Shown here: one piece after another, positions 1 to 64,000 of the stretch
How positions within the stretch are numbered: position 1 is the stretch's first letter
Layout: every line of letters begins with the position of its first letter
NCBI GenBank assembly: GCA_964402035.1
Contig: CAYOAM010000002.1
Span: 178,964-242,963, forward strand
Reading direction: 5' to 3'
Length of the DNA stretch: 64,000 nucleotides
DNA from: an uncultured Candidatus Saccharibacteria bacterium
Lineage (GTDB): Bacteria; Patescibacteriota; Minisyncoccia; Phycocordibacterales; UBA918
Notes under the pieces: generated by a model
What the model was told of the DNA's origin: nothing
What the model saw: only the letters and a program-made list of their open reading frames with translations
The model's database searches: none
Position numbers and translations under genes: made by a program

Positions 1-364
1 TAAACAAGGCTGCTGGAACGCCGACAGCGTGCGCCATCATTGCCCAGATCCCATCAAAATGATACCTACGATGTAACTGTACCGCATACAGGAATGCCAG
101 AACTTGATAGAGTGCCTTATTGAGATGCAACGGAAATCGTCCAAGATCTCCCATATTGGGTTGCGCTGTAGTAAACCCGATCCGATGCACTATAACGTTG
201 CCAATCCTTTCAGTCTTCGGTAATCGAGCGTCGTAACGATTGGTAATCATATGAAACTCATATCTCTGCGGATCGATGCGATCGGTAATTTCTTTGATAG
301 CAATTTCGGCTCCCCCAATGTGACGCGGAAAATATGCTAGAGAAAAAATAAGTATTCGTTTCAT
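1..364 (-). CDS. Glycosyltransferase family 4 (N-terminal Glyco_trans_4-like domain); 5'-partial, runs off the window start
   Basis: Reverse translation from ATG at 364-362 gives MKRILIFSLAYFPRHIGGAEIAIKEITDRIDPQRYEFHMITN..., typical of the GT4 N-terminal domain. No stop before position 1. Confidence 0.55.
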   Translation of the reverse strand, partial: MKRILIFSLAYFPRHIGGAEIAIKEITDRIDPQRYEFHMITNRYDARLPKTERIGNVIVHRIGFTTAQPNMGDLGRFPLHLNKALYQVLAFLYAVQLHRRYHFDGIWAMMAHAVGVPAALF

Positions 365-726
365 GGAAGTATACTAGTCACCATAGCGTGTTTTATCCTT
401 AGTTACAACCATTTTTACATAAAAAAGTCGCCTAGCACCAATCTCATAAGTTGAGTCTGATATTAGGCGACAAAGTGGTCTTTATCGACTGACAACGAGC
501 CACAAAATTGACTGCTTCGGACCCTTCGTCTTTCGGTAAACCACTTTACGAGTAGGTACGCGAATTAGGGGTACGACCGTCGCAGCGGTTGTAGGCTCAC
601 GGAGCGAGGTAAAATAGTGCTTCCGAATTGTTCGCGATGTAACCGGACCTTTTTCCAATACCACCTCCCCAAAAAAGAGCGCTGCAATCTAAAACATTGA
701 AATGAATATATTGGTTACAAAGAGCA

Positions 727-2640
727 TTACTCCCGTACCGGAGGTCGTTCATTTTTTGAAACAGCAAGTATTTTTTGAAGCTCCGCTAGCGTCATTTCTG
801 GCTGCTCTTTTTCTGTCAATCGAGACTCTTGCGGAGTGGTATTTTCAATCTTTTGCGGATTGGCATGCTGTTTTGATGGAGCGACGCGAACAGCTTCTGT
901 ACGTATAGATGACTGCTTAACACCCTCATCAAGTACTGAGCGCAGCGCACTCTTTAAATCGCGTGGTGTCGTAGTCGTTGACGTTGGTGTATTGGAAACC
1001 GCTTTATTTTGCGGTGCTACTTTTTGCTTTTCCTGTTTTGAGATTCGTTCCAAAATAGAGCGCAAATCATCCACATTCTTTGCATGCACTTCACGTGATG
1101 GAGACATCTTCTGACTCATAAGTTCTTTAAACGGTGGCCGCTTACTCTCTTGAGGACGCACGACCTGTTTTGGTCGCACCTCAACAGCTGCGGTAACGTT
1201 TTCTTTTGTATCTTCACGCTGCACCGGTTTCTGTACAACTGTTTGTACGGCAGTAGGAGCAACAACAACCTCAGCTTTAACTTCCTTTTTCGAGGCAGCG
1301 GGACGATCTTTTGATGTTGGTGCTGGTATTACTCGAGCCGGTTTTTTGATCGGTTCATGCCAGATACGTATCAATTCTTCAACTTCAGCACGAGGGCGCG
1401 AATACTTTGCCCGACTAGCCGCAATGACCTGATCCACGTGCGACATCTCTGCTTTTGGTATCGGTGGCAACGTGACCGCGGAAAAAGGCTTCGATCCAAT
1501 ACCATCAATCATGAGTGTGAGATAAATCTGTGCAAAACCTAAATTCACCAAATCGGTAGCGGTAAACTGTGGCGCAAACACAACCTCGAGTGTTTCAGCG
1601 TCAAAAGGACCCACACGAAAACTGATAGTTGTACCGACGTTACCAAAGACCGCATTACGCACCTCTTCTTCCATTTGTTCAACGTACTGATGTGCAATCG
1701 TCAGATTTAGTTTATATTTTCTTGCCTCAGAAAGAATATTTGCAAATGTCTCATTGGCAAATGATTGAAACTCATCTACATAGAGGTAAAAATTGGGCGC
1801 TTTTGCCATTGCTGCTGGCGGCATATCGGCGCGGGACATAGCCGCAAGATAGATGCGCGTAATAAACATCGAACCCAAGAGATTGGCATTGGTTTCCCCC
1901 ACCAAACCTTTTGAAAGATTGATGATAAGAATTTTTCGATCCTCCATCATCTGCCGTATATCAAAACTCGACTTCTCTTGACCAACAATGTTTCGTATCA
2001 GTGGATTTGCAGTAAACTGACCAACTTTGTTTTTGATCGCGTCGCCCGCCTCCTGCATATAACGCTCATTGTATTTTGCAAATTCGTCCACCCAAAAAGA
2101 TCGAACCGAAGGATCTTTCACATTTGCAACTACCTCTTTTCGATAATCAGGGTCAGAGAGCATGCGATTGACCCCGAGCAAGGTCGCTCCCGGATATTCA
2201 AGGAGTGCAAGCATCGTATTTGAGAGGATATACTCCATGCGTGCAGACCATGCGTCGACCCAAATCTTTTTGAACGTCGACATGAGTCCCGAGACCACTA
2301 AGTGGCGCTTGTCATAGCCCACATCCTCCATCACATTGAATGACATCGGATACCCCATATCGAATGGCGCAAAATACAATACATCTTTCATCCGAGACTC
2401 AGGAATGTATTCCAATATCTTTTCGGCCGTTGCGCCGTGTGGGTCCATAAAAGCCATCCCCTCTCCGTGTTTAATATCCTGTACCGCCATATTCTCGAGC
2501 ATGGTTGATTTGCCCATACCGGTCTTGCCAATAACATACATATGCTTGGTACGGTCTTTTGCCTTAATACCAAAAGCGACCTCACGCCCACGAGCATCAG
2601 TACGCGCAAAAAAAGTAATACGTTCTGGATCAAATTGCAT
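727..2640 (-). CDS. P-loop ATPase of the TraD/VirD4/TraG-like type IV coupling protein family (DUF87-like). It has no N-terminal TM segment and a long K/P/V/T-rich low-complexity C-terminal tail.
   Basis: 637-aa ORF. Walker A is VIGKTGMGKST. The TIAHQYVEQM segment and overall layout resemble the T4SS DNA-transfer ATPases commonly annotated in CPR genomes. The tail (roughly 727-1330) is compositionally biased. Confidence 0.5.
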   Translation of the reverse strand: MQFDPERITFFARTDARGREVAFGIKAKDRTKHMYVIGKTGMGKSTMLENMAVQDIKHGEGMAFMDPHGATAEKILEYIPESRMKDVLYFAPFDMGYPMSFNVMEDVGYDKRHLVVSGLMSTFKKIWVDAWSARMEYILSNTMLALLEYPGATLLGVNRMLSDPDYRKEVVANVKDPSVRSFWVDEFAKYNERYMQEAGDAIKNKVGQFTANPLIRNIVGQEKSSFDIRQMMEDRKILIINLSKGLVGETNANLLGSMFITRIYLAAMSRADMPPAAMAKAPNFYLYVDEFQSFANETFANILSEARKYKLNLTIAHQYVEQMEEEVRNAVFGNVGTTISFRVGPFDAETLEVVFAPQFTATDLVNLGFAQIYLTLMIDGIGSKPFSAVTLPPIPKAEMSHVDQVIAASRAKYSRPRAEVEELIRIWHEPIKKPARVIPAPTSKDRPAASKKEVKAEVVVAPTAVQTVVQKPVQREDTKENVTAAVEVRPKQVVRPQESKRPPFKELMSQKMSPSREVHAKNVDDLRSILERISKQEKQKVAPQNKAVSNTPTSTTTTPRDLKSALRSVLDEGVKQSSIRTEAVRVAPSKQHANPQKIENTTPQESRLTEKEQPEMTLAELQKILAVSKNERPPVRE

Positions 2641-2702
2641 AGCAGTTCAAGTATAACAAAAAACTCACAGCAAGGGGTTACCCCCATAGTGTAGAGCATG
2701 CT

Positions 2703-3614
2703 ATGATTCCCGGTACTATGTCACAAGGACAACAGGAAAAAACCCGTGCTGTAGAAAACTGGTGGAACACCAACCCATTTACCTACAACGGCTCGATAGG
2801 AGTTGGCAAAACGGTCGCCGTAGAAGACATGGATGTTAGTTTTTTTGATACCGCCGAAGCCCGCTACAAAAAGCACTCCGGCGGATCAACCGAAGACTCT
2901 GGAAAAGAGGTCTTTTCTAAGTTTATTGACTACCCTTCACTCAACGGGAAAAAAGTGCTTGATATAGCAACGGGCACAGGATTTTCAACGGTAACGTTTG
3001 CGCGTCACGGAGCTATCGTTACCGGTATTGATCTTACTGAGTACGCAACACGAGCAACACAACGAAATTTGGCGCTAAGAAATTTGCCAGGAACCGTTTT
3101 GCAGATGGATGCACAAAAACTTAATTTTCCTGACAATACGTTTGATTTTGTCTGTGCACATGGATGCCTCATGCATATGCCGAGCACCGCGAGTGCGGTA
3201 GCCGAAATCTATCGGGTACTAAAACCAGGTGGCACGATGTACGCATGGATGTATCACAAGGGTTGGTACTATTGGTTTAATATTCTTTTTGTACGCGGCA
3301 TACTCTGCGGAAAATTGTTTACCAACGGTTTTAGTACGCTCAAACTCACGAGTATGTATACCGATGGTGCATTTATGGGAGGCAACCCCCACACACGTCT
3401 CTATTCACGATCTGAGTTTAGAAACCTCTTTATGAAAGGCGGACTCACCAATGTCACTGTACATATCAATCACAATACGGCTGAGTGGGTATCGTGGCCG
3501 ATGGGAAAAATAGGATTTGGACATCGACTCATACCAAAAAGACTTCAGTATTTCTTGAGCGAACGTTGTGGGTTTGGTCTCGGTGCTTCTATTACTGCAA
3601 AAAAACCAGTGTGA
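2703..3614 (+). CDS. Class I SAM-dependent methyltransferase (Methyltransf_11-like)
   Basis: VLDIATGTGFSTVTFARHGAIVTGIDLTEYA is a glycine-rich SAM-binding motif I. Post I/II acidic residues are present. Confidence 0.7.
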   Translation: MIPGTMSQGQQEKTRAVENWWNTNPFTYNGSIGVGKTVAVEDMDVSFFDTAEARYKKHSGGSTEDSGKEVFSKFIDYPSLNGKKVLDIATGTGFSTVTFARHGAIVTGIDLTEYATRATQRNLALRNLPGTVLQMDAQKLNFPDNTFDFVCAHGCLMHMPSTASAVAEIYRVLKPGGTMYAWMYHKGWYYWFNILFVRGILCGKLFTNGFSTLKLTSMYTDGAFMGGNPHTRLYSRSEFRNLFMKGGLTNVTVHINHNTAEWVSWPMGKIGFGHRLIPKRLQYFLSERCGFGLGASITAKKPV

Positions 3615-3628
3615 ACTATGTAGTATCG

Positions 3629-4993
3629 CTACCAATCAATAGCGATTCGATCACCAAGTGACGGCGCTTCGGCCAGTGCATCAAGATAATCTCGTAATCG
3701 TTGCACCAAAAAGAGTGAAGCTTTTTCTTCTCCCATAGTAACGAATACTTTCTTTAATGATTTTGCTGTTCCTGCAACAAAATCAACAAGTGCTTCACGG
3801 TCGGCGTGACCTGAGTACCCTTGGATAGTTTCGATCTTTGCTCGTACCGCGACGACATGCCCATCAATAGTAACTTTTCGTGCACCATCCTGCAAAAGAC
3901 GTCCTATACTCCCCACTGTTTGGTACCCGACCAAAAGCACAGTGTTCTTTGGATCATCGAGATACATTTCTTCATGCTTTCGAATACGTCCCCCATGTGA
4001 CATCCCTGATCCTGCAATGATAATCTTTGGCCCTGGAACAGACTCAATTGCTTCAGATTCTTTCACCGATTCGGTAAAAGATAGCTTGGGAAAATCAAAA
4101 ATATCATCACCATTACTAATCTGTGTTTGTATCTCACGCTTAAGATACGTACTATGCTTGCGGTACAATTCCGTAACCTCGATAGCAAGCGGTGAATCAA
4201 GAAATGTAGGGACAGGCGCAATTTTTTTCGACTCCACAAAGTTATTAATTTCAAACAGCATGGCTTGTGTGCGCTCGAGAGAAAAAGCAGGAATAATCAG
4301 CGTGCCCTTTTTTCGTATCGTATCTTGGATGTATTGGAGCAATAGCGAGGATCGTTCTGCTACATCTTCATGCAGTCGATCACCATAGACACTCTCCATC
4401 ACCATAAACGTAGCATCGGTAGGATACTCTGGCTCATCAAGCAATGGCTGCGGCACATTGCCAATATCCCCCGAGAAAAAGAGCTTCTTGCCATCACGTA
4501 TAAACGTCACAAATGCAGAACCCAAGATATGTCCTGCATTAGAAAAGGAGACCGACATATCATCTTTAATCGCCATCGTCTCTCCGTATGTCATTACTTT
4601 CCATAGACGTAGTGCCGCATCAATATGCGCAGGCTCATAGAGTACCGGCGTCCCATACGTCCGTGCTTCGTATGACATGACATTGTATGCATCTCGCAGC
4701 ATCACTTCTGCGAGATCACGTGTTGGTGGTGTACTATAGATCACCCCTCCAAAACCATCCTTCACCAGTTTCGGTATGCGGCCAATATGGTCTGCATGTG
4801 CGTGTGTTATAAATAATATATTAACGTCCTTAGGATCATAGAGAAAATCAGCACTATTTTCATTTTGTGCAAAATGTGAACCCTGGACGAGTCCACAATC
4901 TACCAATACTTTTTGTGTTTCGGTTTCCAATAAAAAGTTGGCTCCAGTAACACTTCCTGTACCTCCATAAAAACCTAGATGTGCTGTCCGCAT
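3629..4993 (-). CDS. MBL-fold metallo-hydrolase of the beta-CASP RNA-metabolising family (RNase J/CPSF-like)
   Basis: HAHADHIG metallo-beta-lactamase motif. The 454-aa length and beta-CASP-like C-terminal half fit the family. Confidence 0.7.
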   Translation of the reverse strand: MRTAHLGFYGGTGSVTGANFLLETETQKVLVDCGLVQGSHFAQNENSADFLYDPKDVNILFITHAHADHIGRIPKLVKDGFGGVIYSTPPTRDLAEVMLRDAYNVMSYEARTYGTPVLYEPAHIDAALRLWKVMTYGETMAIKDDMSVSFSNAGHILGSAFVTFIRDGKKLFFSGDIGNVPQPLLDEPEYPTDATFMVMESVYGDRLHEDVAERSSLLLQYIQDTIRKKGTLIIPAFSLERTQAMLFEINNFVESKKIAPVPTFLDSPLAIEVTELYRKHSTYLKREIQTQISNGDDIFDFPKLSFTESVKESEAIESVPGPKIIIAGSGMSHGGRIRKHEEMYLDDPKNTVLLVGYQTVGSIGRLLQDGARKVTIDGHVVAVRAKIETIQGYSGHADREALVDFVAGTAKSLKKVFVTMGEEKASLFLVQRLRDYLDALAEAPSLGDRIAIDW

Positions 4994-4995
4994 AA

Positions 4996-5448
4996 TTAAT
5001 ATTGTTTCTTATAGAGCGTTGCGATCATGTAGCCGACCGTTCCCCCCATCAAATCAAAGACAAGATCAGAAAGTGTATCGAGTTTATAATTGACCGCATC
5101 GGCAAGTACGAACCACCATTCAAAAATCTCCCAAGCAATCCCAACAGCAAACACTACCACGAGACACATCCATATCGTTTCTACCCGAATAGGCATCACG
5201 CGCCGAAAGAGAGCAGTCTGTGTACCGAGACCGATAATAACTCCACCCAAAAAATGCATCGGTACATCAAACCACGCATAGACCCAATAGAGAGAATACA
5301 TGAGCGCAAGTTGATGCAAGAGCGCAAGTGTCGTGAGTGCTATAAAAAAAAGAATGAGTGGACTATCAAATCGCATCAGACTAGTATAGCAAAAGATACA
5401 AAAAATCCGGCCTACGCCGGATACTTTGTACGGGTCACATAGAAGCAT
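4996..5448 (-). CDS. Small polytopic membrane protein, possibly VanZ-like
   Basis: 150 aa with 4 predicted hydrophobic helices. The FDVPMHFLGG segment resembles the VanZ D-x3-H-F motif, but the family assignment is weak. Confidence 0.4.
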   Translation of the reverse strand: MLLCDPYKVSGVGRIFCIFCYTSLMRFDSPLILFFIALTTLALLHQLALMYSLYWVYAWFDVPMHFLGGVIIGLGTQTALFRRVMPIRVETIWMCLVVVFAVGIAWEIFEWWFVLADAVNYKLDTLSDLVFDLMGGTVGYMIATLYKKQY

Positions 5449-5774
5449 GTCGCCCTGAAAGTTTCAGGTGGGTGCCCTATCCAATCTGCGGCTGAAATCT
5501 CTTGCGAGTCCTCATTGGCGATTGCGAGATTAGGCTCCCTAACATTACTGTTAAGAGAAACATGCTATAAATGCAACCCTACCGATGATTATAGCAGTTT
5601 TTTCTTTCATGCAAAGTCATTCACAGCCACAGCAGAAAACAAGCACGCAACAAAACGCATTAGATGCTAGGAGATACGAGGCGCGGACGAGGAACGACGC
5701 GAGCCGTATTCAAAATACGGTGAGCTAGTCCCGGAGTCCGCAACAAAGTAGCTTCTGCAGATAATGCGTTTTGT

Positions 5775-6401
5775 CTATTCGAGGATGCCGTTCAGATCGA
5801 CATCGTATAGTATCCGTTCCTGTGCCGTCTTATAGTTAATCAATTCCTTAGCATCAAACCATACAGCGATCTCACGCTCTGCTTCGTCAGGTGACTCTGA
5901 CTGATGAACGAGATTGCGCACTGCGCGATTCTGAAATGTAGAGTGTCCATAGGAATCAACGGTGAGATCTCCACGAATCGTACCAACATCGGACGTCGCA
6001 GGCTCAGTTGAACCAACAATCTTTGATACAATCGCCACAGCTTGATTGCCTTCAACCACCATAGCAAGCACAGGGCCAGCGGTCATAAACGCAACGATAG
6101 TGTCTATAATTCCTCGGCCATATGCCATAGCATCTTTCTTTATAGGGAGACCTTGCGCCGTCAAATCTTCGATAATACGATTGCCTTTCTTAAGAAACCA
6201 CGCATCGTCTTTGTTGTAGTGTACAAGACATTGCTCGCGATTGGGTACCAAAAACTTAAAACCGACAAATTTGAGACCGGTTCGCTCAAAACGGGCAATA
6301 ATCTCGCCAATTAGCCCACGCTGTACGCCGTCAGGTTTGATGATGACCAAAGTGCGCTCTTGGTGCATACCGGGCTTTCGCATTGAAATTTCATTACTCA
6401 T
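5775..6401 (-). CDS. ndk: Nucleoside diphosphate kinase
   Basis: RTLVIIKPDGVQRGLIGEIIARFERTGLKFVGFKF is the canonical NDK N-terminal region. The active-site His region is present. Confidence 0.85.
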   Translation of the reverse strand: MSNEISMRKPGMHQERTLVIIKPDGVQRGLIGEIIARFERTGLKFVGFKFLVPNREQCLVHYNKDDAWFLKKGNRIIEDLTAQGLPIKKDAMAYGRGIIDTIVAFMTAGPVLAMVVEGNQAVAIVSKIVGSTEPATSDVGTIRGDLTVDSYGHSTFQNRAVRNLVHQSESPDEAEREIAVWFDAKELINYKTAQERILYDVDLNGILE

Positions 6402-6467
6402 ACCTATATTATAGCATATTTAAGGCTTTATTCAAGCCATCTTTGTTCACTATTGATATTGCAATAC

Positions 6468-6543
6468 AAAAACAGCACCCTGCACATTTTTAAACCCAGA
6501 CCTACCCCCGACCTTTTTAAAAATGTGCAGGGTGCTGTTTTTG
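6468..6543. terminator. Long perfect hairpin (about 24-bp stem) with A/T runs on both sides; bidirectional terminator-like element downstream of map
   Basis: aaaaacagcaccctgcacattttta ... taaaaatgtgcagggtgctgttttt, with a 24-nt loop aacccagacctacccccgaccttt. Confidence 0.6.
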
Positions 6544-6548
6544 GTCAC

Positions 6549-7325
6549 CTAAGCCTGCTCGGTCACAATCTCGGGGCCTGCTTCGGTGATCAGCACAGTG
6601 TGTTCAAAATGAGCACTACGAGAACCATCCTTGGTACGCACGGTATAACCATCCTCTTCATCAAACACCACCTGCTTTTTGCCCGCATTGAGCATCGGCT
6701 CAATTGCAAATGCCATCCCCACTTCAATTTTTTCCCCTGTCCCAGGGCGTCCAAAATTGGGTACAAATGGCGCTTCATGGACTGCGTAGCCCACGCCGTG
6801 CCCGCAGAGCTCCTCCACAATACCAAAACCAAATGGCTTTACGTAGGATTCGATCGCATGACCAATATCGCCCACCGTATTACCTGCACGCGCCGCAGCA
6901 ATGCCACGCGCGCGCGCTTCTTTTGTAACGTCAATAAGTTTTTGTGAAAGTGCATCAATCTTCCCTACCGCTACGGTCCGAGCTGAATCAACGATCATAT
7001 CGTCAACAGCGATCGAGACATCAATACCGATGATGTCTCCTTCTTTGAGGATGATTGGGCTTTCGTTTGGTATGCCATGCACTATGACGTCGTTGACCGA
7101 TGTGCAGATCGCTGCAGGATAGGGGCGTTCGGCAAACTCCGGATGATACCCAAGAAGAATCGGCTCTGCGCCATACTGTTCGATCAGGCGCATCGCTTCA
7201 TCATCAAGATCTTGGGTCGAAACGCCGGGTGCCACCATACGTTCGAGATCAGTAAGGACGCGCGCAAGAACCTTCCCCGCTTTGCGCATTTTTTCAAAAT
7301 CATCTTTCGTTTTTTTCTGAATCAT
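6549..7325 (-). CDS. map: Methionine aminopeptidase type I
   Basis: 258 aa. The metal-binding D/D/H/E/E pattern is present (e.g. GHGVGYAVHEAP). Position after adk matches the conserved secY-adk-map order. Confidence 0.85.
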   Translation of the reverse strand: MIQKKTKDDFEKMRKAGKVLARVLTDLERMVAPGVSTQDLDDEAMRLIEQYGAEPILLGYHPEFAERPYPAAICTSVNDVIVHGIPNESPIILKEGDIIGIDVSIAVDDMIVDSARTVAVGKIDALSQKLIDVTKEARARGIAAARAGNTVGDIGHAIESYVKPFGFGIVEELCGHGVGYAVHEAPFVPNFGRPGTGEKIEVGMAFAIEPMLNAGKKQVVFDEEDGYTVRTKDGSRSAHFEHTVLITEAGPEIVTEQA

Positions 7326-7347
7326 TTTAAATTTTCCCTTCGATGTC

Positions 7348-7421
7348 GACGACGGGCACGGATGTGTTTTTAAAAAGGTCGGGGGTAGGGCTGGGTTTTA
7401 AAAACACATCCGTGCCCGTCG
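7348..7421. terminator. Second long hairpin, between adk and map. Its loop is the reverse complement of the loop at 6492-6516.
   Basis: cgacgggcacggatgtgttttt...aaaaacacatccgtgcccgtcg. Loop aggtcgggggtagggctggg matches the other loop in inverse orientation with 1 mismatch. Confidence 0.55.
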
Positions 7422-7457
7422 TTTGGTGATGTACTTTCGTGCGCAAAGTGCGCAGTT

Positions 7458-8057
7458 TCAATCTCCAAGCTCCAACCCCTCAATGATCGCATCTGTCACT
7501 GCATCAATAGACAACGTACCATCGATCGTAAGCAACGTCGTTTCCGTTTGCTTCTTATAATACTCAACCACCGGCAAGGTCTTTTCGTAATACCAAGAAA
7601 GTCGAGCCTCGATCGAAGCTGGCGTATCGTCACTGCGCGCACGTGTCCGCATGCGGTCGCGCACAACTTCTTCGGGTGTATCAAGAAAGACGATTGTCCG
7701 TTTTGTACGACCATAGAAACTAAGTGCTGTTTCAAGCACAATCGCCTCTTCAACGGTACGTGGAAAACCATCAATTAAGAGGTGGCACTCTGTATCGAGC
7801 TGCTGCACCATATCGTAGCCCCATAGTGCGACGGAAAGAAACAATGGCTGCAATTCACCAGTGTCCAAGGTCGCACCAATGTGCTCGGCGGTAAAGCCCG
7901 TTTCAATCTGAGCAAAAGAACGAAAACGTCGACCACTTTGGATATCAACGACCCGGCCTGCAGGGTCAAGCTTCCGCAGATACGCGTCGATACGCGCAAT
8001 CTGCGTCCCCTTACCACTCCCCTGTGGTCCGATAAAGATAATCGTCTGTGGCTCCAT
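7458..8057 (-). CDS. adk: Adenylate kinase
   Basis: IIFIGPQGSGKGTQ P-loop and an LID region are present. It follows secY. Confidence 0.85.
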   Translation of the reverse strand: MEPQTIIFIGPQGSGKGTQIARIDAYLRKLDPAGRVVDIQSGRRFRSFAQIETGFTAEHIGATLDTGELQPLFLSVALWGYDMVQQLDTECHLLIDGFPRTVEEAIVLETALSFYGRTKRTIVFLDTPEEVVRDRMRTRARSDDTPASIEARLSWYYEKTLPVVEYYKKQTETTLLTIDGTLSIDAVTDAIIEGLELGD

Positions 8058-8163
8058 GCAATCTACAGAGTACTAGAGCCACCCTTAAAAGACAAGAAAT
8101 TAGTGGTATGCTATGCGGAGCAGTGGCCGACTATCACACCCTCAAAGTATAAACGAAACAAGC

Positions 8164-8730
8164 ATGAAAAAAGAAATAATCACCATCGCAGGAAAGCCAG
8201 GCAGTGGTAAATCAACCACAGCTAATATTTTAGCTCAGCTCCTTGGATACGAACGATACTCAGCAGGAAGTTTTTTGCGAACCATTGCAGAAGACCGTGG
8301 AATCAGCATTGAAGAAGCGAGTCGACTTGCACTTGAGGATGCATCGATCGACAAAGACATGGATGCTCGAGTTACATCGATTGGAACCACACAATCAAAA
8401 ATGGTTATAGACGGGCGGCTTGCATTCCACTTTATACCCCAGTCATTTAAAGTGTACCTCGAGCTCGATTTAAAAGTCGCAGCAGAAAGAATCTTTAGAG
8501 AAGACGAAATGGCGAGAATTGCTCGTGGCGAGATGGCAAAGACCGAGACTGCGCTCTATGAAGACATCAGCGCCCGCTTCCAAAGCGAACAGCTGCGGTA
8601 CCAAGGCCTGTATCACATAAACCCCCACCAACACTCATATTTTGATCTTGTGCTCGATACTACCGATCAATCCCCCGATGATGTTGCGCAACAGATTGTA
8701 AACGCGTACCAAAAATGGCTTGAAGCCTAA
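8164..8730 (+). CDS. cmk: Cytidylate (CMP) kinase, archaeal-type short form
   Basis: MKKEIITIAGKPGSGKSTTANILAQLLGYERYSAGSFLRTIAEDRGISIEE closely follows the archaeal CMK pattern (ITISGPPGSGKTT...G...SAG..FR..A...G.S.EE). The ORF-track start at 8113 is probably upstream of the true ATG at 8164. Confidence 0.6.
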   Translation: MKKEIITIAGKPGSGKSTTANILAQLLGYERYSAGSFLRTIAEDRGISIEEASRLALEDASIDKDMDARVTSIGTTQSKMVIDGRLAFHFIPQSFKVYLELDLKVAAERIFREDEMARIARGEMAKTETALYEDISARFQSEQLRYQGLYHINPHQHSYFDLVLDTTDQSPDDVAQQIVNAYQKWLEA

Positions 8731-8740
8731 TCTTTAAAAA

Positions 8741-8776
8741 GAAAAGCCCGCACCTAGGGTGCGGGCTTTTCTTTTT
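8741..8776. terminator. Bidirectional rho-independent terminator shared by cmk (+) and secY (-)
   Basis: aaaagcccgcacctagggtgcgggcttttcttttt. Confidence 0.75.
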
Positions 8777-10046
8777 AATACTCGCGGAGAGAGATTTGCG
8801 AGTCGATTCTACGAATGAGATCAAGGACTACCGAGACAACAATCAATAGTGCGGTGCCTCCAATCGCCAGTGTGGTAAAGCCCGTAAGGTTCTGCATAAT
8901 GAGTGGCAATACGGCTATAGTTCCTAAGAAGAATGCTCCCACAAACGTGATCCGAGTAATCACCTTTCCTAGATACTCTGAGGTATGTGCGCCTGGTCGT
9001 ACGCCAGGAACAAAGGCTCCATTGCGCTGTAGGTTTTTAGAAATCGAATCTGGATCAAACGTAACGGCAGTGTAGAAATACGTAAAAAGAAATACGAGCA
9101 CAAAATACGCGCCAGCATACAGCCACGGGCTCTGAAAAAATGAGAGAACCACTTCTGAAGCCTTCGCTATCCATGCGCTGTTAAAGCGAGAAAGCATGTT
9201 GAGAATCATCTGAGGAAACAGCAAAATTGAGAGTGCAAAAATGATTGGAATCACGCCAGCTTGATTGAGGCGTAGTGGAAGATAGGTAGACACCCCACCA
9301 TATACTTTGTTGCCACGCACACGCTTTGCGTAGGTCACCGGCACAGGACGCTCTGCTTCTGTTACGACAACCACCCCGTAAATAATGACGACGGCGACAG
9401 CGAGAAACGCCAAGTAGAGCGGAATCTGTGACTGATCAAATGTAAAGAACGCCTGGCTAACTGCGGCAGGCATACTCGCTACAATACCTCCGAAAATGAT
9501 GAGTGAGGTCCCGTTGCCTATACCAAACTCAGTCACCAGTTCTCCAATCCACATAAGCAGCATTGATCCGGCAACCACGACGACCAAGTTTGCAACGAAG
9601 TCTTGTACTGAAAGTACTCCCAACACACCTTGATTCTGAAGGAGCATCAAAAAACTAAAACCTTGGAGGATAGCAAGTGGTAGTGTCAAAAGACGACTGA
9701 TCTGCGTAAATTTCTGGCGGCCTGTCTCACCCTCTTCGGTATAGAGTGCTTTGAGTCGTGGCGACATCACGGTCAAAAGCTGCATGATGATCGATGCTGT
9801 AATATAGGGACCAACGCCAAGCATCACGAGCGAGAGATTTGAAAGCCCACCACCCGAGAAAATATTCAAAAGTCCAAAAAACTGATTATTCGAAAAAAAC
9901 TCTGCAAGTCGCAAGGGATCAACTCCCGGTGTCGGAATTGCAGCAAGCGCACGAAAAAGTACTAATGCCCCACAGACAAACAGTATTCGATTGCGCAATG
10001 TTGCGTCTCCGAAGATCAGCTTAACTTTTTGTATGAATGCATCCAT
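8775..10046 (-). CDS. secY: Preprotein translocase subunit SecY
   Basis: 423 aa with 10 TM helices. The conserved N-terminal region is LRNRILFVCGALVLFRALAAIPTPGV. Confidence 0.9.
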   Translation of the reverse strand: MDAFIQKVKLIFGDATLRNRILFVCGALVLFRALAAIPTPGVDPLRLAEFFSNNQFFGLLNIFSGGGLSNLSLVMLGVGPYITASIIMQLLTVMSPRLKALYTEEGETGRQKFTQISRLLTLPLAILQGFSFLMLLQNQGVLGVLSVQDFVANLVVVVAGSMLLMWIGELVTEFGIGNGTSLIIFGGIVASMPAAVSQAFFTFDQSQIPLYLAFLAVAVVIIYGVVVVTEAERPVPVTYAKRVRGNKVYGGVSTYLPLRLNQAGVIPIIFALSILLFPQMILNMLSRFNSAWIAKASEVVLSFFQSPWLYAGAYFVLVFLFTYFYTAVTFDPDSISKNLQRNGAFVPGVRPGAHTSEYLGKVITRITFVGAFFLGTIAVLPLIMQNLTGFTTLAIGGTALLIVVSVVLDLIRRIDSQISLREY

Positions 10047-10050
10047 TTTT

Positions 10051-10500
10051 CTACTCTATGGTACCACCAACAGCAACAATCTTTTCTCGTGCCGACGCTG
10101 AGACAACGCAACCAGAAATTGTCAATTTTTTGGTAAGCGCACCTTCTCCCAAGATCTTTACGAGCGGGTTCGTGTTACCACGAAGACGAATGAGTCCCTT
10201 ATCTGCAAGCGCCTGTGGCGTCACTTTGGCGCTTGCGCCAAATGTACTTTCAAGTGCAGCGACATTCACTACTGACGCGCGAACACGTTCATTGTTCACC
10301 GTACGCGCACGATTCTTTCCATGACCACGTAGCTTTGGAAGTTTCTTGATCATGTCGCGAATCTCCGGACGCATGCTGTTTCCGGTACGTGACTTTTGAC
10401 CCTTCATACCTTTTCCTGACGTCTTTCCACGCTTTCCACCACGTCCGACACGTGCCGTTACCTTGCGAGCAGTCTTTGCTTGTATATTGTGTAGTTGCAT
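10051..10500 (-). CDS. rplO: 50S ribosomal protein L15
   Basis: MQLHNIQAKTARKVTARVGRGGKRGKTSGKGMKGQKSR. Position immediately upstream of secY. Confidence 0.9.
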   Translation of the reverse strand: MQLHNIQAKTARKVTARVGRGGKRGKTSGKGMKGQKSRTGNSMRPEIRDMIKKLPKLRGHGKNRARTVNNERVRASVVNVAALESTFGASAKVTPQALADKGLIRLRGNTNPLVKILGEGALTKKLTISGCVVSASAREKIVAVGGTIE

Positions 10501-10507
10501 ATAAAAT

Positions 10508-11113
10508 TTATGAACGCTTTGCGCGAAGTGTTTTCAGAGCCTCAATCGCTGCACGAGCATTGTTGAGTTTATTCTTGCTGCGTGAGAATACTTTTGCTGT
10601 CACATCCTTCACGCCCGCAAGCTCGAGTACGGTACGAACAGAACTACCCGCTACAAGTCCCCTGCCTGGAGATGGCATGATCATGATCTGACTTGCTGCA
10701 TATTTTGTAGAAACATCGTGCGGAATACGGCTGTGGGCATCCATCACTACCTGGATCATATTCTTTTTTGCGGCACGAAACGCTTTTTCAATAGCGAGCT
10801 GTGTATCCCCTGCCTTCCCAATACCCACACCTACCTTCCCTGCCTTATTACCAGCAACCATCGCAACACTAAAATTGAAACGACGACCTCCCGCCATCAC
10901 ACGCGTCACGCGACGGATACTGATGATTTTTTGTGCAAACTCAGGACGCGCACGCTCTTCTCTGCGACCGCCTGTGCGGCGCTGCGGACGGCGCTGCGTA
11001 TTTTTTCGATCCGTATGACGTACCGACGCAGAGCGTTCAGCCGCAGGTGTAGCCGCCTCGCCCGTAGCGGGAGTCGTTGCAACATCATTTTCTGTTTGTA
11101 TATCTTCAACCAT
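10508..11113 (-). CDS. rpsE: 30S ribosomal protein S5 with an N-terminal basic extension
   Basis: RVTRVMAGGRRFNFSVAMVAGNKAGKVGVGIGKAGD is the S5 core. No L30 gene lies between S5 and L15. Confidence 0.9.
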   Translation of the reverse strand: MVEDIQTENDVATTPATGEAATPAAERSASVRHTDRKNTQRRPQRRTGGRREERARPEFAQKIISIRRVTRVMAGGRRFNFSVAMVAGNKAGKVGVGIGKAGDTQLAIEKAFRAAKKNMIQVVMDAHSRIPHDVSTKYAASQIMIMPSPGRGLVAGSSVRTVLELAGVKDVTAKVFSRSKNKLNNARAAIEALKTLRAKRS

Positions 11114-11136
11114 AGTATTCTATATATGAAAATTCA

Positions 11137-11487
11137 TTAAAATTGCAAACCTTCCGCGCGTGCGCCATCTGCAAGCGCCGCTATGATGCCTTGATACGGA
11201 AAACCTCCACGATCAAACACAATATGTGTGAGGCCAAGCTTCTTTGCGTCTTGTGCTACTTTACGCCCTACTTCGGTTGCGCGTAGTGTGGTTGTTTTTC
11301 CGGTCACTTTTCGTGAATCCGAGGCTGCAATAGTCACACCTGACTCATCATTGATGAGCTGCGCATATACATAGCGATTTGAACGAAATACTGCAAGACG
11401 AGGTCGTACTGCGGTACCGGTAACACGCGCACGCACACGGGCATGACGACGTACTCGAGAAGCTGTTTTTTTAGCTGATTTATTCAT
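11137..11487 (-). CDS. rplR: 50S ribosomal protein L18
   Basis: 116 aa, basic N-terminus. Position between L6 and S5. Confidence 0.85.
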   Translation of the reverse strand: MNKSAKKTASRVRRHARVRARVTGTAVRPRLAVFRSNRYVYAQLINDESGVTIAASDSRKVTGKTTTLRATEVGRKVAQDAKKLGLTHIVFDRGGFPYQGIIAALADGARAEGLQF

Positions 11488-11500
11488 ATCCTATATATCG

Positions 11501-12034
11501 CTATACGGCCTTCTTACCTTGCTTGCGGAGAATATATTCCCCTGCATAGCGGACTCCCTTCCCTTTGTATGGCTCAGGTTTCTTTGCCGCTCGTACATTT
11601 GCGGCAAATTGTCCCACAACCTCCTTATCAATACCTGAGATCGTAAACGTACCTTTTTCTACAAGGACCGTCACTCCTGCAGGTATCGGAAATACAACCG
11701 GATGCGAAAAACCAAGCTGCATGACAAGGTTCGAACCTTTCACTTCGCCGCGATAGCCAACACCTTCTACTTGCAATATTTTTACAAAACCATCGGTTAC
11801 ACCTACGAGCATATTTTTAATATGCGATACATAGGTACCCCAGAGAGCGCCTGCTAGCTTTGTAGTGTTTTTTGGTGCAAGTATTACTCCTTCGGGTGAC
11901 ATGGTAAATGAAAGGAGCGGCGGAAAAGGTCGCGAGAGCGTACCTTTTGGCCCTTTCACCATCAAGACATTGTCTACACAAGAGACTTCTGTCTTTGCCA
12001 CTAGTACTATTGGTTGTTTTCCGAGTCTGCTCAT
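11501..12034 (-). CDS. rplF: 50S ribosomal protein L6
   Basis: MSRLGKQPIVL is a canonical L6 start at an internal Met of the 11501-12073 ORF. That start leaves a 10-bp gap to rpsH instead of an overlap. Confidence 0.85.
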   Translation of the reverse strand: MSRLGKQPIVLVAKTEVSCVDNVLMVKGPKGTLSRPFPPLLSFTMSPEGVILAPKNTTKLAGALWGTYVSHIKNMLVGVTDGFVKILQVEGVGYRGEVKGSNLVMQLGFSHPVVFPIPAGVTVLVEKGTFTISGIDKEVVGQFAANVRAAKKPEPYKGKGVRYAGEYILRKQGKKAV

Positions 12035-12044
12035 ACGTATATTG

Positions 12045-12440
12045 TTACCAGATGATGAACAACTGTTCTCCACCTACTTTTTCCTTGCGTGCTTCGCTAC
12101 CTGAAAGTACCCCCTTCGGTGTTGAAACCACCAACGTACCTGTACCGAATTTCACCTTGTGCATTTCGGTGCTCTTGATATACATGCGACGACCCGGTTT
12201 TGAAATACGCTGGACACCGCGAATATGGGCAACACCATCGGCACCATACTTGAGGGTTACCTCAAGCGTCTTCTTTACCTTCTTGCCTTGCTTTTCTGCA
12301 GCAATAACATAACCCTCTTTCACCAATACATCAGCAACGGCGTGCTTCAATTTTGAATACGGAACAGAAATCGTTGCTTTGCGCACCGCTCCCGCGTTTA
12401 CCAAACGCACAATAAAGTCTCCTATTGGGTCTCCTACCAT
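12045..12440 (-). CDS. rpsH: 30S ribosomal protein S8
   Basis: MVGDPIGDFIVRLVNAGAV... typical S8. Confidence 0.9.
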   Translation of the reverse strand: MVGDPIGDFIVRLVNAGAVRKATISVPYSKLKHAVADVLVKEGYVIAAEKQGKKVKKTLEVTLKYGADGVAHIRGVQRISKPGRRMYIKSTEMHKVKFGTGTLVVSTPKGVLSGSEARKEKVGGEQLFIIW

Positions 12441-12619
12441 GATGATTTTTTAATACCTGGAATATGTCCTTCGTGTGCCATCTCCCTAAAACAAATACGG
12501 CAGACATCAAAATCTCGCATATACGCTCGCTTGCGTCCACATTTGAAACAACGGCGAACAACCCTACTTTTGAATTTCGGGGTCTTCTTTGATCGTGCAA
12601 TTACTGATGTTTTAGCCAT
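12434..12619 (-). CDS. rpsN: 30S ribosomal protein S14, type Z (zinc-binding)
   Basis: 61 aa with CFKCGRK...CRICFRE, a C4 zinc motif. Confidence 0.9.
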   Translation of the reverse strand: MAKTSVIARSKKTPKFKSRVVRRCFKCGRKRAYMRDFDVCRICFREMAHEGHIPGIKKSSW

Positions 12620-12661
12620 ATGTGTGCGAAAATAAAAAGCCTCGAGAGGCCAAGTTGAAGC

Positions 12662-12690
12662 ATACTAGCAACTACGCATTCCGATGTCAA
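12662..12690 (-). promoter_or_regulatory. Sigma70-like promoter (TTGACA-N17-TAGTAT) inside the ribosomal cluster, upstream of rpsN
   Basis: Minus strand reads tttgacatcggaatgcgtagttgctagtatgct. It is followed by a 5'-UTR hairpin gcctctcgaggc plus a U-run before the rpsN ATG. Confidence 0.5.
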
Positions 12691-12735
12691 ACATACGGCG
12701 CGTCATGTACCTATATAGCCTCCCCCTACCTCCCA

Positions 12736-13278
12736 CTATGCCACCGCCTCCTTCAGCGGTAGCCCGATATAACGGAAAAACGCTTCCGCCTCCTTTTTGG
12801 ACTTTGCTGAGGTCACGATCGTGACCGCAAACCCAAAAACGTTTTTGAGTTCTTCGTCTGCAACCTCGGGGAAAATAGTATGCTCTTTAATACCAATTGA
12901 AATATTTCCCATTTCATCAATCGCTGAGGCAACAAGACCACGAAAGTCACGCGTACGTGGCAACACAATATGTATGAGCTTATCTACAAAATCATACATA
13001 CGTGCTCCATGGAGTGTCACCTGATACCCCACAATGTCGCCCTCGCGCACTTTAAAGGTCGCAATCGACTTCTTTGCTCCGCGAGGCGCGGGCTTTTGAC
13101 CCGTGATACGGGCCAGGCGCTCCTGAATAAGAGCTCGCTGTTGCTTGTCGTGCACCTTTCCAGTACCAATCGAAATGACTACTTTTTCAATTTTTGGTGC
13201 CTGCATTACATTGGTATACCCAAAAGTATCCTTGAGGGCTTTGTACGATGCAATGGTTTTTTCTTTTGTAATACTCAT
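12736..13278 (-). CDS. rplE: 50S ribosomal protein L5
   Basis: 180 aa. Conserved L5 core and position between L24 and S14. Confidence 0.9.
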   Translation of the reverse strand: MSITKEKTIASYKALKDTFGYTNVMQAPKIEKVVISIGTGKVHDKQQRALIQERLARITGQKPAPRGAKKSIATFKVREGDIVGYQVTLHGARMYDFVDKLIHIVLPRTRDFRGLVASAIDEMGNISIGIKEHTIFPEVADEELKNVFGFAVTIVTSAKSKKEAEAFFRYIGLPLKEAVA

Positions 13279-13288
13279 ATACTAATCC

Positions 13289-13597
13289 TTAGGAAACTTT
13301 GGTGCCACTCTTTCGGGTAATGCGAACCTTCTTGTCTCCATCAATACTATACCCAACTCGGGATGCCTTCCCTGTCTTTGCGTCCTTGATCGCAATATTT
13401 GAAATATGAATCGGCAATGTTTTGTCAATAATCTGACCTTGTTGACCCTGTCTGCGTGCTCGCTGGTGCTTCTTAACTACGTTAACACCCTCCACAACCG
13501 CTCGATTCTTTTTTGGAAGCATGGCAAGAACCGTACCGCTTTTTCCGCGATCCTTTCCTGCAATAACGACGACACTGTCTCCTTTTCGTATTTTCAT
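13289..13597 (-). CDS. rplX: 50S ribosomal protein L24
   Basis: MKIRKGDSVVVIAGKDRGKSGTV (KOW motif). Confidence 0.9.
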   Translation of the reverse strand: MKIRKGDSVVVIAGKDRGKSGTVLAMLPKKNRAVVEGVNVVKKHQRARRQGQQGQIIDKTLPIHISNIAIKDAKTGKASRVGYSIDGDKKVRITRKSGTKVS

Positions 13598-13606
13598 AAA
13601 AAGTCG

Positions 13607-13978
13607 TTATACAACCTCAGGTGCCAATGACACAATTTTCTGATATCCCACATCTGCGATCTCTCGTGGAATAGGGCCAAACACACGGTTTGCACGAGGC
13701 TCTTTTTTTGCCTCCTCAACAATCACGACGGCGTTATCATCAAAACGAATGTACGAGCCGTCCTTGCGACGAAAGGCCTGGCGCTGACGCACTACAATAG
13801 CGTGCACCACATCTTTCTTTTTGGTGGCTTTGCGTGGATCGGCAGTCTGCACCGAAAGTACCAAAATGTCACCGATACGCGCATAGCGACGCTTTGAACC
13901 ACCGAGTATTTTGAAAACGCGTCCGATGCGTCCGCCGGAGTTGTCGGTAATAGTTACTAATGTTTGAGGTTGAATCAT
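13607..13978 (-). CDS. rplN: 50S ribosomal protein L14
   Basis: MIQPQTLVTITDNSGGR... canonical L14. Confidence 0.9.
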   Translation of the reverse strand: MIQPQTLVTITDNSGGRIGRVFKILGGSKRRYARIGDILVLSVQTADPRKATKKKDVVHAIVVRQRQAFRRKDGSYIRFDDNAVVIVEEAKKEPRANRVFGPIPREIADVGYQKIVSLAPEVV

Positions 13979-14006
13979 AGAGAATATTTATATGAACGAG
14001 GACTGC

Positions 14007-14267
14007 CTAGTTTACGACCTCAAAATGCTTTCGTTTTGAAAGTGGGCGCGTCTCACGAATCGTCACTACCTCTCCTTCCTTGCGAAGATTCCCAGCATCG
14101 TGTGCTAGATACTTCTTGGTACGCATCTGATACTTTTTGTACTTCGGGTGCTTTACATAACGAACGACGGCAACCGATACGGTGTCTTTCATCTTGGTCG
14201 ACATAACCGTCCCACGGAACGATCGTCCGCCCTTTTTTACCTGTGCTGTTGTATCTGTTGCAGTCAT
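14007..14267 (-). CDS. rpsQ: 30S ribosomal protein S17
   Basis: 86 aa, OB-fold S17 pattern (RGTVMSTKMKDTVSVAV). Confidence 0.85.
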   Translation of the reverse strand: MTATDTTAQVKKGGRSFRGTVMSTKMKDTVSVAVVRYVKHPKYKKYQMRTKKYLAHDAGNLRKEGEVVTIRETRPLSKRKHFEVVN

Positions 14268-14269
14268 AA

Positions 14270-14461
14270 TTATATTGTTTTTGTTCGAATACGTGCCTCA
14301 GTCAAGATACGAGCAACCGTCTTGCGCACTTTGCGCATAGAGTGAGTATCACGCACCGAGCTACCGGCCGTACCAAAGCGAAGTACACGAAGTTCCTCTC
14401 GTTTCTCCAGAAGAAACGTCGTGAGATCAGCATCATTTTTTTCCTTAATTTCTTTCATCAT
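14270..14461 (-). CDS. rpmC: 50S ribosomal protein L29
   Basis: 63 aa helical protein between L16 and S17. Confidence 0.8.
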   Translation of the reverse strand: MMKEIKEKNDADLTTFLLEKREELRVLRFGTAGSSVRDTHSMRKVRKTVARILTEARIRTKTI

Positions 14462-14513
14462 ACGCGGATCTGAAGTACTATCTTATACACTAAAAAATGA
14501 ACACTGTCGAGGA

Positions 14514-14939
14514 TTAGGCTGGCTCACGGCTTACAAACTTTGTCTTTACTGGAAGCTTCTTTCCTGCTTTGAGTAAAGCCTGCTCCGCAACCACACGTGT
14601 GACTCCATCAACCTCAAAGAGTACACGTCCTGGTAATACTTCAAACACAAAGTACTGCGGATCGCCCTTCCCTTTTCCCATCGGCACTTCGGCCGCTTTT
14701 TGGGTATATGGTCGGTCAGGGAAAATACGGATCCACACGCGTCCAGTCTTTCCAAGTAGACGAGAAATAACTCGACGAGCTGATTCAATCTGATTTGATT
14801 TTACGCGCTCTTCGGTCATGGACTTGAGTCCATATGACCCAAAAGCCAACGTGGTACCGCGCGTATCAATACGAACCTTCTTCGGATTCCTTCGTCCGGT
14901 CTGCCACTTTCGGTGTTTTACTTTTTTAGGAAATAACAT
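14514..14939 (-). CDS. rplP: 50S ribosomal protein L16
   Basis: MLFPKKVKHRKWQTGRR... canonical L16 start. Confidence 0.9.
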   Translation of the reverse strand: MLFPKKVKHRKWQTGRRNPKKVRIDTRGTTLAFGSYGLKSMTEERVKSNQIESARRVISRLLGKTGRVWIRIFPDRPYTQKAAEVPMGKGKGDPQYFVFEVLPGRVLFEVDGVTRVVAEQALLKAGKKLPVKTKFVSREPA

Positions 14940-14944
14940 ACCTT

Positions 14945-15670
14945 TTATTTACGCTCAGTGCGACGCTCACCGCGCTCTTTCGCACGCTCTTCTTTTTCTC
15001 CATGTGCTCGGCGGTCAGCAAAAATCTGCCCGCGATATATCCATACTTTCACACCCAAGATCCCGTACGGGAGCAGTGCTCGCTCACGAGCAAAATCGAT
15101 GTCGGCGCGCAACGTTTGGAGTGGAATACGTCCACGCTTCATCTCTTCGGTGCGGCCCATGTCTGCTCCACCAAGACGGCCCGAGAGGATCACACGTACT
15201 CCCTCGACGTCACGATTCGCCATAACTTTTTCAATCGTCTGCTTCATCACACGGCGAAATGTCATGCGCTTTTCCAAGCCCTCAGTGATCATCTGTGCAA
15301 CAATCGCTGCACTTGATTCTGGTGAACGAACCTCCTCGATGTCAATCTTCACATCAGGCATTTCGGTAAGTTTGAGTGTGCGGAGGAGTTGTACAACTTC
15401 CTTGCGAAGCTTTTGAGCACCCTCCCCACTGCGTCCGATAATGAGACCTGGGCGTGATGTGCGCACGATAATACGCATCACTTTGTTTCCCATCTCAACC
15501 TCGGTAGATGCGATATACATGCCACGCAATCGTTTATCAAGAAACTTTCGTACGGTGGTGTCTGCACGCAAATTATCTCGAAATCCTTTTGGTTGCGCAG
15601 AAAACCAACGACTTCGCCAGTCGCGTACGATACCAATGCGTTGAATATATGGGTGTGCAATGTGTGTCAT
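14945..15670 (-). CDS. rpsC: 30S ribosomal protein S3
   Basis: HPYIQRIGIVRDWRSRWF is the N-terminal KH region. The C-terminal part is basic and acidic. Confidence 0.9.
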   Translation of the reverse strand: MTHIAHPYIQRIGIVRDWRSRWFSAQPKGFRDNLRADTTVRKFLDKRLRGMYIASTEVEMGNKVMRIIVRTSRPGLIIGRSGEGAQKLRKEVVQLLRTLKLTEMPDVKIDIEEVRSPESSAAIVAQMITEGLEKRMTFRRVMKQTIEKVMANRDVEGVRVILSGRLGGADMGRTEEMKRGRIPLQTLRADIDFARERALLPYGILGVKVWIYRGQIFADRRAHGEKEERAKERGERRTERK

Positions 15671-15681
15671 GGATAAAGCAA

Positions 15682-16005
15682 TTATTTGACTCCGAGTTCG
15701 ATTGCGATGTGGCTTGAGTGACGCTTGATTGGGGACGCTGATCCACGGGCGCGTGGCATAGAACGCTTCAGTGTCTCACCTTTATCAACGGTCACTTTCT
15801 TAATAAAAAGTGTCGCTTCGTCCTTTCCTTGCGCTCGAGCATTCCCAACAGCTGAACGAAGTATCTTCATAAACGCCGTCGACGCGCGCTTGTCAGCAAA
15901 TTGCAAAAGTGCCATAGCTTTGGTTGCCTGTTTTCCACGCACCAAATCCGCAAGTAGACGTACTTTACGAGGCGATTGACGATAGTTTTTTACAAATGCT
16001 TTCAT
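15682..16005 (-). CDS. rplV: 50S ribosomal protein L22
   Basis: MKAFVKNYRQSPRKVRLLADLVRGK... Confidence 0.9.
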   Translation of the reverse strand: MKAFVKNYRQSPRKVRLLADLVRGKQATKAMALLQFADKRASTAFMKILRSAVGNARAQGKDEATLFIKKVTVDKGETLKRSMPRARGSASPIKRHSSHIAIELGVK

Positions 16006-16016
16006 GAAAAAGAGAA

Positions 16017-16355
16017 CTATTTCTTGGTCTCAACCACTTTAGATGCCTTTGCTGCGGCAATTTCTGACTCTTTCTTTTTTATTTCAAGATCCTTCTGCAT
16101 CTTACCTCCGTGACGAACGAATTTCTTGCTTGGAGAAAATTCACCAAGACGATGACCCACCATTTCCTCAGCAACCAAAACTTCAATGAAGTCGCGGCCA
16201 TTGTGGACACCAAACTTGAAACCTACCATCTCGGGAGAAATCTGGCTGCGGCGTGACCACGTCTTAATAACCACATTATCCTGTGCTTTTTTCCCCACAA
16301 GTTTCTTGAGGAGTTTCTCGTCAACGTAAGGTCCTTTATAGAGTGACCGAGCCAT
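16017..16355 (-). CDS. rpsS: 30S ribosomal protein S19 with a C-terminal K/E-rich extension
   Basis: [18 protein letters not shown]...[22 protein letters not shown]. Confidence 0.9.
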
Positions 16356-16401
16356 AATTTATGAGTGCAAATAAAAAAGCCCACAGCGAGCTTCGCGAAG
16401 C

Positions 16402-16430
16402 ATAGTACTCGAATTGAGTGTGACTGTCAA
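16402..16430 (-). promoter_or_regulatory. Sigma70-like promoter (TTGACA-N17-TACTAT) upstream of rpsS, inside the 190-bp rplB-rpsS gap
   Basis: Minus strand reads ttgacagtcacactcaattcgagtactatgc. Confidence 0.5.
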
Positions 16431-16506
16431 CTAAAAGTTGCGATCGCAACCGTATACCTCACAATGACGCTGCGCTTGGTAAAAATGTTCAGGATTTCGA
16501 GGGTCA

Positions 16507-16543
16507 AATCGACAAAAAAACTACCCGATATCGGGTAGTTTTT
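16507..16543. terminator. Perfect palindromic hairpin with A/T runs on both sides, immediately downstream of rplB (intra-operon terminator/attenuator)
   Basis: aaaaaaactacccgatatcgggtagttttttt. Confidence 0.6.
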
Positions 16544-16547
16544 TTGT

Positions 16548-17411
16548 TTAGACAACCTGGTTTTGCATGCGCTTGCCGGGTTTTCGTCTCGTGACGATAA
16601 ACACATTTGAGTATTTCTTTGGCTTGCGTGACTTCTGACCCTTTCCGACTGGGCGACCATGCATCGTACGTGCGCGACGGTGTCCACGACCTCCACGACC
16701 CTCTCCTCCTCCATGTGGGTGGTCTACGGCATTTCGAGCAGAACCGCGGTTCTTTGGACGGCGTCCAAGCCATCGTGAGCGACCAGCCTTTCCAAGATTC
16801 ACTAAATGATGTTCTTCGTTAGAAACCTCTCCTACCGTTGCCCAACTGGTGCTCAAAACCTTGCGAACCTCACTTGAAGGTAGTTTTACCTGTGTGTAGC
16901 CGCCATCATGAGCAACAACTTCAGCATAACTTCCTGCTGAACGAGCCATACGTGCACCAGCGCCAGGTTTGAGTTCAATATTAAATACAAATGTACCGAC
17001 GGGGATTTTCGCGAGTGGAAGTCGATTCCCCACTTCTGCGCGAGCACTTTCGGATACGATAAACGTACTTCCTGCCTTGAGTGACTTTGGTGACAATACA
17101 TACCGACGTTCGCCATCAGCGTAACAGACGAGCGCAATAAATCCGGTGCGGAATGGATCATATTCAACTGACTCCACACGCGCAATAACGTCTTTCTTGT
17201 TGTAGGTAAAATCGATATCGCGGAATGTCTGCTTGTGACCACCTCCACGATAGAGATTGGTTGCGCGTCCATGACCGTTCCTACCTCCCGTACTGCGGCG
17301 ACCCTTGGTCAGCGGCTTATGTGGTGTGCTGGTCGAGGTCGAAAGGAAATTGCGATATGACACAACGGTCATTCCACGACGGCCTGCTGATGTTGGTTTA
17401 TATGATTTCAT
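16548..17411 (-). CDS. rplB: 50S ribosomal protein L2
   Basis: 287 aa. MKSYKPTSAGRRGMTVVSYR and a C-terminal GGGEGR region. Confidence 0.9.
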   Translation of the reverse strand: MKSYKPTSAGRRGMTVVSYRNFLSTSTSTPHKPLTKGRRSTGGRNGHGRATNLYRGGGHKQTFRDIDFTYNKKDVIARVESVEYDPFRTGFIALVCYADGERRYVLSPKSLKAGSTFIVSESARAEVGNRLPLAKIPVGTFVFNIELKPGAGARMARSAGSYAEVVAHDGGYTQVKLPSSEVRKVLSTSWATVGEVSNEEHHLVNLGKAGRSRWLGRRPKNRGSARNAVDHPHGGGEGRGGRGHRRARTMHGRPVGKGQKSRKPKKYSNVFIVTRRKPGKRMQNQVV

Positions 17412-17415
17412 ACGC

Positions 17416-17772
17416 TTATACTAAATCGATGCGATCGTCTTTTTTGAGATAGACATACGCCTTCTTCATACCAGAAAGTGTACTTACACGATTGCGCGCC
17501 TTGCGGAAAAACTGACGTGGTGCACGATTCACAATTCGAATCTGACGAGGAGTAACTCCCCACAATTTCTGTACCGCATCGCGTACATCTCGCTTGGTTG
17601 CATCAGCAACTACCTCAAAGGTATAAATATTCTTTTCACCCATAACAGCAGCTTTTTCAGTCACCACCGGTCGCACAATAACTGATGTTTTTATCACTCC
17701 ACGACGAACAGGTGCTGCGGTGGTCTCGCTTTTTTTTACGACTGCTGTTTTTTTCTTTCCAAAGAGAGCCAT
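17416..17772 (-). CDS. rplW: 50S ribosomal protein L23
   Basis: 118 aa. Position between L4 and L2. Confidence 0.85.
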   Translation of the reverse strand: MALFGKKKTAVVKKSETTAAPVRRGVIKTSVIVRPVVTEKAAVMGEKNIYTFEVVADATKRDVRDAVQKLWGVTPRQIRIVNRAPRQFFRKARNRVSTLSGMKKAYVYLKKDDRIDLV

Positions 17773-17782
17773 ATAAAATGTA

Positions 17783-18481
17783 TTATTGTTTTGCTGCTGT
17801 TACCGCCTTCTTGCCCTGCACACGGGTGAGCAATGTCTCAATCGAAGTCCCTGGCTCTACAATAAGCACATACTTATTGGTGAGAATCTCAACCGGATTG
17901 ATGTCCTTTGCTTGCGCCACAACCACGTTACCGAAGTTCTGGAAACTCTTCTCAATTGCTGCACTTCGCGTAGGAATAACAATGAGTGCTGCGTTTTTAC
18001 GCTTACTCTTCAGGGTCGCTGCATTTGGAATAGCAGAAAGTGACACCAACGCAGCACGTGCATCTTTTGCCTTTGGAGCAGTAAAATTAAACGTATCAAC
18101 AAGAACAATTTCTCCATCAGCAAATTTCTTTGAGAGTGCAATACCAAGCGCCTTTGCGCGAGCGCTGCGGTTGATCTTTTTTACATAGCTGCGTGCAGCA
18201 AGTGGTCCATGTGTCACACCTCCACCGCGCCAGATTGGTGAACGACTTGATCCGTGACGAGCGCGACCAGTTCCTTTCTGGCGCCATGGCTTCTTTCCAC
18301 CTCCACGCACCGCACCGCGACCCTTAGTACTTGCAATACTTGCGCGTGCATTACTCATCATCGACACCACAACCTCATGCATCAAATCAGCATTCCACTT
18401 TTGATTAAAGACACTCTCCGGCATTTCAAATGCAGTAGTCTCTTTTCCTTGTGTATTGTAAACAGTAGCTTTCATATTCAT
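17783..18481 (-). CDS. rplD: 50S ribosomal protein L4
   Basis: 232 aa. Glycine-rich RGGG...[12 protein letters not shown] motif. Confidence 0.9.
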
Positions 18482-18483
18482 GT

Positions 18484-19110
18484 TTATAGGCCACGCACTT
18501 CAACTAACGTCCCCTTTCGACCAGGAATTGCTCCCGAAACTACTAGTACGTTTTCACTGGCATTCACCTGCAGGACTTTGAGGTTCTTCACCGTCACACG
18601 ATCGCCTCCCATGCGACCCGCCATGCGCATACCCTTGATAACGCGACCTCCAGCGCGACCACCGCCTCCAATAGAACCTGGTTCACGGAGTGAGTGCTTT
18701 TGACCATGACTTGCGCGACCACCACCAAAGCCATATCGCTTCACGACACCTTGAAAACCTTTTCCTTTTGAAATAGCAGATACAACAACCGTATCTCCTG
18801 GTGCAAAGACAGAAACATCAATCATGCCTCCGACCAAGGCTCCTTCGATATGCTCCTTGAGTTCAGCTTTTGGACGAAATTCACGTACAAATTTGTATGC
18901 ACCCTTGAGGTGACCGCGCATCGGCTTATTGACACGCTGCTCCTTCTGAGCGCCAGTTGCAACCTGTGCTGCAACATATCCATCCTTATCTGCGTTTTTT
19001 ACTTGTGTCACTTTCATCGGCTCCACTATCAAAATAGTGCCCGCTTGAACACGGCCAGAGGCGTCAAAAATCTGTGTCATCTGCAATTTTGTTCCGAGTA
19101 GGAATTTCAT
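18484..19110 (-). CDS. rplC: 50S ribosomal protein L3, first gene of the cluster (no rpsJ upstream)
   Basis: MKFLLGTKLQMTQIFDASGRVQAGTILIVEP. Confidence 0.9.
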   Translation of the reverse strand: MKFLLGTKLQMTQIFDASGRVQAGTILIVEPMKVTQVKNADKDGYVAAQVATGAQKEQRVNKPMRGHLKGAYKFVREFRPKAELKEHIEGALVGGMIDVSVFAPGDTVVVSAISKGKGFQGVVKRYGFGGGRASHGQKHSLREPGSIGGGGRAGGRVIKGMRMAGRMGGDRVTVKNLKVLQVNASENVLVVSGAIPGRKGTLVEVRGL

Positions 19111-19150
19111 GAAAATACTGAAATATCGTTATTTTAAGCCTTAAAATTGC

Positions 19151-19188
19151 AAAACCGCGAATGGCGCACGCGCCGCATTCGCGGTTTT
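19151..19188 (-). terminator. Rho-independent terminator (minus strand), about 310 nt downstream of the glycoside-hydrolase-like gene
   Basis: aaaaccgcgaatggcgcacgcgccgcattcgcggtttt. It is followed by a U-run on the minus strand. Confidence 0.65.
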
Positions 19189-19498
19189 GTGCCCATTGGT
19201 TCATGCCCGAATGAACGAAGTTCGTTGTAGGGTCGGAACCCTAAAACACTTCGTGTTCGGACAAGGACATAGGTCTTCTCTTAAAAGCTAGGGGTAGTAT
19301 ACAGATGATTTATAAAAACGCAACCTTAAGCAGAAAGCGTCGGGAACCCATTTGGTTCCCGACGCTTGATAGTGCCAAGTGACGCAACACTATGTCACTT
19401 GGAAAGGGCCTGGATCACCTCCCTCCCACCGAGTATGAGTTCGGGCTTCATCCGGCACCCCCTTTCTGTTGCAACCTCCGGCAGTATATCCTCAAAAC

Positions 19499-20794
19499 CT
19501 ATTCTTTTTCAAGTGCCCCTTCGGTATAAAGATTTGTGGGTGCCCAAAGCATAAAACTCGTGAGGCCAGTGTCATACGTTGCTTGAATCTGTGCACGCAC
19601 TTCGACAGGCCCGTAGTCTCCTCCATAATCAAAATCCTGTAACCATGGACGAAGCTTTTGAATATCGTATGCAGGTTTTGCATACAGTGCAGGAGTTGAT
19701 GTGCCAATGCGTTCATGCGTGAGAGCGACGACAGAGGTCGTGGTAGCGCTCGCGCGCCGTACCGCTGACGCCATTGCATAGTTCACAACCTTGTAGGGAT
19801 TACTGTTTGGATTACCGAGTCCCAAAAACGTTTTTGGATAATGCGATGGATAGACCATCGGTGCGACAAAATCAAAATATGGCAAAGCACGCTCCAAAAC
19901 CTGCCCAATCGAGAGGTCGTCAACGTTTGTTGCTGTCATGCCAAACAGGTCCGCGGATAGATAAGGTGTCGTGGTAGCACGACCCGTTCCTTCGTGTTTA
20001 ACGGACGCATAGCGTTCGGGGTCGCTCAATGCCGAATGCAAGTACATAAAAAATCGCTCTAGCGCCTCAGGCTTTGACGTCGTACCGGTAAATGGAAATG
20101 CAATGTCTTGCATATTGCCATCTGAAGGAAAACGCACATAATCAAAATTTAGTTCATCAAAACCAATGTTGTATGACTCAGCCCCCAGTGAAATAATATA
20201 GTCCCAGTGCGGCTTTGCCGATACCTCAATAAACGAGAGCCCTTTGTGATCACGCCACACCGTACCGTCACTCGCTTTCTTTACCGCAAGCTCGGGGTGA
20301 GACTTGGTGCGTAAGGGATCCTGAAATACTGAAATACGACCCATCACATAAATTCCTTTTTTATGTAACGATGCAATAAACTCCTGCATATCTCGCGCGC
20401 CACACTGCGCCTGCTGCCAAGCAGGCAACAGTTCAGGATCCTTTGGCAAAAATGAAATGGTACCCGAGTAGTCTTTAATATCGATAATCACGGCATTGAT
20501 TTCAGTTCGCTCAATCAGTGCCACAAGCTTATCGCGAAATGTTGGGGTCCCGGCAACGCAAGCGGTCATATAAATTGACTTTACCGCATTTGGCAACGGC
20601 ACATGCAGAACGACTGGCCGCGTGTCAGGAATGACTTTAGGGACTTCAGCAGGTTTTGTGGTCGTTGCCGTTTTGGGCAGCACCGCAACCGCACTATCGT
20701 ATGTAGTCGGCAACAAAGAAGGAAGTGCTGACGCAGATGCAGCAATCGCTCCAAGGAGCACGACCCCCATAATTGCTATGCTACGAAATGTCAT
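19499..20794 (-). CDS. Secreted TIM-barrel glycoside-hydrolase-like protein (DUF4015/GHL10-like)
   Basis: N-terminal signal peptide (MTFRSIAIMGVVLLGAIAASASA) plus a Thr/Pro linker. The body resembles putative glycosyl hydrolase-like domains. The family call is tentative. Confidence 0.4.
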   Translation of the reverse strand: MTFRSIAIMGVVLLGAIAASASALPSLLPTTYDSAVAVLPKTATTTKPAEVPKVIPDTRPVVLHVPLPNAVKSIYMTACVAGTPTFRDKLVALIERTEINAVIIDIKDYSGTISFLPKDPELLPAWQQAQCGARDMQEFIASLHKKGIYVMGRISVFQDPLRTKSHPELAVKKASDGTVWRDHKGLSFIEVSAKPHWDYIISLGAESYNIGFDELNFDYVRFPSDGNMQDIAFPFTGTTSKPEALERFFMYLHSALSDPERYASVKHEGTGRATTTPYLSADLFGMTATNVDDLSIGQVLERALPYFDFVAPMVYPSHYPKTFLGLGNPNSNPYKVVNYAMASAVRRASATTTSVVALTHERIGTSTPALYAKPAYDIQKLRPWLQDFDYGGDYGPVEVRAQIQATYDTGLTSFMLWAPTNLYTEGALEKE

Positions 20795-21258
20795 ATGAAT
20801 TATAGAAGATGTTTAAAAACTACAGATACGAGGCGTCAAGGAACGAAAACCCGAGGCAGCAGAATATGCTGGGAGCATATTCTGCAATCTTCTCGATGAG
20901 CGGTTTGAGCGACGCAGACAACGAAGTAGATGCGGGTTTTAAACATGTTCTAGGAACGTTTAGGATCGAGTGTACGAGCTTGGTTCTCAACAAATGCTTC
21001 GGCACGACGCTCTCCTCCCAAGGTTTCAAGTGAGCGCAGATACGCAGCCCGACGAAGGCGATACCCAATAATGGCAATCAATATTCCAAAAGAAAGAAAA
21101 ATCCATTTTTTTATATCGTTGGGAACTCCGAGAAATGGCAACACCAGTACCCCAATACCCATAAAAAAGACGAAAGATTCCTGTGACATCACGAAAAGTA
21201 TACCGTACTTAAAGGACAAGCAGAAATCCACAGGATAGAAACCTGAGAATTCACTGTA

Positions 21259-21945
21259 TTAGACAGCTTCGATAATGACGACACATTCACCACGAATTTC
21301 GTCTGCGTGCCCCGCATAGTACGCGAGCACCTCCGATGCAGTACCTCGCACCACGCTCTCATAGATCTTGGTAAGCTCACGGGCAACCGCGATACGTCTT
21401 TCTGGAGCCAACACAACACTCAGAGACTCCAACGTCTTCATGAGGCGGTGTGGTGATTCATACAAAACGACAGCTCGCTCTGTCTCAGCAATCTCCTTAA
21501 ACAGAGTTTGGCGTCCCTTCTTGTGCGGCAAAAAACCTAAGAAAACAAATTCTGACGAAGCAATACCCGCAATCGACAACGCCGCAGTGAGCGCAGACGC
21601 GCCAGGGATTGTCTCAATACGCACAGTGGGTAGAGCCTCACGAATCTGATTGATGATCCTATAACCTGGATCTGATATGCACGGAGTACCTGCATCGGTC
21701 ACCAAAGCAATCTTCTGTCCTTTTTCCAACCGCTCGAGAATTTCTTCGTGTCGCGCCACCGAGGCATGTGCGTCATACCGCTTCATCGAAGTTTTGATCT
21801 CATAGTGTGAAAGCAGTTTTCCTGTCACGCGCGTATCCTCACAAAAAATAACATCAACTTCTTTCAAAATACGAAGTGCCCGAAGAGTAATATCTTCAAG
21901 GTTCCCAATCGGGGTCGCGACAATATAGAGCGTGCCCATAATCAT
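21259..21945 (-). CDS. rsmI: 16S rRNA (cytidine1402-2'-O)-methyltransferase RsmI
   Basis: MGTLYIVATPIGNLEDITLRALRILKEVDVIFCEDTR is the tetrapyrrole-methylase fold. Confidence 0.85.
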   Translation of the reverse strand: MIMGTLYIVATPIGNLEDITLRALRILKEVDVIFCEDTRVTGKLLSHYEIKTSMKRYDAHASVARHEEILERLEKGQKIALVTDAGTPCISDPGYRIINQIREALPTVRIETIPGASALTAALSIAGIASSEFVFLGFLPHKKGRQTLFKEIAETERAVVLYESPHRLMKTLESLSVVLAPERRIAVARELTKIYESVVRGTASEVLAYYAGHADEIRGECVVIIEAV

Positions 21946-21972
21946 GCTACGGTACCACCTATCAAAGAAAAA

Positions 21973-23271
21973 TCAACGTAGTAGACCCTCTGCAACTTGA
22001 TAGATATCTCCTGCGCCCATCACGATAATACAATCCTTATCTGTTGCAAGTTTTTTGAGCTCACTAACAGCAGCTTCAAAACTGTCGACAGCACATACAT
22101 TTTTATTTTTCTCTCTTATAGCATCAGCGAGCTTGGTGTGGGTGACTCCGGAGACATTTTCTTCTCGCGCAGCATAAATCGGCAACAGCATGGTGTAGTC
22201 AGCGCCAGAAAGTGCATTCACAAAATCGTTAAACAAGGCATGCGTCCGTGAATACATATGTGCCTGAAAAACAAGAGCAATCGTGCGATCAGGATAGAGC
22301 TCACGAGCACCTAAGATAGTGGCTCGTATTTCAGTAGGGTGATGTCCATAATCGTCATAGACAAGAGCGCCGGTGATTGTTTTCCCTTTATATTCAAAAC
22401 GGCGCCACGTGCCGGCAAAAGTCGCAAGTGTTTCTTTTGCACGAGCGATAGGGATCGTGGTTTGTGCGGCGGCGGCCATGGCCGCCGCCGCATTCATCCG
22501 ATTGTGCAGCCCCGGCAACTTCATCGGCATCACAAGATCCATAGATCCTGTGTAATCAACCACCTGCGCAACGACACCATCAACGACACGTTTTATAACG
22601 GCATCTTTTGCATTACAGACGATAAAGCCATCTTCTGGTACTTTCATTGCAAGCGTATGAAATGCATCTACCACGTCATCGAGATCTTTGTAATAGTCGA
22701 GGTGTTCTGCCTCCACATTCGTGATGACCAAAATATCTGGCTCAAGATATAAAAAGTCGCGCTTGTATTCACATGCCTCAGCAATAAAATACTGACTCTT
22801 CCCTGCACGATAGTTGCTCCCCGTTCGCGCCCGCAGTGAACCGACGACCGCCGAAGGGTCGAGTCCCGCATCCTCAAAAATATCAATAAGCATTGCGGTG
22901 GTGGTTGTTTTTCCATGCGCCCCCGCAACAGCGATTAGAAAGTACTGATTCGCCACAAGTCCCAGCGTCTCAAAGTAATTTATTGTAGGGATATTTTTCT
23001 CTCGCGCCGCAACAAGCTCTTCGTGATCTCTACTCATCGCTTCTGTGTAGACCACAAGATCGATACCATCGATAATATTCTCTTTCACCTGCGCGCCACA
23101 AAACAGTACTCCCTCGCTCACGAGAGCGTCCGTAATAGGAGATGCGGAACGATCAGAACCACTGACGATTTTTTTTTCCGCAAGAAAATGCCGTGCAAGC
23201 GCTGACATCCCAATGCCACCGATACCAATAAAGTGTATGTGTTTTAGATTACTGAGTTTCATACGCATCAT
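21973..23271 (-). CDS. murC: UDP-N-acetylmuramate--L-alanine ligase
   Basis: HIHFIGIGGIGMSALARHF is the Mur ligase N-terminal motif. GKTTT and the C-terminal domain are present. The probable start is the internal ATG at 23271, directly after the upstream gene's stop. Confidence 0.85.
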   Translation of the reverse strand: MMRMKLSNLKHIHFIGIGGIGMSALARHFLAEKKIVSGSDRSASPITDALVSEGVLFCGAQVKENIIDGIDLVVYTEAMSRDHEELVAAREKNIPTINYFETLGLVANQYFLIAVAGAHGKTTTTAMLIDIFEDAGLDPSAVVGSLRARTGSNYRAGKSQYFIAEACEYKRDFLYLEPDILVITNVEAEHLDYYKDLDDVVDAFHTLAMKVPEDGFIVCNAKDAVIKRVVDGVVAQVVDYTGSMDLVMPMKLPGLHNRMNAAAAMAAAAQTTIPIARAKETLATFAGTWRRFEYKGKTITGALVYDDYGHHPTEIRATILGARELYPDRTIALVFQAHMYSRTHALFNDFVNALSGADYTMLLPIYAAREENVSGVTHTKLADAIREKNKNVCAVDSFEAAVSELKKLATDKDCIIVMGAGDIYQVAEGLLR

Positions 23272-23275
23272 AATA

Positions 23276-23926
23276 CTATTGTAACAATCGCTTGGTATAG
23301 CCAAACGCAACAAGTTTTAGAAATGCTTCCCACACATTATCCGGGATTTCTTGAAGTATTTGGAAACCTCTAGCAGGATATTTTTTTATTCTCTCTAGAT
23401 CACCTACCATACCACCAATAAAATCAATGCCTTCCTCTTCTTGTCTTTTCTTGTACTCTTCGTACGATATTTGTGGTGATGTCACGATACACTCCGCTTC
23501 AGGCCAGAAGTTACGAAATGTGGCATAAGTACGTCTCTCCATGTATGGTTTCTGCACCAAGAGAAACGAATTGAGATTGAGTCGTCTTTCTTTGAGGAGG
23601 GTTCGGGTAAATTCGACGTTCTGCTGTGTGTTTGTGGATTTATTTTCGATAATAATCTTTTCTTCCGGTACCCCTCTTTGGCGAGCAATATCTGCAAACA
23701 CTTCCGCCTCTGGACTCTCATGAAATGCTCGAGATCCATGAATGACGCCACTATCGCCGGAAAATATAAGATATTTTCCATACCCTTGAAGATAGAGGTC
23801 AGTCGCTCGCTCTGCTATATCTGTGCCATATGAACCCAAACCAAACACCGCGTCCATAGGACGAAGTTCGTGATGCATATGCATATAATCCCAAATAATT
23901 TTGGCGTAGTGATCTACCTGATTCAT
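23276..23926 (-). CDS. YdcF/DUF218 family protein (SanA/ElyC-like envelope biogenesis protein)
   Basis: 216 aa. LIFSGDSGV...HG pattern is typical of DUF218. It lies between murD and murC. Confidence 0.55.
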   Translation of the reverse strand: MNQVDHYAKIIWDYMHMHHELRPMDAVFGLGSYGTDIAERATDLYLQGYGKYLIFSGDSGVIHGSRAFHESPEAEVFADIARQRGVPEEKIIIENKSTNTQQNVEFTRTLLKERRLNLNSFLLVQKPYMERRTYATFRNFWPEAECIVTSPQISYEEYKKRQEEEGIDFIGGMVGDLERIKKYPARGFQILQEIPDNVWEAFLKLVAFGYTKRLLQ

Positions 23927-25275
23927 TGTGCAATCCTTTCTTTAACCAGATTCACAAATTGATCGTTGCGATCATACTCATTTTTAAATCCGCCGGGTGG
24001 CGGACCAAACGACGCGAAGGCGGGACTGAAGAGTATGATGTCCCCCGCTTCAGCTGTATCAAACGCGATAGCAACGGCGTCTTGAAGCGACGCGGCAGGA
24101 ATTGCCGCAGGCAATTCCTGCCGGATAGTATCCGTTCCTGATCCCGGAAGCAAAATAACTTCTTTTGCGTACTGCGGCAACGCATGAAGGAGAGGGCTCA
24201 TATCAAGTTTCTTGTCAGAGCCACCCATAATCAGAACCACATTCTTTTCCTGCGCAACCGCTTCTAATCCTGCCAAGGTCGCCATAGGTGACGTTGCATT
24301 GTTATCGTTATAAATCGCTACGCCATGCACATCGCCCACATGTTCTAACCTACCTGAAAGCGCCTCGAAACTCTCGACGCCGTCCTTGATTAAGTCGTCC
24401 GGCAAACTCGTCGCTCGAAGCGCTTCTATCGCTAGAGCTATATTTGCCCGATTGTGCGCTCCAGGGATCGGAAGCAACCAATCATCCGGTACATCACTAG
24501 CATCGGTCAATACTACCTCTTGCACAAGCGTGTATCCCTTTCGCTTTGCATACGCTTCAACGTGCACAAATACTGAAGGTGTGGTAATCAGCACATCGCC
24601 CGGTTCTTGATGCGCAAAAATGTGCGCCTTATCATCGAAATAGTGATCCATACTATTTCGATAGTAGTCCATGTGATCAGGAAGAAAACTGGTGAAAACC
24701 GCAATATGGGGACTCATACCCATCTCACCGAATCCTTGGAGTTGCCAGCTATCAAGTTCCAATACTGCAATATCACCTTCTTCTACTTTTTTTAGTAGCT
24801 GCAAATTTGAAACACCGCGCACATTACCCCCGAGATGCACGGTACCACCATCCGTACCACGTATGAGCGTGTGGTGAATGAGAGCCGTCACCGTCGACTT
24901 ACCCCGCGATCCCGTCACCGCCACAATCGGCACTCCTGAAAGCTCAGCAAACAATGCCGCACTCATACGTACTGGAATATTATTTTTTCGTGCCTCAGCA
25001 ATATAGGGAGAATCAAATGGCACGCCAGCAGCCATGAGCACCATGTCGCACGTCTGAAAATCCTCGAGCCGATGCTCACCTAGTACATACGTAATGTCTC
25101 CAAACAAAGAAAGACGATCCAACGATTCTTTGAGCTGCTCATGTGTTTTTAAATCAGTAATAGTGAGCTGTGCCCCACATTCCACCAAATATTCGGCATC
25201 CCCAATTCCTCGACCCAAAAGCCCGAGTCCCATCACGGTAATCTTCTTCCCCTTAAAATAGTCTTGTACGTCCAT
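23923..25275 (-). CDS. murD: UDP-N-acetylmuramoyl-L-alanine--D-glutamate ligase
   Basis: KKITVMGLGLLGRGIGDAEYLVECGAQLTITD is the MurD N-terminal Rossmann region. GSRGKSTV is the P-loop. Confidence 0.85.
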   Translation of the reverse strand: MDVQDYFKGKKITVMGLGLLGRGIGDAEYLVECGAQLTITDLKTHEQLKESLDRLSLFGDITYVLGEHRLEDFQTCDMVLMAAGVPFDSPYIAEARKNNIPVRMSAALFAELSGVPIVAVTGSRGKSTVTALIHHTLIRGTDGGTVHLGGNVRGVSNLQLLKKVEEGDIAVLELDSWQLQGFGEMGMSPHIAVFTSFLPDHMDYYRNSMDHYFDDKAHIFAHQEPGDVLITTPSVFVHVEAYAKRKGYTLVQEVVLTDASDVPDDWLLPIPGAHNRANIALAIEALRATSLPDDLIKDGVESFEALSGRLEHVGDVHGVAIYNDNNATSPMATLAGLEAVAQEKNVVLIMGGSDKKLDMSPLLHALPQYAKEVILLPGSGTDTIRQELPAAIPAASLQDAVAIAFDTAEAGDIILFSPAFASFGPPPGGFKNEYDRNDQFVNLVKERIAQ

Positions 25276-25277
25276 CC

Positions 25278-25772
25278 CTATACGCTAACTGTTTTCTGTT
25301 GCTTCTGCAAATTTTTCTCCATAGCCAGTACACGTACCACACTTGGCGCGATAGGCCCTGGAAGTTTGTCTTTAGGAAACCAACCGTATTCAGCAATTTC
25401 TATTGGATCTATGGTGATCTTTTGAGATCGAGTCAAACCAGCATACACCTCAACTGCCACCTGCTTATATTCAAATGTACTTTCATAAGTACCAATACGT
25501 TCCAAAATGACCTCAGTAATATCAGTCTCCTCTTTAAGCTCACGATATGCAGCGTCTACATACCGCTCCTCTCGATAAACTCCTCCGCCTGGCAATACCC
25601 AGTGACGATGTGAGTAATTGAGACGCAGAAGTAAGATTTTTCCATCTCCACCCTCAATGAGACACTTTACACCCCGCACATGTGGACGAAATACAAACCA
25701 ATACATAACCTGCATTGGGTGTACAAAAAACCAGAATAATTTAATAGCGTAATATTGTATCTTAGTCATCAT
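25278..25772 (-). CDS. NUDIX hydrolase
   Basis: Nudix box GGGVYREERYVDAAYRELKEETDI. Start chosen at the internal Met to avoid the 29-nt overlap with the upstream gene. Confidence 0.75.
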   Translation of the reverse strand: MMTKIQYYAIKLFWFFVHPMQVMYWFVFRPHVRGVKCLIEGGDGKILLLRLNYSHRHWVLPGGGVYREERYVDAAYRELKEETDITEVILERIGTYESTFEYKQVAVEVYAGLTRSQKITIDPIEIAEYGWFPKDKLPGPIAPSVVRVLAMEKNLQKQQKTVSV

Positions 25773-25773
25773 A

Positions 25774-26229
25774 CTACTCTCCCATCTTAAGAATCTTCTC
25801 AAAATGTTTTTTTGATATTGGAAAGAGCGAAAGACGATTTCCCGTTGCTAAGAGGCGCATATCTTTGAGCGCACTCTCGAGGCGCATGTGGGCAAGCGGC
25901 ACGACATTTTTAAACTTCTTTTTAAACTGAACATCGACCACAAACCACCGTGGCGCATCTTTTTTTGCTGTTGCATCAAAATAGTGCGACGTTGGATCAA
26001 ATTGTGTGGGATCCGGGTACCCTTCCCTTACAACCACAGCAACACCGGCAGCCGCAGGTACGGCACACGACGAATGATAGAAAACTACGACATCACCTTT
26101 CTTCACATCGTCCCGCAACATATTGCGCGCCTGGTAGTTGCGCACACCACTCCACATCGTCTTTTTGTCACGCCGAAGGTGGTCGATGCCATAGCTCTCC
26201 GGTTCCGTTTTAAATAGCCAATAATTCAT
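25774..26229 (-). CDS. EVE (PUA-like) domain protein
   Basis: MNYWLFKTEPESYGIDHLRRDKKTMWSGVRNYQARNMLRDDVKKGDVVVFYHS matches EVE domain hallmarks. Confidence 0.75.
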   Translation of the reverse strand: MNYWLFKTEPESYGIDHLRRDKKTMWSGVRNYQARNMLRDDVKKGDVVVFYHSSCAVPAAAGVAVVVREGYPDPTQFDPTSHYFDATAKKDAPRWFVVDVQFKKKFKNVVPLAHMRLESALKDMRLLATGNRLSLFPISKKHFEKILKMGE

Positions 26230-26274
26230 AAAGCGATCGCGGTCAAATGCTATACTGTTCCAATATTTTTCTAT

Positions 26275-27054
26275 ATGGATACTACGATATCACAAGCTCT
26301 CAAAGAAGCGTACCGCGTACTCGCACCATTCTCAGCTCAGTACCGGGTGGATTTTGATCGCTACGCGATTACTATCGGCATGCTCATGGATATTGAGAAT
26401 ATCAAGGAAAAGCGTGTGTTAGATATTGGCACCGGCATTGGCATTCTCCCGGTCGCTCTCCGCATACTAGGGGTCCATGCCAACGGTATGGAATATTTCG
26501 TTTTCCCGGAATCAGGTAACGACATGTTTGGAAGAAAAGAAATCGATACGCTGAAAACTGTATGGGCACAACATAAGGTAGAGGTCATCTGTCACGACGC
26601 AACCGGCACCACCACGCCTCCACCCAGTTCGCAGGCAGACATAGTAGTAAGCGAAGCAGCGATCGAACATCTCAAGGGACCTCGTCGATTTTTAGAGCAA
26701 TGTAATGAACTGTTGACTCCTGGCGGCCACCTCCTCATCTCAACGCCCAACAGCGCGACCCTGCTCCAGCGCCTACGCTTTCTTGCTGGTCGCAGTCCCA
26801 ACTGGCCTATCGCTGAATTTTTTGACGCTGGCGAATCATTTACCGGCCACTGGCGTGAATACACACTCGATGAACTTACCTATATGATTCGTGCGAGCAA
26901 CTTCACGATACTTAAAGCAGCATCTATAAATGCACTTGCAAAGTTTAAACGACTACCCAATCTTTCAAAAAATTTCCGTGCACTTGTTGCAACGATTGCA
27001 TGGCTCATACCACACGGACGCGAGATGAACTACGTGCTTGCGCAGAAAAAATAG
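26275..27054 (+). CDS. Class I SAM-dependent methyltransferase
   Basis: VLDIGTGIGILPVALRILG motif I. HLLISTPN post-motif. Confidence 0.65.
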   Translation: MDTTISQALKEAYRVLAPFSAQYRVDFDRYAITIGMLMDIENIKEKRVLDIGTGIGILPVALRILGVHANGMEYFVFPESGNDMFGRKEIDTLKTVWAQHKVEVICHDATGTTTPPPSSQADIVVSEAAIEHLKGPRRFLEQCNELLTPGGHLLISTPNSATLLQRLRFLAGRSPNWPIAEFFDAGESFTGHWREYTLDELTYMIRASNFTILKAASINALAKFKRLPNLSKNFRALVATIAWLIPHGREMNYVLAQKK

Positions 27055-27373
27055 TACTTTCGAAATAGTTAGAGATGAAAAAACCGACTTGCGCGCACAA
27101 GCCGGCTTCACTACAAGAATGAGGCGACACGTTCCATGACCTGCTTTCCAAAAATGATCAAGCAAGCGACGCAGATCCACCCGATTACCGCTGCTGCCCC
27201 GCAGACTAACAAAGCCCCACGAGGCGAAAGAATTTGATCTCCCAATCTATTTGGATAGGGAAACGTATGTACTTCATCCATGTCGGTTCCTCCCACAGAT
27301 AAGGCTATCAAGTCCACAGAAAAGAGCAACAAAAACAAAGGTACAACAGAATCTGCATGAAGAGTCAATGAAA

Positions 27374-28099
27374 TCAGTTTACAAAATGCATTGTCGGATG
27401 CCCGAGCACGACTGCAATTATGTAGACGATAGGAAGAAGGAGCGGCACTGCGGTAAAGAATACTACGGGTATTGCCAACACATGATGCAATACGCCCACC
27501 GGCCTTGCTCCCCGATGTTCTGGTATCGAGTACGCAGGTAGATAGATCATAAGTCCATAGACTAATATCCATTGCCCGCCTCCCAAAACCTGCCCAACGC
27601 CACCAAATGATATCTCTGCCAGAATACCCATAAAACCAAAAAGTATAAACACAGAGAATGGTTTGAAATCATATTTAGAAAGTATCAGTGCCCACGCAAT
27701 AAAGAGCGGGATGAAAACGATGACGCTGTGAAAAAATACCACATCAACATAGTTCGCAGACGCCGTGATAAACGCAGAACCGATCGGTACTCCGAAAAGT
27801 GGCGCGAGGTTAGTCATCGAGACAGTCACCGCCTCCTCAAGTAACGCAAGGAGTGATGCAAAAAGCACAAACGTGACACGCCAATCAAGCGGTATCCGTC
27901 GCACACGATCACGAATAGCGTCTCGGTATCGGTACATAAGCCCACCCGCAATAAACACCCACAGTATCGCAAGGCCCCACGCCATCTTTACCAATGCCGC
28001 ACCTTTTACATCATCGAGCGTTGCGAGAGTCAGTAATGTGTTTAATCCAAAAAGCCAGAGTAGCAGTCCGCCGACGATGTATTTCTTAGTTCGACTCAT
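27374..28099 (-). CDS. Polytopic integral membrane protein, function unknown
   Basis: 241 aa with about 7 hydrophobic helices. No recognizable motif. Confidence 0.5.
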   Translation of the reverse strand: MSRTKKYIVGGLLLWLFGLNTLLTLATLDDVKGAALVKMAWGLAILWVFIAGGLMYRYRDAIRDRVRRIPLDWRVTFVLFASLLALLEEAVTVSMTNLAPLFGVPIGSAFITASANYVDVVFFHSVIVFIPLFIAWALILSKYDFKPFSVFILFGFMGILAEISFGGVGQVLGGGQWILVYGLMIYLPAYSIPEHRGARPVGVLHHVLAIPVVFFTAVPLLLPIVYIIAVVLGHPTMHFVN

Positions 28100-28108
28100 A
28101 GAACAATG

Positions 28109-37682: not shown

Positions 37683-39092
37683 CTAGAATCTTATACCCGA
37701 ACGAAGTAAGAATTTTCCAAGCGGTTTCTCGGCACTTACCGGAATGGCCATGAGTAGTGTGCGTGAAATCGTAATTGCTGAAAACATTGAGACAATAACG
37801 CCAAGCGCGAACACCAGTGCAAATCCCTTGATGAGTGCGGTACCAAACCAAAAGAGAATGGCGCTCGCAATAATGTGTGCAATATTTGAATCGCGAATAG
37901 CTAGCCATGCGCGAGTGAAGCCTTCACTGATCGCTTCCTGCGTCTTTTTCCCCGCTGCCAATTCTTCCTTGACTCGCTCTGCAATGAGGATATTGGCATC
38001 AACAGCGAGTCCAACGGAGAGAATAAATCCTGCAAGTCCTGCTGCAGTGAGCACTACCGGCACCAACTTAAAGAGCGCCAACATCACCACAACATAGAGC
38101 GCAAGCGCAACCACCGACACCAGACCCGGCAATCGATACCAGACAATCATAAATATGCACAAAATCAAAAAACCATACACACCTGCCTTGATACCCGCAC
38201 GCAACGCCTCCTCACCGAGCGATGCTCCGATCGTTTGCGTATTTGCAAGCTCGATTGGGATAGGCAATGCACCAAAATTGAGATTTCGCACGAGCACCTT
38301 TGCTTCTTCAGGAGTGAAATTTCCACTAATGACGGCCTTTCCTCCCGTAATTGATTCATTAATGTTTGGAGCAGACATAAGTGCTCCATCAAGGAAAATG
38401 GCGAGTGGATGTCCCACGTTGTCTTTCGTAATTTTTGCAAAAAGTGCCGCACCCTCATCATTAAACTCAATCTGCACAATCGGCTCATTTGATAACTGCC
38501 CTTGGTTTCCTGAGCCAAAGACTAGACTTGCACGCTTGAGGTACCGTCCAGTAAGTCCGGTCGGGATGTATGGATCTGCAACTTCTTCCCCATTCACCCG
38601 CACATTACTGATCTTGGCATCAGAACTTGAAGCGTTCATCTGATCAACGGCATCCTGGGCAGCTTTTGCTTTTTCATTTACCAATTTAAATTCAAGCGTT
38701 GGTGTTTCACCGATCTGACGAATCGCATCTTTAATATCCGTCACACCAGGAAGTTCCACAATGAGGCGCTGCTCTTGTTTACCCGCAACCATACTCGATT
38801 GCTCCACCTGAATGATCGGTTCGGATACACCGAATACATTCACTCGTCGTTCAATCACTTCACGCAGTGATGCCATAGCACTTTCCACCTCTGTTTCAGC
38901 GACTGCCGACACATCAGCCACATACACCAACTGGCTACCTCCAGCGAGATCAAGGCCAAACTTAAAAGGAAAACGAGACCCCTCGTGCACCGTTGATGTA
39001 TAGACAAAATATCCAACGACCGCAGCACATGCAATAACCGCGCATGCGCGGAATACTCGTATCGCCAAAATCGGCATTTCAGAATCCTTCAT
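37683..39092 (-). CDS. secD: Protein-export membrane protein SecD
   Basis: 469 aa with a large periplasmic domain between TM1 and TM2. Conserved C-terminal TM bundle. Confidence 0.85.
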   Translation of the reverse strand: MKDSEMPILAIRVFRACAVIACAAVVGYFVYTSTVHEGSRFPFKFGLDLAGGSQLVYVADVSAVAETEVESAMASLREVIERRVNVFGVSEPIIQVEQSSMVAGKQEQRLIVELPGVTDIKDAIRQIGETPTLEFKLVNEKAKAAQDAVDQMNASSSDAKISNVRVNGEEVADPYIPTGLTGRYLKRASLVFGSGNQGQLSNEPIVQIEFNDEGAALFAKITKDNVGHPLAIFLDGALMSAPNINESITGGKAVISGNFTPEEAKVLVRNLNFGALPIPIELANTQTIGASLGEEALRAGIKAGVYGFLILCIFMIVWYRLPGLVSVVALALYVVVMLALFKLVPVVLTAAGLAGFILSVGLAVDANILIAERVKEELAAGKKTQEAISEGFTRAWLAIRDSNIAHIIASAILFWFGTALIKGFALVFALGVIVSMFSAITISRTLLMAIPVSAEKPLGKFLLRSGIRF

Positions 39093-39190
39093 ACCCCACA
39101 GTTATACCAGGTTCATATCTAGGCGTCTATTGTAACAACAGAGCACCATAGAGTGCGCTAACCGTAAAGTACCTTTTCCTCATCTAAAGC

Positions 39191-40018
39191 CTATCCCTTA
39201 AAATCGTGTTGTAACCGGAGCATATTTGCGAACAGCTCCGCAACAGCGATAGGTCCGATACCCCCAGGGACCGGCGTAAAAATGGAAGCTTTTTCACTGC
39301 AGGCAGGATTTGCATCACCCACAACACGTCCGCCCTCCTCCGACGTACCCGCGTCAAAAATAACCACACCATCCTTAATCATAGTTGGTGTCACCAACCC
39401 TGGAACGCCAGCTCCTAGCACAAGTACATCAGCGGTACCAACCGCTTCGAGTAGGTTTCCATCATGTTTTGTGAGCCGTACAACATGCGCACCTTCATGT
39501 TCGAGCCATCTTGCTGCAGGCGCCCCCACAAGACGTCCCTGACCGACAACGACGACCGCACGTCCAGTGAGTGGTATCGCAAATTCTTCGCTCATCGTAC
39601 GAATCACAGAAACTACCGGGGGGAGCACTGAAAAATCTCCCTGCTCGATAGCGTCTCTTGCTGCCATACCGATGCAGTCGGGATCCAGTACTCGTGGAAT
39701 CAGCGCAAGAAGTTGTTCAAGATTGATGTGCGGCGGTAATGGTAATTGCAATACAATACTTTCGTTCGCTGCAACAGCACTTGCAACCACGTCACGTATC
39801 TGCGCTTCAACGACCACACCATCAAAGATGATTGTTCGCATAACAATACCGGCCCGTGACGCTACTTTCTCTTTTATACGTAAAAATTGTTTTGTCGGCG
39901 CATCAGGATCAGCGGTAATGGCCACCATGCGTGGTGCTTGGGGCAACGTACGCACAAAATCATGCATGAGCACCACAAGCTCATCTGCCCTTTGTTTTCC
40001 AAAAAGTACTAATCCCAT
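39191..40018 (-). CDS. folD: Bifunctional methylenetetrahydrofolate dehydrogenase/cyclohydrolase
   Basis: VVVGQGRLVGAPAARWLEHEGAHV is the NAD(P)-binding GxGxxG region. PGGIGPIAVAELF near the C-terminus. Confidence 0.85.
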   Translation of the reverse strand: MGLVLFGKQRADELVVLMHDFVRTLPQAPRMVAITADPDAPTKQFLRIKEKVASRAGIVMRTIIFDGVVVEAQIRDVVASAVAANESIVLQLPLPPHINLEQLLALIPRVLDPDCIGMAARDAIEQGDFSVLPPVVSVIRTMSEEFAIPLTGRAVVVVGQGRLVGAPAARWLEHEGAHVVRLTKHDGNLLEAVGTADVLVLGAGVPGLVTPTMIKDGVVIFDAGTSEEGGRVVGDANPACSEKASIFTPVPGGIGPIAVAELFANMLRLQHDFKG

Positions 40019-40040
40019 ATAGTGTCAAAGATAAAATAGA

Positions 40041-41114
40041 CTACGTTTTTGAGCGTCGAACTGCCTCAGGCACGTATCGTTCATATCTCCCGTTGGTATA
40101 TCGAAACGCATCACCCGATTTGTATGCATACGTGTATCCACACTGCGCGGTTATTTTTGTCCCTTCCATCACAATCGGGTATGAATAAAATCGCCAACCT
40201 CCCTTTGAGGTCGGTATTTTTCCACGCGTTACGTGCCAAAAGAAAAAGAAAGCCAGACGTACAATCATCGGATGTACGGGTAGTATTTTTTTTCCAACGG
40301 CCGCTGCCATTTCGGGCGCCAAGACAGGCTCTCCCGGCGGTGTGATATTAAAAATCTCGTAGCTCCCTTTGATACGTGCAAAGACAAACATCCGCACAAT
40401 ATCAACAACATCATCTTCGTGAATAAATTGTCGACACCATAGCGGGGTTGCGGGTACCCAAGACACCATTAAAGAGACAAATCGATGTATAAACGATTCC
40501 TTAAGTTGTCCCGAGAGTGCTGATTGTAGTCCAAAACGCACCCGCATAAACCGACCACGTGGACCCGTGATAGCGGCTGGTCGCACAATAAAGACCTGCG
40601 GAATTGCCCCTTTCACCCGTGCTTCTCCCCACATTTTACGCAACCGTTCTTCTACCTCTTTCTTTTCGATAGCATAGAGATACTCTTCATCTCTAAAGCC
40701 TTCATCTTCGGTAAAGCGATGCTCCAGAGTATTGGTGGTATACGCACCGTACGACGATGCAGTAGAAAAATGTATCAGCTTTTTTACCGATGGTTCAGAA
40801 AATGCAAATGCAAACACCGCTTCAGAACCGCTAATATTCCACTTCCATTGTATATCCTTCTGTCCGTACATTTCGCGTATCTGCCACGCTGTGTGAACAA
40901 TAGTATCAGGTGCATATTGCCGGACCATTTCTTGCCATGTCTGATCGGCTAGATTTGCAGTAATCCATATGATGTTTGGTATCGATGTGAGCAAATCGGG
41001 CATTGGCTCCTTATCAATAGCAATAATACGGGAAACGTCAGGGAGCGCAGCAAACTGCTCACACAGCATTGCGCCCACATATCCTGCCCCACCGGTAATA
41101 AGTATCGTTTGCAT
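40041..41114 (-). CDS. NAD-dependent epimerase/dehydratase family protein
   Basis: MQTILITGGAGYVGAMLCEQF Rossmann motif. Extended C-terminal region. Confidence 0.75.
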   Translation of the reverse strand: MQTILITGGAGYVGAMLCEQFAALPDVSRIIAIDKEPMPDLLTSIPNIIWITANLADQTWQEMVRQYAPDTIVHTAWQIREMYGQKDIQWKWNISGSEAVFAFAFSEPSVKKLIHFSTASSYGAYTTNTLEHRFTEDEGFRDEEYLYAIEKKEVEERLRKMWGEARVKGAIPQVFIVRPAAITGPRGRFMRVRFGLQSALSGQLKESFIHRFVSLMVSWVPATPLWCRQFIHEDDVVDIVRMFVFARIKGSYEIFNITPPGEPVLAPEMAAAVGKKILPVHPMIVRLAFFFFWHVTRGKIPTSKGGWRFYSYPIVMEGTKITAQCGYTYAYKSGDAFRYTNGRYERYVPEAVRRSKT

Positions 41115-41131
41115 GTGATCTCTATTCTAAC

Positions 41132-42511
41132 TTATCGTAAGCGAATTTCGATACCAAACCTACCAAGTAACGTTTTGATGGTGCGGAGCGCAATGTTGAT
41201 ATCGAGTAGCAGCGATCGATGTTTGATGTAAAAAAGATCATACGCAAGACGCATACGTGTCTCGAGCACCGACTGCGGACTGATATGGCCCGGTGTGTAC
41301 TGCTGATGTGTTTGTGCCCATCCTGTAATTCCCGGCTTGATCAGGGTACGAATCGTATAAAACGGAATTTCTTCAGCAAGGCGAGATGACAAACCATCAA
41401 TGTCATTTCTCGGACCGATAAGCGACATTTCACCGCACAAAATATTCCATACCTGTGGGAGTTCATCAATACTCGTCTTGCGCAAAAAAGCACCCACACG
41501 AGTGATTTTATTTTTACTTTCCCCTAGCCACACCCCATGCTCATTGGTACTCATTGTACGAAATTTATAAACGAGCATCGTCGCATTGAATATGCCCATG
41601 CGTCTTTGTGTGATAAACAGTGGGCCGCCATCTTCAAACTTGATCGCGAGCCACACAAATGGCAATAGTACCAAAAGTCCAACACCGCAGATGACGGCTC
41701 CAACTATATCAAAAACGCGTTTGGAAATATCATAGAGCGGATGTGCACTTCGTGATGCGTATGCCAAAAACCAATCATACTGCAGTAACGACACCGGCAC
41801 ACGATCAAAAATGCTTTCATACATAGTCTGAAGATCTATAAAACGCATCCCTTGATTTGAAAACGTAAGCGTGAAAAAAAGAGGTACGAGAGCTGCAACG
41901 CGTACATTGTGCACATCTGCAACAATAACCGAGATATCCTCTTCGACAATTGTTTCCCGGAAATGCTGCTCAATGTCTTTGGTATCTGCAAGTACACCAA
42001 TATCTACGCTCCGCACAAACTCAAACCCATACCGTCTATTTTTGTTAACTTCATGAACTAATTCGTCAATCTCCTGTCCTTCACCAACAAGGAGTGCCTT
42101 ATGTCTACGTTGTGGTGTTATGTACTCAACAAGATATAATCGCCACAAGAGCAGCAGAGCCGAAGAGACCACAAGATAGATGAGTAAATTCGTTTTTGGG
42201 GTAATCCCAAAATATGGAATAAAAAAGAAAAATACGGCAGCTATCGCACTATTAGCTATCTGCGCATTGAGAATCATCCCCGGCAAGCGCCGCTTCAAAA
42301 AATCAGTATGCTGATCATAGAGTCCTGCGATAAAAAATACGACGACCCACACACCCGTAAGTAGTGTAAAAGGTACAAAATGGCTATAAAAAAGATCATG
42401 GTCAGGGAACGAGAGATAGCGCACCAAGAGCGTGATCCAGAGCGCGAGGAAAAAGACGAAGATATCGCCTAGAAAGAGTAAGCCCGGCTCACTTCGCCCG
42501 TGGTAGTGCAT
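41132..42511 (-). CDS. Polyprenyl-phosphate glycosyl-1-phosphate transferase (bacterial sugar transferase, WbaP/EpsB-like)
   Basis: N-terminal TM helices. The C-terminal domain VFDIVGAVICGVGLLVLLPFVWLAIKFEDGGPLFITQRRMG...LPQVWNILCGEMSLIGPR is the PF02397 signature. Confidence 0.85.
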   Translation of the reverse strand: MHYHGRSEPGLLFLGDIFVFFLALWITLLVRYLSFPDHDLFYSHFVPFTLLTGVWVVVFFIAGLYDQHTDFLKRRLPGMILNAQIANSAIAAVFFFFIPYFGITPKTNLLIYLVVSSALLLLWRLYLVEYITPQRRHKALLVGEGQEIDELVHEVNKNRRYGFEFVRSVDIGVLADTKDIEQHFRETIVEEDISVIVADVHNVRVAALVPLFFTLTFSNQGMRFIDLQTMYESIFDRVPVSLLQYDWFLAYASRSAHPLYDISKRVFDIVGAVICGVGLLVLLPFVWLAIKFEDGGPLFITQRRMGIFNATMLVYKFRTMSTNEHGVWLGESKNKITRVGAFLRKTSIDELPQVWNILCGEMSLIGPRNDIDGLSSRLAEEIPFYTIRTLIKPGITGWAQTHQQYTPGHISPQSVLETRMRLAYDLFYIKHRSLLLDINIALRTIKTLLGRFGIEIRLR

Positions 42512-42622
42512 AGTATTGCGCCCATACTACAACAAATAGACCAAGAAACAAGTCACGTAAATCAAGTGTCGTCAAATATCTTACACTGTATTTCACGGGT
42601 TATACTGATAGTAAACACCTCT

Positions 42623-42670
42623 ATGAGAAAGAAAATACTATTCGTCATAACAAAGTCGAACTGTCGGGGT
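42623..42670 (+). pseudogene. Duplicated fragment of the 5' end of the downstream GT4 gene
   Basis: atgagaaagaaaatactattcgtcataacaaagtcgaactgtcgggg versus atgaaaaagaaaatactatttgtaattacaaagagcaactggggcgg at 42829. Translations are MRKKILFVITKSNCRG versus MKKKILFVITKSNWGG. Confidence 0.5.
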
Positions 42671-42828
42671 AAAGAAGTGACGGGCTGGACATGCTGGGAG
42701 CATGTCCAGGACCTGGCGAGATTTTTGAATAAAAATCCGCGAGGTATACTGCCTCTGTAAGAGGCACTTCTTTACAAAACAGCGCCCCAGTACCTCCAAC
42801 AACAAACCATGGCTATACAAGCGATCAA

Positions 42829-43971
42829 ATGAAAAAGAAAATACTATTTGTAATTACAAAGAGCAACTGGGGCGGCGCCCAGCGCTATGTATTTGATATG
42901 GCAACTGGCCTCGCTCAAAACTATGACGTTTCTGTTGCACTTGGTGGCGAAGGACGACTGGCAGACATGTTGCGCGGTCAAAATATCTCGGTGATACAAA
43001 TCCCCCACTTACAGCGCGATATTAGTATCAAAGAAGAGTGGCGAGCGGCACGCGAATTATTTAAGATATTCCGCAGTGTACGCCCCGATATCGTCCACCT
43101 CAACAGTTCAAAAGCAGCTGGCATCGGGACACTTGTTGCGCGAATCGCACGCGTCCCCCACATCGTCTTTACAGCCCATGCATGGGCGTGGAATGAAGAC
43201 CGACCACTCCACGCACGCATAGCGATTGGACTCTTGCATTGGCTCACCGTACGCTTTGCACACCGAACGATCACAGTTTCACATGCGGTCTACGATCAGA
43301 TGGCTCGCCTACCATTTACCAAACGACGTATGCGCGTGGTGCATCTAGGCATTGCCCCACTTCCACGCATTTCACGCGCCGAAGCACGCGCACGTATGCT
43401 TGAGATATTACCGACCTTAAAAGCAAAAAAGGACGCGGTTTGGATCACCTCAATTGGTGAACTGCATCCCATTAAAGGTTTTAGGTACGCCATCGATGCC
43501 GTGAGTACACACATGCGCGCGCGCCCCGCTGACACGTGCGCGTACATTATTATCGGTGAAGGTGAAGAGCGGTTGCATCTTGAAAAGCGCATACAGGAGC
43601 AGAAACTTTCCGATAGTGTCTTTTTGGCAGGACAGGTGAGTGACGCTGCAGTACTGCTCGCTGCATTCGATATCATGCTCACTCCCTCGCTCTCCGAAGC
43701 GTTTGGTTATGTGGTTCTCGAGGCAGGTGCTGCAAACATACCCATTATTGCAAGCAACGTAGGTGGCATTCCTGAAATTATAGGCAGCGATGGTGGCATG
43801 CTCGTGCCGCCAAGAGATTCTGCTGCCATTGCTGAAGGACTCAACGAACTCATTACTAAACCTTCGCACGGCAGTTCACTCACGCTTTCACTCCATGAAA
43901 AAGTAATGGCCTATTTTACCAGGTCTCGCATGATTGATGAGACAAAGGAGATCTATGACTCATTCGATTAA
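42829..43971 (+). CDS. Glycosyltransferase family 4
   Basis: EAFGYVVLEAGAANIPIIASNVGGIPEII is the GT4 C-terminal motif (E-x7-E). Confidence 0.85.
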   Translation: MKKKILFVITKSNWGGAQRYVFDMATGLAQNYDVSVALGGEGRLADMLRGQNISVIQIPHLQRDISIKEEWRAARELFKIFRSVRPDIVHLNSSKAAGIGTLVARIARVPHIVFTAHAWAWNEDRPLHARIAIGLLHWLTVRFAHRTITVSHAVYDQMARLPFTKRRMRVVHLGIAPLPRISRAEARARMLEILPTLKAKKDAVWITSIGELHPIKGFRYAIDAVSTHMRARPADTCAYIIIGEGEERLHLEKRIQEQKLSDSVFLAGQVSDAAVLLAAFDIMLTPSLSEAFGYVVLEAGAANIPIIASNVGGIPEIIGSDGGMLVPPRDSAAIAEGLNELITKPSHGSSLTLSLHEKVMAYFTRSRMIDETKEIYDSFD

Positions 43972-45075
43972 TGACCCCTCTTTGGCCACACGCACTTTTC
44001 GCTTAAGCATACCTATACACATTCCGATACCAATGCATTCCGTGAGCAAATGTGACCCACCGTAGCTCAAAAATGGCACGGTGGTGCCGGTAACCGGCAG
44101 AAGACCGATGTTCATCCCGATGTGCACTGAAAAGTGACTGATAACTAAAATAGCAAAGCCCGCGCAAAAGAGGCGTTCGAAATTGGTCTCCCCTTCCATT
44201 GCGCGTAGCAGTAAACGCCAAATAAATATCCCGAATAAAAGAAACACGAAACTCACACCCACAAACCCCCATTCTTCAGCGAAAGCGGCAAAAATAAAAT
44301 CGGTTTCATATTCGGGCAAAAACTGTAGTTTTGATTGTGTGCCATATCCAATACCCTTGCCCCAGACCTCTCCAGACCCAACAGCAATCGTCGATTGATA
44401 GGCGTTGTAGCCTGTTCCTTGTATATCCGCCAACGGATGCATAAACGTGCGTATACGATCTTTTTGATACTCTGCAAAACCAAAAAACCACAACCCACTA
44501 AACGCGACTGCGCCTAATAGAAATACCAACAATACATGTCGTACTGATATACCTGCAACCAGCACCATACCAAACCAAATAAAGAAAAGAATGATCGCTG
44601 AGCCAAAGTCCGGTTGGATGAATACTAAACCGAAGATAATAAATGCATAGAGCCCCGAAACGAGAATATGCCGAATATCAGCGATTTCGACATGTCGCTT
44701 AGAAAAATATTTAGCTGATACCATTATGAGAATCAACTTTACGGGATCAGCAGGCTGCAACGAAAAAAAACCGAGATCAAAACGACTTTGCGCACCCTTC
44801 ACGATACTTCCAAAAAAAAGAACCAGCACGAGTGAGAGGATGCTCACAACATACAAATAAAAGACAGCATTACCGGTACGCAAGAAACGATAGTCCGGAA
44901 TCGACATCACCACAACAGCGGCATATGAAATAACTATCCAAATAATCTGTTTTATAAAATAGTCATTGTCCCCCACGTACGAATACATGGTCACCAAGCC
45001 CAAGAGTGACAATAGCAGTGGAATACCAAAAAGCCAAAAATCAAAACCCGAGAGCAAAAGCCTGAATGCGCGCAT
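43960..45075 (-). CDS. ftsW: FtsW/RodA/SpoVE-family (SEDS) peptidoglycan glycosyltransferase
   Basis: 371 aa with 10 TM helices. Conserved SEDS segments (GSGEVWGKGIGYGTQSKLQFLPEYETDFIFAAFAEEWGFVG). Confidence 0.85.
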   Translation of the reverse strand: MRAFRLLLSGFDFWLFGIPLLLSLLGLVTMYSYVGDNDYFIKQIIWIVISYAAVVVMSIPDYRFLRTGNAVFYLYVVSILSLVLVLFFGSIVKGAQSRFDLGFFSLQPADPVKLILIMVSAKYFSKRHVEIADIRHILVSGLYAFIIFGLVFIQPDFGSAIILFFIWFGMVLVAGISVRHVLLVFLLGAVAFSGLWFFGFAEYQKDRIRTFMHPLADIQGTGYNAYQSTIAVGSGEVWGKGIGYGTQSKLQFLPEYETDFIFAAFAEEWGFVGVSFVFLLFGIFIWRLLLRAMEGETNFERLFCAGFAILVISHFSVHIGMNIGLLPVTGTTVPFLSYGGSHLLTECIGIGMCIGMLKRKVRVAKEGSLIE

Positions 45076-45080
45076 AGTGC

Positions 45081-46511
45081 TTATCTGCCATCGTTGAGAT
45101 CCCCAATAACTTTAGGGACAATGTCAATAACAGCGGGACCATCTTCACAAATCGCGGTACTGATTGATCGATAGATAGCGTCAAGAGACTTCGTATCTGA
45201 TGCAAGATAGCGCAAAGCAGGATCTGTGGCGAGTTCCGTCAAGAACTCCTTGTTAAGGTTGCTGCCAAGCCCGATCGTGAAGACCGTAATACCTGATCGC
45301 TTTGCCGCATCAGCAGCCGTGCGAGCGTACGCTTCACCATCTTCCCCTGGCTCATTTGCTTTTCCATCAGTAAAAAGTACCAGTACCTTCCTGCCGTCTG
45401 CATTGTGTCGGATGGTAGAAAATTCGGTTGTAGCTTGTATGATCGCATCGCCAATATTGGTGCCTCCCCGTTCATCTTTTGGATTGATGCGTAAATTGGT
45501 GATAGCGATACCCATCGCTGTTATATCTTTTGAGAGCGGACGCGCGAGCGCAGCGTTGGTAGCAAACGTGACAACGCCAAGCTGATCACCACTTCGCAAT
45601 CGACCACCAAACGCCGACGCGGCCGTCAAAACTGACGTCACCGGTTGTGGTGGCGTGCCTCCATCATCATTCATGCTTCCTGAGAGATCAATTGCGAGAA
45701 TCACATCTGACGGCACCTCACAACTACGCAATGTTTTCGCAATCGGTTCTGGCCACGAAAACGTCACTTTCTTTTCGACACGCGCTTGGAAAAGCGGTAC
45801 TACCGTGCGCGACGCGGTGAGCGCTGTCCCCTTCGCGTCAAAAATTGTTGCGACAACTTCAACATCTCGCGCGTCTTCAATAGTAGTGTTTTGAATCATT
45901 GCATCCAAGCGTGGCTTACTATCCACGCCTGACAACGCACGATTGGTAATCGTAAACTGATCACGCGCATTTGCAAACGCCTCCCACGCTGGATTTGGCG
46001 TTAGCGTAATAAATGTTTTTATTGGTATTCGATCCCCCGTCTCAATACGCCCTTCGAAAATAGGGTACACACTATCGGGTGGCAAAAAAGTAATACCCCT
46101 TTTTTCAGTGATCACATCCCCTTCCTCGTCGAGGAGCGTAAACGTATACTGCAACGATTTTGTGCCCACAACCTTATTTTGATTTTCAACATACGCTACG
46201 GCATTATAGATTCCTTTTGAAATTTCAAATGATCGACTCCAACGCACCGTTGGTTCAAGTACATCAAAGGGACAAATGAGCACACAGGCACCACCACAAT
46301 CGACGCCACGTTCATCACCGTTGTGTCGTCCATCAAAGCACGTAGGCGATTGATAGAAGAGCATGAAATACAGACCCGTGAGACATACAGCTCCAAACAC
46401 CGATACACCGGTTGCATACTGCACACGTCTCCAAAAAGCCCACGGTCGAAACATATAGAGACATTGTAGCAAAGAAAAAGCCCGTAGGGGGAACCTACAG
46501 GCAAATAACAA
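45081..46511 (-). CDS. Membrane-anchored von Willebrand factor type A domain protein
   Basis: N-terminal TM helix. The VWA MIDAS motif is DLSGSMNDDGG ... VLVLFTDGKANEP. Confidence 0.75.
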   Translation of the reverse strand: MLFACRFPLRAFSLLQCLYMFRPWAFWRRVQYATGVSVFGAVCLTGLYFMLFYQSPTCFDGRHNGDERGVDCGGACVLICPFDVLEPTVRWSRSFEISKGIYNAVAYVENQNKVVGTKSLQYTFTLLDEEGDVITEKRGITFLPPDSVYPIFEGRIETGDRIPIKTFITLTPNPAWEAFANARDQFTITNRALSGVDSKPRLDAMIQNTTIEDARDVEVVATIFDAKGTALTASRTVVPLFQARVEKKVTFSWPEPIAKTLRSCEVPSDVILAIDLSGSMNDDGGTPPQPVTSVLTAASAFGGRLRSGDQLGVVTFATNAALARPLSKDITAMGIAITNLRINPKDERGGTNIGDAIIQATTEFSTIRHNADGRKVLVLFTDGKANEPGEDGEAYARTAADAAKRSGITVFTIGLGSNLNKEFLTELATDPALRYLASDTKSLDAIYRSISTAICEDGPAVIDIVPKVIGDLNDGR

Positions 46512-46802
46512 AAACAGAGAGCGCTGTCGAGAGAACAGCGACAGCCTTGGAAAGACCTAAGAGGTACTTTCCGTCACCGCCAAACAGGAAATCTGCCAGT
46601 AGTTTGCGCATGGAAACCTCACACAACCTTTGAAAACTGTTTTATTTTAGCACCTATGAACGACTCCGTCATCAGCAAATTTTATGGCTCAAAGTATGGT
46701 TAAAATATTGTTGCTCTTCACCAATACAAAAAAGCGGTCCTTAGACCACTTTCTCGATACCATAGCTTTTTTTAAAATGTACCGGAGAAAATTGAATGCT
46801 CT

Positions 46803-47050
46803 AACCTGGCGACTACCTACTCCTCTTACAGAGGCTGTACGCCTTGTCGACATTTTATTTCGGCGTAGCCTCATAAATTGTCTGGCAAGGCCTTGCGAAA
46901 GCACCCCATGCTTTCTCTCCCCTTGCGGAGTACCATCGGCTCAAGTGGGCTGAAGGCGAGCTTGCGCAGCCTTCAGGGCCGGAGTCTTTTTTAGACGAGG
47001 CGGGGTCGCGCACATGTGCCTGTGGCCATGATGCGTGACTAACTTCCGCA
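46803..47050 (-). pseudogene. 5S rRNA-derived partial copy. It lacks the first ~45 nt and is interrupted by two insertions of about 90 bp each.
   Basis: Minus strand: GCGGAAGTT-[ins]-AGCCCACTTGAGCCGATGGTACTCCGCAAGGGGAGAGA-[ins]-GAGGAGTAGGTAGTCGCCAGG. It matches the intact 5S at 47071-47177. Confidence 0.6.
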
Positions 47051-47070
47051 ACAAAAATAAAATCCTGTAA

Positions 47071-47177
47071 TCTGGCGACTACCTACTCTCCCCCTTGCGG
47101 AGTACCATCGGCTCAAGTGGGCTTAACTTCCGTGTTCGGAATGAGAACGGGTGTGACCCCACCGACAAATCACCAGA
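47071..47177 (-). rRNA. rrf: 5S rRNA, intact copy (about 107 nt)
   Basis: TCTGGTGATTTGTCGGTGGGGTCACACCCGTTCTCATTCCGAACACGGAAGTTAAGCCCACTTGAGCCGATGGTACTCCGCAAGGGGGAGAGTAGGTAGTCGCCAGA aligns with bacterial 5S. It is flanked by an 18-bp inverted repeat, ttacaRgattttattttt. Confidence 0.85.
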
Positions 47178-47663
47178 TTACAAGATTTTATTTTTGATGA
47201 TCATCTAATGATCGGCTGAGAACGTGGTACGGTAGCTCCCCGCGCTACCGTACCCCCTCCGACAAATCACCAGATGAGAACATTCAATTTTTGGTACGCT
47301 ACGTGGTTAAAAACCGCTCGCATACAAATTCATATCATATAAGCTTCTACTCCGCAAAACATTTTCAAAAACTAACGCAATGTTCGCATTCCGCGCCACA
47401 TAACAGTCTCTGTTATACAACTCAAAATACTGCGATGTGCAATATTCCTTGCCTTTCAAAGTTTTTCTTTGAAAGCCTTGGCAGTTTAGCATGACACTAA
47501 ACATCACTTATGTAACGCACACAAGCGTACTGCGATGTGCAATATTCCTTACAGGAACACATTCTATTAGTACACCTCGGCTCCACGCATTTCGGCGCTT
47601 CCACCTGGTGCCTATCAACCTGATAATCTCTCAGGGAATTTAATGATTCTTAATCTTAGAGCT

Positions 47664-47696
<33 letters not shown>

Positions 47697-47840
47697 ATTC
47701 CGAACATAGCTACAGGGCGGTGCCGTTGGCACGACAGCCCTCAGACCAGAGGTTCGTTCATTCCGGTCCTCTCGTACTAGGAACAAATCTCCTCAAGAAT
47801 CGACGCCTGCAGTAGATAGGAGACCAACCTGTCTCACGCA

Positions 47841-48105
47841 TCTTGGCTCTCACATTACTGTGAGGATTGGACTATATCTTCTTCCAAACAATTTGGAAGG
47901 TTGACGTTTAGTCTCTACGGGTGCTTATGGGCTTCCCTCGGTATTACCCTTTAACCAAAAAATAAATGGCTAAATTGGGTTCTTCCGATATAGTCAACTT
48001 TACTACAGAACATTGCTGTTCTGTGCCGCCGTACTGATGTCTTTTCGAATATAAGTGGTCACATATATTCTCCCCGGGTTTAGATTGGTTCAGGCAACGA
48101 ATTAC
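47841..48105 (-). mobile_element. 23S intron at the GAACG|GTGAGACAG junction (about 265 bp, no ORF)
   Basis: Exons are colinear with E. coli 23S near 2590-2600. The intron ends in G. Its 3' domain is homologous to the 16S introns. Confidence 0.65.
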
Positions 48106-48779
48106 TTCGCAACCTGAACGGTCTAAACCCAGCTCACGTAACTTTTTAATTGGCGAACAGCCAAACCCTTGGAAGCTGCTCCACCTCCAGGATAAGTTGA
48201 GCCGACATCGAGGTGCCGAACCGTGCCGTCGCTATGGACGCTTGGGCACGACTAGCCTGTTATCCCCAGGGTAACTTTTATCGGGTAATCTCCGGCCGCA
48301 TCTAACGCGTACCATCGGTTCACTATGCTCCGCTTTCGCGTCTGTTCGGCATCCACGCCTCACAGTCAAGCTGGCTTGTGCCATTACACTATCGACACGG
48401 TTTCCATTCGCGTCTAGCCAACCTTGAGACCCCTCCGTTACTTTTTAGGAGGGTAGCGCCCCACTAAAACTGCCTATCACGCACTGTCTCAGTGTAATTT
48501 TTTTACACTGGTTAGAAACTGCCCCAATAAAGAGTGGTATTTCACTGACGAGTCCACATCTCCCAAAAGAAATGCTTCAACCTCTCCCACCTATTCTACG
48601 CATCACAAGAACAGCCTCAATACGAAATTACAGTAAAGCTCCTGGGGTCTTTTCGTCTAACTGCAGGTACCCGGCATCTTCACCGGGATTGTATTTTCAC
48701 CGAGCAAGCCCTTGAGACAGTTCCCCAGTCATTACGCCATTCGTGCACGTCGGAACTTACCCGACAAGGAATTGCGCTC

Positions 48780-49000
48780 TTCTATTCCTCAAGAAGGACT
48801 CTGTCTTCATCTCAGAAACATTCTGAGCGCGTGACATATGGTCTCTTGTTGGTCACGTATTGACTAAGCGTACATTACTGTACGCAAGGTAGCTTTTTGA
48901 ATGGTCACCATGCGTATCTCGCACATGGGACACTGCGTCCATTTACCAATCCATAATCGTTCCAGTCATTTGATGCACTTCATTTCTGAAACGCACCAAA
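48780..49000 (-). mobile_element. 23S insertion/intron at the AGCGCAATTCCTTGTCGGG region (E. coli ~1920-1935), about 220 bp, no ORF
   Basis: The exon sequence caaggaattgcgct is followed by the insertion, then accttagaacgattatagttatcgc. Confidence 0.55.
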
Positions 49001-49751
49001 CCTTAGAACGATTATAGTTATCGCTGACATTGACCGGGGCTTACATAGCCCAGCAATACAGATTGCTCCATATCACCTTCCATGTTTGACCTTCCGGCAT
49101 TGGTCAGGCGTCACCCCCTATACATCCTCTTGCGAGTTCGCAGGGAGCTGTGTTTTTGGTAAACAGTTGCCAGGGAATCTTTCACTGCGGCCTCTCACCT
49201 TGCGGTGAGGAGGCAGGCCTTATCCCGAAGTTACGGCCGCTTTTTTGCCGAGTTCCTTAAGGGCCTCTCACTCGTTCGCCTTGGTCTACTCGACCTGATC
49301 ACCTGTGTCGGTTTGCGGTACGGAACCGTTGTGTATAACGTAGAAGATTTTCTAGGAAGCGCGCTCACTACTTTGACGTACCCGAAAGCACATCTACAGG
49401 CGACGCTCGGATCCGACATTAAAGTCAGAAGTGCGGATTTACCTACACCTCACCCTCACGCTACCAGCGACAATCCAATAAGTCGCAGTAACTACAGCAC
49501 TCCGTCTCTCCATAGAAACACAACCGTGTCATGGAATATTAACCATGTGTCCATCGCCTCCCCCATTCGGGATCGGCTTAGGCCCGACTAACCCTTGGCT
49601 GATCACCATCGCCAAGGAAACCTTGATCTTTCGGCGGGAGGGGCTCTCACCCTCCTTGCGGTTACTTGTGCCGGCATTCTCACTTCTGTACGCTCCACCG
49701 CGGCTCCCGCCTTGGCTTCATCGCAGAACAGAACGCTCTCCTACCACTCGT

Positions 49752-50130
49752 GGACTTCGTTGAAGATCGGATCAATGATCTCTACTGATCCGAAAAAATA
49801 TTTTGTGCTGTACCCCTGACAGGCATCGAACCTGCATCGTGCTTCTTATCTGGGTGTCTAATCCAGATGCACGGTTTTTCAAATTAAACTACAGGGGACT
49901 CACACATTAAAGAACAAGTCGGCGGACGATGTGTCGCGAACCGCTCGGTTGGAAGTTGGATTGCTCCGCAGTCCACCCGAAATGGGACACACCGTCCGCC
50001 AGGAGACGAGAAACGTTATTCAGGGGATTACCGCGGCTGCTGATACCCTGAACGTCTTCTCGCTCCTACAGAGGTTCTTCGCTGGCGTACAGCCAAACTT
50101 TGACGAACCTCTGTTTCAATATTTTTGTAC
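49752..50130 (-). mobile_element. 23S insertion (about 380 bp) replacing the helix-45-equivalent hairpin. It is bounded by a 12-bp inverted repeat, cgaagtccacga/tcgtggacttcg.
   Basis: It contains CAGCAGCCGCGGTAAT (16S 530-loop identity) at 50027-50042. GGATTAGACACCCAGATA (16S 790-loop-like) lies at 49858-49874, next to a tRNA-like T-arm GCAGGTTCGATGCCTGT. Confidence 0.6.
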
Positions 50131-51821
50131 AATCCTCAACGAAGTCCACGAATCCGCAGTTTCGGTACTATGCTTGAGCCCCGATCATCTTCGGCGCAGA
50201 AACTCTCGACGAGTGAGCTGTTACGCTATCTTTAAAGGATGGCTGCTTCTAAGCCAACCTCCTCGCTGTCAATGAATTTCCACTTCCTCAAGACGCACTG
50301 AGCATAGATTTAGGGACCTTAACTGGCGATCTGGGCTGTTCCCCTTTTGACTGATGGAGCTTATCCCCCATAGTCTAACTGCCGCGCTATAACTCTCGGT
50401 ATTCGGAGTTTGATAGGTCCCACGAGATTTCTCCCTGTTGAGACCTTCCAGTGCTCTACCCCCAAGAGGACCACGCGACGCCAACCCAAAAGCTGTTTCG
50501 GAGAGAACCAGCTATTACGGAATTCGATTAGCTTTTCACTCCATACCACAAATCATCCGATGGTTTTGCACGGCCAACCGGTTCGGGCCTCCCCACATCT
50601 TTCGATGTGGTTCACCCTGTTCATGGCAAGCTCATCCCGCTTCGGGTCGTACTCTATCCCTATATTCGCGCTATTCACACTCGCTTTCGCTCTGCCTCCG
50701 GGGGTTCACCCCTTAGACGAAGGAATACAGTACACTCGCCGGCTCATTCTTCAATAGGCACGCGGTCACCAGGCTTGCGCCCAGCTCCCACTCTTTGTAA
50801 GCATACGGTTTCAGATCTATTTCACTGTCCTCACCGGACTGTTTTTCACCTTTCCCTCACGGTACTCGTTCACTATCGGTCTCTTGGAATATTTAGCCTT
50901 AGGAGTTAGTGCTCCCAGATTCATTCGAGCTATTCATGTCTCGAACTACTCAGGAACGGCAACAAGAAAGTGGTAGATAATTTCGCATACGGGACTATTA
51001 CCCACTGGGGTCACTCTTTCCAGAGTGTTCCGCTATCATCACCATTTATTTCTTTCCTCAACTAAATGACGTCGCCGCCCTACAACCCCGACCATGTAAA
51101 CACGATCGGTTTGGGCTTCTCCCGTTTCGCTCGCCGCTACTAAGGGAATTGCAAGTGTCTTCTTCCTGACCATAATGGCGTCGCGGTATTGCTACCGCGA
51201 CATTCGATCAGAAAGAAAACACCCTTTATTGCTTTCTTTTCCTCCGGGTACTGAGATGTTTCACTTCCCCGGGTACGCGACCAACAACAAGTGTTGGACC
51301 TCTATCGTAGATAGAGAGGTTTCCCCATTCGGACATTCTCGGGTCGCAGATTGCTTGGCATCTAACCGAGACTTATCGCAGCCATGCTACGTCCTTCATC
51401 GCTTCACAAGAGCCTAGGCATCCACCGTACGCTCTTCATTCCTGTAAGGAAGACCACACACCGTGTTGCAACATAGAATTTGTGACAATATGAAATTTGT
51501 TTTTCAAAATTTTGTTTCCTCAATGTTCACTCGTTCGGAAAAGAAAATGCAAGCACTTTCTTTTCCTCACTCGCTCCATTGAAAAGGAATACTACACATC
51601 TCCTGTCTTACAGATGGTTTTTCTTCCATTACCTAAATGCTAAACACCGCTGTTTAGTTTTCAATTATGTTGTTTCTCGCATGCAGCACATAGTTTTGGG
51701 AAAAGACCCGCAAAAACAAACATGCATTACATGCGATCCGTATGTGCAACAAACACACATACGATTTGCTCGTATACACCTACATGATATGAAATTGTCA
51801 ACGAACGGGTGTTTCCCTGAG

Positions 51822-51846
51822 GACCAAAAAAGCCGCTTGAAGCGGC
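51822..51846 (-). terminator. Rho-independent terminator downstream of the hypothetical operon and upstream of the 23S
   Basis: Minus strand gccgcttcaagcggcttttttgg. Confidence 0.6.
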
Positions 51847-52069
51847 ACAGAAATCCCAAACGAGATTCTATTCCGCTTAGGTCTTTAATTTGATACTCAT
51901 AAACACGTAGCCGCCAGTATATATGAGGGTGTGCAAACCGTCAACTATTTCTGCCCTCGTACCGCTTGATGATTTCTATAGGGCAAAAACTGACCTAAAT
52001 ACGAAAGGAAATGGCTGCTCTCCCAAGCGGGAGAGCAGCCATTTCAAAGCCTAAAAACATCCTTTTGCA

Positions 52070-52708
52070 CTAAAACACCGCCGTCTGAGCTCGCAAGCTG
52101 TCCTTCACCCCGATACGATCAATCAAGATCTGGTGTGGGTAGTCAAAGACATCGCGCGTCAGCTTGTCATACATACCGAGTCGATAGCGAAAATCATCGG
52201 TCGTAAATGTGGCAAAACGAATACCAATACCAAGCTCTGCTTCAAGCGTACGCACTGCCGATTCTATCTTTCCTTGCTGGAGTTTGCTCGAAGCAATAAT
52301 GAGATCCAAGCGTCCATCAAAGGAACGGGTAAATATCCCCGACGTGACCAGAAGATCAATCTTCCCCCCCTTACGCATGTGGTGCAGCACCGTCTTGCTA
52401 TCAAGTGGAGCTGTTTCAAACAAGAAGGTCTGGAGTGGAATCAATTTTTCAAATTTAAGATTCAGTGCGTATCCCTGCACTCGGCGACGATTACCACTGT
52501 CAGTCGTAATCACCGTTTGCTTTTTTCGAATAATTTCAGCACGCTCAAGTATCGAAAGTTCGGTACGTGCCGTATGCCGCACCAGTCGCGCTCGATGCAA
52601 AATATCGTCCATACCAAAGACCATGGAGGGGTTAAAGAGAAAAAGTCGGAGCAATTTTATCGTCGCTGCATTCCCAAAAAGGATTGAGAGCCAGTCAGTA
52701 TTTTTCAT
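52070..52708 (-). CDS. Hypothetical protein, last gene of a three-gene operon of unknown function
   Basis: 212 aa. Helix-rich N-terminus, possibly wHTH-like. The GKIDLLV segment is only superficially NTase-like (single Asp). Confidence 0.5.
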   Translation of the reverse strand: MKNTDWLSILFGNAATIKLLRLFLFNPSMVFGMDDILHRARLVRHTARTELSILERAEIIRKKQTVITTDSGNRRRVQGYALNLKFEKLIPLQTFLFETAPLDSKTVLHHMRKGGKIDLLVTSGIFTRSFDGRLDLIIASSKLQQGKIESAVRTLEAELGIGIRFATFTTDDFRYRLGMYDKLTRDVFDYPHQILIDRIGVKDSLRAQTAVF

Positions 52709-52810
52709 AACGCCAAGGGATTATAGCATAGGGGGTTTTAGATGGGCAGAGAGGGGGAAATAGAGCTTCAGACACAAACCATTTTCAAAGTATTAGAAAA
52801 TGTTCAATTC

Positions 52811-53599
52811 TTATTTCCGATGGTACGCATCCAAAGATCTCCTATACCCAGCAATTTGATGAGAGCGCTTTTCACATACTGGCGCCATTTTTTGCAACAC
52901 ACCCACTACGCTGCTGACTTGTGGCAGTGATTTGAGTTGATTATATGCAGGTAAAAGACTTTTCCCTACAGCATCTACCTGCACCCGAAGACGAGCTACG
53001 CTGTCAGTATCTTCCTTCAAGCTTCGTCCCGTACGCACGGGTGGAGCCTCTAAGATGCGCACAAATGTTTCCAGCGCTCGTGTCGCAGTTTGCGCATCGT
53101 TTCGCCCCCAAGCTTCATTGAGAATTCGAGAGATGCTCAGTAATTGAGTGAATGCATCTTCAGAAAAAATCGATGGCAATCTCCTGTCTTCTCGATCTTT
53201 TATAACAGAGGCGAGCCGTGAAATATGGAAAGCTATATCATCTATGTATCGACTCGATTCTTTAAAGATATCTCTCATTTCTAGAGATTGCGGCTGCGAC
53301 GCAGTCTCCATTTTGCTGCCCACCGTGGAAGGATTTGAAATACGCTTTTTCGCACGCAATTCTTCAATTTTTTCCCTAAGGCCAAATTGCTCGGTGTATT
53401 CAAGATCTATAACTCCCTTTCGCACCTGAGAAATTATCTCTACAAGATCATCAGCAGAATAGACCTTGCCATCAATTTTCACTCGCGCAATGGAGTCTAT
53501 AACTTCAATTAACTCATTGAAATTTTGCGTAGCAGCCACCGCCTCCTTAAGAGCTTCAGCGCTTTCAATACGTTTAGAATCCTGTTCTTTTTCAAACAT
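52811..53599 (-). CDS. Hypothetical acidic helical protein, paralog of the upstream gene in its N-terminal ~60 aa
   Basis: NFNELIEVIDSIARVKIDGKVYSADDLVEIISQVRKGVIDLEYTEQFGLREKI aligns with NFEDLYRVLERVCPIRGTQAMYFAEQLINIIDRVRRGELTIDYVTRTHGLREKV of 53603-54784. Confidence 0.55.
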   Translation of the reverse strand: MFEKEQDSKRIESAEALKEAVAATQNFNELIEVIDSIARVKIDGKVYSADDLVEIISQVRKGVIDLEYTEQFGLREKIEELRAKKRISNPSTVGSKMETASQPQSLEMRDIFKESSRYIDDIAFHISRLASVIKDREDRRLPSIFSEDAFTQLLSISRILNEAWGRNDAQTATRALETFVRILEAPPVRTGRSLKEDTDSVARLRVQVDAVGKSLLPAYNQLKSLPQVSSVVGVLQKMAPVCEKRSHQIAGYRRSLDAYHRK

Positions 53600-53602
53600 A
53601 TA

Positions 53603-54784
53603 TTAATTTTTTGGAATCTTTCTTTGAAGATGGCGCACGTGCTGTACTGACCCTCTATGTATTATAGTAGCATTTTCTGCAAACGTTTTACCATTCTCCA
53701 TCACTACTTTTTCAGTGGAAATAGTCTTAAAATTGTTTTGATTCTGAAAGACAAGCATGTGCTCATCACCCCAGACAAGTCTCCCTTCCACAATTACATC
53801 AGCACCATCTTCTCGCACAGTAACATTTTCAGATCCAATGTTTGGGTAACCAACCCACACTCTGTTACCGAGGAAATTTTTATCCTGGGGAAACAATTGC
53901 ATGAAACATCTCCATTCAAAGTCTTTTATTTCTATATTTTCCTCCTTTTGCAAGCGTCCTTCGATCTCTTTCGCAACTAATTTTATAATTCCATGATGGA
54001 GCATTTCTGGCAACTGGGACAGCTCAGCGTTACCATTTCGAAACTGCTCAATTTGGTATATTAACTCTTTTCCAGATATAGTCTCTCCTGAGTTTTCAAA
54101 AGAGAAAGTCCGTAACAGATTGTAGAGTGACTCAAATGAACTCGCATTTTCAATATCTTTAATTTGTTGAACTTTGATATCTATCTCTTGGAATCTACGC
54201 AGTACTTCTGGGTCAGCGATGTTTAGATATAGATGCGGGACAGATTGCAGATTAAGTCTATATTCAGTGGTAAATCTCTGATCATATTCTGATTTTGCTC
54301 GCGCGTAGAATGCCTCCTCCTCATCGGTGAGAGGAGATAAGGGTATATTTTGTTGTTCTACCACTTCACTTTCAAATAACCCCTTCTTTATTTCCAAAGT
54401 GACGGAAGCTGAGTCAGACTCTGGATCTGGTGGTTGCACTGAATCTACATCGACAGCAACTGCACTCTCTTCATTACCATTTTTTGGAATTTCTAAAGCG
54501 ACCATAGCTTCTCGTGGCGGTGGAGGTTCAGGAGTTACTTTGTGTAATAAACTTGCCACTTTCTCACGCAGACCATGTGTTCGTGTTACATAATCTATGG
54601 TTAACTCCCCTCTTCTTACTCGGTCAATAATATTAATTAATTGCTCCGCAAAGTACATTGCTTGGGTGCCTCGAATAGGACAGACTCTTTCAAGTACTCT
54701 ATACAAATCCTCAAAATTACCCGACCTTTCAATTAGTTTTTCAGGTGACTCAGCCACTTCGTTCTTGCTGTGTTCAAAGTTCAT
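53603..54784 (-). CDS. Hypothetical acidic protein, first gene of the operon. It shares an N-terminal domain with 52811-53599.
   Basis: 393 aa, no TM. The shared ~60-aa N-terminal module ends in GLREK[VI]. Confidence 0.55.
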   Translation of the reverse strand: MNFEHSKNEVAESPEKLIERSGNFEDLYRVLERVCPIRGTQAMYFAEQLINIIDRVRRGELTIDYVTRTHGLREKVASLLHKVTPEPPPPREAMVALEIPKNGNEESAVAVDVDSVQPPDPESDSASVTLEIKKGLFESEVVEQQNIPLSPLTDEEEAFYARAKSEYDQRFTTEYRLNLQSVPHLYLNIADPEVLRRFQEIDIKVQQIKDIENASSFESLYNLLRTFSFENSGETISGKELIYQIEQFRNGNAELSQLPEMLHHGIIKLVAKEIEGRLQKEENIEIKDFEWRCFMQLFPQDKNFLGNRVWVGYPNIGSENVTVREDGADVIVEGRLVWGDEHMLVFQNQNNFKTISTEKVVMENGKTFAENATIIHRGSVQHVRHLQRKIPKN

Positions 54785-54924
54785 TCTCTAATTATACATC
54801 ACACAGATTTATAAAGTCACCTTCGCTTCCCCCCGTAAAATTGTTTCCCAAACAATTTTACCTAAGCATAATTCTTGTTACACAGAATTCTGCTGAGTGC
54901 TGTCGGGCCGGTCTCAACACGTCA

Positions 54925-54958
54925 TAAGAAAAACAGTCCCCCGGACTGTTTTTCTTTG
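54925..54958. terminator. Palindromic terminator downstream of rplL
   Basis: gaaaaacagtcccccggactgtttttc. Confidence 0.65.
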
Positions 54959-55015
54959 CGTGTTTCCGACTCAGAAGCTTTGAAGGCAACGAGTGACGGA
55001 ACTACTCTGCGAGAT

Positions 55016-55381
55016 TTACTTGAGCGTTACCTTGGCACCAGCTTCTTCAAGTTTCGCCTTCAACGCTTCTGCATCCTCCTTCTTCATACCTTCTTTCACC
55101 ACTGCTGGTGCGGCGTCCACCATGTCCTTTGCTTCTTTAAGTCCAAGACCGAGTACCTCCTTCACTACCTTGATAACAGCAATCTTTGTTGCGCCACCTT
55201 CAGTGAGCTCAACAGTAAAGGTGCTCTGTCCTCCTTCGTCGCCTCCACCCGCTGCTGCTGGAGCTGCTGCTGCAACAGCTGCTGCTGAAACTCCCCACTT
55301 CTCTTCAATCGCTTTAACGAGTGTATTAAGTTCAAGTACGGTCATCTTCTCTACTGCTTCAATAATTTGTTCTTGTGTCAT
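55016..55381 (-). CDS. rplL: 50S ribosomal protein L7/L12
   Basis: [46 protein letters not shown]...EAGAKVTLK. Confidence 0.9.
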
Positions 55382-55462
55382 ACGAATAAGTTATATTTAA
55401 TTTTATTAGTCAATCTGAGTGCCCGTTCAAAAATCGCTATGTGGGTTTTTGAACCGAAAAAG

Positions 55463-55954
55463 CTATTTTGCTTTTTCTTCTGAAACCTTACTCAACACCA
55501 CTGCAAAACGCTGACGTGGTGAATTGATAAGCTGTGCGAACATGCCGCGGAGAACTGGTAATGCTGGGATCGATGCGATCTCAGTCATCTCTGCCTTGTT
55601 GCGGTACACTCCTGCGAACACGCCTCCAAGAATAGACACTGCATCCTTAAACTTCTTTTCAAATTCACGCACTTTTTGTGCAGGTGCAATCTGATCAGCG
55701 CTATAGGCAAGTGCTACTTCTCCCGGAAGTTCTGGCATCGTGCCTGTGTACCCTCCTTCGTCCAACGCGCGTCCGATTAAAGTCTTTTTTGCGACCAAGT
55801 ATCCGACACCATTTTCCCGAAACACTTTACGCATTTCAGTCGTCTCCTTTCCCTTAAGTCCGGTAAATTTTACGAAGACTAGTGTCTCTGCACTCTTGCG
55901 CGCAGCGACAAGTTTTCCTAAAATCTCCTGCTTTTTTGCTTTCGTAATAGCCAT
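55463..55954 (-). CDS. rplJ: 50S ribosomal protein L10
   Basis: MAITKAKKQEILGKLV... from an internal Met. It sits upstream of rplL. Confidence 0.8.
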   Translation of the reverse strand: MAITKAKKQEILGKLVAARKSAETLVFVKFTGLKGKETTEMRKVFRENGVGYLVAKKTLIGRALDEGGYTGTMPELPGEVALAYSADQIAPAQKVREFEKKFKDAVSILGGVFAGVYRNKAEMTEIASIPALPVLRGMFAQLINSPRQRFAVVLSKVSEEKAK

Positions 55955-56162
55955 AGGTGTAGTTTGTAATAATAAAACAGATAGACTATTCGACCGTCCC
56001 GATACCATTAAAAGTAGTGGGATCTCGGCAGGGTACGCAACGCGTGTTTATTGGGTGAACCTTTCGACTCACACCGCCCTACTGTCTTTGATCTGTCGAG
56101 AGGTACTATATCAGAAAGATACAAAAAGAAAAGAGCGGCTCGCTTTAAACGAAACCGCCCAT

Positions 56163-56777
56163 CTACCACCCTCTACGAACCTTTCTAAATAAGAAGAGGT
56201 ACTGACCCGCTGAAACGATTGAAGCTACAAATGCTGCCACGAAGAGTATTTTTCCCACGTGTGTAATGGCCGCAAAATATTCATGGGCACCAAGGATCAG
56301 AAAACCGAGACTCACAAACAAGAGTCCTGTTTTCCATTGTGCCAAAAGAAGTACCGGGATCTTCTTTGCAAGATCTCGATACCACTCACGCAGAAACGAG
56401 ATCAGCATCTCCCGGCCAATAAGTCCGACAGAAATCCAAAACTCCCATCCACGTGGAGAGAGGTGAAAAGTCTCAACAATAAAGAGCAGTGCCAGAATTC
56501 CCAACACAAACCCTTTGTCGGTGAGTTCATCGAGCCTCTTTCCATTTGGAGAGAAGTCCTGCCGATGACGAGCAAGCCTTCCATCAATCCAGTCAGTAAT
56601 GGCAGCCAAGGCGAACAGCACGGACGCAAGGATCGGACTTACAAACATGTATGCCGCATAAATGATCGGCACCGACCATGCACGCGCCCACGACAAGCGA
56701 TCAGGAGTAATCCATCGAGGTGTCCCGTCAAGCATCTGTGCGTGTAATGCCTGCAATCGATCCTTAAGCGAGCTCAT
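56163..56777 (-). CDS. CDP-alcohol phosphatidyltransferase (PgsA-like)
   Basis: DWIDGRLARHRQDFSPNGKRLDELTDK matches D-x2-DG-x2-AR...G-x3-D-x3-D. Multiple TM helices. Confidence 0.75.
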   Translation of the reverse strand: MSSLKDRLQALHAQMLDGTPRWITPDRLSWARAWSVPIIYAAYMFVSPILASVLFALAAITDWIDGRLARHRQDFSPNGKRLDELTDKGFVLGILALLFIVETFHLSPRGWEFWISVGLIGREMLISFLREWYRDLAKKIPVLLLAQWKTGLLFVSLGFLILGAHEYFAAITHVGKILFVAAFVASIVSAGQYLFLFRKVRRGW

Positions 56778-56868
56778 GTAACCCCCTCATATGAAAACGC
56801 CACTCTGTTGTGACGTAGTGAACATTCTAAAGAAGAGACTACGTGGAAATAGAAGCTCTGTCAAAAAA

Positions 56869-57348
56869 TTATCCCTCCACTTCTTTTTTCATTTGTTCTG
56901 CTTTCCAGCCGATCATGTTGGCAAGGAGTTGGAGTATACTGCCCAGTCCCGCAACTGCAAGAAAGAGAATCGGAAAGTACGCATATGAGGTGAGGTAGTA
57001 AAAGAAAACAACGGTTGCACCCGCCCACATCCCGATGCACCACGGGCAGGACAGCAGATCCGCCAGAGTGCGGCGTGGTCCAGACTCTGGTTTTTCGAGT
57101 GTACGTTTTCCTCGAGCACTTTCCACCACATCATAAAACTGTTCACGGAAAAACGCGGTAATCTTGTCGTAGACAAAAAGTCGCGTGAGTCGCAGCGTCG
57201 CAAGCGAGAGTATGAGAAATTCCATGAGCGTAATCCCCCCCATCGGTCGTGATGCTTCGGATGAAAGTATGATCATCCCTGAAACGACAAACGACACAAA
57301 CAACAGCGAGAAGAGGACATTCCACACATATTGATCTGAAATGCGCAT
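56869..57348 (-). CDS. DUF1360 family membrane protein
   Basis: LRLTRLFVYDKITAFFRE ... CPWCIGMW hallmark. Confidence 0.65.
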   Translation of the reverse strand: MRISDQYVWNVLFSLLFVSFVVSGMIILSSEASRPMGGITLMEFLILSLATLRLTRLFVYDKITAFFREQFYDVVESARGKRTLEKPESGPRRTLADLLSCPWCIGMWAGATVVFFYYLTSYAYFPILFLAVAGLGSILQLLANMIGWKAEQMKKEVEG

Positions 57349-57540
57349 ACGAATACTTTATCTTATTCTGTACCAACAATAAACACAATGAACAGTGTGA
57401 CGGTGAGAACAGTGAGGAAACCAAAAAAGAACTTATAAAAAGTCTTGTTGAACAAATTCATAGGTATAGTATACAAGCACCCGTAGATTAATAGAAATTA
57501 TTAGAGCAAAAAATCTGGAGCTGAGATACGATTCAAAATA

Positions 57541-57882
57541 TTATTCTGCAATCAAAAGACCTGCTTTTTTGAGTGTTTCTAAAACTGTCACGCGATTTGC
57601 TCTTTGTATCAGACGCACATCGCGCACGCTCCAATCAAGAGAACGCAATTGATCCGCCAGTATGGCCCCCTGTATGTTTTTCTCCGCAACAAGCACTTCA
57701 AATGGGTACCCTTTTACTTTTGAAGTAATAGGACACATGAGCGCAAGGTGTGTTTTCTTGTTATACGATTTTGGAGATAGTACAAGCGCCGGACGAGTTT
57801 TTGATTGTTCATGACCACGTGTTGGGTTTAGATCCACCCACACTACATCTCCCCTATCGGGTATATACATTTTTTTTACCAT
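57541..57882 (-). CDS. mazF: Type II toxin, PemK/MazF family endoribonuclease
   Basis: YIPDRGDVVWVDLNPTRGHEQSKTRPALVLSPKSYNKKTHLALMCPITS. Confidence 0.8.
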   Translation of the reverse strand: MVKKMYIPDRGDVVWVDLNPTRGHEQSKTRPALVLSPKSYNKKTHLALMCPITSKVKGYPFEVLVAEKNIQGAILADQLRSLDWSVRDVRLIQRANRVTVLETLKKAGLLIAE

Positions 57883-58121
57883 ACTTCATTTCCTTGTGGA
57901 GAGCCCCACTCAATCTCCGCGTGCAGATTTGAAGGTGAGATGCCCTTTAGAATATCCGCCAGACGAAAAGATCGATCGGGTGAAACAGCTGCAATATGAA
58001 TACCCGTTGCCGACGCGACCACTACGACACGACTCCCCTCCTTCAGGGATTTTTGTTCTACCACACTTTTTGGTAGACGAACCCCGAGGCTATTACCCCA
58101 TTTTTGGATGTTAGTTTCCAT
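57876..58121 (-). CDS. mazE: Antitoxin, MazE/PemI (AbrB/SpoVT fold)
   Basis: METNIQKWGNSLGVRLPKSVVEQ. It overlaps mazF by 7 nt. Confidence 0.75.
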   Translation of the reverse strand: METNIQKWGNSLGVRLPKSVVEQKSLKEGSRVVVVASATGIHIAAVSPDRSFRLADILKGISPSNLHAEIEWGSPQGNEVW

Positions 58122-58171
58122 AGCGTAAGTATATACAATGTATATCATCTGTCAAGCAATATTAGAAACGC

Positions 58172-58197
58172 AAAAAGCCCCCTTTCGGGGGCTTTTT
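58172..58197. terminator. Bidirectional rho-independent terminator
   Basis: aaaaagccccctttcgggggcttttt. Confidence 0.75.
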
Positions 58198-58247
58198 GCT
58201 CTCAAGCAAGAATATTACTTCATGCCGCGCTCACGTCTCTAGTTAGA

Positions 58248-60173
58248 CTAGATAGTGAGTGAGGTAGTGTCGTAGTCTTCTGCAGGAGTTGCAAGCTGCT
58301 GAGTATCAGCATCTGCGTTTGAGTTGTTCCAGTTTACGCTGTACAACTGTACCTTGAATGAACCAGTTGAGACCGGGTCAAATTCAACCGTGAGTGTGAA
58401 TGTTTCTGTTTCACCCTCAGCAATCTTGAAGCGACCACTTTCGATCTCAGCTGATGAGTCAAGTGTGCCTACTCGTACTCCAGTGTCAATGGTTGAACCA
58501 CCTTCTGTGATGATGTAGTTCACACCTGTGTTTGATTCAGTAGTACCAGAAGCAGTGTTGTCGTCGATAAAGATATCTGTCTCAAATGCAGTCACATCAA
58601 ACTCGATGACGAAGACTCCTTCATCGTCGGTAGTAGTCTCTGCATTCTCCTTAAGGTCAACGCTCTCCTCAGTAAATTCGAGGACAGCACCTTCTGAGCG
58701 GACAGTATGAGTATCGCCAGTAGCGGTACCTTCTCCAGTGATATCATCTACACCCTCAAAGTCGCCTGTTGCGCCTGAAGTGGTTGCATAGATGTCATCA
58801 CCTTCGTCAAAGTTACCCGTAAGTGCCTTGAACTCAACCTGTACTTCTACTGTCACTCGTTCACCGGCTTCGATCACAAGATCTCCGTCAATGTCGAATG
58901 TTGCTGTACCAGTTGCAGTGCCGTCAAGGTTCCATGTCACATCATCGTAGGTTTCCCCATCGATAACGAGCTGGATGTCAGACACCATCTGATTCACAAT
59001 ATCGTGATCAGTCACAACGCCTACAACAAGCTCATTGACTTCAACATCGTTTACGCTGTCGTCAGTGTCAAGGTCGTATGCGAAGATTGTGTACCAGTCA
59101 GATTTCTCATCCGTATCTACTGCAAGAGTAGTTGCGTCTGGGTCCTCTGAAGAAGTCTTTACAATAACTTCATCGTCGTTTCCTTCAGCATTGATGTCAA
59201 AGGAAACGCCGTTGTCGCCAAGATCGCCAGTAGTTGTTTCAGTTGTTGAAACTTCATCGGCATCCAAGAAGCGAACAGCATCTGCGTCTACACGCCATGC
59301 CTCTCCGTCATCTGCGCCATCTACTGAACTTTGTACAGTAACGGCAACAACAACAGTAACTTCCTCATCTTCCATAGCTACAATGTCGAGACCAGAGAAT
59401 CGTAGAGAACCATCGTCCTCATCGAGATACTCATCTTCGTCATTTGCATCCATGCGAGCAACCTCATCTCCATCTACCCAGAGAGATACCTCTTCAAAGG
59501 TGTCCCAAGGATCCTGTTCATCACCTGATCCTACGAGGGCAAAGTCAAGACGAGTGATTTGTGCATCACCATCTGCAAAGCTGTACTCAAACTCAGCAAC
59601 TGGAGCATCTTCCTGTCCTTCTTCAAGGTCAGTATCATCTCCATCATTCTTGTTTACATCATCGAGTGATGCTTCACCAGAAAGGTCTGAACTTGAGTCA
59701 TCGTTTGAATCGTCATTTGAGTCATCGTTTGAATCGTCATTCGAGTCATCCTGTGCTACACACATAGCATTTACTGCAGCACGAGTAACCGGGCCAAAGT
59801 ATCCTACTGCTGGGCTAATAGCCTTTGCAGACTGGAACGCTGAGAGAGCTGATTTTGTCTGGCCACCAAAGTAACCAGTTGCACCTGCTGCAATTGCGTA
59901 TCCATGATTGATAAGGAAGTTTTGGAGTCCTGTCACATCAGCACCACTTGCGCCGAGCGTAAGGTCCATGGTAAACGCTGCGCAGGTGTTCGTAGAAGGC
60001 GCATTGCCTGCTTGAAGAGCCGCAATCTGCGCAGTGAGCGTAGCGATCATTGCTTCCATCTCAGCAGCTGTCATTGTTGCCGCCTTTGCAGGAGCAAATG
60101 AGAGTGTGAAGAGCATAGAAGCCGCAACAAAGCCCACAACGAGCTTTGAAGCAACATTTTGAGTAATAGTCAT
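58248..60173 (-). CDS. Secreted or cell-surface protein. N-terminal signal/TM, a peptidoglycan-binding (PG_binding_1-like) domain, (DDSND)n repeats and a long acidic D/E/T/V-rich C-terminal region.
   Basis: GASGADVTGLQNFLINHGYAIAAGATGYFGGQTKSALSAFQ is the PG-binding motif. DDSNDDSNDDSNDDSND tandem. The C-terminal two-thirds are about 30% D/E/T. Confidence 0.6.
   Translation of the reverse strand: MTITQNVASKLVVGFVAASMLFTLSFAPAKAATMTAAEMEAMIATLTAQIAALQAGNAPSTNTCAAFTMDLTLGASGADVTGLQNFLINHGYAIAAGATGYFGGQTKSALSAFQSAKAISPAVGYFGPVTRAAVNAMCVAQDDSNDDSNDDSNDDSNDDSSSDLSGEASLDDVNKNDGDDTDLEEGQEDAPVAEFEYSFADGDAQITRLDFALVGSGDEQDPWDTFEEVSLWVDGDEVARMDANDEDEYLDEDDGSLRFSGLDIVAMEDEEVTVVVAVTVQSSVDGADDGEAWRVDADAVRFLDADEVSTTETTTGDLGDNGVSFDINAEGNDDEVIVKTSSEDPDATTLAVDTDEKSDWYTIFAYDLDTDDSVNDVEVNELVVGVVTDHDIVNQMVSDIQLVIDGETYDDVTWNLDGTATGTATFDIDGDLVIEAGERVTVEVQVEFKALTGNFDEGDDIYATTSGATGDFEGVDDITGEGTATGDTHTVRSEGAVLEFTEESVDLKENAETTTDDEGVFVIEFDVTAFETDIFIDDNTASGTTESNTGVNYIITEGGSTIDTGVRVGTLDSSAEIESGRFKIAEGETETFTLTVEFDPVSTGSFKVQLYSVNWNNSNADADTQQLATPAEDYDTTSLTI
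59686..59757 (-). repeat. 15-bp tandem coding repeat (x4-5) encoding DDSND
   Basis: gtcatcgtttgaatcgtcatttgagtcatcgtttgaatcgtcattcgagtcatc. Confidence 0.7.
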
Positions 60174-60946
60174 AGCTATAAACTACTTATAAACTTTAAT
60201 CTAATAATACGAATTAATTCATATTTGCGACCAATGCTCCTTTCAGTGGCACGTTTACACGATACCCCTTCTAGAGAAAGAAACACCAGTCACCACCCAC
60301 TAGTCTATATGCCTGAGATCGACACCGGCATATAAATTAGCTGCATAGAGAAACATTCTGTATATCTGTCATGTCTGCGAGCTGCGGGAGAAAGTCATGC
60401 GGGAAATTCATACATCACACATACCATATATATGTATATGATATATGTATATGTGCGCGTGTTCAGTATATGTAGTTGTCAAAGAACAATGTTTCGAACC
60501 AATTTTATGGAGCACACCCTATTTAGTAAAAAATACAAAACAAGCTAGCTCTACGAAAAAAGGTGCTCGAAAGCACTTCTTTAGTATAGCGTATCAACAA
60601 GTGATCGTCGCGGTACCAAAGAAACCATCCTGTGGATAGGGCTTCTTTATTCGTACTATTAGTAGTACTTCAACAGAAACCGCAGCCGAGGATATGGGTA
60701 GCAGGATACGAGTTTTACCCCCTAAAGTCAATAAAATTGATGCTACACCTCTGTAGTATATAGACGATACTGCTCCATACTTTCTTACGCATATGCGGCT
60801 TAATTACAACACGTAATTTGTATATCTCCTGTACACCCACCGACAATATACGTCCCATTATGACACCTGTAACATTGTCCTATTTAATGTCTTTTTAAAT
60901 CTAGCTGCTTTTACGTGACATTATTGGACACATATCAAAATCATCA

Positions 60947-61660
60947 CTAAACTAAACGATATCTGCTCCAGCGACGCTCTCCTTCACGGACAATAATATT
61001 GTCTGCTATCATGTCCAATAGTTCACGCTGTATAGTCTTTTCACTACAGTCCGTAATAGCGTCTGATATGTCCTTAATACTAACGACCTTACGAACACGT
61101 ATGATAGACAAAATCGACTCACGTCTGCCACCCGAAGTAGCCTGCGACGAAACTAGGCTTACACTACCCACACTCCGTTCTAATATTCTCGACGGTTTCT
61201 TGACCTTCTGATGTTCAAGATACTGCGGCTGATACTCCGTTGATGCTGCGAGCGCTTGACCTCGATATTTTTGCTCGAGTTCATAGATATTTTGGATCAC
61301 TAAGTCAATCTCTCGTACGAGCACGTCCATAAGATCATTCTTCACTACATGTGCTGCTACCAAGAGATGTAACATACTGCGCAATCTGACAAGCATACGA
61401 ACAGCATGCTTGATTTCCATATAAGCCTTCTCAACCGGCGAAGATACCCCGTCTATGACCGATAGTAGCGCATCCTTTGCAGCGCGTCGCGTGTCCGATA
61501 CGATATCAAAAGCTCCTTCAATGTCCTTTTTATTATCGGTAATTAAAAAGACAGCGCATGCTATCTTTTCTGTCTTTTTATAAATGCCAATATAATAATC
61601 GTTATTATATATTGGAACACTGTCACTCACATTGTCCGTAAGAATGTCCTTAATATTCAT
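60947..61660 (-). CDS. Putative transcriptional regulator with a C-terminal winged-helix domain
   Basis: The C-terminus ILSIIRVRKVVSIKDISDAITDCSEKTIQRELLDMIADNIIVREGERRWSRYRL has the pattern of a DeoR/HTH_11-like wHTH. The N-terminal domain is unknown. Confidence 0.45.
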   Translation of the reverse strand: MNIKDILTDNVSDSVPIYNNDYYIGIYKKTEKIACAVFLITDNKKDIEGAFDIVSDTRRAAKDALLSVIDGVSSPVEKAYMEIKHAVRMLVRLRSMLHLLVAAHVVKNDLMDVLVREIDLVIQNIYELEQKYRGQALAASTEYQPQYLEHQKVKKPSRILERSVGSVSLVSSQATSGGRRESILSIIRVRKVVSIKDISDAITDCSEKTIQRELLDMIADNIIVREGERRWSRYRLV

Positions 61661-61839
61661 ATATGTCCTTAAAAGACTTTAGCGACCTTTATCTAATTCT
61701 TTGTACTATACACAAAAAGGACACTGTCCCATACTGTACAACCGTCGATGCGTATGTTTTATATCTAATCGTACTGTGGAGACATGAAAAACGTTGATTT
61801 TGAGGCTCATGCTATGATATCCCTATATAAAACGCACAT

Positions 61840-64000
61840 ATGGCAGTAAAAAAGAAGAAGGAGAAACAACCACTTTTTGATGATCTCGCGCCGCATACCA
61901 AGCAGGCGGTTGCTGCTATTTTTTTTGGCGTCTTGGGGATTTTCTTTGTGCTCTCATCACTGCAAATCGCAGGGGCTGCAGGCAACTTTATGCACACCGC
62001 ACTTTCCTATCTATTTGGGATCGGCTTTATATTGGCCCCCCTCGCATGCCTCCTCTATGTCATGGCACTTCTCCGACCCCGAGAGAGCGGCTTCGTGAGC
62101 ATCTCAAAAATGCTTGGCATCACAGTACTCCTCCTTTCACTCCTCGGGCTTATAGCGCTCTATGACGAAGCACAAGGTGGCATGGTGGGATTTCTCGTTA
62201 TGAAACCACTCGGCTACCTCTTTGGCGCTATAGGCGCTGGTGTTGTGCTCTCTGCACTCGGACTGATCAGCCTGCTACTTATATTGAATGCTGGGCTTCG
62301 GCTACCGCAGTTTCTACGAAAGAAAGAGCCGCCTGTGGCTGACGCAATACCGACGATCGAACCTTTGACTGCAGTGATTGAGCGTGGGGAACTACCCGAG
62401 GAAAAGGAGGAAGCGACGCCAGAAGCTGACGAGCCCAAAAAAAAGACGCTGCGAGAACGAGTTCTGGGCACACAAGATTTTGTGGTGGAGAGCTTCCGTG
62501 GACCCTATGCTCCCCCACCACTGTCGCTCGTCGAAAAGGATCGCGGAAAATCAAAGGGCGGTGATATAAAAGCGCAGTCAAATATTATTCGACGCACCCT
62601 ACAAAACTTTGGCATCATCGTTGAGATGGATGAGATTTCTGTAGGACCTGCCGTCACACGCTTCACCCTCAAACCTGCCGAAGGAGTACGTATTGCAAAA
62701 ATTGTGAGTCTCCAGAGTGACATTGAGCTTGCACTTGCCGCCGGTACCATTCGTATCGAAGCACCAATACCCGGGAAATCACTGGTGGGTATTGAAGTAC
62801 CCAACACACAAAAGACACTCGTGGGTATGGGCTCTCTCCTCTCCTCCCCTGAGTTTATGGATTCACCTAAACCACTCCTTGTAGCACTCGGCAAAGATAT
62901 TTCAGGTCAATCGATCTTTGCCAACGTCGCAAAGATGCCCCACCTCCTCATCGCAGGCACCACAGGCTCAGGAAAATCGGTCACGATTCATGCACTCATC
63001 ACCTCACTCTTGTTCCGCAACTCACCCGAACAACTCCGCTTTATCCTCATAGACCCGAAGCGTGTTGAGCTCACGCTCTACAACAACATCCCCCACCTCC
63101 TAACACCCGTTATTACCGATGCAAAAAAGGCTATCCTATCACTCAAGTGGGCGGCAAATGAAATGGAACGTCGATATGAAATTCTTCAGCACGAGAAGGT
63201 GCGCGATATTAGCTCATATCATGACACTATCTATAAGCCAGCCCTCAAAAAATTTGAAGCCCGTGCAGCAAAAGCTGATAGGGATGACTCTGAAGAGGAG
63301 ACCGAAAAACTTCCTGAACCACTTCCATATATTGTCATCATTATTGACGAGCTTGCAGACATCATGCAGGCTTACCCTCGCGAACTTGAAGCCTCGATTG
63401 TGCGCTTGGCTCAAAAAAGCCGTGCCGTCGGTATTCACCTCCTCCTCGCAACTCAGCGACCAGAAGTAAAGGTTATCACTGGTCTCATCAAGGCAAACAT
63501 GCCGGGACGTATTGCGCTGCGGGTAAACTCTCAGATTGATTCACGGGTGATCATCGATGGTCCGGGGGCAGAAAAACTGCTCGGTTACGGTGATATGCTC
63601 TATATATCGAGTGAAGTTTCAAAACCTCTCCGTGTACAATCAGCCATGATCTCTGAAGCGGAAGTAAAAAATATCGTCTCCTATCTCAAAAACCAAGACT
63701 CTGCTGCAACCCTCGACTCTATTGATCTTGATCTTGGCAACAAAGAGCATGGGGATGCGATGTTTGAATCCTTGACTGAAGATGAGGACGACGATGAACT
63801 CTATGAAGATGTCAAAGCGGTGATACTAAAGGACAAGAAAGCGTCTACATCCTATATCCAACGTCGCTTTCGGATCGGCTACTCGCGCGCAGCACGTTTA
63901 ATCGACATGCTCGAAGAGCGCGGTGTCATTGGAAAACAAGACGGCTCCAGACCGCGAGAAATACTTGCTGCAAGCGAAGAACATGAGGCTGCTGGTGGAA
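61840..64000 (+). CDS. ftsK: DNA translocase FtsK/SpoIIIE, 3'-partial (runs off the window end)
   Basis: Manual translation from ATG 61840 gives N-terminal TM helices, then IAGTTGSGKSVTIHALITSLL (Walker A), IVIIIDELADIM (Walker B) and a gamma-domain-like C-terminus (KASTSYIQRRFRIGYSRAARLIDMLEERGVI). No stop before 64000, so it is absent from the ORF track. Confidence 0.85.
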   Translation, partial: MAVKKKKEKQPLFDDLAPHTKQAVAAIFFGVLGIFFVLSSLQIAGAAGNFMHTALSYLFGIGFILAPLACLLYVMALLRPRESGFVSISKMLGITVLLLSLLGLIALYDEAQGGMVGFLVMKPLGYLFGAIGAGVVLSALGLISLLLILNAGLRLPQFLRKKEPPVADAIPTIEPLTAVIERGELPEEKEEATPEADEPKKKTLRERVLGTQDFVVESFRGPYAPPPLSLVEKDRGKSKGGDIKAQSNIIRRTLQNFGIIVEMDEISVGPAVTRFTLKPAEGVRIAKIVSLQSDIELALAAGTIRIEAPIPGKSLVGIEVPNTQKTLVGMGSLLSSPEFMDSPKPLLVALGKDISGQSIFANVAKMPHLLIAGTTGSGKSVTIHALITSLLFRNSPEQLRFILIDPKRVELTLYNNIPHLLTPVITDAKKAILSLKWAANEMERRYEILQHEKVRDISSYHDTIYKPALKKFEARAAKADRDDSEEETEKLPEPLPYIVIIIDELADIMQAYPRELEASIVRLAQKSRAVGIHLLLATQRPEVKVITGLIKANMPGRIALRVNSQIDSRVIIDGPGAEKLLGYGDMLYISSEVSKPLRVQSAMISEAEVKNIVSYLKNQDSAATLDSIDLDLGNKEHGDAMFESLTEDEDDDELYEDVKAVILKDKKASTSYIQRRFRIGYSRAARLIDMLEERGVIGKQDGSRPREILAASEEHEAAGG

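Follow-up and report, generated by a model that had tools for sequence, protein, structure and literature searches.

In the classical palindromic repeats of bacteria, REPs and MITEs, it is the stem that is conserved and the loop that is free. MITEs such as Correia/CREE, ERIC, RUP and BOX are non-autonomous intergenic repeats, patchy among relatives, that form long RNA hairpins and can serve as terminators or RNase III sites. The insertion sequences IS1397 and ISKpn1 insert in the loops of REPs. The origins of rolling-circle plasmids and CRESS-DNA viruses carry a conserved hairpin loop, nicked or bound, on stems that vary. REPs and REPINs are described as short extragenic hairpin palindromes that lie just after genes, in both orientations and in nearby pairs, and that may terminate or stabilise mRNA (PMC3333891, PMC3733652). 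Another paper gives a precedent for insertion into extragenic palindromes, that of IS110/IS1111 in REPs (PMC1525189). Variable but consistently palindromic units are also described for TIGR-Tas, in parasitic bacteria and phages, where they stand in tandem beside a Nop-domain gene (PMC12045711).

We analyzed two long hairpins, A and B, that bracket map in the window, the whole 64,000-nt stretch of DNA under study (Table 1). The initial annotation had described two long hairpins flanking this gene with inversely matching loops, and both arm mapping and a core search bear this out. A repeat search placed the arms of hairpin A at 6467-6494 and 6516-6543 (28 nt each, 100% complementary, 21 nt between) and those of hairpin B at 7349-7375 and 7396-7422 (27 nt each, 100% complementary, 20 nt between). 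Hairpin A begins 6 nt past the map stop codon, upstream of the ndk promoter, and its outer ends carry A5 and T5 tracts. Hairpin B occupies the adk-map spacer from 35 nt past the adk stop to 23 nt short of the map start, and so lies inside the adk-map transcription unit as had been claimed. On either strand the folding energy lies between -43 and -52 kcal/mol (z-scores -8.8 to -10.6), and none of 200 shuffles folded as well. Two samples, ERZ3430527 and SRR7369924, yielded assemblies with both hairpins in identical form, which excludes an assembly artefact.

Table 1. Features of the adk-map-ndk region (window coordinates)
Feature	Coordinates	Strand	Remarks
ndk (nucleoside diphosphate kinase)	5775..6401	-	downstream gene with its own promoter
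map-ndk spacer	6402..6548	-	147 nt; ~115 nt extra versus L047 and L050, hairpin A included
ndk promoter-like site	6408..6435	-	TTGAAT, 16 nt, TATAAT; TG before second hexamer
Hairpin A	6467..6543	.	28-bp perfect stem, 21-nt loop; covariance model R1 score 81.5 bits
Apical module of A	6487..6523	+	C-rich on plus strand: TTTTTAAA-CCCAGACCTACCCCCGACCT-TTTTAAAAA; common to hairpin B and the family
map (methionyl aminopeptidase, Peptidase_M24)	6549..7325	-	bracketed by both hairpins; vertically inherited
adk-map spacer	7326..7457	-	132 nt, lineage-specific
Hairpin B	7349..7422	.	27-bp perfect stem, 20-nt loop; covariance model R1 score 71.9 bits
Apical module of B	7367..7403	-	C-rich on minus strand; inverted relative to A
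adk (adenylate kinase)	7458..8057	-	upstream gene, same transcription unit as map

The two hairpins share an inverted block of 37 nt (6487-6523 versus 7367-7403, 843 nt apart) that is 95% complementary. Relative to the module of A, that of B has a single substitution, A to C at core position 6, along with one T/A difference in the tract, and the longest unbroken identity between the inverted cores is 23 nt. A shared core had been correctly noticed, but its length was underestimated at ~28 nt. Likewise, the stems are unrelated, as reported, over their outer 18-20 bp, whereas the loop-proximal 8-9 bp of each (T5A3-4 / T3-4A5) belong to the shared block. The cores, GGTCGGGGGTAGGTCTGGG at 6495-6513 (minus strand) and GGTCGGGGGTAGGGCTGGG at 7377-7395 (plus strand), are the sole window matches at ≤3 mismatches, with none expected by chance, and the 19-nt core found matches in 0 of 100 shuffles. 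The arms of A and B do not recur elsewhere in the window. No half-cores were seen outside the hairpins, and a full-length element split between the core halves is not supported. Nor were the spacer flanks met again elsewhere, one 15-nt mini-palindrome excepted.

Beyond the window, the 20-nt loop CCCAGACCTACCCCCGACCT tops long, differently stemmed hairpins in at least four more genomes or metagenome contigs, all Kaiserbacteria-like. The exact core forms a hairpin loop, on different stems, twice in the Ca. Kaiserbacteria MAG JAYVPP01, and also in metagenome contigs L020, L035/L039 and L040. Variant copies lie nearby (L013b, L015b, L040b), and L066 holds three more copies; the family has 13 in total, those of the window included. 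The core is therefore not confined to this locus, and its recurrence upholds the earlier suggestion that a conserved core with variable palindromic arms marks a small repeat family and not ordinary terminators. The other 14 genome matches and the other 23 metagenome loci are not hairpins; the number of genome matches is near our own rough estimate of ~17 chance matches (18 specified bases, 596 Gb). A covariance-model search of 302 kb, 43 kb and 35 kb found no copies beyond the 13. Copy number is low, with ~2 exact cores in one whole MAG and, in the present genome, 2 copies in 81 kb, 880 bp apart.

Copies are 66-78 nt long. Each has an apical module, composed of a ~20-nt unpaired loop and a 7-9-bp A/T-rich inner stem (T4-5 plus AAA, GAA or GY), set on an outer stem that is copy-specific, GC-rich and often ends in A and T tracts. 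Outer stems have the design of the ordinary bidirectional terminators of these genomes (A-tract, GC-stem, T-tract). The loop CCCAGACCTACCCCCGACCT consists of two tandem units, CCCNGACCT, 11 nt apart. In pattern form, the module can be written T4-5 N2-3 C[CG][CG]AGNCC(A)TACYCCCNNCCT N2-3 A4-5, with paired flanks. Over the 13 copies, mean pairwise identity falls from 87% in the loop (lowest pair, 70%) to 63% in the inner stem and 31% in the outer stem, although the apparent invariance of the loop is inflated, 7 of the 13 copies having come from the exact-core search. Canonical pairs are kept at 97% of stem positions, and most outer stem positions show all four Watson-Crick pair types across copies. 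No significant similarity was found among the copies in arms or flanks; a few weak pairs of arms (p 0.005-0.02 over 36 comparisons) were unconvincing. Neither target-site duplications nor border direct repeats were seen, and flank similarity was not above that of shuffled controls. We dropped the idea of a genome-specific inner stem, since L066 and the JAYVPP01 MAG each hold two variants, and rejected a small peptide encoded across the loop, as the reading frame is not conserved between inner-stem variants.

This family, with a conserved tip and a different stem in every copy, is previously undescribed; our literature search found no description of such a hairpin element. It resembles the REP/REPIN system (RAYT, Y1/HUH) in being made of short extragenic hairpin palindromes after genes, in either orientation and often paired. 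REPs, however, conserve the stem and a 5' GTAG/CGTC foot tag and leave the loop free; the present family instead conserves the loop and lets the stem vary. Outer-stem identity is about random across the family, the stem feet differ in every copy, and the only GTAG lies inside the loop (GGGGGTAGG). Copy number is also very low compared with REPs, and no RAYT gene was seen in 81 kb (38 window ORFs scanned, plus gene calls of the 17 kb beside the window). Like MITEs, the copies are small intergenic repeats with long hairpins and patchy presence, and presence/absence polymorphism was indeed found. But MITE hairpins have conserved terminal inverted repeats and target-site duplications, the latter absent here; the innermost 7-9 bp are shared and the outer 14-20 bp, termini included, are copy-specific. 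The ORFs and gene calls examined for RAYT likewise yielded no transposase domain. Palindrome-targeting insertion sequences, which enter the tip or body of a palindrome, illustrate one of two routes to variable outer stems, but they measure 1-1.5 kb and encode a transposase, whereas the inserted unit here would be ~36 nt and non-coding. Rolling-circle and CRESS origins share the conserved loop and varying stems, yet occur once per replicon by a Rep gene, with a 9-13-nt loop and a nonanucleotide; here there are several chromosomal copies, set among housekeeping genes, and no Rep gene or such motif. Rfam returned nothing at the gathering threshold or with E-values up to 10 (best, K10_TLS at 32 bits versus a threshold of 43, among generic hairpin matches), and nothing at the hairpins of the other loci. 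A phage or plasmid origin was rejected: a scan of viral contigs gave 0 matches, and BLAST searches of phage and plasmid collections returned nothing beyond weak partial matches (E-values 2 to 7).

The hairpins differ from ordinary terminators in their loops, which measure 20-21 nt in A and B versus 3-7 nt in the ordinary terminators of the window and 3-8 nt in those of these genomes. A consensus terminator scan calls neither. Only hairpin A combines a GC-rich stem with an immediate U-tract in the sense strand (...GGGUGCUG UUUUUGUAUUG); an A-tract lies on its opposite side, and the ndk promoter comes next. From these features, hairpin A probably ends the ribosomal-protein-secY-adk-map operon as a bidirectional intrinsic terminator. 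On its sense side, hairpin B is followed by CGACAUCG, without a U-tract, and no promoter was found in the 23 nt between it and the map start. Hence it is probably transcribed through, as a very stable structure at the adk-map junction, where it may be a processing or stability site. The initial annotation, which had both hairpins terminating in either direction, would thus be right for A, with its A5/T5 flanks and the ndk promoter beyond, and wrong for B.

Both hairpins enlarge spacers that are short or missing in relatives. The adk and map genes overlap by 4 nt in L048 and L050, abut in L047 and lie 46 nt apart in L051. In L047 and L050, the conserved ndk promoter block ggcttgaataaagcc...tataat follows directly on the map stop; the 21-nt block in the window is 95% identical to that of L047. 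Both window sites are without hairpins in four relatives (map 77-85% identical), and both L040 sites are without hairpins in three relatives (MBL hydrolase 87-89% identical). In all, hairpins are missing from each of the four orthologous sites in relatives whose proteins are 77-89% identical, and we found no unoccupied site bearing the same stem.

Copies occur in every intergenic context. In co-directional spacers, the sense transcript has a C-rich loop in five copies and a G-rich loop in four; convergent spacers hold L015a and L066c, and divergent spacers L015b and L066a. The genes beside them are of unrelated kinds (map, MBL hydrolase, glycosyltransferases, ftsI-murF). Copies cluster outside the window as well, with pairs 775 bp apart in L040 and 100 bp apart in L013, and three in 5.7 kb in L066. 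Situated 709 nt upstream of L066b is a partial relic of 29 nt that retains the left arm, the inner stem and the first 3 nt of the loop. In L061 and L066, whose flanking protein is 75% identical, family hairpins occupy the same two intergenic sites, with stems perfect or near-perfect in both. The loops are in opposite orientation in both orthologous pairs. These shared sites point to long vertical persistence with a conserved loop, as in a functional element; alternatively, they could reflect repeated insertion at hot spots.

We lean toward the view that hairpins A and B represent a dispersed repeat family, low in copy number, of Kaiserbacteria-like genomes (Parcubacteria, candidate phyla radiation), with the apical module as the unit copied. 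Because the module would be what is copied, the family would behave as mobile or selfish DNA, appearing at new intergenic sites on a short evolutionary timescale, in either orientation and clustered, and leaving relics. We infer this movement from the pattern of copies and of sites lacking hairpins. The copy-specific stem might arise in two ways: the module could land in a palindrome or terminator already present, at its single-stranded tip, or a palindrome could be built around the module. By either route, a copy would start out with a perfect stem of its own. For hairpin B, insertion into an existing palindrome is not parsimonious, since three of the four relatives have no adk-map spacer at all. 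The notion that copies are born perfect and then decay is weakened by the orthologous L061 and L066 copies, which both keep (near-)perfect stems. Counting against mobility, no transposase, recombinase or target-site duplication was found, and the low copy number is unlike that of proliferating MITEs or REPs. More specifically, and only tentatively, the ~36-nt module could be a new kind of mobile DNA that inserts into cruciform or hairpin tips or builds its own palindrome; its loop would later flip, after the birth of a copy, by strand switching between the arms. The opposite loop orientations in L061 and L066 are noted beside this idea.

The family reverses the arrangement of classical palindromic repeats, so that whatever reads or copies it must recognise the hairpin tip and not the arms. 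To our knowledge, mobile DNA is thought to be scarce in genomes of the candidate phyla radiation, which are minimal, and their non-coding elements are almost unstudied. At this locus, the element would have opened a 132-nt structured gap in an otherwise overlapping adk-map junction and supplied the terminator of a ribosomal-protein operon, suggesting a part in operon remodelling in such genomes. If the module targets or creates palindromes, this would be a new transposition logic; the module would then be the smallest mobile element known to target structure, and would supply ultra-small genomes with new terminators and operon breaks. The short conserved core also makes a handy lineage marker.

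Alternatively, the loop and inner stem could be a host cis-element, a candidate binding site kept by selection atop ordinary hairpins or terminators, with outer stems drifting as terminator stems do. Recognition by a partner could involve the two tandem 11-nt units in duplex DNA, or the single-stranded loops of a cruciform or lagging-strand hairpin; the 11-nt period of CCCNGACCT fits two sites on one helix face. Conservation of the loop far above that of the stems is consistent with this, as are the hairpins with perfect or near-perfect stems at two orthologous sites in L061 and L066. Moreover, ordinary secY|cmk terminators have unrelated stems between relatives with 81-86% SecY identity, so differing stems alone do not require mobility. 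Set against these points is the lack of hairpins at the same sites in all seven relatives compared for the window and L040. Only 2 copies occur in 81 kb, beside unrelated kinds of genes, and the family is found in both orientations and every intergenic context. At one orthologous site (L015b versus L066a), loop identity falls to ~65–70%, as estimated by eye from the alignment. No candidate binding protein was identified. Overall, we regard a host cis-element as rather unlikely.

Considerably less probable than the repeat-family reading is that A and B are sites of site-specific recombination, either attC-like brackets of gene cassettes or the inverted repeats of an invertible map segment, the latter as the initial annotation had considered. 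A single gene does lie between two copies at three loci (map in the window, MBL hydrolase in L040, a 161-aa ORF in L066), and L061 has one hairpin where L066 shows a hairpin, an extra ORF and a hairpin. As with integron attC sites, which are recognised by structure and can bracket single genes, structure is kept while most of the sequence is free. However, attC sites have R''/R' boxes at the stem base, extrahelical bases, arrays in one orientation and an adjacent intI; here the apex is conserved, stems are perfect and orientation is mixed. The ends, CAAAAAC...GTTTTTG in A and ACGACGG...CCGTCGT in B, lack the RYYYAAC / GTTRRRY boxes; the stems pair at 28/28 and 27/27 positions without bulges; copies are dispersed; and 81 kb of sequence revealed no integrase. 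As for inversion, the 37-nt inverted repeats do flank the map segment, but the longest perfect run between them is only 23 nt, and no invertase was found in 81 kb. The two assemblies compared, one from each of two samples, agree in the order and orientation of adk, map and ndk; the gene is present on six contigs. A recombinase domain was likewise not found in the 38 window ORFs scanned or in the Pfam listings of L059 and L060 genes, which include 17 kb outside the window. Paired copies are direct in L040, unlike the inverted pairs of the window and L066. Both map, an essential gene, and the MBL hydrolase hold their ancestral positions in relatives without hairpins, and the similarity of map to its homologues in relatives tracks that of its neighbours, so map was not imported. 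This rules out an imported cassette, and an invertible one is not borne out; recombination sites of either sort are very unlikely.

The constant loop and variable stem also resemble a guide library, with stems as acquired 'spacers' and the loop as a constant scaffold, comparable to TIGR arrays or to the precursors of short hairpin RNAs; TIGR-Tas, with its variable palindromic stems, is known in parasitic bacteria (PMC12045711). This reading is highly improbable. TIGR units form tandem arrays beside a Nop-domain gene, whereas the copies here are dispersed, with a constant 20-nt loop, and no Nop-domain gene was seen among the scanned ORFs; the TIGR-Tas architecture does not fit. In addition, the arms are fully self-complementary and so not free to pair with a target. 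Viral contigs gave 0 matches to the 18-nt arm of B and 33 to the 16-nt arm of A, the latter about the rough chance estimate, and arms as protospacers gave no signal in viral contigs or in the window. Lastly, although the outer part of hairpin A is built like an ordinary bidirectional terminator (A-tract, GC stem, T-tract), the odds that A and B are two ordinary terminators with loops alike by chance are negligible, given the 37-nt block at 95% identity, a core with matches in none of the shuffles, the 3-8-nt loops of ordinary terminators in these genomes, and the recurrence of the same loop atop hairpins in other genomes.

Hairpins A and B, which flank map in the window, each have a perfect stem. 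Folding with shuffled controls gave –43 to –52 kcal/mol for both on either strand, and 0 of 200 shuffles equalled these energies. The loops are reverse complements of each other with one mismatch, as the initial annotation had observed. Its description of the stems as different holds for the outer 18–20 bp, the sole unrelated part. The 8–9 loop-proximal bp (T5A3-4 / T3-4A5) are also common to A and B, so the shared block extends to 37 nt at 95% identity (6487–6523 versus 7367–7403). Both hairpin sequences were unchanged across assemblies from two samples. The 19-nt core shared by the loops had no further match within the window at ≤3 mismatches, with 0 expected by chance. A 15-nt mini-palindrome, TGCGCAAAGTGCGCA, occurs just upstream of B in the adk–map spacer and again, inverted, within the rpmC (L29) coding sequence, a recurrence that is probably due to chance (E about 0.005–0.02).

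A scan of the core pattern GGTCGGGGGTAGGNCTGGG against one genome per species returned 16 matches, near our own estimate of ~17 by chance (18 specified bases, 596 Gb). Two of these lie in one Candidatus Kaiserbacteria MAG (JAYVPP01), where each again forms a hairpin loop on a long stem of different sequence. Scanning metagenomes gave 28 loci, with hairpins of the same design at L020, L035/L039 and L040 and no hairpins at the remainder (L numbers denote other genome or metagenome loci; suffixes a–c, hairpin copies there). Looser searches and a covariance model trained on nine copies added L013b, L015b and L040b, all near first copies, and three more were present within L066, which is related to the JAYVPP01 contig, for a total of 13 distinct copies. 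The core recurs outside the window in other genomes, which bears out the earlier suggestion of a small repeat family. This family had no match in Rfam or in phage, plasmid and viral collections, and no description of it was found in the literature.

With the C-rich strand on top, each copy reads outer arm, T4–5, AAA/GAA/GY, loop, complementary inner arm, outer arm′. Eight copies have CCCAGACCTACCCCCGACCT as their loop, with two tandem CCCNGACCT units at 11-nt spacing; variant loops are CCCAGACCTACCCCCAACCT, TCCAGACCTACCCCCAACCT, CCCAGACCTACCCC-GACCT, CGGAGACCATACCCCCAAACCT, CGGAGACCATACTCCCGCCT and CCCGAGCCCATACCCCCAACCT, and AGNCC(A)TACYCCC...CCT is the heart common to all. Stems range from 20 to 28 bp. 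Mean pairwise identity across the 13 copies was 87% in the loop (a value that overstates its invariance, since 7 of the 13 came from the exact-core search), 63% at stem positions 1–8 from the loop, and 31%, about random, at positions 9–20. Copies found without the exact-core requirement had 1 to about 5 differences from the loop consensus. Canonical pairing is present at 97% of stem positions, most outer positions show all four Watson–Crick pair types across copies, and arms and flanks have no significant similarity between copies. This gradient from loop to inner stem to random outer stem marks the apical module, i.e. the ~20-nt loop plus the A/T-rich inner stem, as the heritable unit.

Nine copies lie in co-directional spacers, with either the C-rich loop (B, L013a, L035, L040a, L040b) or the G-rich loop (A, L013b, L020, L066b) in the sense transcript. 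Others lie between convergent (L015a, L066c) or divergent genes (L015b, L066a). Most start 6–47 nt past a stop codon. Given these mixed orientations and contexts, the family taken together cannot have a strand-specific RNA function. In 81 kb of the window genome (window, L059 and L060), there are exactly two copies, separated by 880 bp; L040 has two at 775 bp, L013 two at 100 bp, and L066 three within 5.7 kb. At three loci, two copies enclose one gene: map, an MBL hydrolase gene, and a 161-aa ORF of L066 that is absent from its relative L061 and has no Pfam match. L066 also contains a 29-nt direct repeat (90% identity), in which a partial copy of the L066b hairpin, with its left arm, its inner stem and three nt from the start of the loop, lies 709 nt upstream of L066b, with the 161-aa ORF in between. 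No transposase, integrase or invertase domain was detected in 38 scanned window ORFs or in gene calls beside the window.

Contigs of relatives were retrieved through the map protein. The adk–map spacer of the window is 132 nt and contains B; the two genes overlap by 4 nt in L048 and L050, abut in L047, and are 46 nt apart in L051. In L047 and L050, the map stop is joined directly to a conserved ndk promoter block, ggcttgaataaagcc...tataat, 21 nt of which are 95% identical between the window and L047. Compared with these two, the map–ndk gap of the window has about 115 nt extra, hairpin A included. Identity of map to the four relatives (77–84%) is in line with that of SecY (81–86%) and Ndk (74–81%), so map was inherited vertically rather than imported as a cassette. 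Both copies that flank the MBL-fold hydrolase gene of L040 are absent from three relatives with 87–89% identical hydrolases. The reverse holds for L066 and L061, in which a flanking kinase-like protein is 75% identical: family hairpins occupy two intergenic regions common to both, with differing outer stems and with opposite loop orientation in both pairs. The best partner of L015b is L066b, L066a being an additional copy in that spacer. This shared occupancy indicates that some copies persist or that some sites are hit repeatedly. In L048 (and L049), an additional 178-aa ORF without Pfam match lies between map and ndk, and this spacer appears to accept insertions repeatedly in the lineage of the window organism. 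Separately, a 145-nt stretch in a ~1-kb ORF-free gap between the genes for an S1-domain protein and the MBL hydrolase is 85.5% identical between L040 and L057; it had no Rfam hit at gathering threshold and may be an unannotated non-coding RNA.

We lean, by a modest degree, toward the family being mobile or selfish DNA, because it is patchily present in close relatives, has identical cores across genomes, lies in both orientations and in every kind of intergenic context, clusters locally and has left one relic. The apical module could insert at the single-stranded tip of a pre-existing palindrome or terminator; outer stems resemble ordinary terminators in about half of the copies. IS1397 and ISKpn1 are precedents for palindrome targeting. 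IS110-type elements are another (PMC1525189). Alternatively, a palindrome could be built around the module. Neither option suits B well, because three of the four relatives have no adk–map spacer at all. Opposite loop orientations at orthologous sites could be produced by independent insertions or by loop flipping via strand switching between the arms. A conserved tip, a free stem and its presence in candidate phyla radiation genomes make the element notable among small interspersed palindromic repeats.

A host cis-element with its loop maintained by selection would account for the orthologous copies of L061 and L066 and for the strong loop conservation. Variable stems alone are no proof of mobility, since ordinary orthologous terminators likewise have unrelated stems at 81–86% SecY identity. 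Yet absence in seven relatives, low and scattered copy number, and unrelated neighbour genes are left unexplained, and we regard this reading as unlikely. Recombination sites, whether of attC-like cassettes or of the invertible map segment once proposed, agree with the gene-bracketing pattern but are quite improbable: map is vertically inherited and conserved in position, copy pairs are of mixed orientation, no recombinase occurs in the DNA examined, and gene order and orientation are identical in the two assemblies shown. Guide-RNA-like hairpins are very improbable, as the architecture does not match and no targets were found. Chance likeness of the A and B loops, with practically no probability left to it, is refuted.

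Hairpin A begins 6 nt past the map stop; read in the sense direction, an A5 tract precedes it and UUUUUGUAUUG follows, and the ndk promoter (TTGAAT, 16 nt, TATAAT) lies downstream. Its outer stem resembles those of this genome's ordinary bidirectional terminators. From these features, we infer that A is a terminator closing the ribosomal-protein–secY–adk–map operon. In the sense direction, CGACAUCG comes after hairpin B, which lies only 23 nt from the map start; this interval contains a ribosome-binding site (GAAGGGA) but no promoter, implying that transcription of map must proceed through B. Thus, the original expectation that both hairpins terminate in either direction would apply to A and not to B. 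Perfect stems of 27–28 bp are long enough for RNase III substrates and may serve in processing or stabilisation. The inverted arrangement of A and B makes their loops complementary to each other within a single transcript (predicted duplex, –40 kcal/mol); other pairs are direct or on separate transcripts, and such pairing would not be family-wide. The terminator after secY has a wholly different stem in each relative despite 81–86% SecY identity, pointing to fast turnover of terminator stems in these organisms.

Coordinates of features in the window and at related loci
Feature	Locus	Position	Strand	Remark
VirD4/TraG-like coupling protein	window	727-2640
ndk	window	5775-6401	minus
ndk promoter	window	6435-6408
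Hairpin A	window	6467-6543		28-bp stem, 21-nt loop
map	window	6549-7325	minus
Hairpin B	window	7349-7422		27-bp stem, 20-nt loop
Mini-palindrome	window	7440-7454; 14323-14337
adk	window	7458-8057	minus
secY	window	8775-10046	minus
secY terminator	window	8734-8778		ordinary, bidirectional
secY terminator	L048	8710-8761		ordinary, bidirectional
secY terminator	L050	6230-6263		ordinary, bidirectional
secY terminator	L051	7857-7884		ordinary, bidirectional
Tandem duplication	window	29017-29322
Terminator-like hairpins	window	29107-29131; 29278-29302
tRNA-Ile	window	29308-29381	minus
Type IV secretion pilin domain protein	window	30566-31273
16S gene	window	31846-34526		2.7 kb
LAGLIDADG homing-endonuclease ORF	window	32462-33142	minus	inside 16S gene
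Group I introns	window	33768-34048; 47848-48091
23S gene	window	47546-51448		3.9 kb
MazF/PemK toxin	window	57541-57882
29-nt direct repeat	L066	1089-1117; 1798-1826
178-aa ORF	L048	10894-11430
178-aa ORF	L049	5261-5797
145-nt stretch	L040	4741-4885
145-nt stretch	L057	8411-8554

The window comes from a bacterium of the candidate phyla radiation, with nearest named map homologues in Candidatus Kaiserbacteria (about 65% identity). Group I introns interrupt both its 16S and its 23S gene, and the 13 kb separating the two contain protein-coding genes. Directly adjoining tRNA-Ile is a tandemly duplicated 171-nt unit (135 nt aligned, 86%); the terminator-like hairpin AAAAAACCCGC-aca-GCGGGTCTTTT closes both units. 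A MazE antitoxin gene adjoins the MazF/PemK toxin gene in the gene calls of L060.

Follow-up and report, generated by a model that had tools for sequence, protein, structure and literature searches.

We found that the 388-bp gap 5' of rplC (ribosomal protein L3) in an ultra-small CPR/Paceibacteria bacterium probably holds two adjacent, independently conserved RNA elements, both on the minus strand like rplC: an operon leader (unit B) and, farther upstream, a small unit (unit A). We give this reading a probability of roughly 0.6. Anatomy, conservation, covariation and strand were observed for both units. The interval and its neighbours within the window (the whole 64,000-nucleotide stretch of DNA that was analysed) carry the following features:

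18484-19110, minus strand: rplC (uL3), gene 1 of the operon, without an upstream Shine-Dalgarno (SD) sequence
19499-20794, minus strand: DUF4015 putative glycoside hydrolase, 431 aa, the gene 5' of the interval
19151-19190, plus-strand reading: palindromic hairpin
19213-19221 / 19248-19258, plus-strand reading: hairpin arms gaacgaagt / acttcgtgttc around gggtcggaaccc
19337-19348 / 19354-19365, plus-strand reading: hairpin arms gcgtcgggaacc / ggttcccgacgc
19375-19383 / 19394-19402, plus-strand reading: hairpin arms ccaagtgac / gtcacttgg
19409-19426, plus-strand reading: 16S-end-like stretch cctggatcacctccctcc

The hairpins and the motif GGATCACCTCC (19412-19422) lay where the original prediction had placed them, and its description of the ribosomal cluster as S10-less held up, with rpsJ not detected by tblastn within the 64-kb window. 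ARAGORN called no tRNA or tmRNA in the region, the sole such gene in the window being tRNA-Ile (29308-29381). The fold of the interval beat dinucleotide shuffles on the minus strand (z = -5.3) and on the plus strand (z = -6.6), with 0 of 100 shuffles equally good in either case. The terminator of the upstream gene had been proposed as a boundary of the region; instead, the sole terminator-like hairpin 3' of the DUF4015 gene (19365-19337) sits within the interval. This strong hairpin with its U-rich tail, followed directly by the promoter-like sequence TTGCGT-16-TATACT, marks the split point, and the argument for two units is that in relatives only the promoter-to-rplC portion is conserved. Both promoters and both terminators of the two units are predictions: a simple terminator scan called neither unit's hairpin, and the promoter scan returned no leader promoter. 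Covariation of the whole interval among close relatives was uninformative because these (L081 and L082) are identical copies; the nearest other genomes stand at 71-76% protein identity.

Unit B most likely serves as an attenuator through which an r-protein autoregulates rplC-rplD-rplW-rplB, a four-gene operon delimited by a terminator and a new promoter between rplB and rpsS. Its parts, all on the minus strand, are:

19111-19290 (to 19323 with promoter), minus strand: unit B, structured 5' leader of rplC-rplD-rplW-rplB, ~180 nt
19323-19318 and 19301-19296, minus strand: predicted sigma-70-like promoter, -35 TTGCGT, 16-nt spacer, -10 TATACT
19267-19277, minus strand: invariant AAGACCUAUGU (AAGACCUAYGU region), 5' strand of the closing pairings
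19199-19268, minus strand: P1 hairpin, differing between relatives in both length and sequence
19186-19200, minus strand: invariant junction ACCAAUGGGCACAAA, hallmark of the leader, single copy in the window
19152-19189, minus strand: P2 long hairpin AAAACCGCGAAUG..CAUUCGCGGUUUU, then GCAAUUUU, candidate attenuator (terminator)
19134-19142, minus strand: 3' strand AAGGCUU of the P0 closing helix, from cofolding

Along the leader the order is AAGACCUAYGU, P1, ACCAAUGGGCACAAA, the long P2 with its U-run and the closing helix. The promoter's CTGTATACT box is kept in L001-L004 and L177-L184. The partner of AAGACCUAUGU is the junction AUGGG and/or the segment 3' of P2; the CCUA/UGGG pairing is invariant and hence outside the reach of covariation. 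In the window, P1 bears a ~45-nt extension, the gaacgaagt/acttcgtgttc stem, and P2, which the simple scan passed over as a terminator, is trailed by UUUUGCAAUUUU. Cofolding pairs AAGGCUU of P0 with AGCUUU/AAG-CCU at the leader 5' end, that is, across P2, and equivalent pairings in L001-L004, L177 and L179 are built from different sequences.

The presence of the leader followed the arrangement of the operon. CCA[A/C]TGG occurred at most 260 nt upstream of rplC in 17 of 50 CPR loci: in none of the 23 with rpsJ adjacent to rplC versus 17 of the 27 without adjacent rpsJ. Covariance model R2 matched the window at 19147-19277 on the minus strand (74.8 bits, E 1e-12) and found one sense-strand copy per locus, always just 5' of rplC (13 long-form loci) and nowhere else in 732 kb, save weak reverse-strand matches on the palindromic P2. 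The three-helix P0/P1/P2 layout was recovered in 9 of 9 homologues, each folded alone. In RNAalifold, 10 of 22 pairs retained pairing despite changes on both sides, most clearly in P2, where six base pairs showed compensatory changes; the P1 columns of the MAFFT/RNAalifold alignment are partly misregistered, and P0 was judged from per-sequence cofolding alone. Compensatory changes among homologues, which the original prediction had named as a check, thus appeared in leader P2 and also in the motif stem of unit A described below.

In more distant relatives, P1 and GACCAAUGG are followed by an apparent antiterminator/terminator pair directly before the start codon. Read by eye, these short forms have a CAAUGGn/nCCAUUG antiterminator that competes with a GC hairpin and U5-7, and in L005, L007, L011 and L020 the U-run of the hairpin ends ~8-13 nt 5' of the ATG or overlaps it. 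Such placement weighs against a fairly improbable alternative, also raised by the original prediction as an independent non-coding RNA ending at a 19151-19188 terminator, in which unit B would be a small RNA ending at 19189-19152 and rplC would be transcribed separately, perhaps leaderless, from a promoter between hairpin and ATG. P2, flanked by A- and U-runs, does resemble a terminator; CAGTAT lies 4 nt 5' of the rplC ATG, in an organism where many genes carry a -10-like box 4-10 nt 5' of ATG; and in L180 ~145 nt separate P2 from the ATG. Against this, a separate rplC promoter has no room in the short forms because hairpin and U-run abut the start codon, the 13 long-form loci have no conserved promoter-like sequence between P2 and ATG, the element always lies directly 5' of rplC, and P0 joins the 5' end of the leader to sequence beyond P2.

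The autoregulatory leader of the original prediction is well supported for the rplC-proximal ~190 nt (19296-19111), which have their own promoter and a sequence and fold conserved in relatives, and not for the GGAUCACCUCC/GGAGGUGAUCC motif, which lies in a separate unit ending at 19365-19337, before the leader promoter. Within the leader, ACCAAUGGGCACAAA together with AAGACCUAYGU is the likely recognition surface, and the junction the likely protein-binding site. From this layout we infer transcription, a regulator and an effect on expression. A sigma-70-type promoter would drive the ~180-nt leader of the four-gene operon. When uL4, uL3, uL2 or uL23 is in excess over rRNA, the encoded protein would bind the junction, by analogy with L4 and the E. 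coli S10 leader; the bound protein would then favour P2 and its U-run as a terminator, or occlude the unstructured AU-rich start region, and operon expression would be lowered.

The E. coli S10-operon leader is autoregulated by L4 through NusA-dependent attenuation and translational repression. Like it, unit B is a structured 5' leader, of ~150-180 nt, before an operon encoding L3, L4, L23 and L2, with conserved helices upstream and a stable hairpin plus U-run a few tens of nucleotides before the first start, and binding by an encoded protein would be expected. Unlike it, unit B has no sequence or covariance-model similarity to that leader (no Rfam match at E up to 10), its operon begins with rplC rather than rpsJ and stops after rplB, and its host lacks SD-based initiation. 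No Rfam r-protein leader family matched at gathering score, or at E up to 10 in 19000-19650, and the leaders of relatives likewise had no such match. The Rfam check that had been suggested for the interval thus turned up nothing relevant, whether the window was scanned at gathering score or the region with E up to 10, and we found no r-protein feedback leader for the Candidate Phyla Radiation in Rfam 15 or the searchable literature. Unit B is a new candidate feedback-control leader, absent from Rfam. At the sequence level, rRNA mimicry by the leader gained no support and was dropped, a further difference from the S10 leader: the only rRNA near-match was GACCAAUGC in 23S (49097-49105), such matches numbering 6 versus 13 expected by chance, and longer invariant leader strings matched no rRNA. 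A sequence upstream in L178/L179 that had looked like a homologue of unit A proved to be an ORF of 148 aa, rich in GC and with part of it deleted in L179, and was rejected.

The translation system of the organism frames unit A. Helix 45 is complete in the resident 16S, which ends in a diverged tail of its own, GGAUUAAUUCC; since its 3' end reads ...GUCGUGGAUUAAUUCCAAUCGG, the canonical GGAUCACCUCC is absent, as the original prediction had observed. A GGAGG-type SD sequence stood upstream of 0 of 58 candidate ORF starts, many of which look leaderless, and relatives likewise lacked SD sequences at their starts. These judgements come from direct inspection of start regions, which replaced a crude tally of SD-linked ORF starts that failed to separate SD users from non-users. 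One contig documents both anti-SD loss and genome-wide SD absence, in agreement with the anti-SD loss already published for a Parcubacteria subgroup (PMC9297842).

Against this background, unit A most likely represents a small non-coding RNA, or else a degenerating copy of such an RNA. Its features are:

19328-19479 (to 19512 with promoter), minus strand: unit A, candidate small RNA, ~150 nt
19512-19507 and 19488-19483, minus strand: predicted promoter, -35 TTGAAA, 18-nt spacer, -10 TATACT, 10/12 in the consensus scan
19466-19458, minus strand: purine-rich SD-like box GAAAGGGGG, with an AUG at 19451-19449 that opens an unconserved 18-codon ORF
19412-19422, minus strand: tail-complementary 11-mer GGAGGUGAUCC (GGATCACCTCC on the plus strand)
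19375-19402, minus strand: hairpin CCAAGUGAC / GUCACUUGG, 9 bp, 10-nt loop, 9 nt 3' of the 11-mer
19328-19365, minus strand: terminator-like end GCGUCGGGAACC-AAAU-GGGUUCCCGACGC, then UUUCUGCUU

The -35 box overlaps the final codons of the DUF4015 gene, and unit A had no Rfam match at gathering score or at E up to 10. GGATCACCTCC has one exact copy in the window, and 3 matches with at most one mismatch versus 0.73 expected; 5 of 100 shuffles also reach 3 near-matches, so the motif alone is not significant. What makes it significant is that two related genomes, L086 and L186, conserve it at the orthologous position. The predicted duplex of the 11-mer has -30.5 kcal/mol with the canonical 16S tail versus -13.2 with the organism's own tail.

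Unit A is orthologous to small units in L086 and L186, both located after DUF4015 orthologues. These share the promoter position (TTGAGA-17-TAGAGT in L186, at the same offset from the DUF4015 stop), the 5' GAGGUUG..CAG, the SD-like box and AUG, GGAGGUGAUC, AUCAA and the terminator; the 5' GAGGUUGCAACAG of unit A aligns with their GAGGUUGUCUCAUCAG. In both, GAAAGGAGGUGAUC is accompanied by a covarying hairpin whose loop reads CUAACCM, and they finish, as does the unit in L203, in GC-rich hairpins and U-runs at the equivalent place. SD-like box and AUG equivalents occur in L086, L186 and L180, with differing peptides and frames. The clear CPR orthologues number two, plus the doubtful L180. A gene for a TraG/VirD4-type coupling protein neighbours the unit at the orthologous loci, whereas in three related genomes (L083, L084/85 and L187) the DUF4015 gene is followed by no unit of this kind.

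Beyond these genomes the motif recurs in intergenic regions of viral contigs, within a promoter-to-terminator unit in L203 and as two copies in L188; among the contigs bearing it, L193 and L203 are SD-less. Model R1 describes it as GGAGGUGAUC(C), or a variant that keeps the complementarity, and a 6-bp hairpin with loop CUAACC(A/C) placed 12-17 nt after GAUC; the variants GGGGGUGAUCC and GGAUGGUGAUCC are still complementary to the canonical tail. In the hairpin alignment 96% of cells are paired and 9 are double-change cells versus 2.5 in shuffles, a count reached by 0 of 500 shuffles, and slid controls collapse. Flanking-gene orientation and G.U pairs favour the GGAGG strand as RNA. The window copy has the exact linear element at 19422-19412 and scores 15.1 bits (E 0.003-0.02); R1 aligns its linear part only; the CUAACCM hairpin is missing, and the window hairpin at that position has the loop AUAGUGUUGC instead.

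The motif module is not in Rfam (E up to 10 on L086, L101, L177-L182 and ten viral loci), blastn against cultured-phage genomes gave no full-length match, and in the literature the 11-mer turned up only in papers employing the universal 16S reverse primer. A metagenome scan with GGAGGTTGC-N40-70-GGAGGTGATCC yielded 90 matches, nearly all in coding sequence or reverse-complemented 16S ends; in the alignment with L086, the GGAGGTTGC of the window corresponds to the 5' end of that unit rather than to the second GGAGGTTGC there. A hammerhead-like CUGAUGA on the L086 reverse strand was dropped for want of Rfam support.

Every functional statement on unit A we infer from this conservation and complementarity. 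The module would bind a 16S-type 3' tail, or a protein recognising that sequence, and would act like an SD sequence that starts no translation. AUG, GUG and UUG are all absent 4-12 nt past GGAGG in the window (UGAUCCAGGCCCUUUCC); because there is no start codon at a usable distance, unit A would bind 30S without starting translation. The closest analogue is STAB-SD of the Bacillus thuringiensis cry3A mRNA (Agaisse & Lereclus 1996; Mathy et al. 2007; summarised in PMC4113751), which is located close to the 5' end of a long transcript and shields that transcript from RNase J1, yet this clade uses no SD sequences. Both have an SD-like GAAAGGAGG complementary to the 16S 3' end, and neither has a usable start codon. 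Unlike STAB-SD, the sequence here belongs to a short unit that ends in a terminator, or lies between phage genes, and is coupled to a conserved hairpin, and the 16S of the window organism lacks CCUCC, with no extended complementarity to the resident tail. A role through the organism's own ribosomes is doubtful because its own tail pairs weakly and the clade appears SD-less.

In layout only, the motif resembles the phage lambda nut site (boxA plus boxB): a linear element, a short spacer and a covarying hairpin with a conserved loop, just past a stop codon between phage genes. It differs from nut in having no sequence relation to boxA/boxB, and an antiterminator protein was not found.

Among alternatives for unit A, the one that survives best, itself unlikely, is that it simply forms the 3' untranslated region of the DUF4015 gene together with that gene's terminator, with GGAGGUGAUCC as a leftover of no present function. 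No other terminator follows the gene before 19365, the CUAACCM hairpin is missing from the window copy, which scores 15 bits only, the organism has neither a canonical anti-SD nor SD use, and L083, L084/85 and L187 do without the unit. What argues against a mere tail is retention: with the compared proteins only ~70% identical, neutral DNA should be randomised, and still the exact 11-mer, promoter position, GAGGUUG..CAG and AUCAA-terminator layout persist. In L086, moreover, the DUF4015 gene has a large hairpin and U-run to itself, and ~200 nt separate these from the unit, which starts at a promoter of its own.

The motif could instead act at the DNA level, for example as a site recognised by, or bounding, a mobile element, or as the target of a homing endonuclease or recombinase, that moves between phages and CPR, with unit A an insertion remnant; we regard this as improbable. 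It would fit the varied positions of the motif in phage head/packaging modules, its place next to an HNH endonuclease gene in L193 and, judged by eye, a group II intron maturase-like protein in L197, the two direct copies that flank a small moron-like ORF in L188, its presence or absence among closely related DUF4015 loci, and the resemblance of GGTGATCC to GGCTAACC, often with a second GATC/TATC after it. No recombinase, on the other hand, lies consistently next to the motif, several copies fall within promoter-to-terminator units, and the stem covaries with one-sided G.U pairs (3 versus 1 by strand), which argues for RNA rather than a DNA site.

We dropped the very unlikely reading that unit A encodes a small protein, either as the 18-codon ORF from AUG 19451 or in the Gly-Gly-Asp-Pro frame GGA GGU GAU CC, because frames are inconsistent. 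An SD-like box does lie 3-6 nt 5' of the AUG in the window, L086, L186 and L180, and L086 and L186 have ..PLKGGD(P/H)LI..G* in common in one frame with an in-frame 3-nt indel. The AUG-initiated peptides, however, are unrelated among members, counted from the AUG or from GGCUAACC, the motif falls into three different frames across members, the window GGDP frame has no AUG, and the organism uses SD at no other gene.

A still more speculative idea, to which we give little credence, is that the tail-complement and CUAACCM module is a hitherto undescribed RNA device that captures ...GGAUCACCUCCUUA-tailed small subunits: phages would use it on their hosts, and a stand-alone Paceibacteria small RNA would discriminate foreign ribosomes, since that tail is absent from the ribosomes of the Paceibacteria in question, which do not use SD. 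The window copy would then be a diverged member of the capture module, and a capture RNA could be a tool of an episymbiotic or parasitic lifestyle, directed at the ribosomes of a bacterial or archaeal host.

Least credible are the readings that the whole 388 nt form one long rplC leader or one non-coding RNA, for which the good fold of the entire interval speaks, although a hairpin, U-rich tail and promoter lie inside it, conservation breaks there and the homologous unit in L086 adjoins a TraG-like gene, not rplC, or that the motif survives from a 16S 3' end that was relocated. The relic idea, also put forward in the original prediction, draws on 13 nt, CTGGATCACCTCC, that equal the canonical 16S end and are missing from the resident 16S. 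Like the 16S 3' end (helix 45 plus GGAUCACCUCCUUA), the plus strand has these 13 identical nucleotides (CUGGAUCACCUCC). Unlike it, the interval has no helix 45 equivalent, GGAA loop or further similarity, no SSU or other rRNA model matched (19000-19650, E up to 10), and the resident 16S is complete with its own tail. A relic would need the plus strand, probably untranscribed; promoter, terminator and the G.U pairs of homologues point to the opposite, GGAGG strand as the RNA, and the motif belongs to a recurrent family in relatives and phage contigs. The 11-mer is neither part of the rplC leader nor a relocated rRNA end. Binding of a plus-strand GAUCACCUCC RNA by the Era GTPase was likewise dropped, with strand evidence opposite and Era missing from most CPR (PMC10582724).

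Ribosomal protein feedback leaders have been described mainly in well-studied phyla. A leader that appears where rpsJ parted from rplC shows reduced, SD-less genomes rebuilding control of ribosome synthesis, and unit B offers a defined RNA for finding which protein regulates. Unit A exposes an unannotated covarying motif, common to phage contigs and SD-less bacteria, that is a perfect complement of the 16S tail shared universally. Should it bind ribosomes, the motif would represent a novel type of RNA module directed at them; otherwise it is still a new structured motif that merits a family entry.

The interval between rplC and the DUF4015 gene (19111-19498) folded much better than its dinucleotide shuffles on both strands (z = -5.3 and -6.6), and its two halves were conserved independently of each other in relatives. 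Read on the minus strand, it would hold two units, a candidate small RNA (unit A) and an rplC leader (unit B).

19499-20794, minus strand: gene for a 431-aa DUF4015 putative glycoside hydrolase, flanking the interval on one side
19512-19483, minus strand: predicted promoter of unit A, TTGAAA-18-TATACT, after the DUF4015 stop codon
From that promoter to the hairpin at 19365-19328, minus strand: unit A, RNA-like sequence of ~150 nt
19365-19328, minus strand: predicted terminator, a 13-bp hairpin followed by UUUCUGCUU
19323-19296, minus strand: second predicted promoter, TTGCGT-16-TATACT, driving unit B
19189-19152, minus strand: long hairpin that, with a U-rich stretch, ends unit B (~180 nt)
41 nt beyond this hairpin and U-rich stretch, minus strand: ATG of rplC
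18484-19110, minus strand: rplC, flanking the interval on the other side

Simple promoter and terminator scans flagged the distal promoter (19512-19483) as their sole element; all promoters and terminators here are predictions. All the hairpins of the original prediction, and its string cctggatcacctccctcc (19409-19426), were found where it had placed them.

The string belongs to unit A and, read on the minus strand, contains a motif complementary to the canonical 16S 3' tail. Its 11-mer, GGATCACCTCC, is unique in the window as an exact match, and the motif alone is statistically unremarkable because its three matches with up to one mismatch (0.73 expected) were equalled in 5 of 100 shuffles. 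The case for unit A rests instead on two clear orthologues. Among the nearest DUF4015 orthologues (69-72% identity), a homologous unit follows the gene directly and in the same orientation at two loci of CPR relatives, L186 and L086. At L186, the promoter TTGAGA-17-TAGAGT has its -35 box in the last DUF4015 codons, exactly as in the window, and is followed by GAGGUUGUCUCAAUCAG, a purine-rich box with AUG, UUCCGCUGAAAGGAGGUGAUC, the hairpin GCUGGG-CUAACCC-CCCAGC, AAUCAA and a terminator. At L086, the same unit lies ~200 nt further from the DUF4015 gene, and a TraG/VirD4-like gene comes next, not rplC. Common to all three are the promoter position, GAGGUUGCAACAG, the purine box and AUG, an exact GGAGGUGAUCC, a hairpin 9 nt later, AUCAA and the terminator. 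In three other related genomes the unit is absent, and the TraG-like gene comes straight after the DUF4015 gene. The conserved neighbourhood in L083-L085, L086 and L187 runs MurC, TP_methylase, small ORF, DUF4015 and TraG/VirD4-like coupling protein. Because the rplC operon follows DUF4015 in the window, replacing the TraG/VirD4-like gene, a rearrangement brought unit A beside the rplC leader. An independent non-coding RNA, as originally proposed, is plausible for the distal unit ending at 19337-19365, not for one ending at 19151-19188; a relic of a relocated rRNA 3' end is not supported.

About a dozen further copies of the motif occur in viral contigs, searched with GGAGGTGATC-N-GGCTAACC and then GGTGATCC-N-GGCTAACC. 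Five copies start no more than 3 nt from the stop codon of an upstream ORF, four of them with UAAGGAGGUGAUCC; in L101/L193, L249 and, for one frame, L086, the motif itself contains the UGA of the ORF. A short spacer, often with AUCU, separates the linear element from a 6-bp hairpin with a CUAACC(A/C) loop and a covarying stem (variants include CGGGG/CCCCG, GCAGG/CCUGC, CGAGG/CCUCG and GCCGGG/CCCGGC). Over nine sequences, 96% of stem cells were paired versus 77% in shuffles, and nine cells carried two-sided changes versus 2.5, a count reached in none of 500 shuffles; all slid controls collapsed. The GGAGG strand is favoured as the RNA by its G.U pairs (three, versus one favouring the other strand), by the strand on which neighbouring phage genes are encoded, and by how promoters and terminators are oriented in L203, L086, L186 and the window. 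The variants GGGGGUGAUCC (one of two copies in viral contig L188) and GGAUGGUGAUCC (L203 and L249) can still complement the canonical 16S tail by way of a G.U pair or a bulge of one base. A conserved peptide was rejected, the motif being read in three different frames. No Rfam entry for the motif was found, nor any copy in cultured-phage genomes by blastn. Only the linear part of the window copy matched the motif model (15 bits, E 0.003-0.02), its hairpin loop being different; it is an orthologue of true members without being a full member.

The phage copies belong to head and packaging modules, where portal, protease, head-tail adaptor and HNH genes are close by. In L188, two direct copies (848-904 and 1300-1353) flank a 124-aa ORF just upstream of the portal gene; one has GGGGGUGAUCC and the loop CUAAUCC on the same stem as the other, and the ORF has a signal-peptide-like N-terminus, an arrangement resembling a moron or cassette. 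Viral contig L203 (~700-850) has the motif between two small phage genes, inside a unit of ~115 nt that carries a TATACT box and a terminator of its own and resembles in layout the CPR units of L086, L186 and the window. Carrier contigs L194-L196 show clear Shine-Dalgarno (SD) use; L193 and L203 are without it.

The original prediction was correct that the resident 16S (31846-34526, minus strand) lacks the canonical terminus, a loss already known from a Parcubacteria subgroup (PMC9297842). Helix 45 is complete, followed by GGAUUAAUUCC in place of GGAUCACCUCC, and the gene ends (31846-31900, minus strand) in GUGGAUUAAUUCC, without CCUCC. Of 58 candidate ORF starts in the window, none is preceded by a GGAGG-type or SD sequence, and in many a TATAAT-like box stands 4-10 nt 5' of the ATG, which suggests that leaderless mRNAs are the rule here. 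The nearest relatives' contigs show the same start-region pattern, and the 16S tail and SD-less starts fit the anti-SD-less subgroup of PMC9297842. rplC is 66-67% identical to those of Kaiserbacteria, Nomurabacteria and Paceibacteria MAGs, and the window is part of a 461.7-kb contig of assembly ERZ3430527. SD-like octamers (AGGAGGTG three times, GAGGTGAT and GAAAGGAG) cluster within 1.3 kb at 62100-63500 (minus strand), unusual in a genome otherwise without them; a Gly/Arg/Glu-rich coding region or foreign DNA could account for them. The genes for 16S (31846-34526, 2,681 nt) and 23S (47070-51448, 3,903 nt) are enlarged and not linked to each other, and a group I intron is present in both, at 33768-34048 and 47848-48091 respectively; the best-scoring SSU model for the 16S is archaeal, and a lone tRNA-Ile(GAT) (29308-29381) lies 2.5 kb downstream of it. 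rplJ-rplL (55463-56008 and 55016-55381, minus strand) is preceded by a CDP-alcohol phosphatidyltransferase gene, not rplK-rplA, with a DUF1360 gene and a MazF/PemK toxin gene (57541-57882) further upstream (region 55016-57882). This neighbourhood is compatible with the uL1-lacking group that overlaps anti-SD-less lineages (PMC9297842).

All motif copies share complementarity to the universal 16S 3' tail, and none is followed by a start codon at a distance suited to initiation. Among known systems they come closest to STAB-SD, an SD that does not initiate translation but keeps a 30S subunit on an mRNA (PMC4113751). Against such a role, the organism's own tail is predicted to pair with the motif only weakly, and the whole clade appears SD-less. 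With the window's own tail, the predicted duplex reaches -13.2 kcal/mol versus -30.5 with the canonical tail. As two of the three substitutions in the tail are C to U, the weaker value still ranks among the top 0.4% of 30-mers drawn at random from the window. Three readings were considered for unit A: its RNA could depend on this weaker pairing or on a protein; the unit could be decaying in this lineage, as loss of the CUAACCM loop in the window copy would suggest; or it could act on ribosomes other than the organism's own, a speculative and very improbable reading. Possibly the motif acts at the DNA level, as a mobile-element site.

The long form of unit B, found in the window, the four best GTDB relatives (L001-L004) and the seven nearest metagenomic relatives (listed as L177, L178/L179, L180/L181, L182, L183 and L184/L185), runs from a -10 box through AGCUUU..AAGACCUAYGU, a variable hairpin P1 and (G/A)ACCA(A/C)UGGGCACAAA to P2, the long hairpin, with A/U runs closing. 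More distant relatives (L005, L007, L011, L018 and L020) have a shorter version, P1 followed by GACCAAUGG; by eye, its CAAUGGn can pair with a downstream nCCAUUG overlapping a GC-rich hairpin and U5-7, the U-run lying directly 5' of the start codon. Nine homologues folded singly gave one three-helix layout, in which P0 pairs the 5' AGCUUU/GACCUA segment with sequence 3' of P2 through nucleotides that differ between genomes (folds of single sequences and inspection by eye are the basis for P0 and for the short-form alternative pairings). RNAalifold on 11 sequences gave 22 pairs, 10 of which stay paired although both partners have changed, P2 being the clearest case, and it also suggests that invariant CCUA pairs with invariant UGGG. 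The proposed Rfam check returned no match for the leader, in the window or in relatives. The long-form covariance model found exactly one sense-strand copy per locus, always just upstream of rplC, and no other sense-strand match in 732 kb. We found no paper combining ribosomal leaders with CPR names in the searchable literature.

Leader motif and adjacent rpsJ did not occur together: among 50 CPR loci, rpsJ lay immediately upstream of rplC in 23, none with the leader motif; 17 had the motif without adjacent rpsJ, and 10 had neither. rpsJ was not detectable anywhere in the window. Several genomes appear to have taken up insertions at the site upstream of the leader: the window has DUF4015 and unit A there, L177 has YkuD-type genes, and L180 has ~1 kb in which few genes are called. 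Two strains, L178 (1763-2209) and L179 (363-857), have identical rplC and differ by a deletion within a GC-rich 148-aa ORF directly upstream of the leader promoter.

Inside the 'S10 operon', a gap separates rplB from rpsS.

16356-16547, minus strand: the 192-nt rplB-rpsS gap
Within it, minus strand: predicted perfect terminator, AAAAAAACUACCCGAUAUCGGGUAGUUUUUUU
After the terminator, minus strand: predicted promoter, TTGACA-17-TACTAT
After the promoter, minus strand: short hairpin and U-run before the rpsS ATG

A small leader belonging to rpsS itself is possible, and comparable gaps occur in L178, L180 and L182. We found no rRNA look-alike of the rplC leader's invariant segments. The 23S at 49097-49105 (minus strand), a stretch tentatively equated with E. 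coli ~1830-1850 close to the uL2 site (H66-H67), has the sequence GCCUGACCAAUGCCGGAAGGUC and shares GACCAAUG with the leader's invariant junction, a sharing without statistical support; uL2 is one of the four operon proteins. From its position, conservation, structure, and hairpin and U-run before the first codon, the likeliest reading of unit B is an autoregulatory attenuator bound by an r-protein, for which the L4-controlled S10 leader of E. coli is the precedent. An r-protein leader was one of the possibilities originally raised for the whole interval; the reading applies to the proximal half, and the distal half with its '16S-like' motif lies outside. Because a terminator and promoter are predicted between rplB and rpsS, the 'S10' cluster is probably divided between two or more transcription units, and the leader would control rplC-rplD-rplW-rplB only; its candidate regulator should be uL4, uL3, uL2 or uL23.

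Follow-up and report, generated by a model that had tools for sequence, protein, structure and literature searches.

At the 3′ end of the 23S–5S operon of this Patescibacteria (CPR) genome, a working 5S rRNA gene is enclosed by a second, split 5S copy that carries small inserted elements. The locus belongs to the window, the 64,000-nucleotide stretch of DNA that was analysed, in which all rRNA genes lie on the minus strand. The two halves of the outer copy abut exactly and are bounded by flanks that pair with each other, the same layout is present in independent genomes, and one of the inserted elements, which we refer to as type A, is a multi-copy repeat found in both orientations. We propose that the outer copy is a split, co-transcribed 5S without function, whose similarity to the inner gene is maintained by gene conversion; we assign this reading a probability of roughly one half.

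Anatomy of the nested 5S locus

The inner gene is an ordinary, short 5S. Short 5S rRNAs have been described in CPR bacteria, with a short helix IV reported for Parcubacteria (PMC9297842). The gene lies at 47070–47177 on the minus strand, one nucleotide longer than in the initial annotation (47071–47177), and aligns to model positions 1–120 of RF00001 with 82.2 bits (gathering score 38, E = 6e-16). Searching 46300–47700 with Rfam at E ≤ 10, which included the 5S model suggested as a check in the initial annotation, returned this gene as the sole 5S match, the 23S end, three chance-level matches and nothing else. The outer copy goes unmatched because its pieces are too widely spaced for the model. 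The inner gene is flanked by an inverted repeat (I1, 47049–47078 / 47170–47199; 30 nt, 90% complementary), in which all 19 flank positions pair in addition to helix I, so that the 18-bp inverted repeat recognised initially is real. Each intact 5S gene in the relatives carries such a flanking stem, with a sequence that differs between genomes, which is consistent with the plausible role of this repeat as a processing stem. The intact gene together with its stem (about 160 nt) behaves like an inserted cassette.

The outer copy retains about 100 of the 108 5S positions and is interrupted four times: by a 29-nt GC-rich hairpin in loop B (nt 21–25), by the intact-5S cassette in the helix III arm (45|46), by a unique 87-nt insert at nt 50–54, and by a 94-nt copy of type A at nt 87–90. 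The initial annotation had described an upstream 5S 5′-end fragment joined to a GC-rich hairpin, and a downstream 5S segment without its first ~45 nt and with two insertions of about 90 bp. Both are present, the former as nt 1–21 at 47274–47254 with a perfect 11-bp hairpin (arms 47226–47236 / 47244–47254), and the latter as nt 46–106 with inserts of 87 and 94 nt. All three pieces of that description, the intact gene included, therefore stand, but the fragments are not separate remnants: they are abutting halves of one copy with paired flanks. Because the upstream fragment continues past the hairpin into the diverged nt 26–45, the outer pieces jointly cover the ~100 positions without overlap, and the halves meet exactly at nt 45|46, with nt 1–45 upstream and nt 46–106 downstream. 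The diverged stretch, the complementarity of the outer flanks and the recurrence in other genomes had been overlooked.

The first outer piece is identical to the inner gene at 20 of 21 positions, with A replacing U17, and the piece at 46917–46952 is one G short in a G-run. The outer copy shows signs of decay: an A·A mismatch at pair 17/60 in helix II, a helix III that is 2 nt short, and a diverged loop C that reads GCCGAUCA in place of UUCCGAACA. Without its inserts the outer copy could form up to 30 of 32 pairs, a figure that alignment in short pieces makes optimistic. MFE folds of hand-spliced outer copies miss part of the 5S consensus, as do those of intact genes, and the inserts fold as self-contained hairpins. 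A search with nhmmer found no second copy of the 87-nt insert in the window or the fetched relative loci, making it unique to this genome, and its only Rfam match is at chance level (17.5 bits, E = 2.6). Nor did nhmmer find further copies of the 23S–5S spacer, of the hairpin region or of a 77-nt insert that lies just downstream of the 23S gene.

The outer flanks are complementary to each other (46788–46812 / 47267–47291) and pair across about 470 nt, at 16 of 19 stem positions. The duplex of the 5′ flank (47275–47299) with 46779–46803 has an energy of −21.6 kcal/mol, against −5.4 ± 2.2 for shuffles; the outer flanks pair less well with the inner ones (−11.6 and −1.9). Both outer flanks of the window are homologous to the inner ones (D1 85%, D3 86%), and within the first 17 positions the two stems differ by four compensatory double changes and one uncompensated change. 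The outer stem closes the MFE fold of the 508-nt unit, within which the inner stem and helix I of the inner 5S also form (z = −9.2). This z-score, together with the lengths and identities of the repeats (33/33, 19/19, 20/21), excludes a chance origin. A consensus terminator scan lists neither the terminator-like hairpin that follows the unit nor any site from the inner 5S to the outer 3′ half; a weak STnc50 alignment (Rfam, E ≤ 10) falls on this hairpin.

Table 1. Features of the nested 5S locus and the second type A copy, with positions in the window.
Feature	Position	Strand	Basis
Outer unit 5′ flank, 5′ strand of closing stem (CAAAAAUUGAAUGUUCUCA + GUACC extension)	47275–47299	-	Inverted repeat I2; MFE-paired
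Outer 5S nt 1–21 (helix I 5′ strand, loop A, helix II 5′ strand)	47254–47274	-	Direct repeat D1; blastn; spliced alignment
GC-rich hairpin at outer loop B (GGUACGGUAGC-GCGGGGA-GCUACCGUACC)	47226–47254	-	Perfect 11-nt inverted repeat I3
Outer 5S diverged nt 26–45 (helix III 5′ strand, loop C; CACGUUCUCAGCCGAUCA)	47209–47228	-	Spliced alignment, 17/19 aligned positions identical
Small palindrome GAUCAUUAGAUGAUC between outer copy and inner cassette	47193–47208	-	Inverted repeat I8; hairpin in MFE fold
Inner flanking (processing-type) stem, 5′ strand	47178–47196	-	Inverted repeat I1; 19/19 pair with 47052–47070
Intact 108-nt 5S rRNA gene, short helix IV	47070–47177	-	RF00001
Inner flanking stem, 3′ strand	47052–47069	-	Inverted repeat; pairing count
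Outer 5S nt 46–54 (CGGAAGUUA)	47040–47048	-	Spliced alignment 9/9; takes up exactly at end of upstream half
87-nt GC-rich insert with several hairpins, loop B 3′ side (helix III bulge region)	46953–47039	-	Sequence
Outer 5S about nt 55–90 (helix II 3′ strand, helix IV/V)	46917–46952	-	Direct repeat D2, 36 nt, 97%; spliced alignment 33/33 (nt 55–87 at 46951–46919)
Type A three-hairpin repeat copy, in 3′ strand of helix IV/V	46823–46916	-	Model R1
Outer 5S about nt 90–107 (GAGUAGGUAGUCGCCAGG; helix I 3′ strand)	46805–46822	-	Direct repeat D3; spliced alignment 19/19 (nt 88–106 at 46825–46806)
Outer unit 3′ flank, 3′ strand of closing stem	46779–46804	-	Inverted repeat; MFE fold; duplex energy; pairing count
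Terminator-like hairpin and U-run (GUGGUCUAAGGACCGC UUUUUU)	46728–46749	-	Read from sequence; first such signal after nested unit
Second type A copy, outside any 5S context	42680–42766	+	R1 match, 62 bits, E = 1.5e-13

The nest in related Patescibacteria

A comparison with relatives, also suggested at the outset, recovered the same nested layout in independent assemblies. It is present in MAGs of related Patescibacteria that we label L002 (GCA_019745315), L077 (JACKGG01), L062 (UBA6201), L084 (JBGSYZ01) and L025; all fetched relative loci are only about 70–80% identical at the DNA level. The outer halves abut at a different position in each case, at 27|28 in L077, 33|34 in L002, 35|36 in L062 and 37|38 in L084. 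Complementarity of the outer stem is kept in four genomes, those of the window, L002, L077 and L062, although the stem sequences are unrelated; in the three relatives the outer flanks also show no relation to the inner ones but still complement each other. The outer copy of L002 retains 104 of 108 positions and forms 32 of 32 canonical 5S pairs. Hairpins stand at the same loop B site in L002, L077 and L084, with other stems and with UGGGG or UGGGA loops.

The distribution of the nest on a tree of the neighbouring protein is patchy. Decayed nests consist of the 5′ half alone in L012, L034, L046 and L086, and nothing is left in L085 and L057. In L010, L012, L025 and L062 a terminator-like hairpin comes after the inner cassette and ahead of the place of the outer 3′ half. 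In the window, L002 and L077 such a hairpin follows the whole unit, and none separates the inner gene from the outer 3′ half. The outer pieces share lineage-specific 5S variants with the inner gene of their own genome, for example in the helix II strands of the window and L002, and these identical variants suggest concerted evolution. A metagenome pattern scan with the first 21 nt of the 5S gave four loci, none from a close relative of the window organism: three were simple 5S genes from other Patescibacteria, and the fourth was a coding sequence without relation to 5S.

Among known cases, the 5S remnants with insertions that stand at the ends of rRNA operons in Peptococcaceae and Pseudoalteromonas come closest. 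These are 5S-like sequences with large insertions in the core that lie beside a normal 5S at the operon end, sometimes in several copies, coexist with an intact gene and are likely non-functional (Stepanov & Fox 2021). The tandem insertion-bearing 5S copies of L018, L052, L076 and L033, and the third copy of L077, match this description closely. Such remnants are found downstream of the normal gene, in each case behind a terminator, and are missing one or both terminal parts; the copies in L018, L033 and L052 show this same pattern. In contrast, the outer copy has both termini, which are paired and placed on either side of the intact gene, and there is no terminator between the units in the window.

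Expanded 5S rRNAs, such as those of Halococcus morrhuae and Thermoanaerobacterium, are a second point of comparison; they have expansion regions that include the "least obstructed" sites 34–37 and 52–53, and they can coexist with normal 5S genes (Stepanov & Fox 2021; PMC7812874). The present inserts of 29, 87 and 94 nt fall within the same ranges of size and site, stand at sterically permissive positions and each fold by themselves; the cassette, in the helix III arm here, stands at loop C 33–37 in relatives. The outer copy differs in that it has four interruptions, one of which is a complete 5S gene with its stem (about 160 nt), that helix II, helix III and loop C of its core are damaged, and that an intact 5S is also present. 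Twintrons offer an analogy only: there, too, a structured, stem-bounded unit is nested in a second unit of the same kind, but the nested units here are genes for a stable RNA and are not known to splice.

[quoted passage not shown] Such insertions share with our locus the type of organism and the tendency of rRNA genes to acquire insertions, but they measure at least 100 bp, many are group I introns or encode LAGLIDADG proteins, and they interrupt the sole gene copy (PMC11270868). The 5S inserts are shorter, belong to no intron family and lie in a redundant copy. A survey of 645 5S genes of Patescibacteria found no insertion of at least 100 bp (Tsurumaki et al. 2024; PMC11270868); the survey relied on the standard covariance model, with which only the intact copy is found. 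This locus and those of its relatives show that the CPR 5S region, too, is a site of insertion and duplication, though CPR 5S genes have been reported as insertion-free.

The nested topology, its CPR host and the type A repeat are new, and none of the papers found describes a gene inside its own copy. In annotation, 5S-like pieces and a "spacer" of about 400 bp near a CPR 5S should not be taken for separate pseudogenes or assembly errors. The nest is also a natural test case for concerted evolution and for the survival of essential single-copy RNA genes under insertion in tiny genomes.

Origin and fate of the outer copy

In the explanation we favour, the inner unit (47196→47052) would be the working gene, a 5S held within a 19-bp stem of the type cleaved in 5S precursors. 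The outer unit (47299→46779) would have been split in the helix III/loop C arm by the inner cassette, and would afterwards have gained the hairpin, the unique 87-nt insert and one type A copy. That repeated insertion and recombination shaped the locus was suggested from the start, and this is supported by the membership of type A in a repeat family and by the cassette-like intact gene. The only terminator-like signal comes after the whole unit, which is therefore probably transcribed with the rRNA operon, as its tail. The inner 5S would be freed by cleavage at its own stem, and the outer halves would give no ribosomal 5S, leaving the outer copy a split pseudogene. We infer that short-patch gene conversion, over pieces of 9–36 nt, keeps the outer 5S pieces near-identical to the working gene. 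The nest would persist because the flanks of the working gene would no longer match if recombination between repeats removed one of the halves, and the outer closing stem may still act as the outermost processing helix.

Among the alternatives, the one that survives best, though we consider it unlikely, is that the outer unit makes a functional RNA, either an expanded or fragmented 5S-type RNA or a scaffold made with the inner 5S, in which inserts are tolerated and the stem is required. Its insert sites are the permissive sites of known expanded 5S rRNAs, as would be expected if selection acted when the inserts arrived, and the inserts fold into self-contained hairpins. A neutral outer stem would be expected to decay, yet complementarity is kept in four genomes with unrelated sequences, with compensatory changes in the window, and the fully paired outer copy of L002 also counts against a relic. 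The terminator-like hairpin that comes only after the whole unit in the window, L002 and L077 also speaks for this reading. However, the window copy has a broken helix II pair, a short helix III and a diverged loop C, and many relatives have lost the architecture wholly or by half. Several relatives have a terminator-like hairpin within the unit, type A is found in either orientation at the same 5S sites, and release of the inner 5S would sever the outer RNA.

It is also improbable that the fragments are two separate partial tandem duplications, one of the 5′ flank and 5′ part and one of the 3′ part and 3′ flank, followed by insertions. In its favour, both outer flanks of the window are homologous to the inner flanks, the 5′ flanks of the upstream fragment and the intact gene are nearly identical in L034, and a 5′ fragment without such a flank stands immediately upstream of the intact gene in L086. 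Insertion-linked duplications do occur here, because a 23-nt exact duplication surrounds the 77-nt insert after the 23S gene. What speaks against independent events is the exact abutment of the halves, seen in the window and at least four relatives at differing positions. Moreover, the outer flanks of L002, L077 and L062 have no relation to the inner ones and are complementary to each other, and the four compensatory stem differences require that the outer flanks evolved or were inherited as a pair. As for other origins, triplication followed by deletion is ruled out by the exact abutment, Campbell-type integration of a circular copy would yield tandem rather than nested copies, and a site-specific integration scar, as at tRNA genes, was set aside, since it would leave 3′ partial copies only.

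More speculative, and in our judgement rather improbable, is that the nest as a whole is a functional design in a clade of Patescibacteria. One transcript would then give the normal 5S from the inner gene and, from the outer copy, a 5S-derived RNA that is oversized or in two pieces. The closing stem of this second RNA and its expansion modules, among them type A in the role of an RNA motif, would serve in 5S processing or assembly or as a variant ribosome component. If this were true, type A would be a new class of structured RNA and not a DNA repeat.

The suggestion in the initial annotation of an intron-containing 5S variant, in which the hairpin, the cassette, the 87-nt insert and type A would be removed to give a second mature 5S, is very doubtful. 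It has in its favour that CPR 16S and 23S genes are rich in insertions (PMC11270868), that Rfam identifies group I introns in both the 16S and the 23S gene of the window, and that the outer pieces sum to an almost complete 5S. The inserts (29–94 nt), however, match no intron family and are far below the 253-position group I model; intron models gave no match in 46300–47700 at E ≤ 10, and the intron matches of the window lie only in the 16S and 23S genes. By inspection, excision at the type A site would be 1–3 nt off in the window, L018 and L062. Type A is also found in either orientation and in DNA between genes, the outer copy of the window has lost conserved sequence in loop C, and an intact 5S is present.

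An assembly artefact, in which short-read metagenome assembly (ENA ERZ3430527) wrongly joined repeats that belong to one 5S gene, is extremely improbable: short identical repeats of 20–36 nt are present, but they are below typical assembly k-mers with unique sequence between them, the differences between outer and inner flanks are structured and compensatory, the neighbouring protein recurs at the protein level on 5 contigs from NCBI, ENA and Logan, and the nest and its decayed forms recur in independent related MAGs from other studies and organisms (L002, L077, L062 and L084 for the intact architecture).

The type A repeat

The type A element within the outer 5S matches model R1 at 46820–46923 with 87.5 bits (E = 2e-20), and the second copy of the window is followed, after about 60 nt, by an ORF for a glycosyltransferase (start at 42829). 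An Rfam scan of 42560–42860 gave no match, and type A is without an Rfam family. The covariance model returned 48 matches at E < 1e-6 in 662 kb of related DNA, on both strands and in both orientations, and many of these copies are intergenic and several kb from any 5S. Each element consists of three hairpins joined by the conserved single-stranded linkers GUGAGA, GCAAGA and UGNACAG, and has a conserved loop, UGUAA. The structure has 18 pairs, of which 17 show compensatory changes, and is 90.9% paired, compared with 32–45% in slid controls. A strand test (20 G·U versus 8 A·C) is compatible with a role as RNA or as DNA, and the flanks of 40 copies contain no terminal inverted repeats and no target duplications.

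With dozens of copies, a compact and strongly covarying structure and no Rfam entry, type A merits its own study, whether it turns out to be a mobile DNA repeat or an RNA motif. Like REP/BIME elements and MITEs it is multi-copy, mostly intergenic, present in both orientations, non-coding and short (about 90 nt). Unlike them, it has three distinct hairpins and conserved linkers, in which it is more like a functional RNA motif. It shares with them Watson–Crick hairpins as well, and in the window (42,66x–42,78x) a type A element lies inside the hairpin of another copy.

The 5S locus and its two units

The window belongs to a 461.7-kb metagenome contig (ENA ERZ3430527, NODE_4). We assign the organism to the Patescibacteria because homologues of the VWA-domain protein encoded next to the 5S gene are labelled Kaiserbacteria, Paceibacteria or "Patescibacteria group". 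Every rRNA gene of the window lies on the minus strand.

The intact 5S gene scores 82.2 bits in the Rfam covariance-model search (gathering score 38), and no second 5S match was found in 46300–47700, even at E ≤ 10. It is bracketed by a 30-nt inverted repeat, and therefore 19 of 19 flank positions are paired. The initial annotation had recognized this gene and its repeat, together with a partial copy downstream and a 5′ fragment upstream, and we recovered both of the latter by splice-aware alignment of the intact gene with its own surroundings (table). The window scores 137 in this alignment, compared with 26–55 by chance chaining at loci without such copies. The upstream fragment and the downstream pieces (5S nt 46–106) jointly cover about 100 of 108 5S positions, with neither overlap nor gap at the 45|46 break, and they are complementary parts of one gene. 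As the fragments abut and the flanks pair, the three pieces originally described reduce to two units, an intact gene with its own stem (the inner cassette) and a split copy that encloses it (the outer copy). On the RNA strand the order from 5′ to 3′ is outer stem, 5S nt 1–21, GC hairpin, 5S nt 26–45, inner stem, intact 5S, inner stem, 5S nt 46–54, an 87-nt insert, 5S nt 55–90, a 94-nt insert, 5S nt 90–107, outer stem and a terminator-like hairpin.

The outer flanks form an inverted repeat (I2) of 25 nt that is 84% complementary, with 454 nt between its arms. Their duplex is predicted at −21.6 kcal/mol; shuffled partners give −5.4 ± 2.2, and the outer flanks pair less stably with the inner flanks than with each other. 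The outer and inner flanks are homologous (85–86% identity). Over the first 17 positions the 5′ strands of the two stems differ five times and the 3′ strands four times; every 3′ difference lies opposite a changed 5′ position and is compensatory (G-C to C-G, C-G to G-C, A-U to G-C and A-U to U-A). The chance of the positional coincidence alone is about 0.002 by a hypergeometric estimate over 17 positions, or 0.017 over 19. The 508-nt unit folds at −219 kcal/mol (z = −9.2), and in the predicted fold it is closed by the outer stem together with outer helix I, while the inserts lie inside along with the inner stem and helix I of the inner 5S.

Coordinates of the rRNA genes, outer 5S pieces and repeats, in the window unless a related locus is named
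Feature	Position	Strand	Remarks
23S	51448→47546	−	group I intron 47848–48091 and further insertions
5S	47177→47070	−	intact
16S	34526→31846	−	group I intron 33768–34048 and further insertions; 13 kb beyond 5S
tRNA-Ile	29381→29309	−	
Outer 5S nt 1–25	47274–47250	−	match 22/25
Outer 5S nt 26–45	47228–47209	−	match 17/19, diverged
Outer 5S nt 46–54	47048–47040	−	match 9/9
Outer 5S nt 55–87	46951–46919	−	match 33/33
Outer 5S nt 88–106	46825–46806	−	match 19/19
Terminator-like hairpin	46749–46728	−	
Type A	46820–46923	−	covariance model, 87.5 bits
Type A	42680–42766	+	covariance model, 62 bits
Type B, L018	1425–1496		
Type B, L052	541–610		
Type B, L084	1262–1330		
Type B, L062	3421–3489		
Type B, L025	3477–3552		
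Type B, L077	2804–2880		

Related loci and the origin of the nest

The VWA gene 3′ of the 5S is syntenic among relatives, and through it we sampled 80 loci from species-representative genomes plus 3 from other assemblies (related Patescibacteria, handles L002 and so on). Extra 5S-like pieces stand above the bulk of the background in about 14 of the 57 loci that have an intact 5S. The same nest is present in L002 (GCA_019745315), L077, L062 and L084, and probably in L025; in each, the two parts bracket an intact gene with a long stem of its own, the 5′ part preceding it and the 3′ part following it. The break points at which the halves abut are 33|34, 27|28, 35|36 and 37|38 in L002, L077, L062 and L084, respectively. 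The outer flanks again pair mutually (−10.6, −11.1 and −10.4 kcal/mol; weakly in L084), and their sequences are unrelated to those of the window. Only the 5′ half is retained in L012, L034, L046 and L086, and L010 keeps it with a short 3′-half remnant. A tandem insertion-bearing copy lies downstream in L018, L052, L076 and L033, as does the third copy of L077 (2640–2935), which follows the nested pair and has a terminator-like hairpin of its own as well as two inserts; L018 also seems to have a degraded, opposite-orientation copy that separates the tandem one from the intact gene (900–1200). L085 and L057 have a simple 5S gene. Mapped onto a neighbour-joining tree of the VWA protein, these states are dispersed over the main clade with local clusters, and they are absent from the basal group.

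An assembly artefact of a single 5S is ruled out, since independent assemblies from different studies show the same architecture. Two unrelated partial duplications would not be expected to yield exact abutment at genome-specific positions. That the halves abut exactly, at a different position in each genome, argues that a stem-bounded 5S cassette sits inside a once-complete 5S gene. The insertion and recombination proposed in the initial annotation are retained, and its alternative of an intron-containing 5S is not supported. The cassette ends coincide with the base of the processing-type stem, which would fit the speculative idea that a processed precursor copy, or else a DNA fragment bounded by a cruciform, was captured. 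The outer pieces are near-identical to the inner gene of the same genome, including lineage-specific variants, which gene conversion would explain best.

The outer copy is most likely non-functional as a 5S, on the following grounds. In the window its helix II contains an A·A mismatch, its helix III is shortened and its loop C has diverged; many relatives have lost all or half of it; and in L010, L012, L025 and L062 the inner cassette is followed by a terminator-like hairpin. Two main observations are poorly explained by a non-functional copy: the outer stems have stayed complementary, and the inserts sit at permissive sites. They keep alive the alternative that the outer unit acts as a 5S-derived RNA, expanded or in two pieces, or as a processing scaffold.

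A survey of 645 CPR 5S genes, made with a standard covariance model that detects the intact copy only, reported no insertion of 100 bp or more (PMC11270868). Stepanov & Fox reported expanded 5S rRNAs that carry one to three inserts of 13–109 nt, each folding by itself, in the same regions as the insert sites here; they also reported, from Peptococcaceae and Pseudoalteromonadaceae, 5S remnants that bear insertions and lie behind terminators on the downstream side of normal genes (PMC7812874). The tandem copies of the relatives fit such remnants. What appears to be new is a nest whose outer flanks pair and whose units are not separated by a terminator; that study lacks it, and full-text literature searches found no other report of it.

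Inserts and dispersed hairpin repeats

The 94-nt insert is, by covariance-model match, a member of a dispersed three-hairpin repeat that we name type A. In 17 aligned copies there are conserved linkers (GGGUGAGA, GCAAGA and UGNACAG), a UGUAA loop and 18 pairs, 17 of them with compensatory changes. Paired cells amount to 90.9%, against 32–45% with slid partners, and 0 of 500 shuffles reached the observed pairing values; about 96% of pairs are Watson-Crick, with 20 G·U versus 8 A·C, counts compatible with a role as either DNA or RNA. In 662 kb, 48 copies on both strands match the covariance model at E < 1e-6, many of them several kb from any 5S, and no Rfam 15 match to type A was found. In 5S-like copies the repeat occurs in either orientation, recurrently at nt 21–25 and 87–90.

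The plus-strand copy precedes a glycosyltransferase ORF (42829–43971) by about 60 nt and sits within the loop of another hairpin, GTAAAGAAGTG ... CACTTCTTTAC (flanks 42665–42790). The enclosing hairpin resembles the first type A hairpin, so this looks like a repeat nested in another repeat. L012, L038, L075 and L057 have type A on the same strand 3.9–4.6 kb downstream of the VWA gene start, which may mark the same intergenic region. A weak type A-like match (28984–29101, −; 24 bits, E 0.002) lies about 200 nt downstream of tRNA-Ile. A short variant without the long middle hairpin occurs at L010 560–637 and L034 2181–2258; by eye the two differ at about 5 of 72 positions, and the remaining alignable DNA is about 72% identical, which suggests constraint or recent transfer.

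No other copy of the 87-nt insert was found in the window or the related loci, and in this set it is unique. At the same site (5S nt 50–54) the interrupted copies of many relatives have an unrelated conserved element of about 70 nt, type B (...ACTTTC..TGCTCGGAAATGTAAGTGAACTTCCATTTCACTCAC..CTCGAAAGCC). The site of the GC hairpin (47226–47254) is occupied in L002, L077 and L084 by hairpins whose stems differ and whose loops are UGGGG or UGGGA, and hairpins at this site resemble the first type A hairpin standing alone. Two G-rich-loop hairpins of the same type lie at about 54932–54957 and 54838–54866 (−); one such hairpin follows the L7/L12 gene (AAAAACAGUCC-GGGG-GACUGUUUUU) and the other is GGUAAAAUUGUU-UGGGA-AACAAUUUUAC. 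A G-rich loop seems to be a general trait of intergenic hairpins in these genomes.

Other features of the rRNA genes

The 16S and 23S genes are unlinked, separated by 13 kb of DNA that includes protein-coding ORFs, and the 16S gene spans 2.7 kb, its retained match being to the archaeal SSU model. In the 23S–5S spacer, an exact 23-nt direct repeat, TACTGCGATGTGCAATATTCCTT (plus strand), occurs at 47428–47450 and at 47528–47550, the latter overlapping the 23S 3′ end and trailer. Between them is a 77-nt insert (47451–47527) with no further copy found in the fetched DNA, and the arrangement looks like an insertion with a long target duplication. In L004 (Kaiserbacteria, 3511–5869) the 23S model match stops 2.3 kb short of the 5S gene, and the interval contains two LAGLIDADG ORFs (3679–4293 and 4811–5290), reflecting either unrecognised introns in the 23S 3′ region or homing-endonuclease genes in the 23S–5S spacer.

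What the first reader, a model, noticed from the sequence alone, without database searches (positions are those of the whole stretch)
49752..50130. 23S rRNA insertion carrying 16S-like 530-loop and 790-loop sequences plus a tRNA-like T-arm
The ~380-bp insertion replaces a small 23S hairpin (the segment equivalent to helix 45) and is bracketed by a 12-bp inverted repeat. In rRNA sense it contains CAGCAGCCGCGGTAAT, a 16/16 match to the universal 16S 530 loop. About 180 nt later it contains GGATTAGACACCCAGATAAGAAGCACGATG, which matches 16S GGATTAGATACCCTGGTAGTCCACGCCGTAAACGATG. Both are in the same order and orientation as in 16S. The 790-loop-like segment lies inside an 85-nt tRNA-like fold with a GCAGG-TTCGATG-CCTGT T-arm. 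Two long 16S hallmark matches in the correct order are unlikely by chance. This may be a 16S-derived fragment or a transposed intron relic embedded in 23S. The genuine 16S carries an intron exactly at its 515 site.
Basis: seen in the sequence. Interest (0 to 1): 0.65.

Follow-up and report, generated by a model that had tools for sequence, protein, structure and literature searches.

The report
tRNA-bearing intervening sequence in 23S helix 45
A candidate-phyla-radiation (Patescibacteria) bacterium has swapped the small helix-45 hairpin of its 23S rRNA gene for a 400-nt folded insert of an already known kind (an intervening sequence), but this one unusually carries a tRNA-shaped module and an exact copy of the universal 16S "530 loop".

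Summary
On the minus strand, window 49749-50150 replaces 23S helix 45 (E. coli 1164-1185) with a 402-nt element. It is closed by a 19-bp stem, has no ORF on the rRNA-sense strand and no intron core, and folds very strongly (z = -10.6). All 20 fetched relative loci that reach this site (five different H45 sequences) keep a 22-nt hairpin there. It is therefore a lineage-specific helix-45 intervening sequence (IVS), a class already described in many bacteria and proposed for CPR 23S genes.

The 16/16 match to the 16S 530 loop is far beyond chance, but SSU models align only 26 nt, the loop plus three closing pairs. The "790-loop" match is 12/13 in a hairpin of the same shape and is not significant alone. 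The tRNA-like fold is real: Rfam tRNA scores 30.6 bits against a threshold of 29, with a 34-nt anticodon arm.

A near-identical contig from another sample carries a canonical-looking tRNA(GAU) at the same place, with five compensatory stem changes.

"16S-derived fragment" and "intron relic" are not supported. The most likely mechanism, inferred and not shown, is excision from pre-23S by RNase III, possibly helped by RNase P and RNase Z at the tRNA module. This is a new variant of a known kind, of moderate interest.

The parts
47546..51448 (-). 23S rRNA gene that hosts the element. It also carries an extra hairpin in the helix-9 region, a 221-nt insert at E. coli position 1931 and a group I intron at 2593.
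   Evidence: Rfam LSU_rRNA_bacteria, 2294 bits, full length. Insert positions come from a MAFFT alignment to E. coli 23S.
49749..50150 (-). The whole intervening sequence: 402 nt that replace the 22-nt helix-45 hairpin of relatives.
   Evidence: The Rfam alignment shows it as one insert in the helix-45 loop. There are 426 nt between the flanks here against 46 nt in every relative locus that reaches the site. MFE is -182.5 kcal/mol, z = -10.6.
50132..50150 (-). 5' arm of the basal stem (CGUGGACUUCGUUGAGGAU). This is the candidate RNase III substrate.
   Evidence: 19 contiguous pairs with 49749-49767 in the MFE and centroid folds.
49749..49767 (-). 3' arm of the basal stem (AUCUUCAACGAAGUCCACG).
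50068..50114 (-). Hairpin A. Its 3' strand contains GCGAAGAACCU, an 11-nt exact match to E. coli 16S 971-981.
   Evidence: Fold; k-mer comparison.
50002..50066 (-). Hairpin B, a long irregular hairpin. Read directly from the sequence, its apex is a ~20-nt loop (UAUCAGCAGCCGCGGUAAUC) closed by UUCAGGG/CCCUGAA. The MFE fold adds a few weak pairs inside that loop.
   Evidence: Fold. SSU models align 50023-50048 as the 530 loop plus 3 closing pairs, 13.1 bits, E = 0.03.
50027..50042 (-). 16/16 copy of the universal 16S 530-loop sequence CAGCAGCCGCGGUAAU.
   Evidence: The same sequence is present in the independent contig L004.
49921..50000 (-). Hairpin C, with a 15-bp base. It is the last segment shared with the L004 allele.
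   Evidence: Fold. L004 is identical up to window 49920 and diverges from 49919.
49811..49898 (-). tRNA-like cloverleaf with acceptor, D and T arms. The anticodon arm is lengthened to 34 nt. There is no G18G19 and no encoded CCA.
   Evidence: Rfam tRNA 30.6 bits against a threshold of 29, model positions 1-71. ARAGORN -i at default calls 49810-49898, with 0/500 + 0/500 false calls in controls. The cloverleaf appears on its own in the MFE fold. The only BLAST hits are weak matches of the T arm and acceptor to phage tRNA genes.
49848..49868 (-). Apical hairpin of the lengthened anticodon arm: AUCUGG-AUUAGACAC-CCAGAU. The loop matches the 16S 790 loop at 8 of 9 positions.
   Evidence: Fold. 12/13 match to the organism's own 16S and an 8-nt exact match to E. 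coli 16S. Not significant on its own; no SSU hit at E <= 10.
49819..49835 (-). T arm, GCAGG-UUCGAUG-CCUGU.
49768..49792 (-). Hairpin E, 9 bp, next to the basal stem.
33717..33732 (-). The organism's own 16S 530 loop, CAGCAGGAGCGGUAAU. It differs from the universal sequence, and from the IVS copy, at two positions.
   Evidence: The upstream pseudoknot partner reads CUCC instead of CGGC, so both changed pairs are compensated (read, using the established 505-507/524-526 pairing).

Best explanation
This is a helix-45 intervening sequence (IVS) in the single 23S rRNA gene of a Patescibacteria (CPR, Kaiserbacteria-like) bacterium. It is a horizontally acquired or locally generated, non-coding, non-intron insert that replaced the apical hairpin of helix 45.

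Shown:
- its position;
- the 19-bp terminal stem;
- the lack of an ORF on the rRNA-sense strand and of an intron core;
- its absence from every relative examined;
- strong modular folding;
- a genuine tRNA-type cloverleaf inside it;
- a second allele that carries a canonical-looking tRNA at the same place.

Inferred mechanism. The element is transcribed as part of pre-23S rRNA. RNase III cuts the ~20-bp basal stem, so the insert is removed without religation and the 23S rRNA works as two pieces of about 1.3 and 2.2 kb held together in the ribosome. The tRNA-shaped module can also be recognised by RNase P at its 5' end and by RNase Z after its discriminator A. The genome's own tRNA-Ile likewise lacks an encoded CCA. 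The interior would then be processed like a spacer tRNA in an rRNA operon.

The interior looks like a mosaic. A tRNA-derived cassette appears to be exchangeable between near-identical strains. Other hairpins include one whose loop is a perfect copy of the 16S 530 loop. I read that loop, and the weaker 790-like loop, as short captured or convergent rRNA-like motifs with no demonstrated function, not as evidence that a stretch of 16S was inserted.
For: Position and replacement of helix 45.

Terminal 19-bp stem and fold z = -10.6.

No ORF on the rRNA-sense strand inside the insert.

No group I or II, SSU or other Rfam family over 49600-50300 at E <= 10.

No promoter, and no sense-strand terminator.

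Absence in relatives: 20 fetched loci that reach the site, with five different H45 sequences, all have a 22-nt hairpin at the same place despite conserved gene order (212-aa protein, then 23S; the VWA gene follows where the locus reaches it).

Independent assembly of the 5' junction and ~230 nt of the insert: L004, 1 SNP in 4070 nt.

A second contig of >200 kb carries the flanking genes and an ORF inside the 23S.

tRNA module. L004 allele tRNA at 50.7 bits.

Stems: 5 of 13 comparable pairs changed on both sides between the two alleles, and all remain paired.

Literature: helix 45 is a classical IVS site, where the tetraloop hairpin is replaced by an extended stem-loop with complementary termini that RNase III excises, and the distribution is sporadic (PMC4990558). 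In CPR 23S genes, short non-intron, ORF-less inserts cluster at the known IVS sites (PMC11270868).
Against: No RNA data were available, so excision is not shown. The element could be retained in mature 23S.

RNase III, RNase P and RNase Z genes were not seen, because only 64 kb of the genome is available.

Classical IVSs do not contain tRNA-like modules or rRNA loop copies, so "ordinary IVS" leaves the perfect 16-nt 530-loop copy unexplained.

No second, diverged homologue of the element was found anywhere, so neither conservation nor covariation could be measured for anything except the tRNA module, and that only with two sequences.

The L004 allele rests on the last ~89 nt of a 3.3x-coverage contig, and its 3' junction was not seen.
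Confidence: 0.6

Rival explanations
1. Retained expansion segment. The 402 nt stay in the mature 23S rRNA as a surface-exposed extension of helix 45, and the tRNA-like and rRNA-loop-like hairpins are displayed on the ribosome. From general knowledge, helix 45 is also where the eukaryotic expansion segment ES15L emerges.
For: The fold is very stable and modular (z = -10.6). The basal helix continues helix 45 without disturbing the conserved flanks. There is no terminator or other disruptive signal on the sense strand.
Against: Experimentally tested bacterial helix-45 inserts with long perfect terminal stems, such as those of Coxiella, Salmonella and Leptospira, were excised by RNase III (PMC4990558). 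CPR rRNA inserts were reported as absent from transcripts (Brown et al. 2015, as cited in PMC9297842). The element is missing from every relative examined, so it is not a lineage-level structural feature.
Confidence: 0.2
2. A functional non-coding RNA or decoy carried inside the IVS. After release from pre-23S, the structured RNA acts in trans. One possibility is that it presents canonical 530-loop and 790-loop hairpins and a tRNA body to factors, toxins or nucleases that target the decoding centre or tRNAs. The cell's own 16S has an altered 530 loop.
For: The 16/16 loop copy sits on a stem while its flanks share nothing with 16S. This is the pattern expected if the loop itself is constrained. 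The organism's own 16S differs from the copy at two compensated positions. The tRNA cloverleaf is maintained by compensatory changes between alleles. The tRNA cassette appears to be swapped between near-identical strains.
Against: There is one lineage only, and no homologue in JGI metagenomes carrying the 20-mer I searched. No conservation data exist. The 790-like match is not significant. No partner for the 530 pseudoknot sits in the equivalent position. No precedent turned up in one full-text search. IVS RNA is rapidly degraded in Coxiella (PMC4990558).
Confidence: 0.1
3. One reading: a fragment of a 16S rRNA gene, or the relic of an intron that moved from the 16S 515/516 site together with flanking exon sequence, now embedded in 23S.
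For: There is an exact 16-nt 530-loop sequence. A 790-like loop follows in the same order and orientation. Exact matches of >= 9 nt to E. coli 16S are somewhat enriched: 5 observed against 1.6 in controls, with 2.7% of controls reaching 5, and only 1-3 for antisense 16S or for 23S. The organism's 16S does carry a group I intron at this site.
Against: SSU models align only 26 nt. There is no SSU hit at E <= 10 over the whole insert and no group I or II hit. The extra short matches are not collinear with 16S; their order is 971, 519, 103, 954, 632, 785, 495, 960, 700. The spacing between the 530-like and 790-like motifs is 178 nt, against 266 nt in E. coli. The 790-like loop sits in the anticodon arm of a tRNA-type fold, not in an SSU context. 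The sequence just upstream of the 16-mer shows no obvious resemblance to the 3' end of the 16S intron.
Confidence: 0.06
4. Assembly chimera. The insert was joined into the 23S gene by the metagenome assembler.
For: The source is a short-read metagenome assembly, and rRNA genes are hard to assemble. The L004 contig changes sequence inside the insert.
Against: The insert replaces one hairpin exactly, and its two ends pair over 19 bp, which a random join would not produce. The 5' junction and 230 nt of the insert are identical in an independent assembly from another sample. The contig has about 20x coverage by its name and is 461.7 kb long. A second contig of >200 kb carries the same flanking genes and a gene inside the 23S.
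Confidence: 0.03

Closest known systems
Helix-45 intervening sequences of bacterial 23S rRNA genes (Coxiella burnetii 428-nt IVS; Salmonella, Leptospira, Yersinia, Campylobacter)
   Same: Same site. The apical hairpin of helix 45 is replaced by an extended stem-loop, and the complementary termini form a long stem (19 bp here, 28 bp in Coxiella). The size is similar (402 nt against 428 nt). The distribution among relatives is sporadic, and there is no intron core (PMC4990558).
   Different: There is no S23p/23S_rRNA_IVP ORF. The interior is a set of five structured modules that include a tRNA-type cloverleaf and an exact 530-loop copy, which was not mentioned in the IVS papers I read. Excision by RNase III is not shown here.
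Non-intron, ORF-less insertion sequences at sites 23IS2/23IS4 of CPR 23S rRNA genes (Tsurumaki et al. 2024, PMC11270868)
   Same: Same phylum-level group and the same kind of site (the known IVS sites). These inserts are not classified as introns and have no ORF, and the authors proposed that RNase III cleaves them.
   Different: The paper describes most ORF-less, non-intron inserts as shorter than 200 bp and does not report tRNA-like or 16S-like content. This one is 402 nt. I could not check whether 23IS4 is exactly helix 45, because the supplementary figures are not held.
Spacer tRNAs of rRNA operons, and tRNA-like processing signals (plant mitochondrial t-elements, PMC1920247; MALAT1 mascRNA)
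   Same: A tRNA or tRNA-shaped fold embedded in a long precursor gives RNase P and RNase Z defined cleavage sites. The L004 allele even reads as tRNA(GAU), the anticodon of the usual 16S-23S spacer tRNA-Ile.
   Different: Here the fold lies inside the 23S gene rather than between genes. Cleavage by RNase P or RNase Z is inferred only.
Genuine 16S rRNA helix 18 (530 loop) and helix 24 (790 loop)
   Same: The loop sequences match: 16/16 for the 530 loop and 8/9 for the 790 loop. Each is presented as the apical loop of a hairpin.
   Different: There is no similarity in the stems or flanks, no pseudoknot partner in the equivalent position, and the context is different (23S insert, tRNA anticodon arm). 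SSU models score 13 bits over 26 nt.

Membership tests
23S rRNA intervening sequence (IVS), helix-45 type | Located at, and replacing, the apical hairpin of helix 45 (E. coli ~1164-1185) | tested here: met
   Rfam alignment. MAFFT alignment to E. coli 23S places the extra sequence at 1163-1185. Relatives have a 22-nt hairpin there.
23S rRNA intervening sequence (IVS), helix-45 type | Complementary termini that form a long double-stranded stem | tested here: met
   19 contiguous pairs, 50150-50132 with 49767-49749.
23S rRNA intervening sequence (IVS), helix-45 type | Not a self-splicing intron (no group I or group II core) | tested here: met
   No intron family at E <= 10 over 49600-50300. The same scan method finds the two real group I introns elsewhere in the window.
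23S rRNA intervening sequence (IVS), helix-45 type | Sporadic distribution: present in some strains or species and absent in close relatives | tested here: met
   Absent from L006/L009-L012, L013, L022, L039-L041 and L047-L055.
23S rRNA intervening sequence (IVS), helix-45 type | Excised from pre-23S by RNase III without religation, giving fragmented 23S rRNA | not testable with these tools
   [quoted passage not shown] No rnc gene could be looked for outside the 64-kb window.
tRNA (Rfam RF00005) | Covariance-model score at or above the gathering threshold over the full model | tested here: met
   30.6 bits against 29, model positions 1-71, at 49811-49898. The whole-window gathering scan did not list it. 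The L004 allele scores 50.7 bits and is cut at its 3' end.
tRNA (Rfam RF00005) | Canonical anticodon arm (5-bp stem with a 7-nt loop) and D-loop G18G19 | tested here: not met
   The window allele has a 34-nt arm with a 9-nt loop where the model has 18 positions, and its D loop AAUUUGAA lacks GG. It is therefore tRNA-like and not a working tRNA. The L004 allele meets both features.
SSU (16S) rRNA fragment | Similarity to SSU models or sequences that extends beyond isolated loop motifs | tested here: not met
   The best SSU hit is 26 nt and 13.1 bits against a threshold of 50. There is none at E <= 10 over the full insert. BLAST against the organism's own 16S finds only cores of <= 13 nt.
Group I intron or intron relic | Recognisable P3-P8 catalytic core, or a homing-endonuclease ORF | tested here: not met
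   No Intron_gpI hit. No ORF of >= 40 aa on the rRNA-sense strand inside the insert.
MITE-like mobile element | Multiple copies in the genome, and target-site duplication | tested here: inconclusive
   No second copy in the 64-kb window or in 350 kb of loci from relatives and unrelated scans. The original hairpin is replaced and there is no duplication. The rest of the genome was not available.

The most novel reading that the evidence does not exclude
The 23S rRNA gene of this lineage is split by an internal spacer that carries an exchangeable tRNA cassette. In one allele the cassette is an apparently intact extra tRNA(GAU). In the other allele the tRNA body has an anticodon loop rebuilt into a 790-loop look-alike. 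Next to the cassette is a hairpin that displays the canonical 530 loop, which the cell's own 16S no longer has. The excised RNA would then be a selected, trans-acting mimic or decoy of decoding-centre elements, or a vehicle for a toxin-resistant tRNA, rather than junk.
Probability: 0.12. Interest if true: 0.75.

Novelty: new variant of a known kind. Interest (0 to 1): 0.42.

Why it matters
If confirmed, this would be, as far as my literature searches show, the first bacterial 23S intervening sequence reported with a tRNA-type module inside it, and in one allele an apparently intact tRNA.

That would extend the "spacer tRNA as processing signal" logic from between rRNA genes to inside one. It would also give a concrete case for how rRNA inserts in CPR bacteria are built from modules and exchanged between near-identical strains.

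The perfect 530-loop copy, next to a host 16S whose own 530 loop has two compensated changes, is an unexplained oddity that is cheap to test with RNA-seq.

If only the ordinary part holds, it is one more helix-45 IVS. It is still a practical warning that universal 16S primer and probe sites (515F region; weakly the 806R region) can occur outside 16S.

Tried and rejected
1. JGI metagenome scan for ATCAGCAGCCGCGGTAATCC. One hit (L005), in a non-rRNA context, so a chance match.

2. Protein-database search with the antisense ORF of the insert as a proxy for homologous inserts. Nothing found.

3. GTDB genome scan with the lineage-specific 5' flank of helix 45. Only two species matched, both with a short hairpin. 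The window's own genome is not among the representatives.

4. IMG/VR scans.
- The 17-mer of the 790-like hairpin gave 13 hits in unrelated, non-tRNA and non-rRNA contexts, roughly what I would expect by chance for a 17-mer in a collection that size.
- The L004 tRNA gave no hit.
- The T-arm plus acceptor 20-mer gave one viral tRNA, L037, which I judged generic tRNA similarity.

5. BLAST of the insert against phage and plasmid collections. Only E = 0.1-0.4 matches of the T arm and acceptor to tRNA genes.

6. Attempts to reach the 3' junction of the L004 allele through exact-protein look-ups (VWA protein, and a 44-aa ORF inside the 23S). Only the same two long contigs, or contigs that stop before the 23S, came back.

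7. Closest relatives P0001-P0003. Their contigs end before helix 45.

8. "Mosaic of universal 16S motifs". Extra exact matches of 9-11 nt to E. coli 16S (971-981, 103-112, 495-503, 700-708) are mildly enriched (p about 0.03). They are not collinear, sit in different structural contexts, and other rRNA inserts of the window reach 0-2.5 per 379 nt. I left this as unexplained and made no claim from it.

9. T-box, Y-RNA, tmRNA, GOLLD and ROOL resemblances were considered. No Rfam family other than LSU and tRNA reaches threshold.

10. ARAGORN at -ps80 was discarded as a test, because it calls "tRNAs" in 63% of shuffles. The default threshold was used instead.
Full report
**Where the finding sits**

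The window is part of a 461.7-kb metagenome contig (ENA ERZ3430527 NODE_4). The organism is a Patescibacteria/CPR bacterium: the neighbouring 212-aa protein has homologues named "Patescibacteria group bacterium" and "Candidatus Kaiserbacteria".

All rRNA genes are on the minus strand and are not linked in one operon:
- 23S at 47546-51448
- 5S at 47070-47177
- 16S at 31846-34526
- tRNA-Ile(GAU) at 29308-29381

**Checking the observation**

The Rfam LSU alignment shows one long insert in the loop of the helix at model positions 1218/1219. A MAFFT alignment to E. coli 23S places the extra sequence at positions 1163-1185, which is helix 45.

The flanks GCGGAUU and AGUGGUAGG are conserved. Between them, relatives have the 22-nt hairpin UGCUCUGUA-UUCG-UACAGAGUA or a covarying equivalent. 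The window has 402 nt instead (49749-50150). The hairpin is therefore replaced, not merely interrupted.

The terminal inverted repeat is 19 contiguous pairs, not 12.

The 16-mer CAGCAGCCGCGGTAAT is present exactly at 50027-50042. Chance does not explain it:
- shuffles of the window give 0.05 matches even with two mismatches allowed;
- the longest exact match between shuffled inserts and E. coli 16S is 13 nt at most, 9.2 on average, against 16 observed.

- only GGAUUAGACACCC matches, at 12/13, with BLAST E = 3 against the organism's own 16S;
- the rest of the proposed alignment needs gaps;
- no SSU model reaches E <= 10 on that stretch, even in a 121-nt search.

What does hold is the shape. CUGG-AUUAGACAC-CCAG is a hairpin with a 9-nt loop, like 16S CAGG-AUUAGAUAC-CCUG. 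By my rough estimate, such a loop match among about 7 hairpins here and about 30 in 16S has a probability near 0.02. That is suggestive and not decisive.

The tRNA-like fold is real:
- it appears unprompted as a cloverleaf in the minimum-free-energy fold;
- Rfam's tRNA model scores 30.6 bits (threshold 29) over its full length at 49811-49898, with 34 nt where the model has an 18-nt anticodon arm;
- ARAGORN in intron mode at its default threshold calls 49810-49898, and makes no call in 500 shuffles or in 500 genomic segments.

The organism's genuine 16S has a group I intron beside its 530 loop. I place it after U516 by reading the sequence.

**Is the insert a real piece of the genome?**

An independent assembly from another sample (L004, ERZ3430525) differs by one SNP in 4,070 nt. 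It contains the 5' junction and the insert up to window 49920.

A second contig of >200 kb in the collection carries the two flanking genes and a small ORF inside the 23S. I could not read its sequence.

The exact replacement of one hairpin by an element whose two ends pair over 19 bp is not what a chimeric join would give.

**Anatomy** (RNA sense runs from high to low coordinates)

- Basal stem: 50150-50132 pairs with 49767-49749.
- A 9-bp A/U extension.
- Hairpin A: 50114-50068.
- Hairpin B: 50066-50002. Read from the sequence, UUCAGGG/CCCUGAA closes a ~20-nt loop, UAUCAGCAGCCGCGGUAAUC.
- Hairpin C: 50000-49921.
- A ~22-nt linker.
- tRNA-like cloverleaf: 49898-49811. Its lengthened anticodon arm ends in the 790-like hairpin at 49868-49848.
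- Hairpin E: 49792-49768.

The fold energy is -182.5 kcal/mol, against -119 +/- 6 for shuffles (z = -10.6).

Other features:
- no ORF of >= 40 aa on the rRNA-sense strand inside the insert;
- no promoter, and no sense-strand terminator;
- no Rfam family other than LSU over 49600-50300 at E <= 10.

**Comparison with relatives**

Gene order is conserved: L10, L7/L12, the 212-aa protein, then 23S, with 5S and the VWA protein following where the locus reaches that far. I used this to fetch 23S genes from relatives whose neighbour protein is 58-79% identical.

All 20 loci that reach helix 45 carry a short hairpin with 46 nt between the flanks, and they show five different H45 sequences. One of them is a GTDB genome found by a DNA pattern.

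The insert is therefore not a conserved expansion of the clade. It is specific to this species or strain.

I found no homologue of it anywhere:
- JGI metagenomes
- the 5.8-billion-protein collection, searched through its antisense ORF
- IMG/VR
- phage and plasmid collections
- 350 kb of fetched loci

**A second allele**

After window 49920, at the end of hairpin C, L004 continues differently.

It has a leader that is clearly related: GTTCTTTGAGGTGTGA, against GTTCTTTAATGTGTGA in the window. This is followed by a sequence that Rfam scores as tRNA at 50.7 bits, cut by the contig end. ARAGORN calls it tRNA-Ile(GAU) once three missing bases are supplied, which is my own completion.

It is not the genome's regular tRNA-Ile.

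Between the two alleles, 5 of the 13 stem pairs that can be compared differ on both sides, and every one of the 13 remains a standard pair. The cloverleaf is therefore maintained, or else the two cassettes derive from two different functional tRNAs.

The flanks are virtually identical, so the tRNA module behaves as an exchangeable cassette. An alternative is that the end of L004 comes from a second locus or a co-occurring relative that shares hairpin C. Either way, the 3' module of the insert is homologous to a real tRNA locus.

This rests on ~89 nt of a low-coverage contig.

**What the 16S-like motifs are**

SSU covariance models align only 26 nt of hairpin B, the loop plus three closing pairs (13.1 bits, E = 0.03 in an 81-nt search).

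The organism's own 16S reads CAGCAGGAGCGGUAAU at this place. The upstream partner of the 530 pseudoknot reads CUCC instead of CGGC. Both changed pairs (505-526 and 506-525 in the established E. coli model) are therefore compensated.

It follows that the copy in the insert is the canonical version and is not a copy of the cell's present 16S.

Besides the 16-mer, the insert shares exact matches of 11, 10, 9 and 9 nt with E. coli 16S, at 971-981, 103-112, 495-503 and 700-708:
- five matches of >= 9 nt in all, against 1.6 in controls;
- 2.7% of controls reach five;
- antisense 16S and 23S give 1-3.

These extra matches are not collinear and lie in different structural contexts. Other rRNA inserts of the window reach up to 2.5 per 379 nt. 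I treat this as borderline and unexplained.

**Interpretation**

Every defining feature of a helix-45 intervening sequence that sequence analysis can test is met: site, replacement of the apical hairpin, long terminal stem, no intron core and sporadic distribution.

The literature describes this class in Coxiella (428 nt, 28-bp stem, RNase III), Salmonella, Leptospira and others (PMC4990558). It proposes the same class for the non-intron, ORF-less inserts at the known IVS sites of CPR 23S genes, 82% of which carry inserts of some kind (PMC11270868; PMC9297842).

The mechanism I commit to is excision of the element from pre-23S by RNase III at the basal stem, which leaves a two-piece 23S rRNA.

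The tRNA-shaped module adds RNase P and RNase Z sites. Like the genome's tRNA-Ile, it lacks an encoded CCA and is followed by A-CA. The interior can therefore be processed like a spacer tRNA.

All of this mechanism is inferred. No RNA data and no RNase genes were available.

Retention as an expansion segment is the main rival, at about 0.2.

**Novelty**

An insert at helix 45 of a CPR 23S gene is ordinary. The following are not described in the papers I could search:
- a tRNA-type module inside it that passes the Rfam threshold;
- an allele with an apparently intact tRNA;
- an exact 530-loop copy displayed on a hairpin, in a cell whose own 530 loop is altered.

I rate it a new variant of a known kind, of moderate interest. 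It carries a small probability, about 0.12, that the interior is a selected trans-acting mimic or tRNA vehicle.

Noticed in passing
window 33717-33732 (-) and about 34076-34083 (-): The organism's own 16S 530 loop is CAGCAGGAGCGGUAAU, with two changes in one of the most conserved sequences known. The pseudoknot partner upstream reads CUCC instead of CGGC. Both changed pairs (505-526 G-C to U-A, 506-525 G-C to C-G) are therefore compensated. Standard 515F/519R primers would mismatch this 16S.
   Followed up: partly
window about 33735-34070 (-): A group I intron (Rfam 79.9 bits) is inserted in the 16S gene after U516, directly 5' of the altered 530 loop. It contains no ORF.
   Followed up: partly
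window 32462-33142 (-), inside a ~900-nt insert near the 3' end of the 16S gene: The ORF is a LAGLIDADG_2 homing endonuclease (Pfam E = 9e-29). Because of its inserts, the 16S scores best with the archaeal SSU model (853 bits).
   Followed up: partly
window 51054-51223, 48779-48999 and 47839-48117 (-): The 23S gene has further inserts. There is a long perfect hairpin in the helix-9 region, another classical IVS site. A 221-nt structured insert lies at E. coli position 1931 and has no Rfam intron call. A group I intron lies at position 2593 (Rfam 63.6 bits).
   Followed up: partly
L004 4071-4159 (corresponds to window 49919 and beyond): In a contig that has 1 SNP in 4,070 nt, the 3' module of the insert is replaced by a different leader and a canonical-looking tRNA(GAU) scoring 50.7 bits in Rfam. 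The contig ends 3-4 nt before the tRNA's 3' end, so the 3' junction is unknown.
   Followed up: partly
window 50068-50078, 49991-50000, 49838-49846, 49776-49784 (-): The insert has extra exact matches of 9-11 nt to universal E. coli 16S motifs: GCGAAGAACCT (971-981), TGGCGGACGG (103-112), AAGAAGCAC (495-503) and GTAGAGATC (700-708). They are mildly enriched (p about 0.03), are not collinear with 16S, and remain unexplained.
   Followed up: partly
window 29308-29381 (-), 31846-34526 (-) and 47546-51448 (-): The rRNA genes are unlinked. The 16S lies 13 kb from the 23S, with protein genes between them. tRNA-Ile(GAU) lies 2.4 kb downstream of the 16S rather than in a 16S-23S spacer, and it has no encoded CCA.
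   Followed up: no
L037 5989-6476 and 8955-9088 (IMGVR_UViG_3300043777_000077): This viral contig has a tRNA array. ARAGORN predicts two of its tRNAs to have 25-nt and 56-nt inserts in the anticodon loop. One shares 24/25 nt (variable region, T arm and 3' acceptor strand) with the tRNA-like module of the insert. This is probably generic tRNA similarity.
   Followed up: partly
window about 57541-58121 (-): A MazE/PemK toxin-antitoxin pair lies upstream of the L10-L7/L12 genes, according to precomputed Pfam hits for L001.
   Followed up: no
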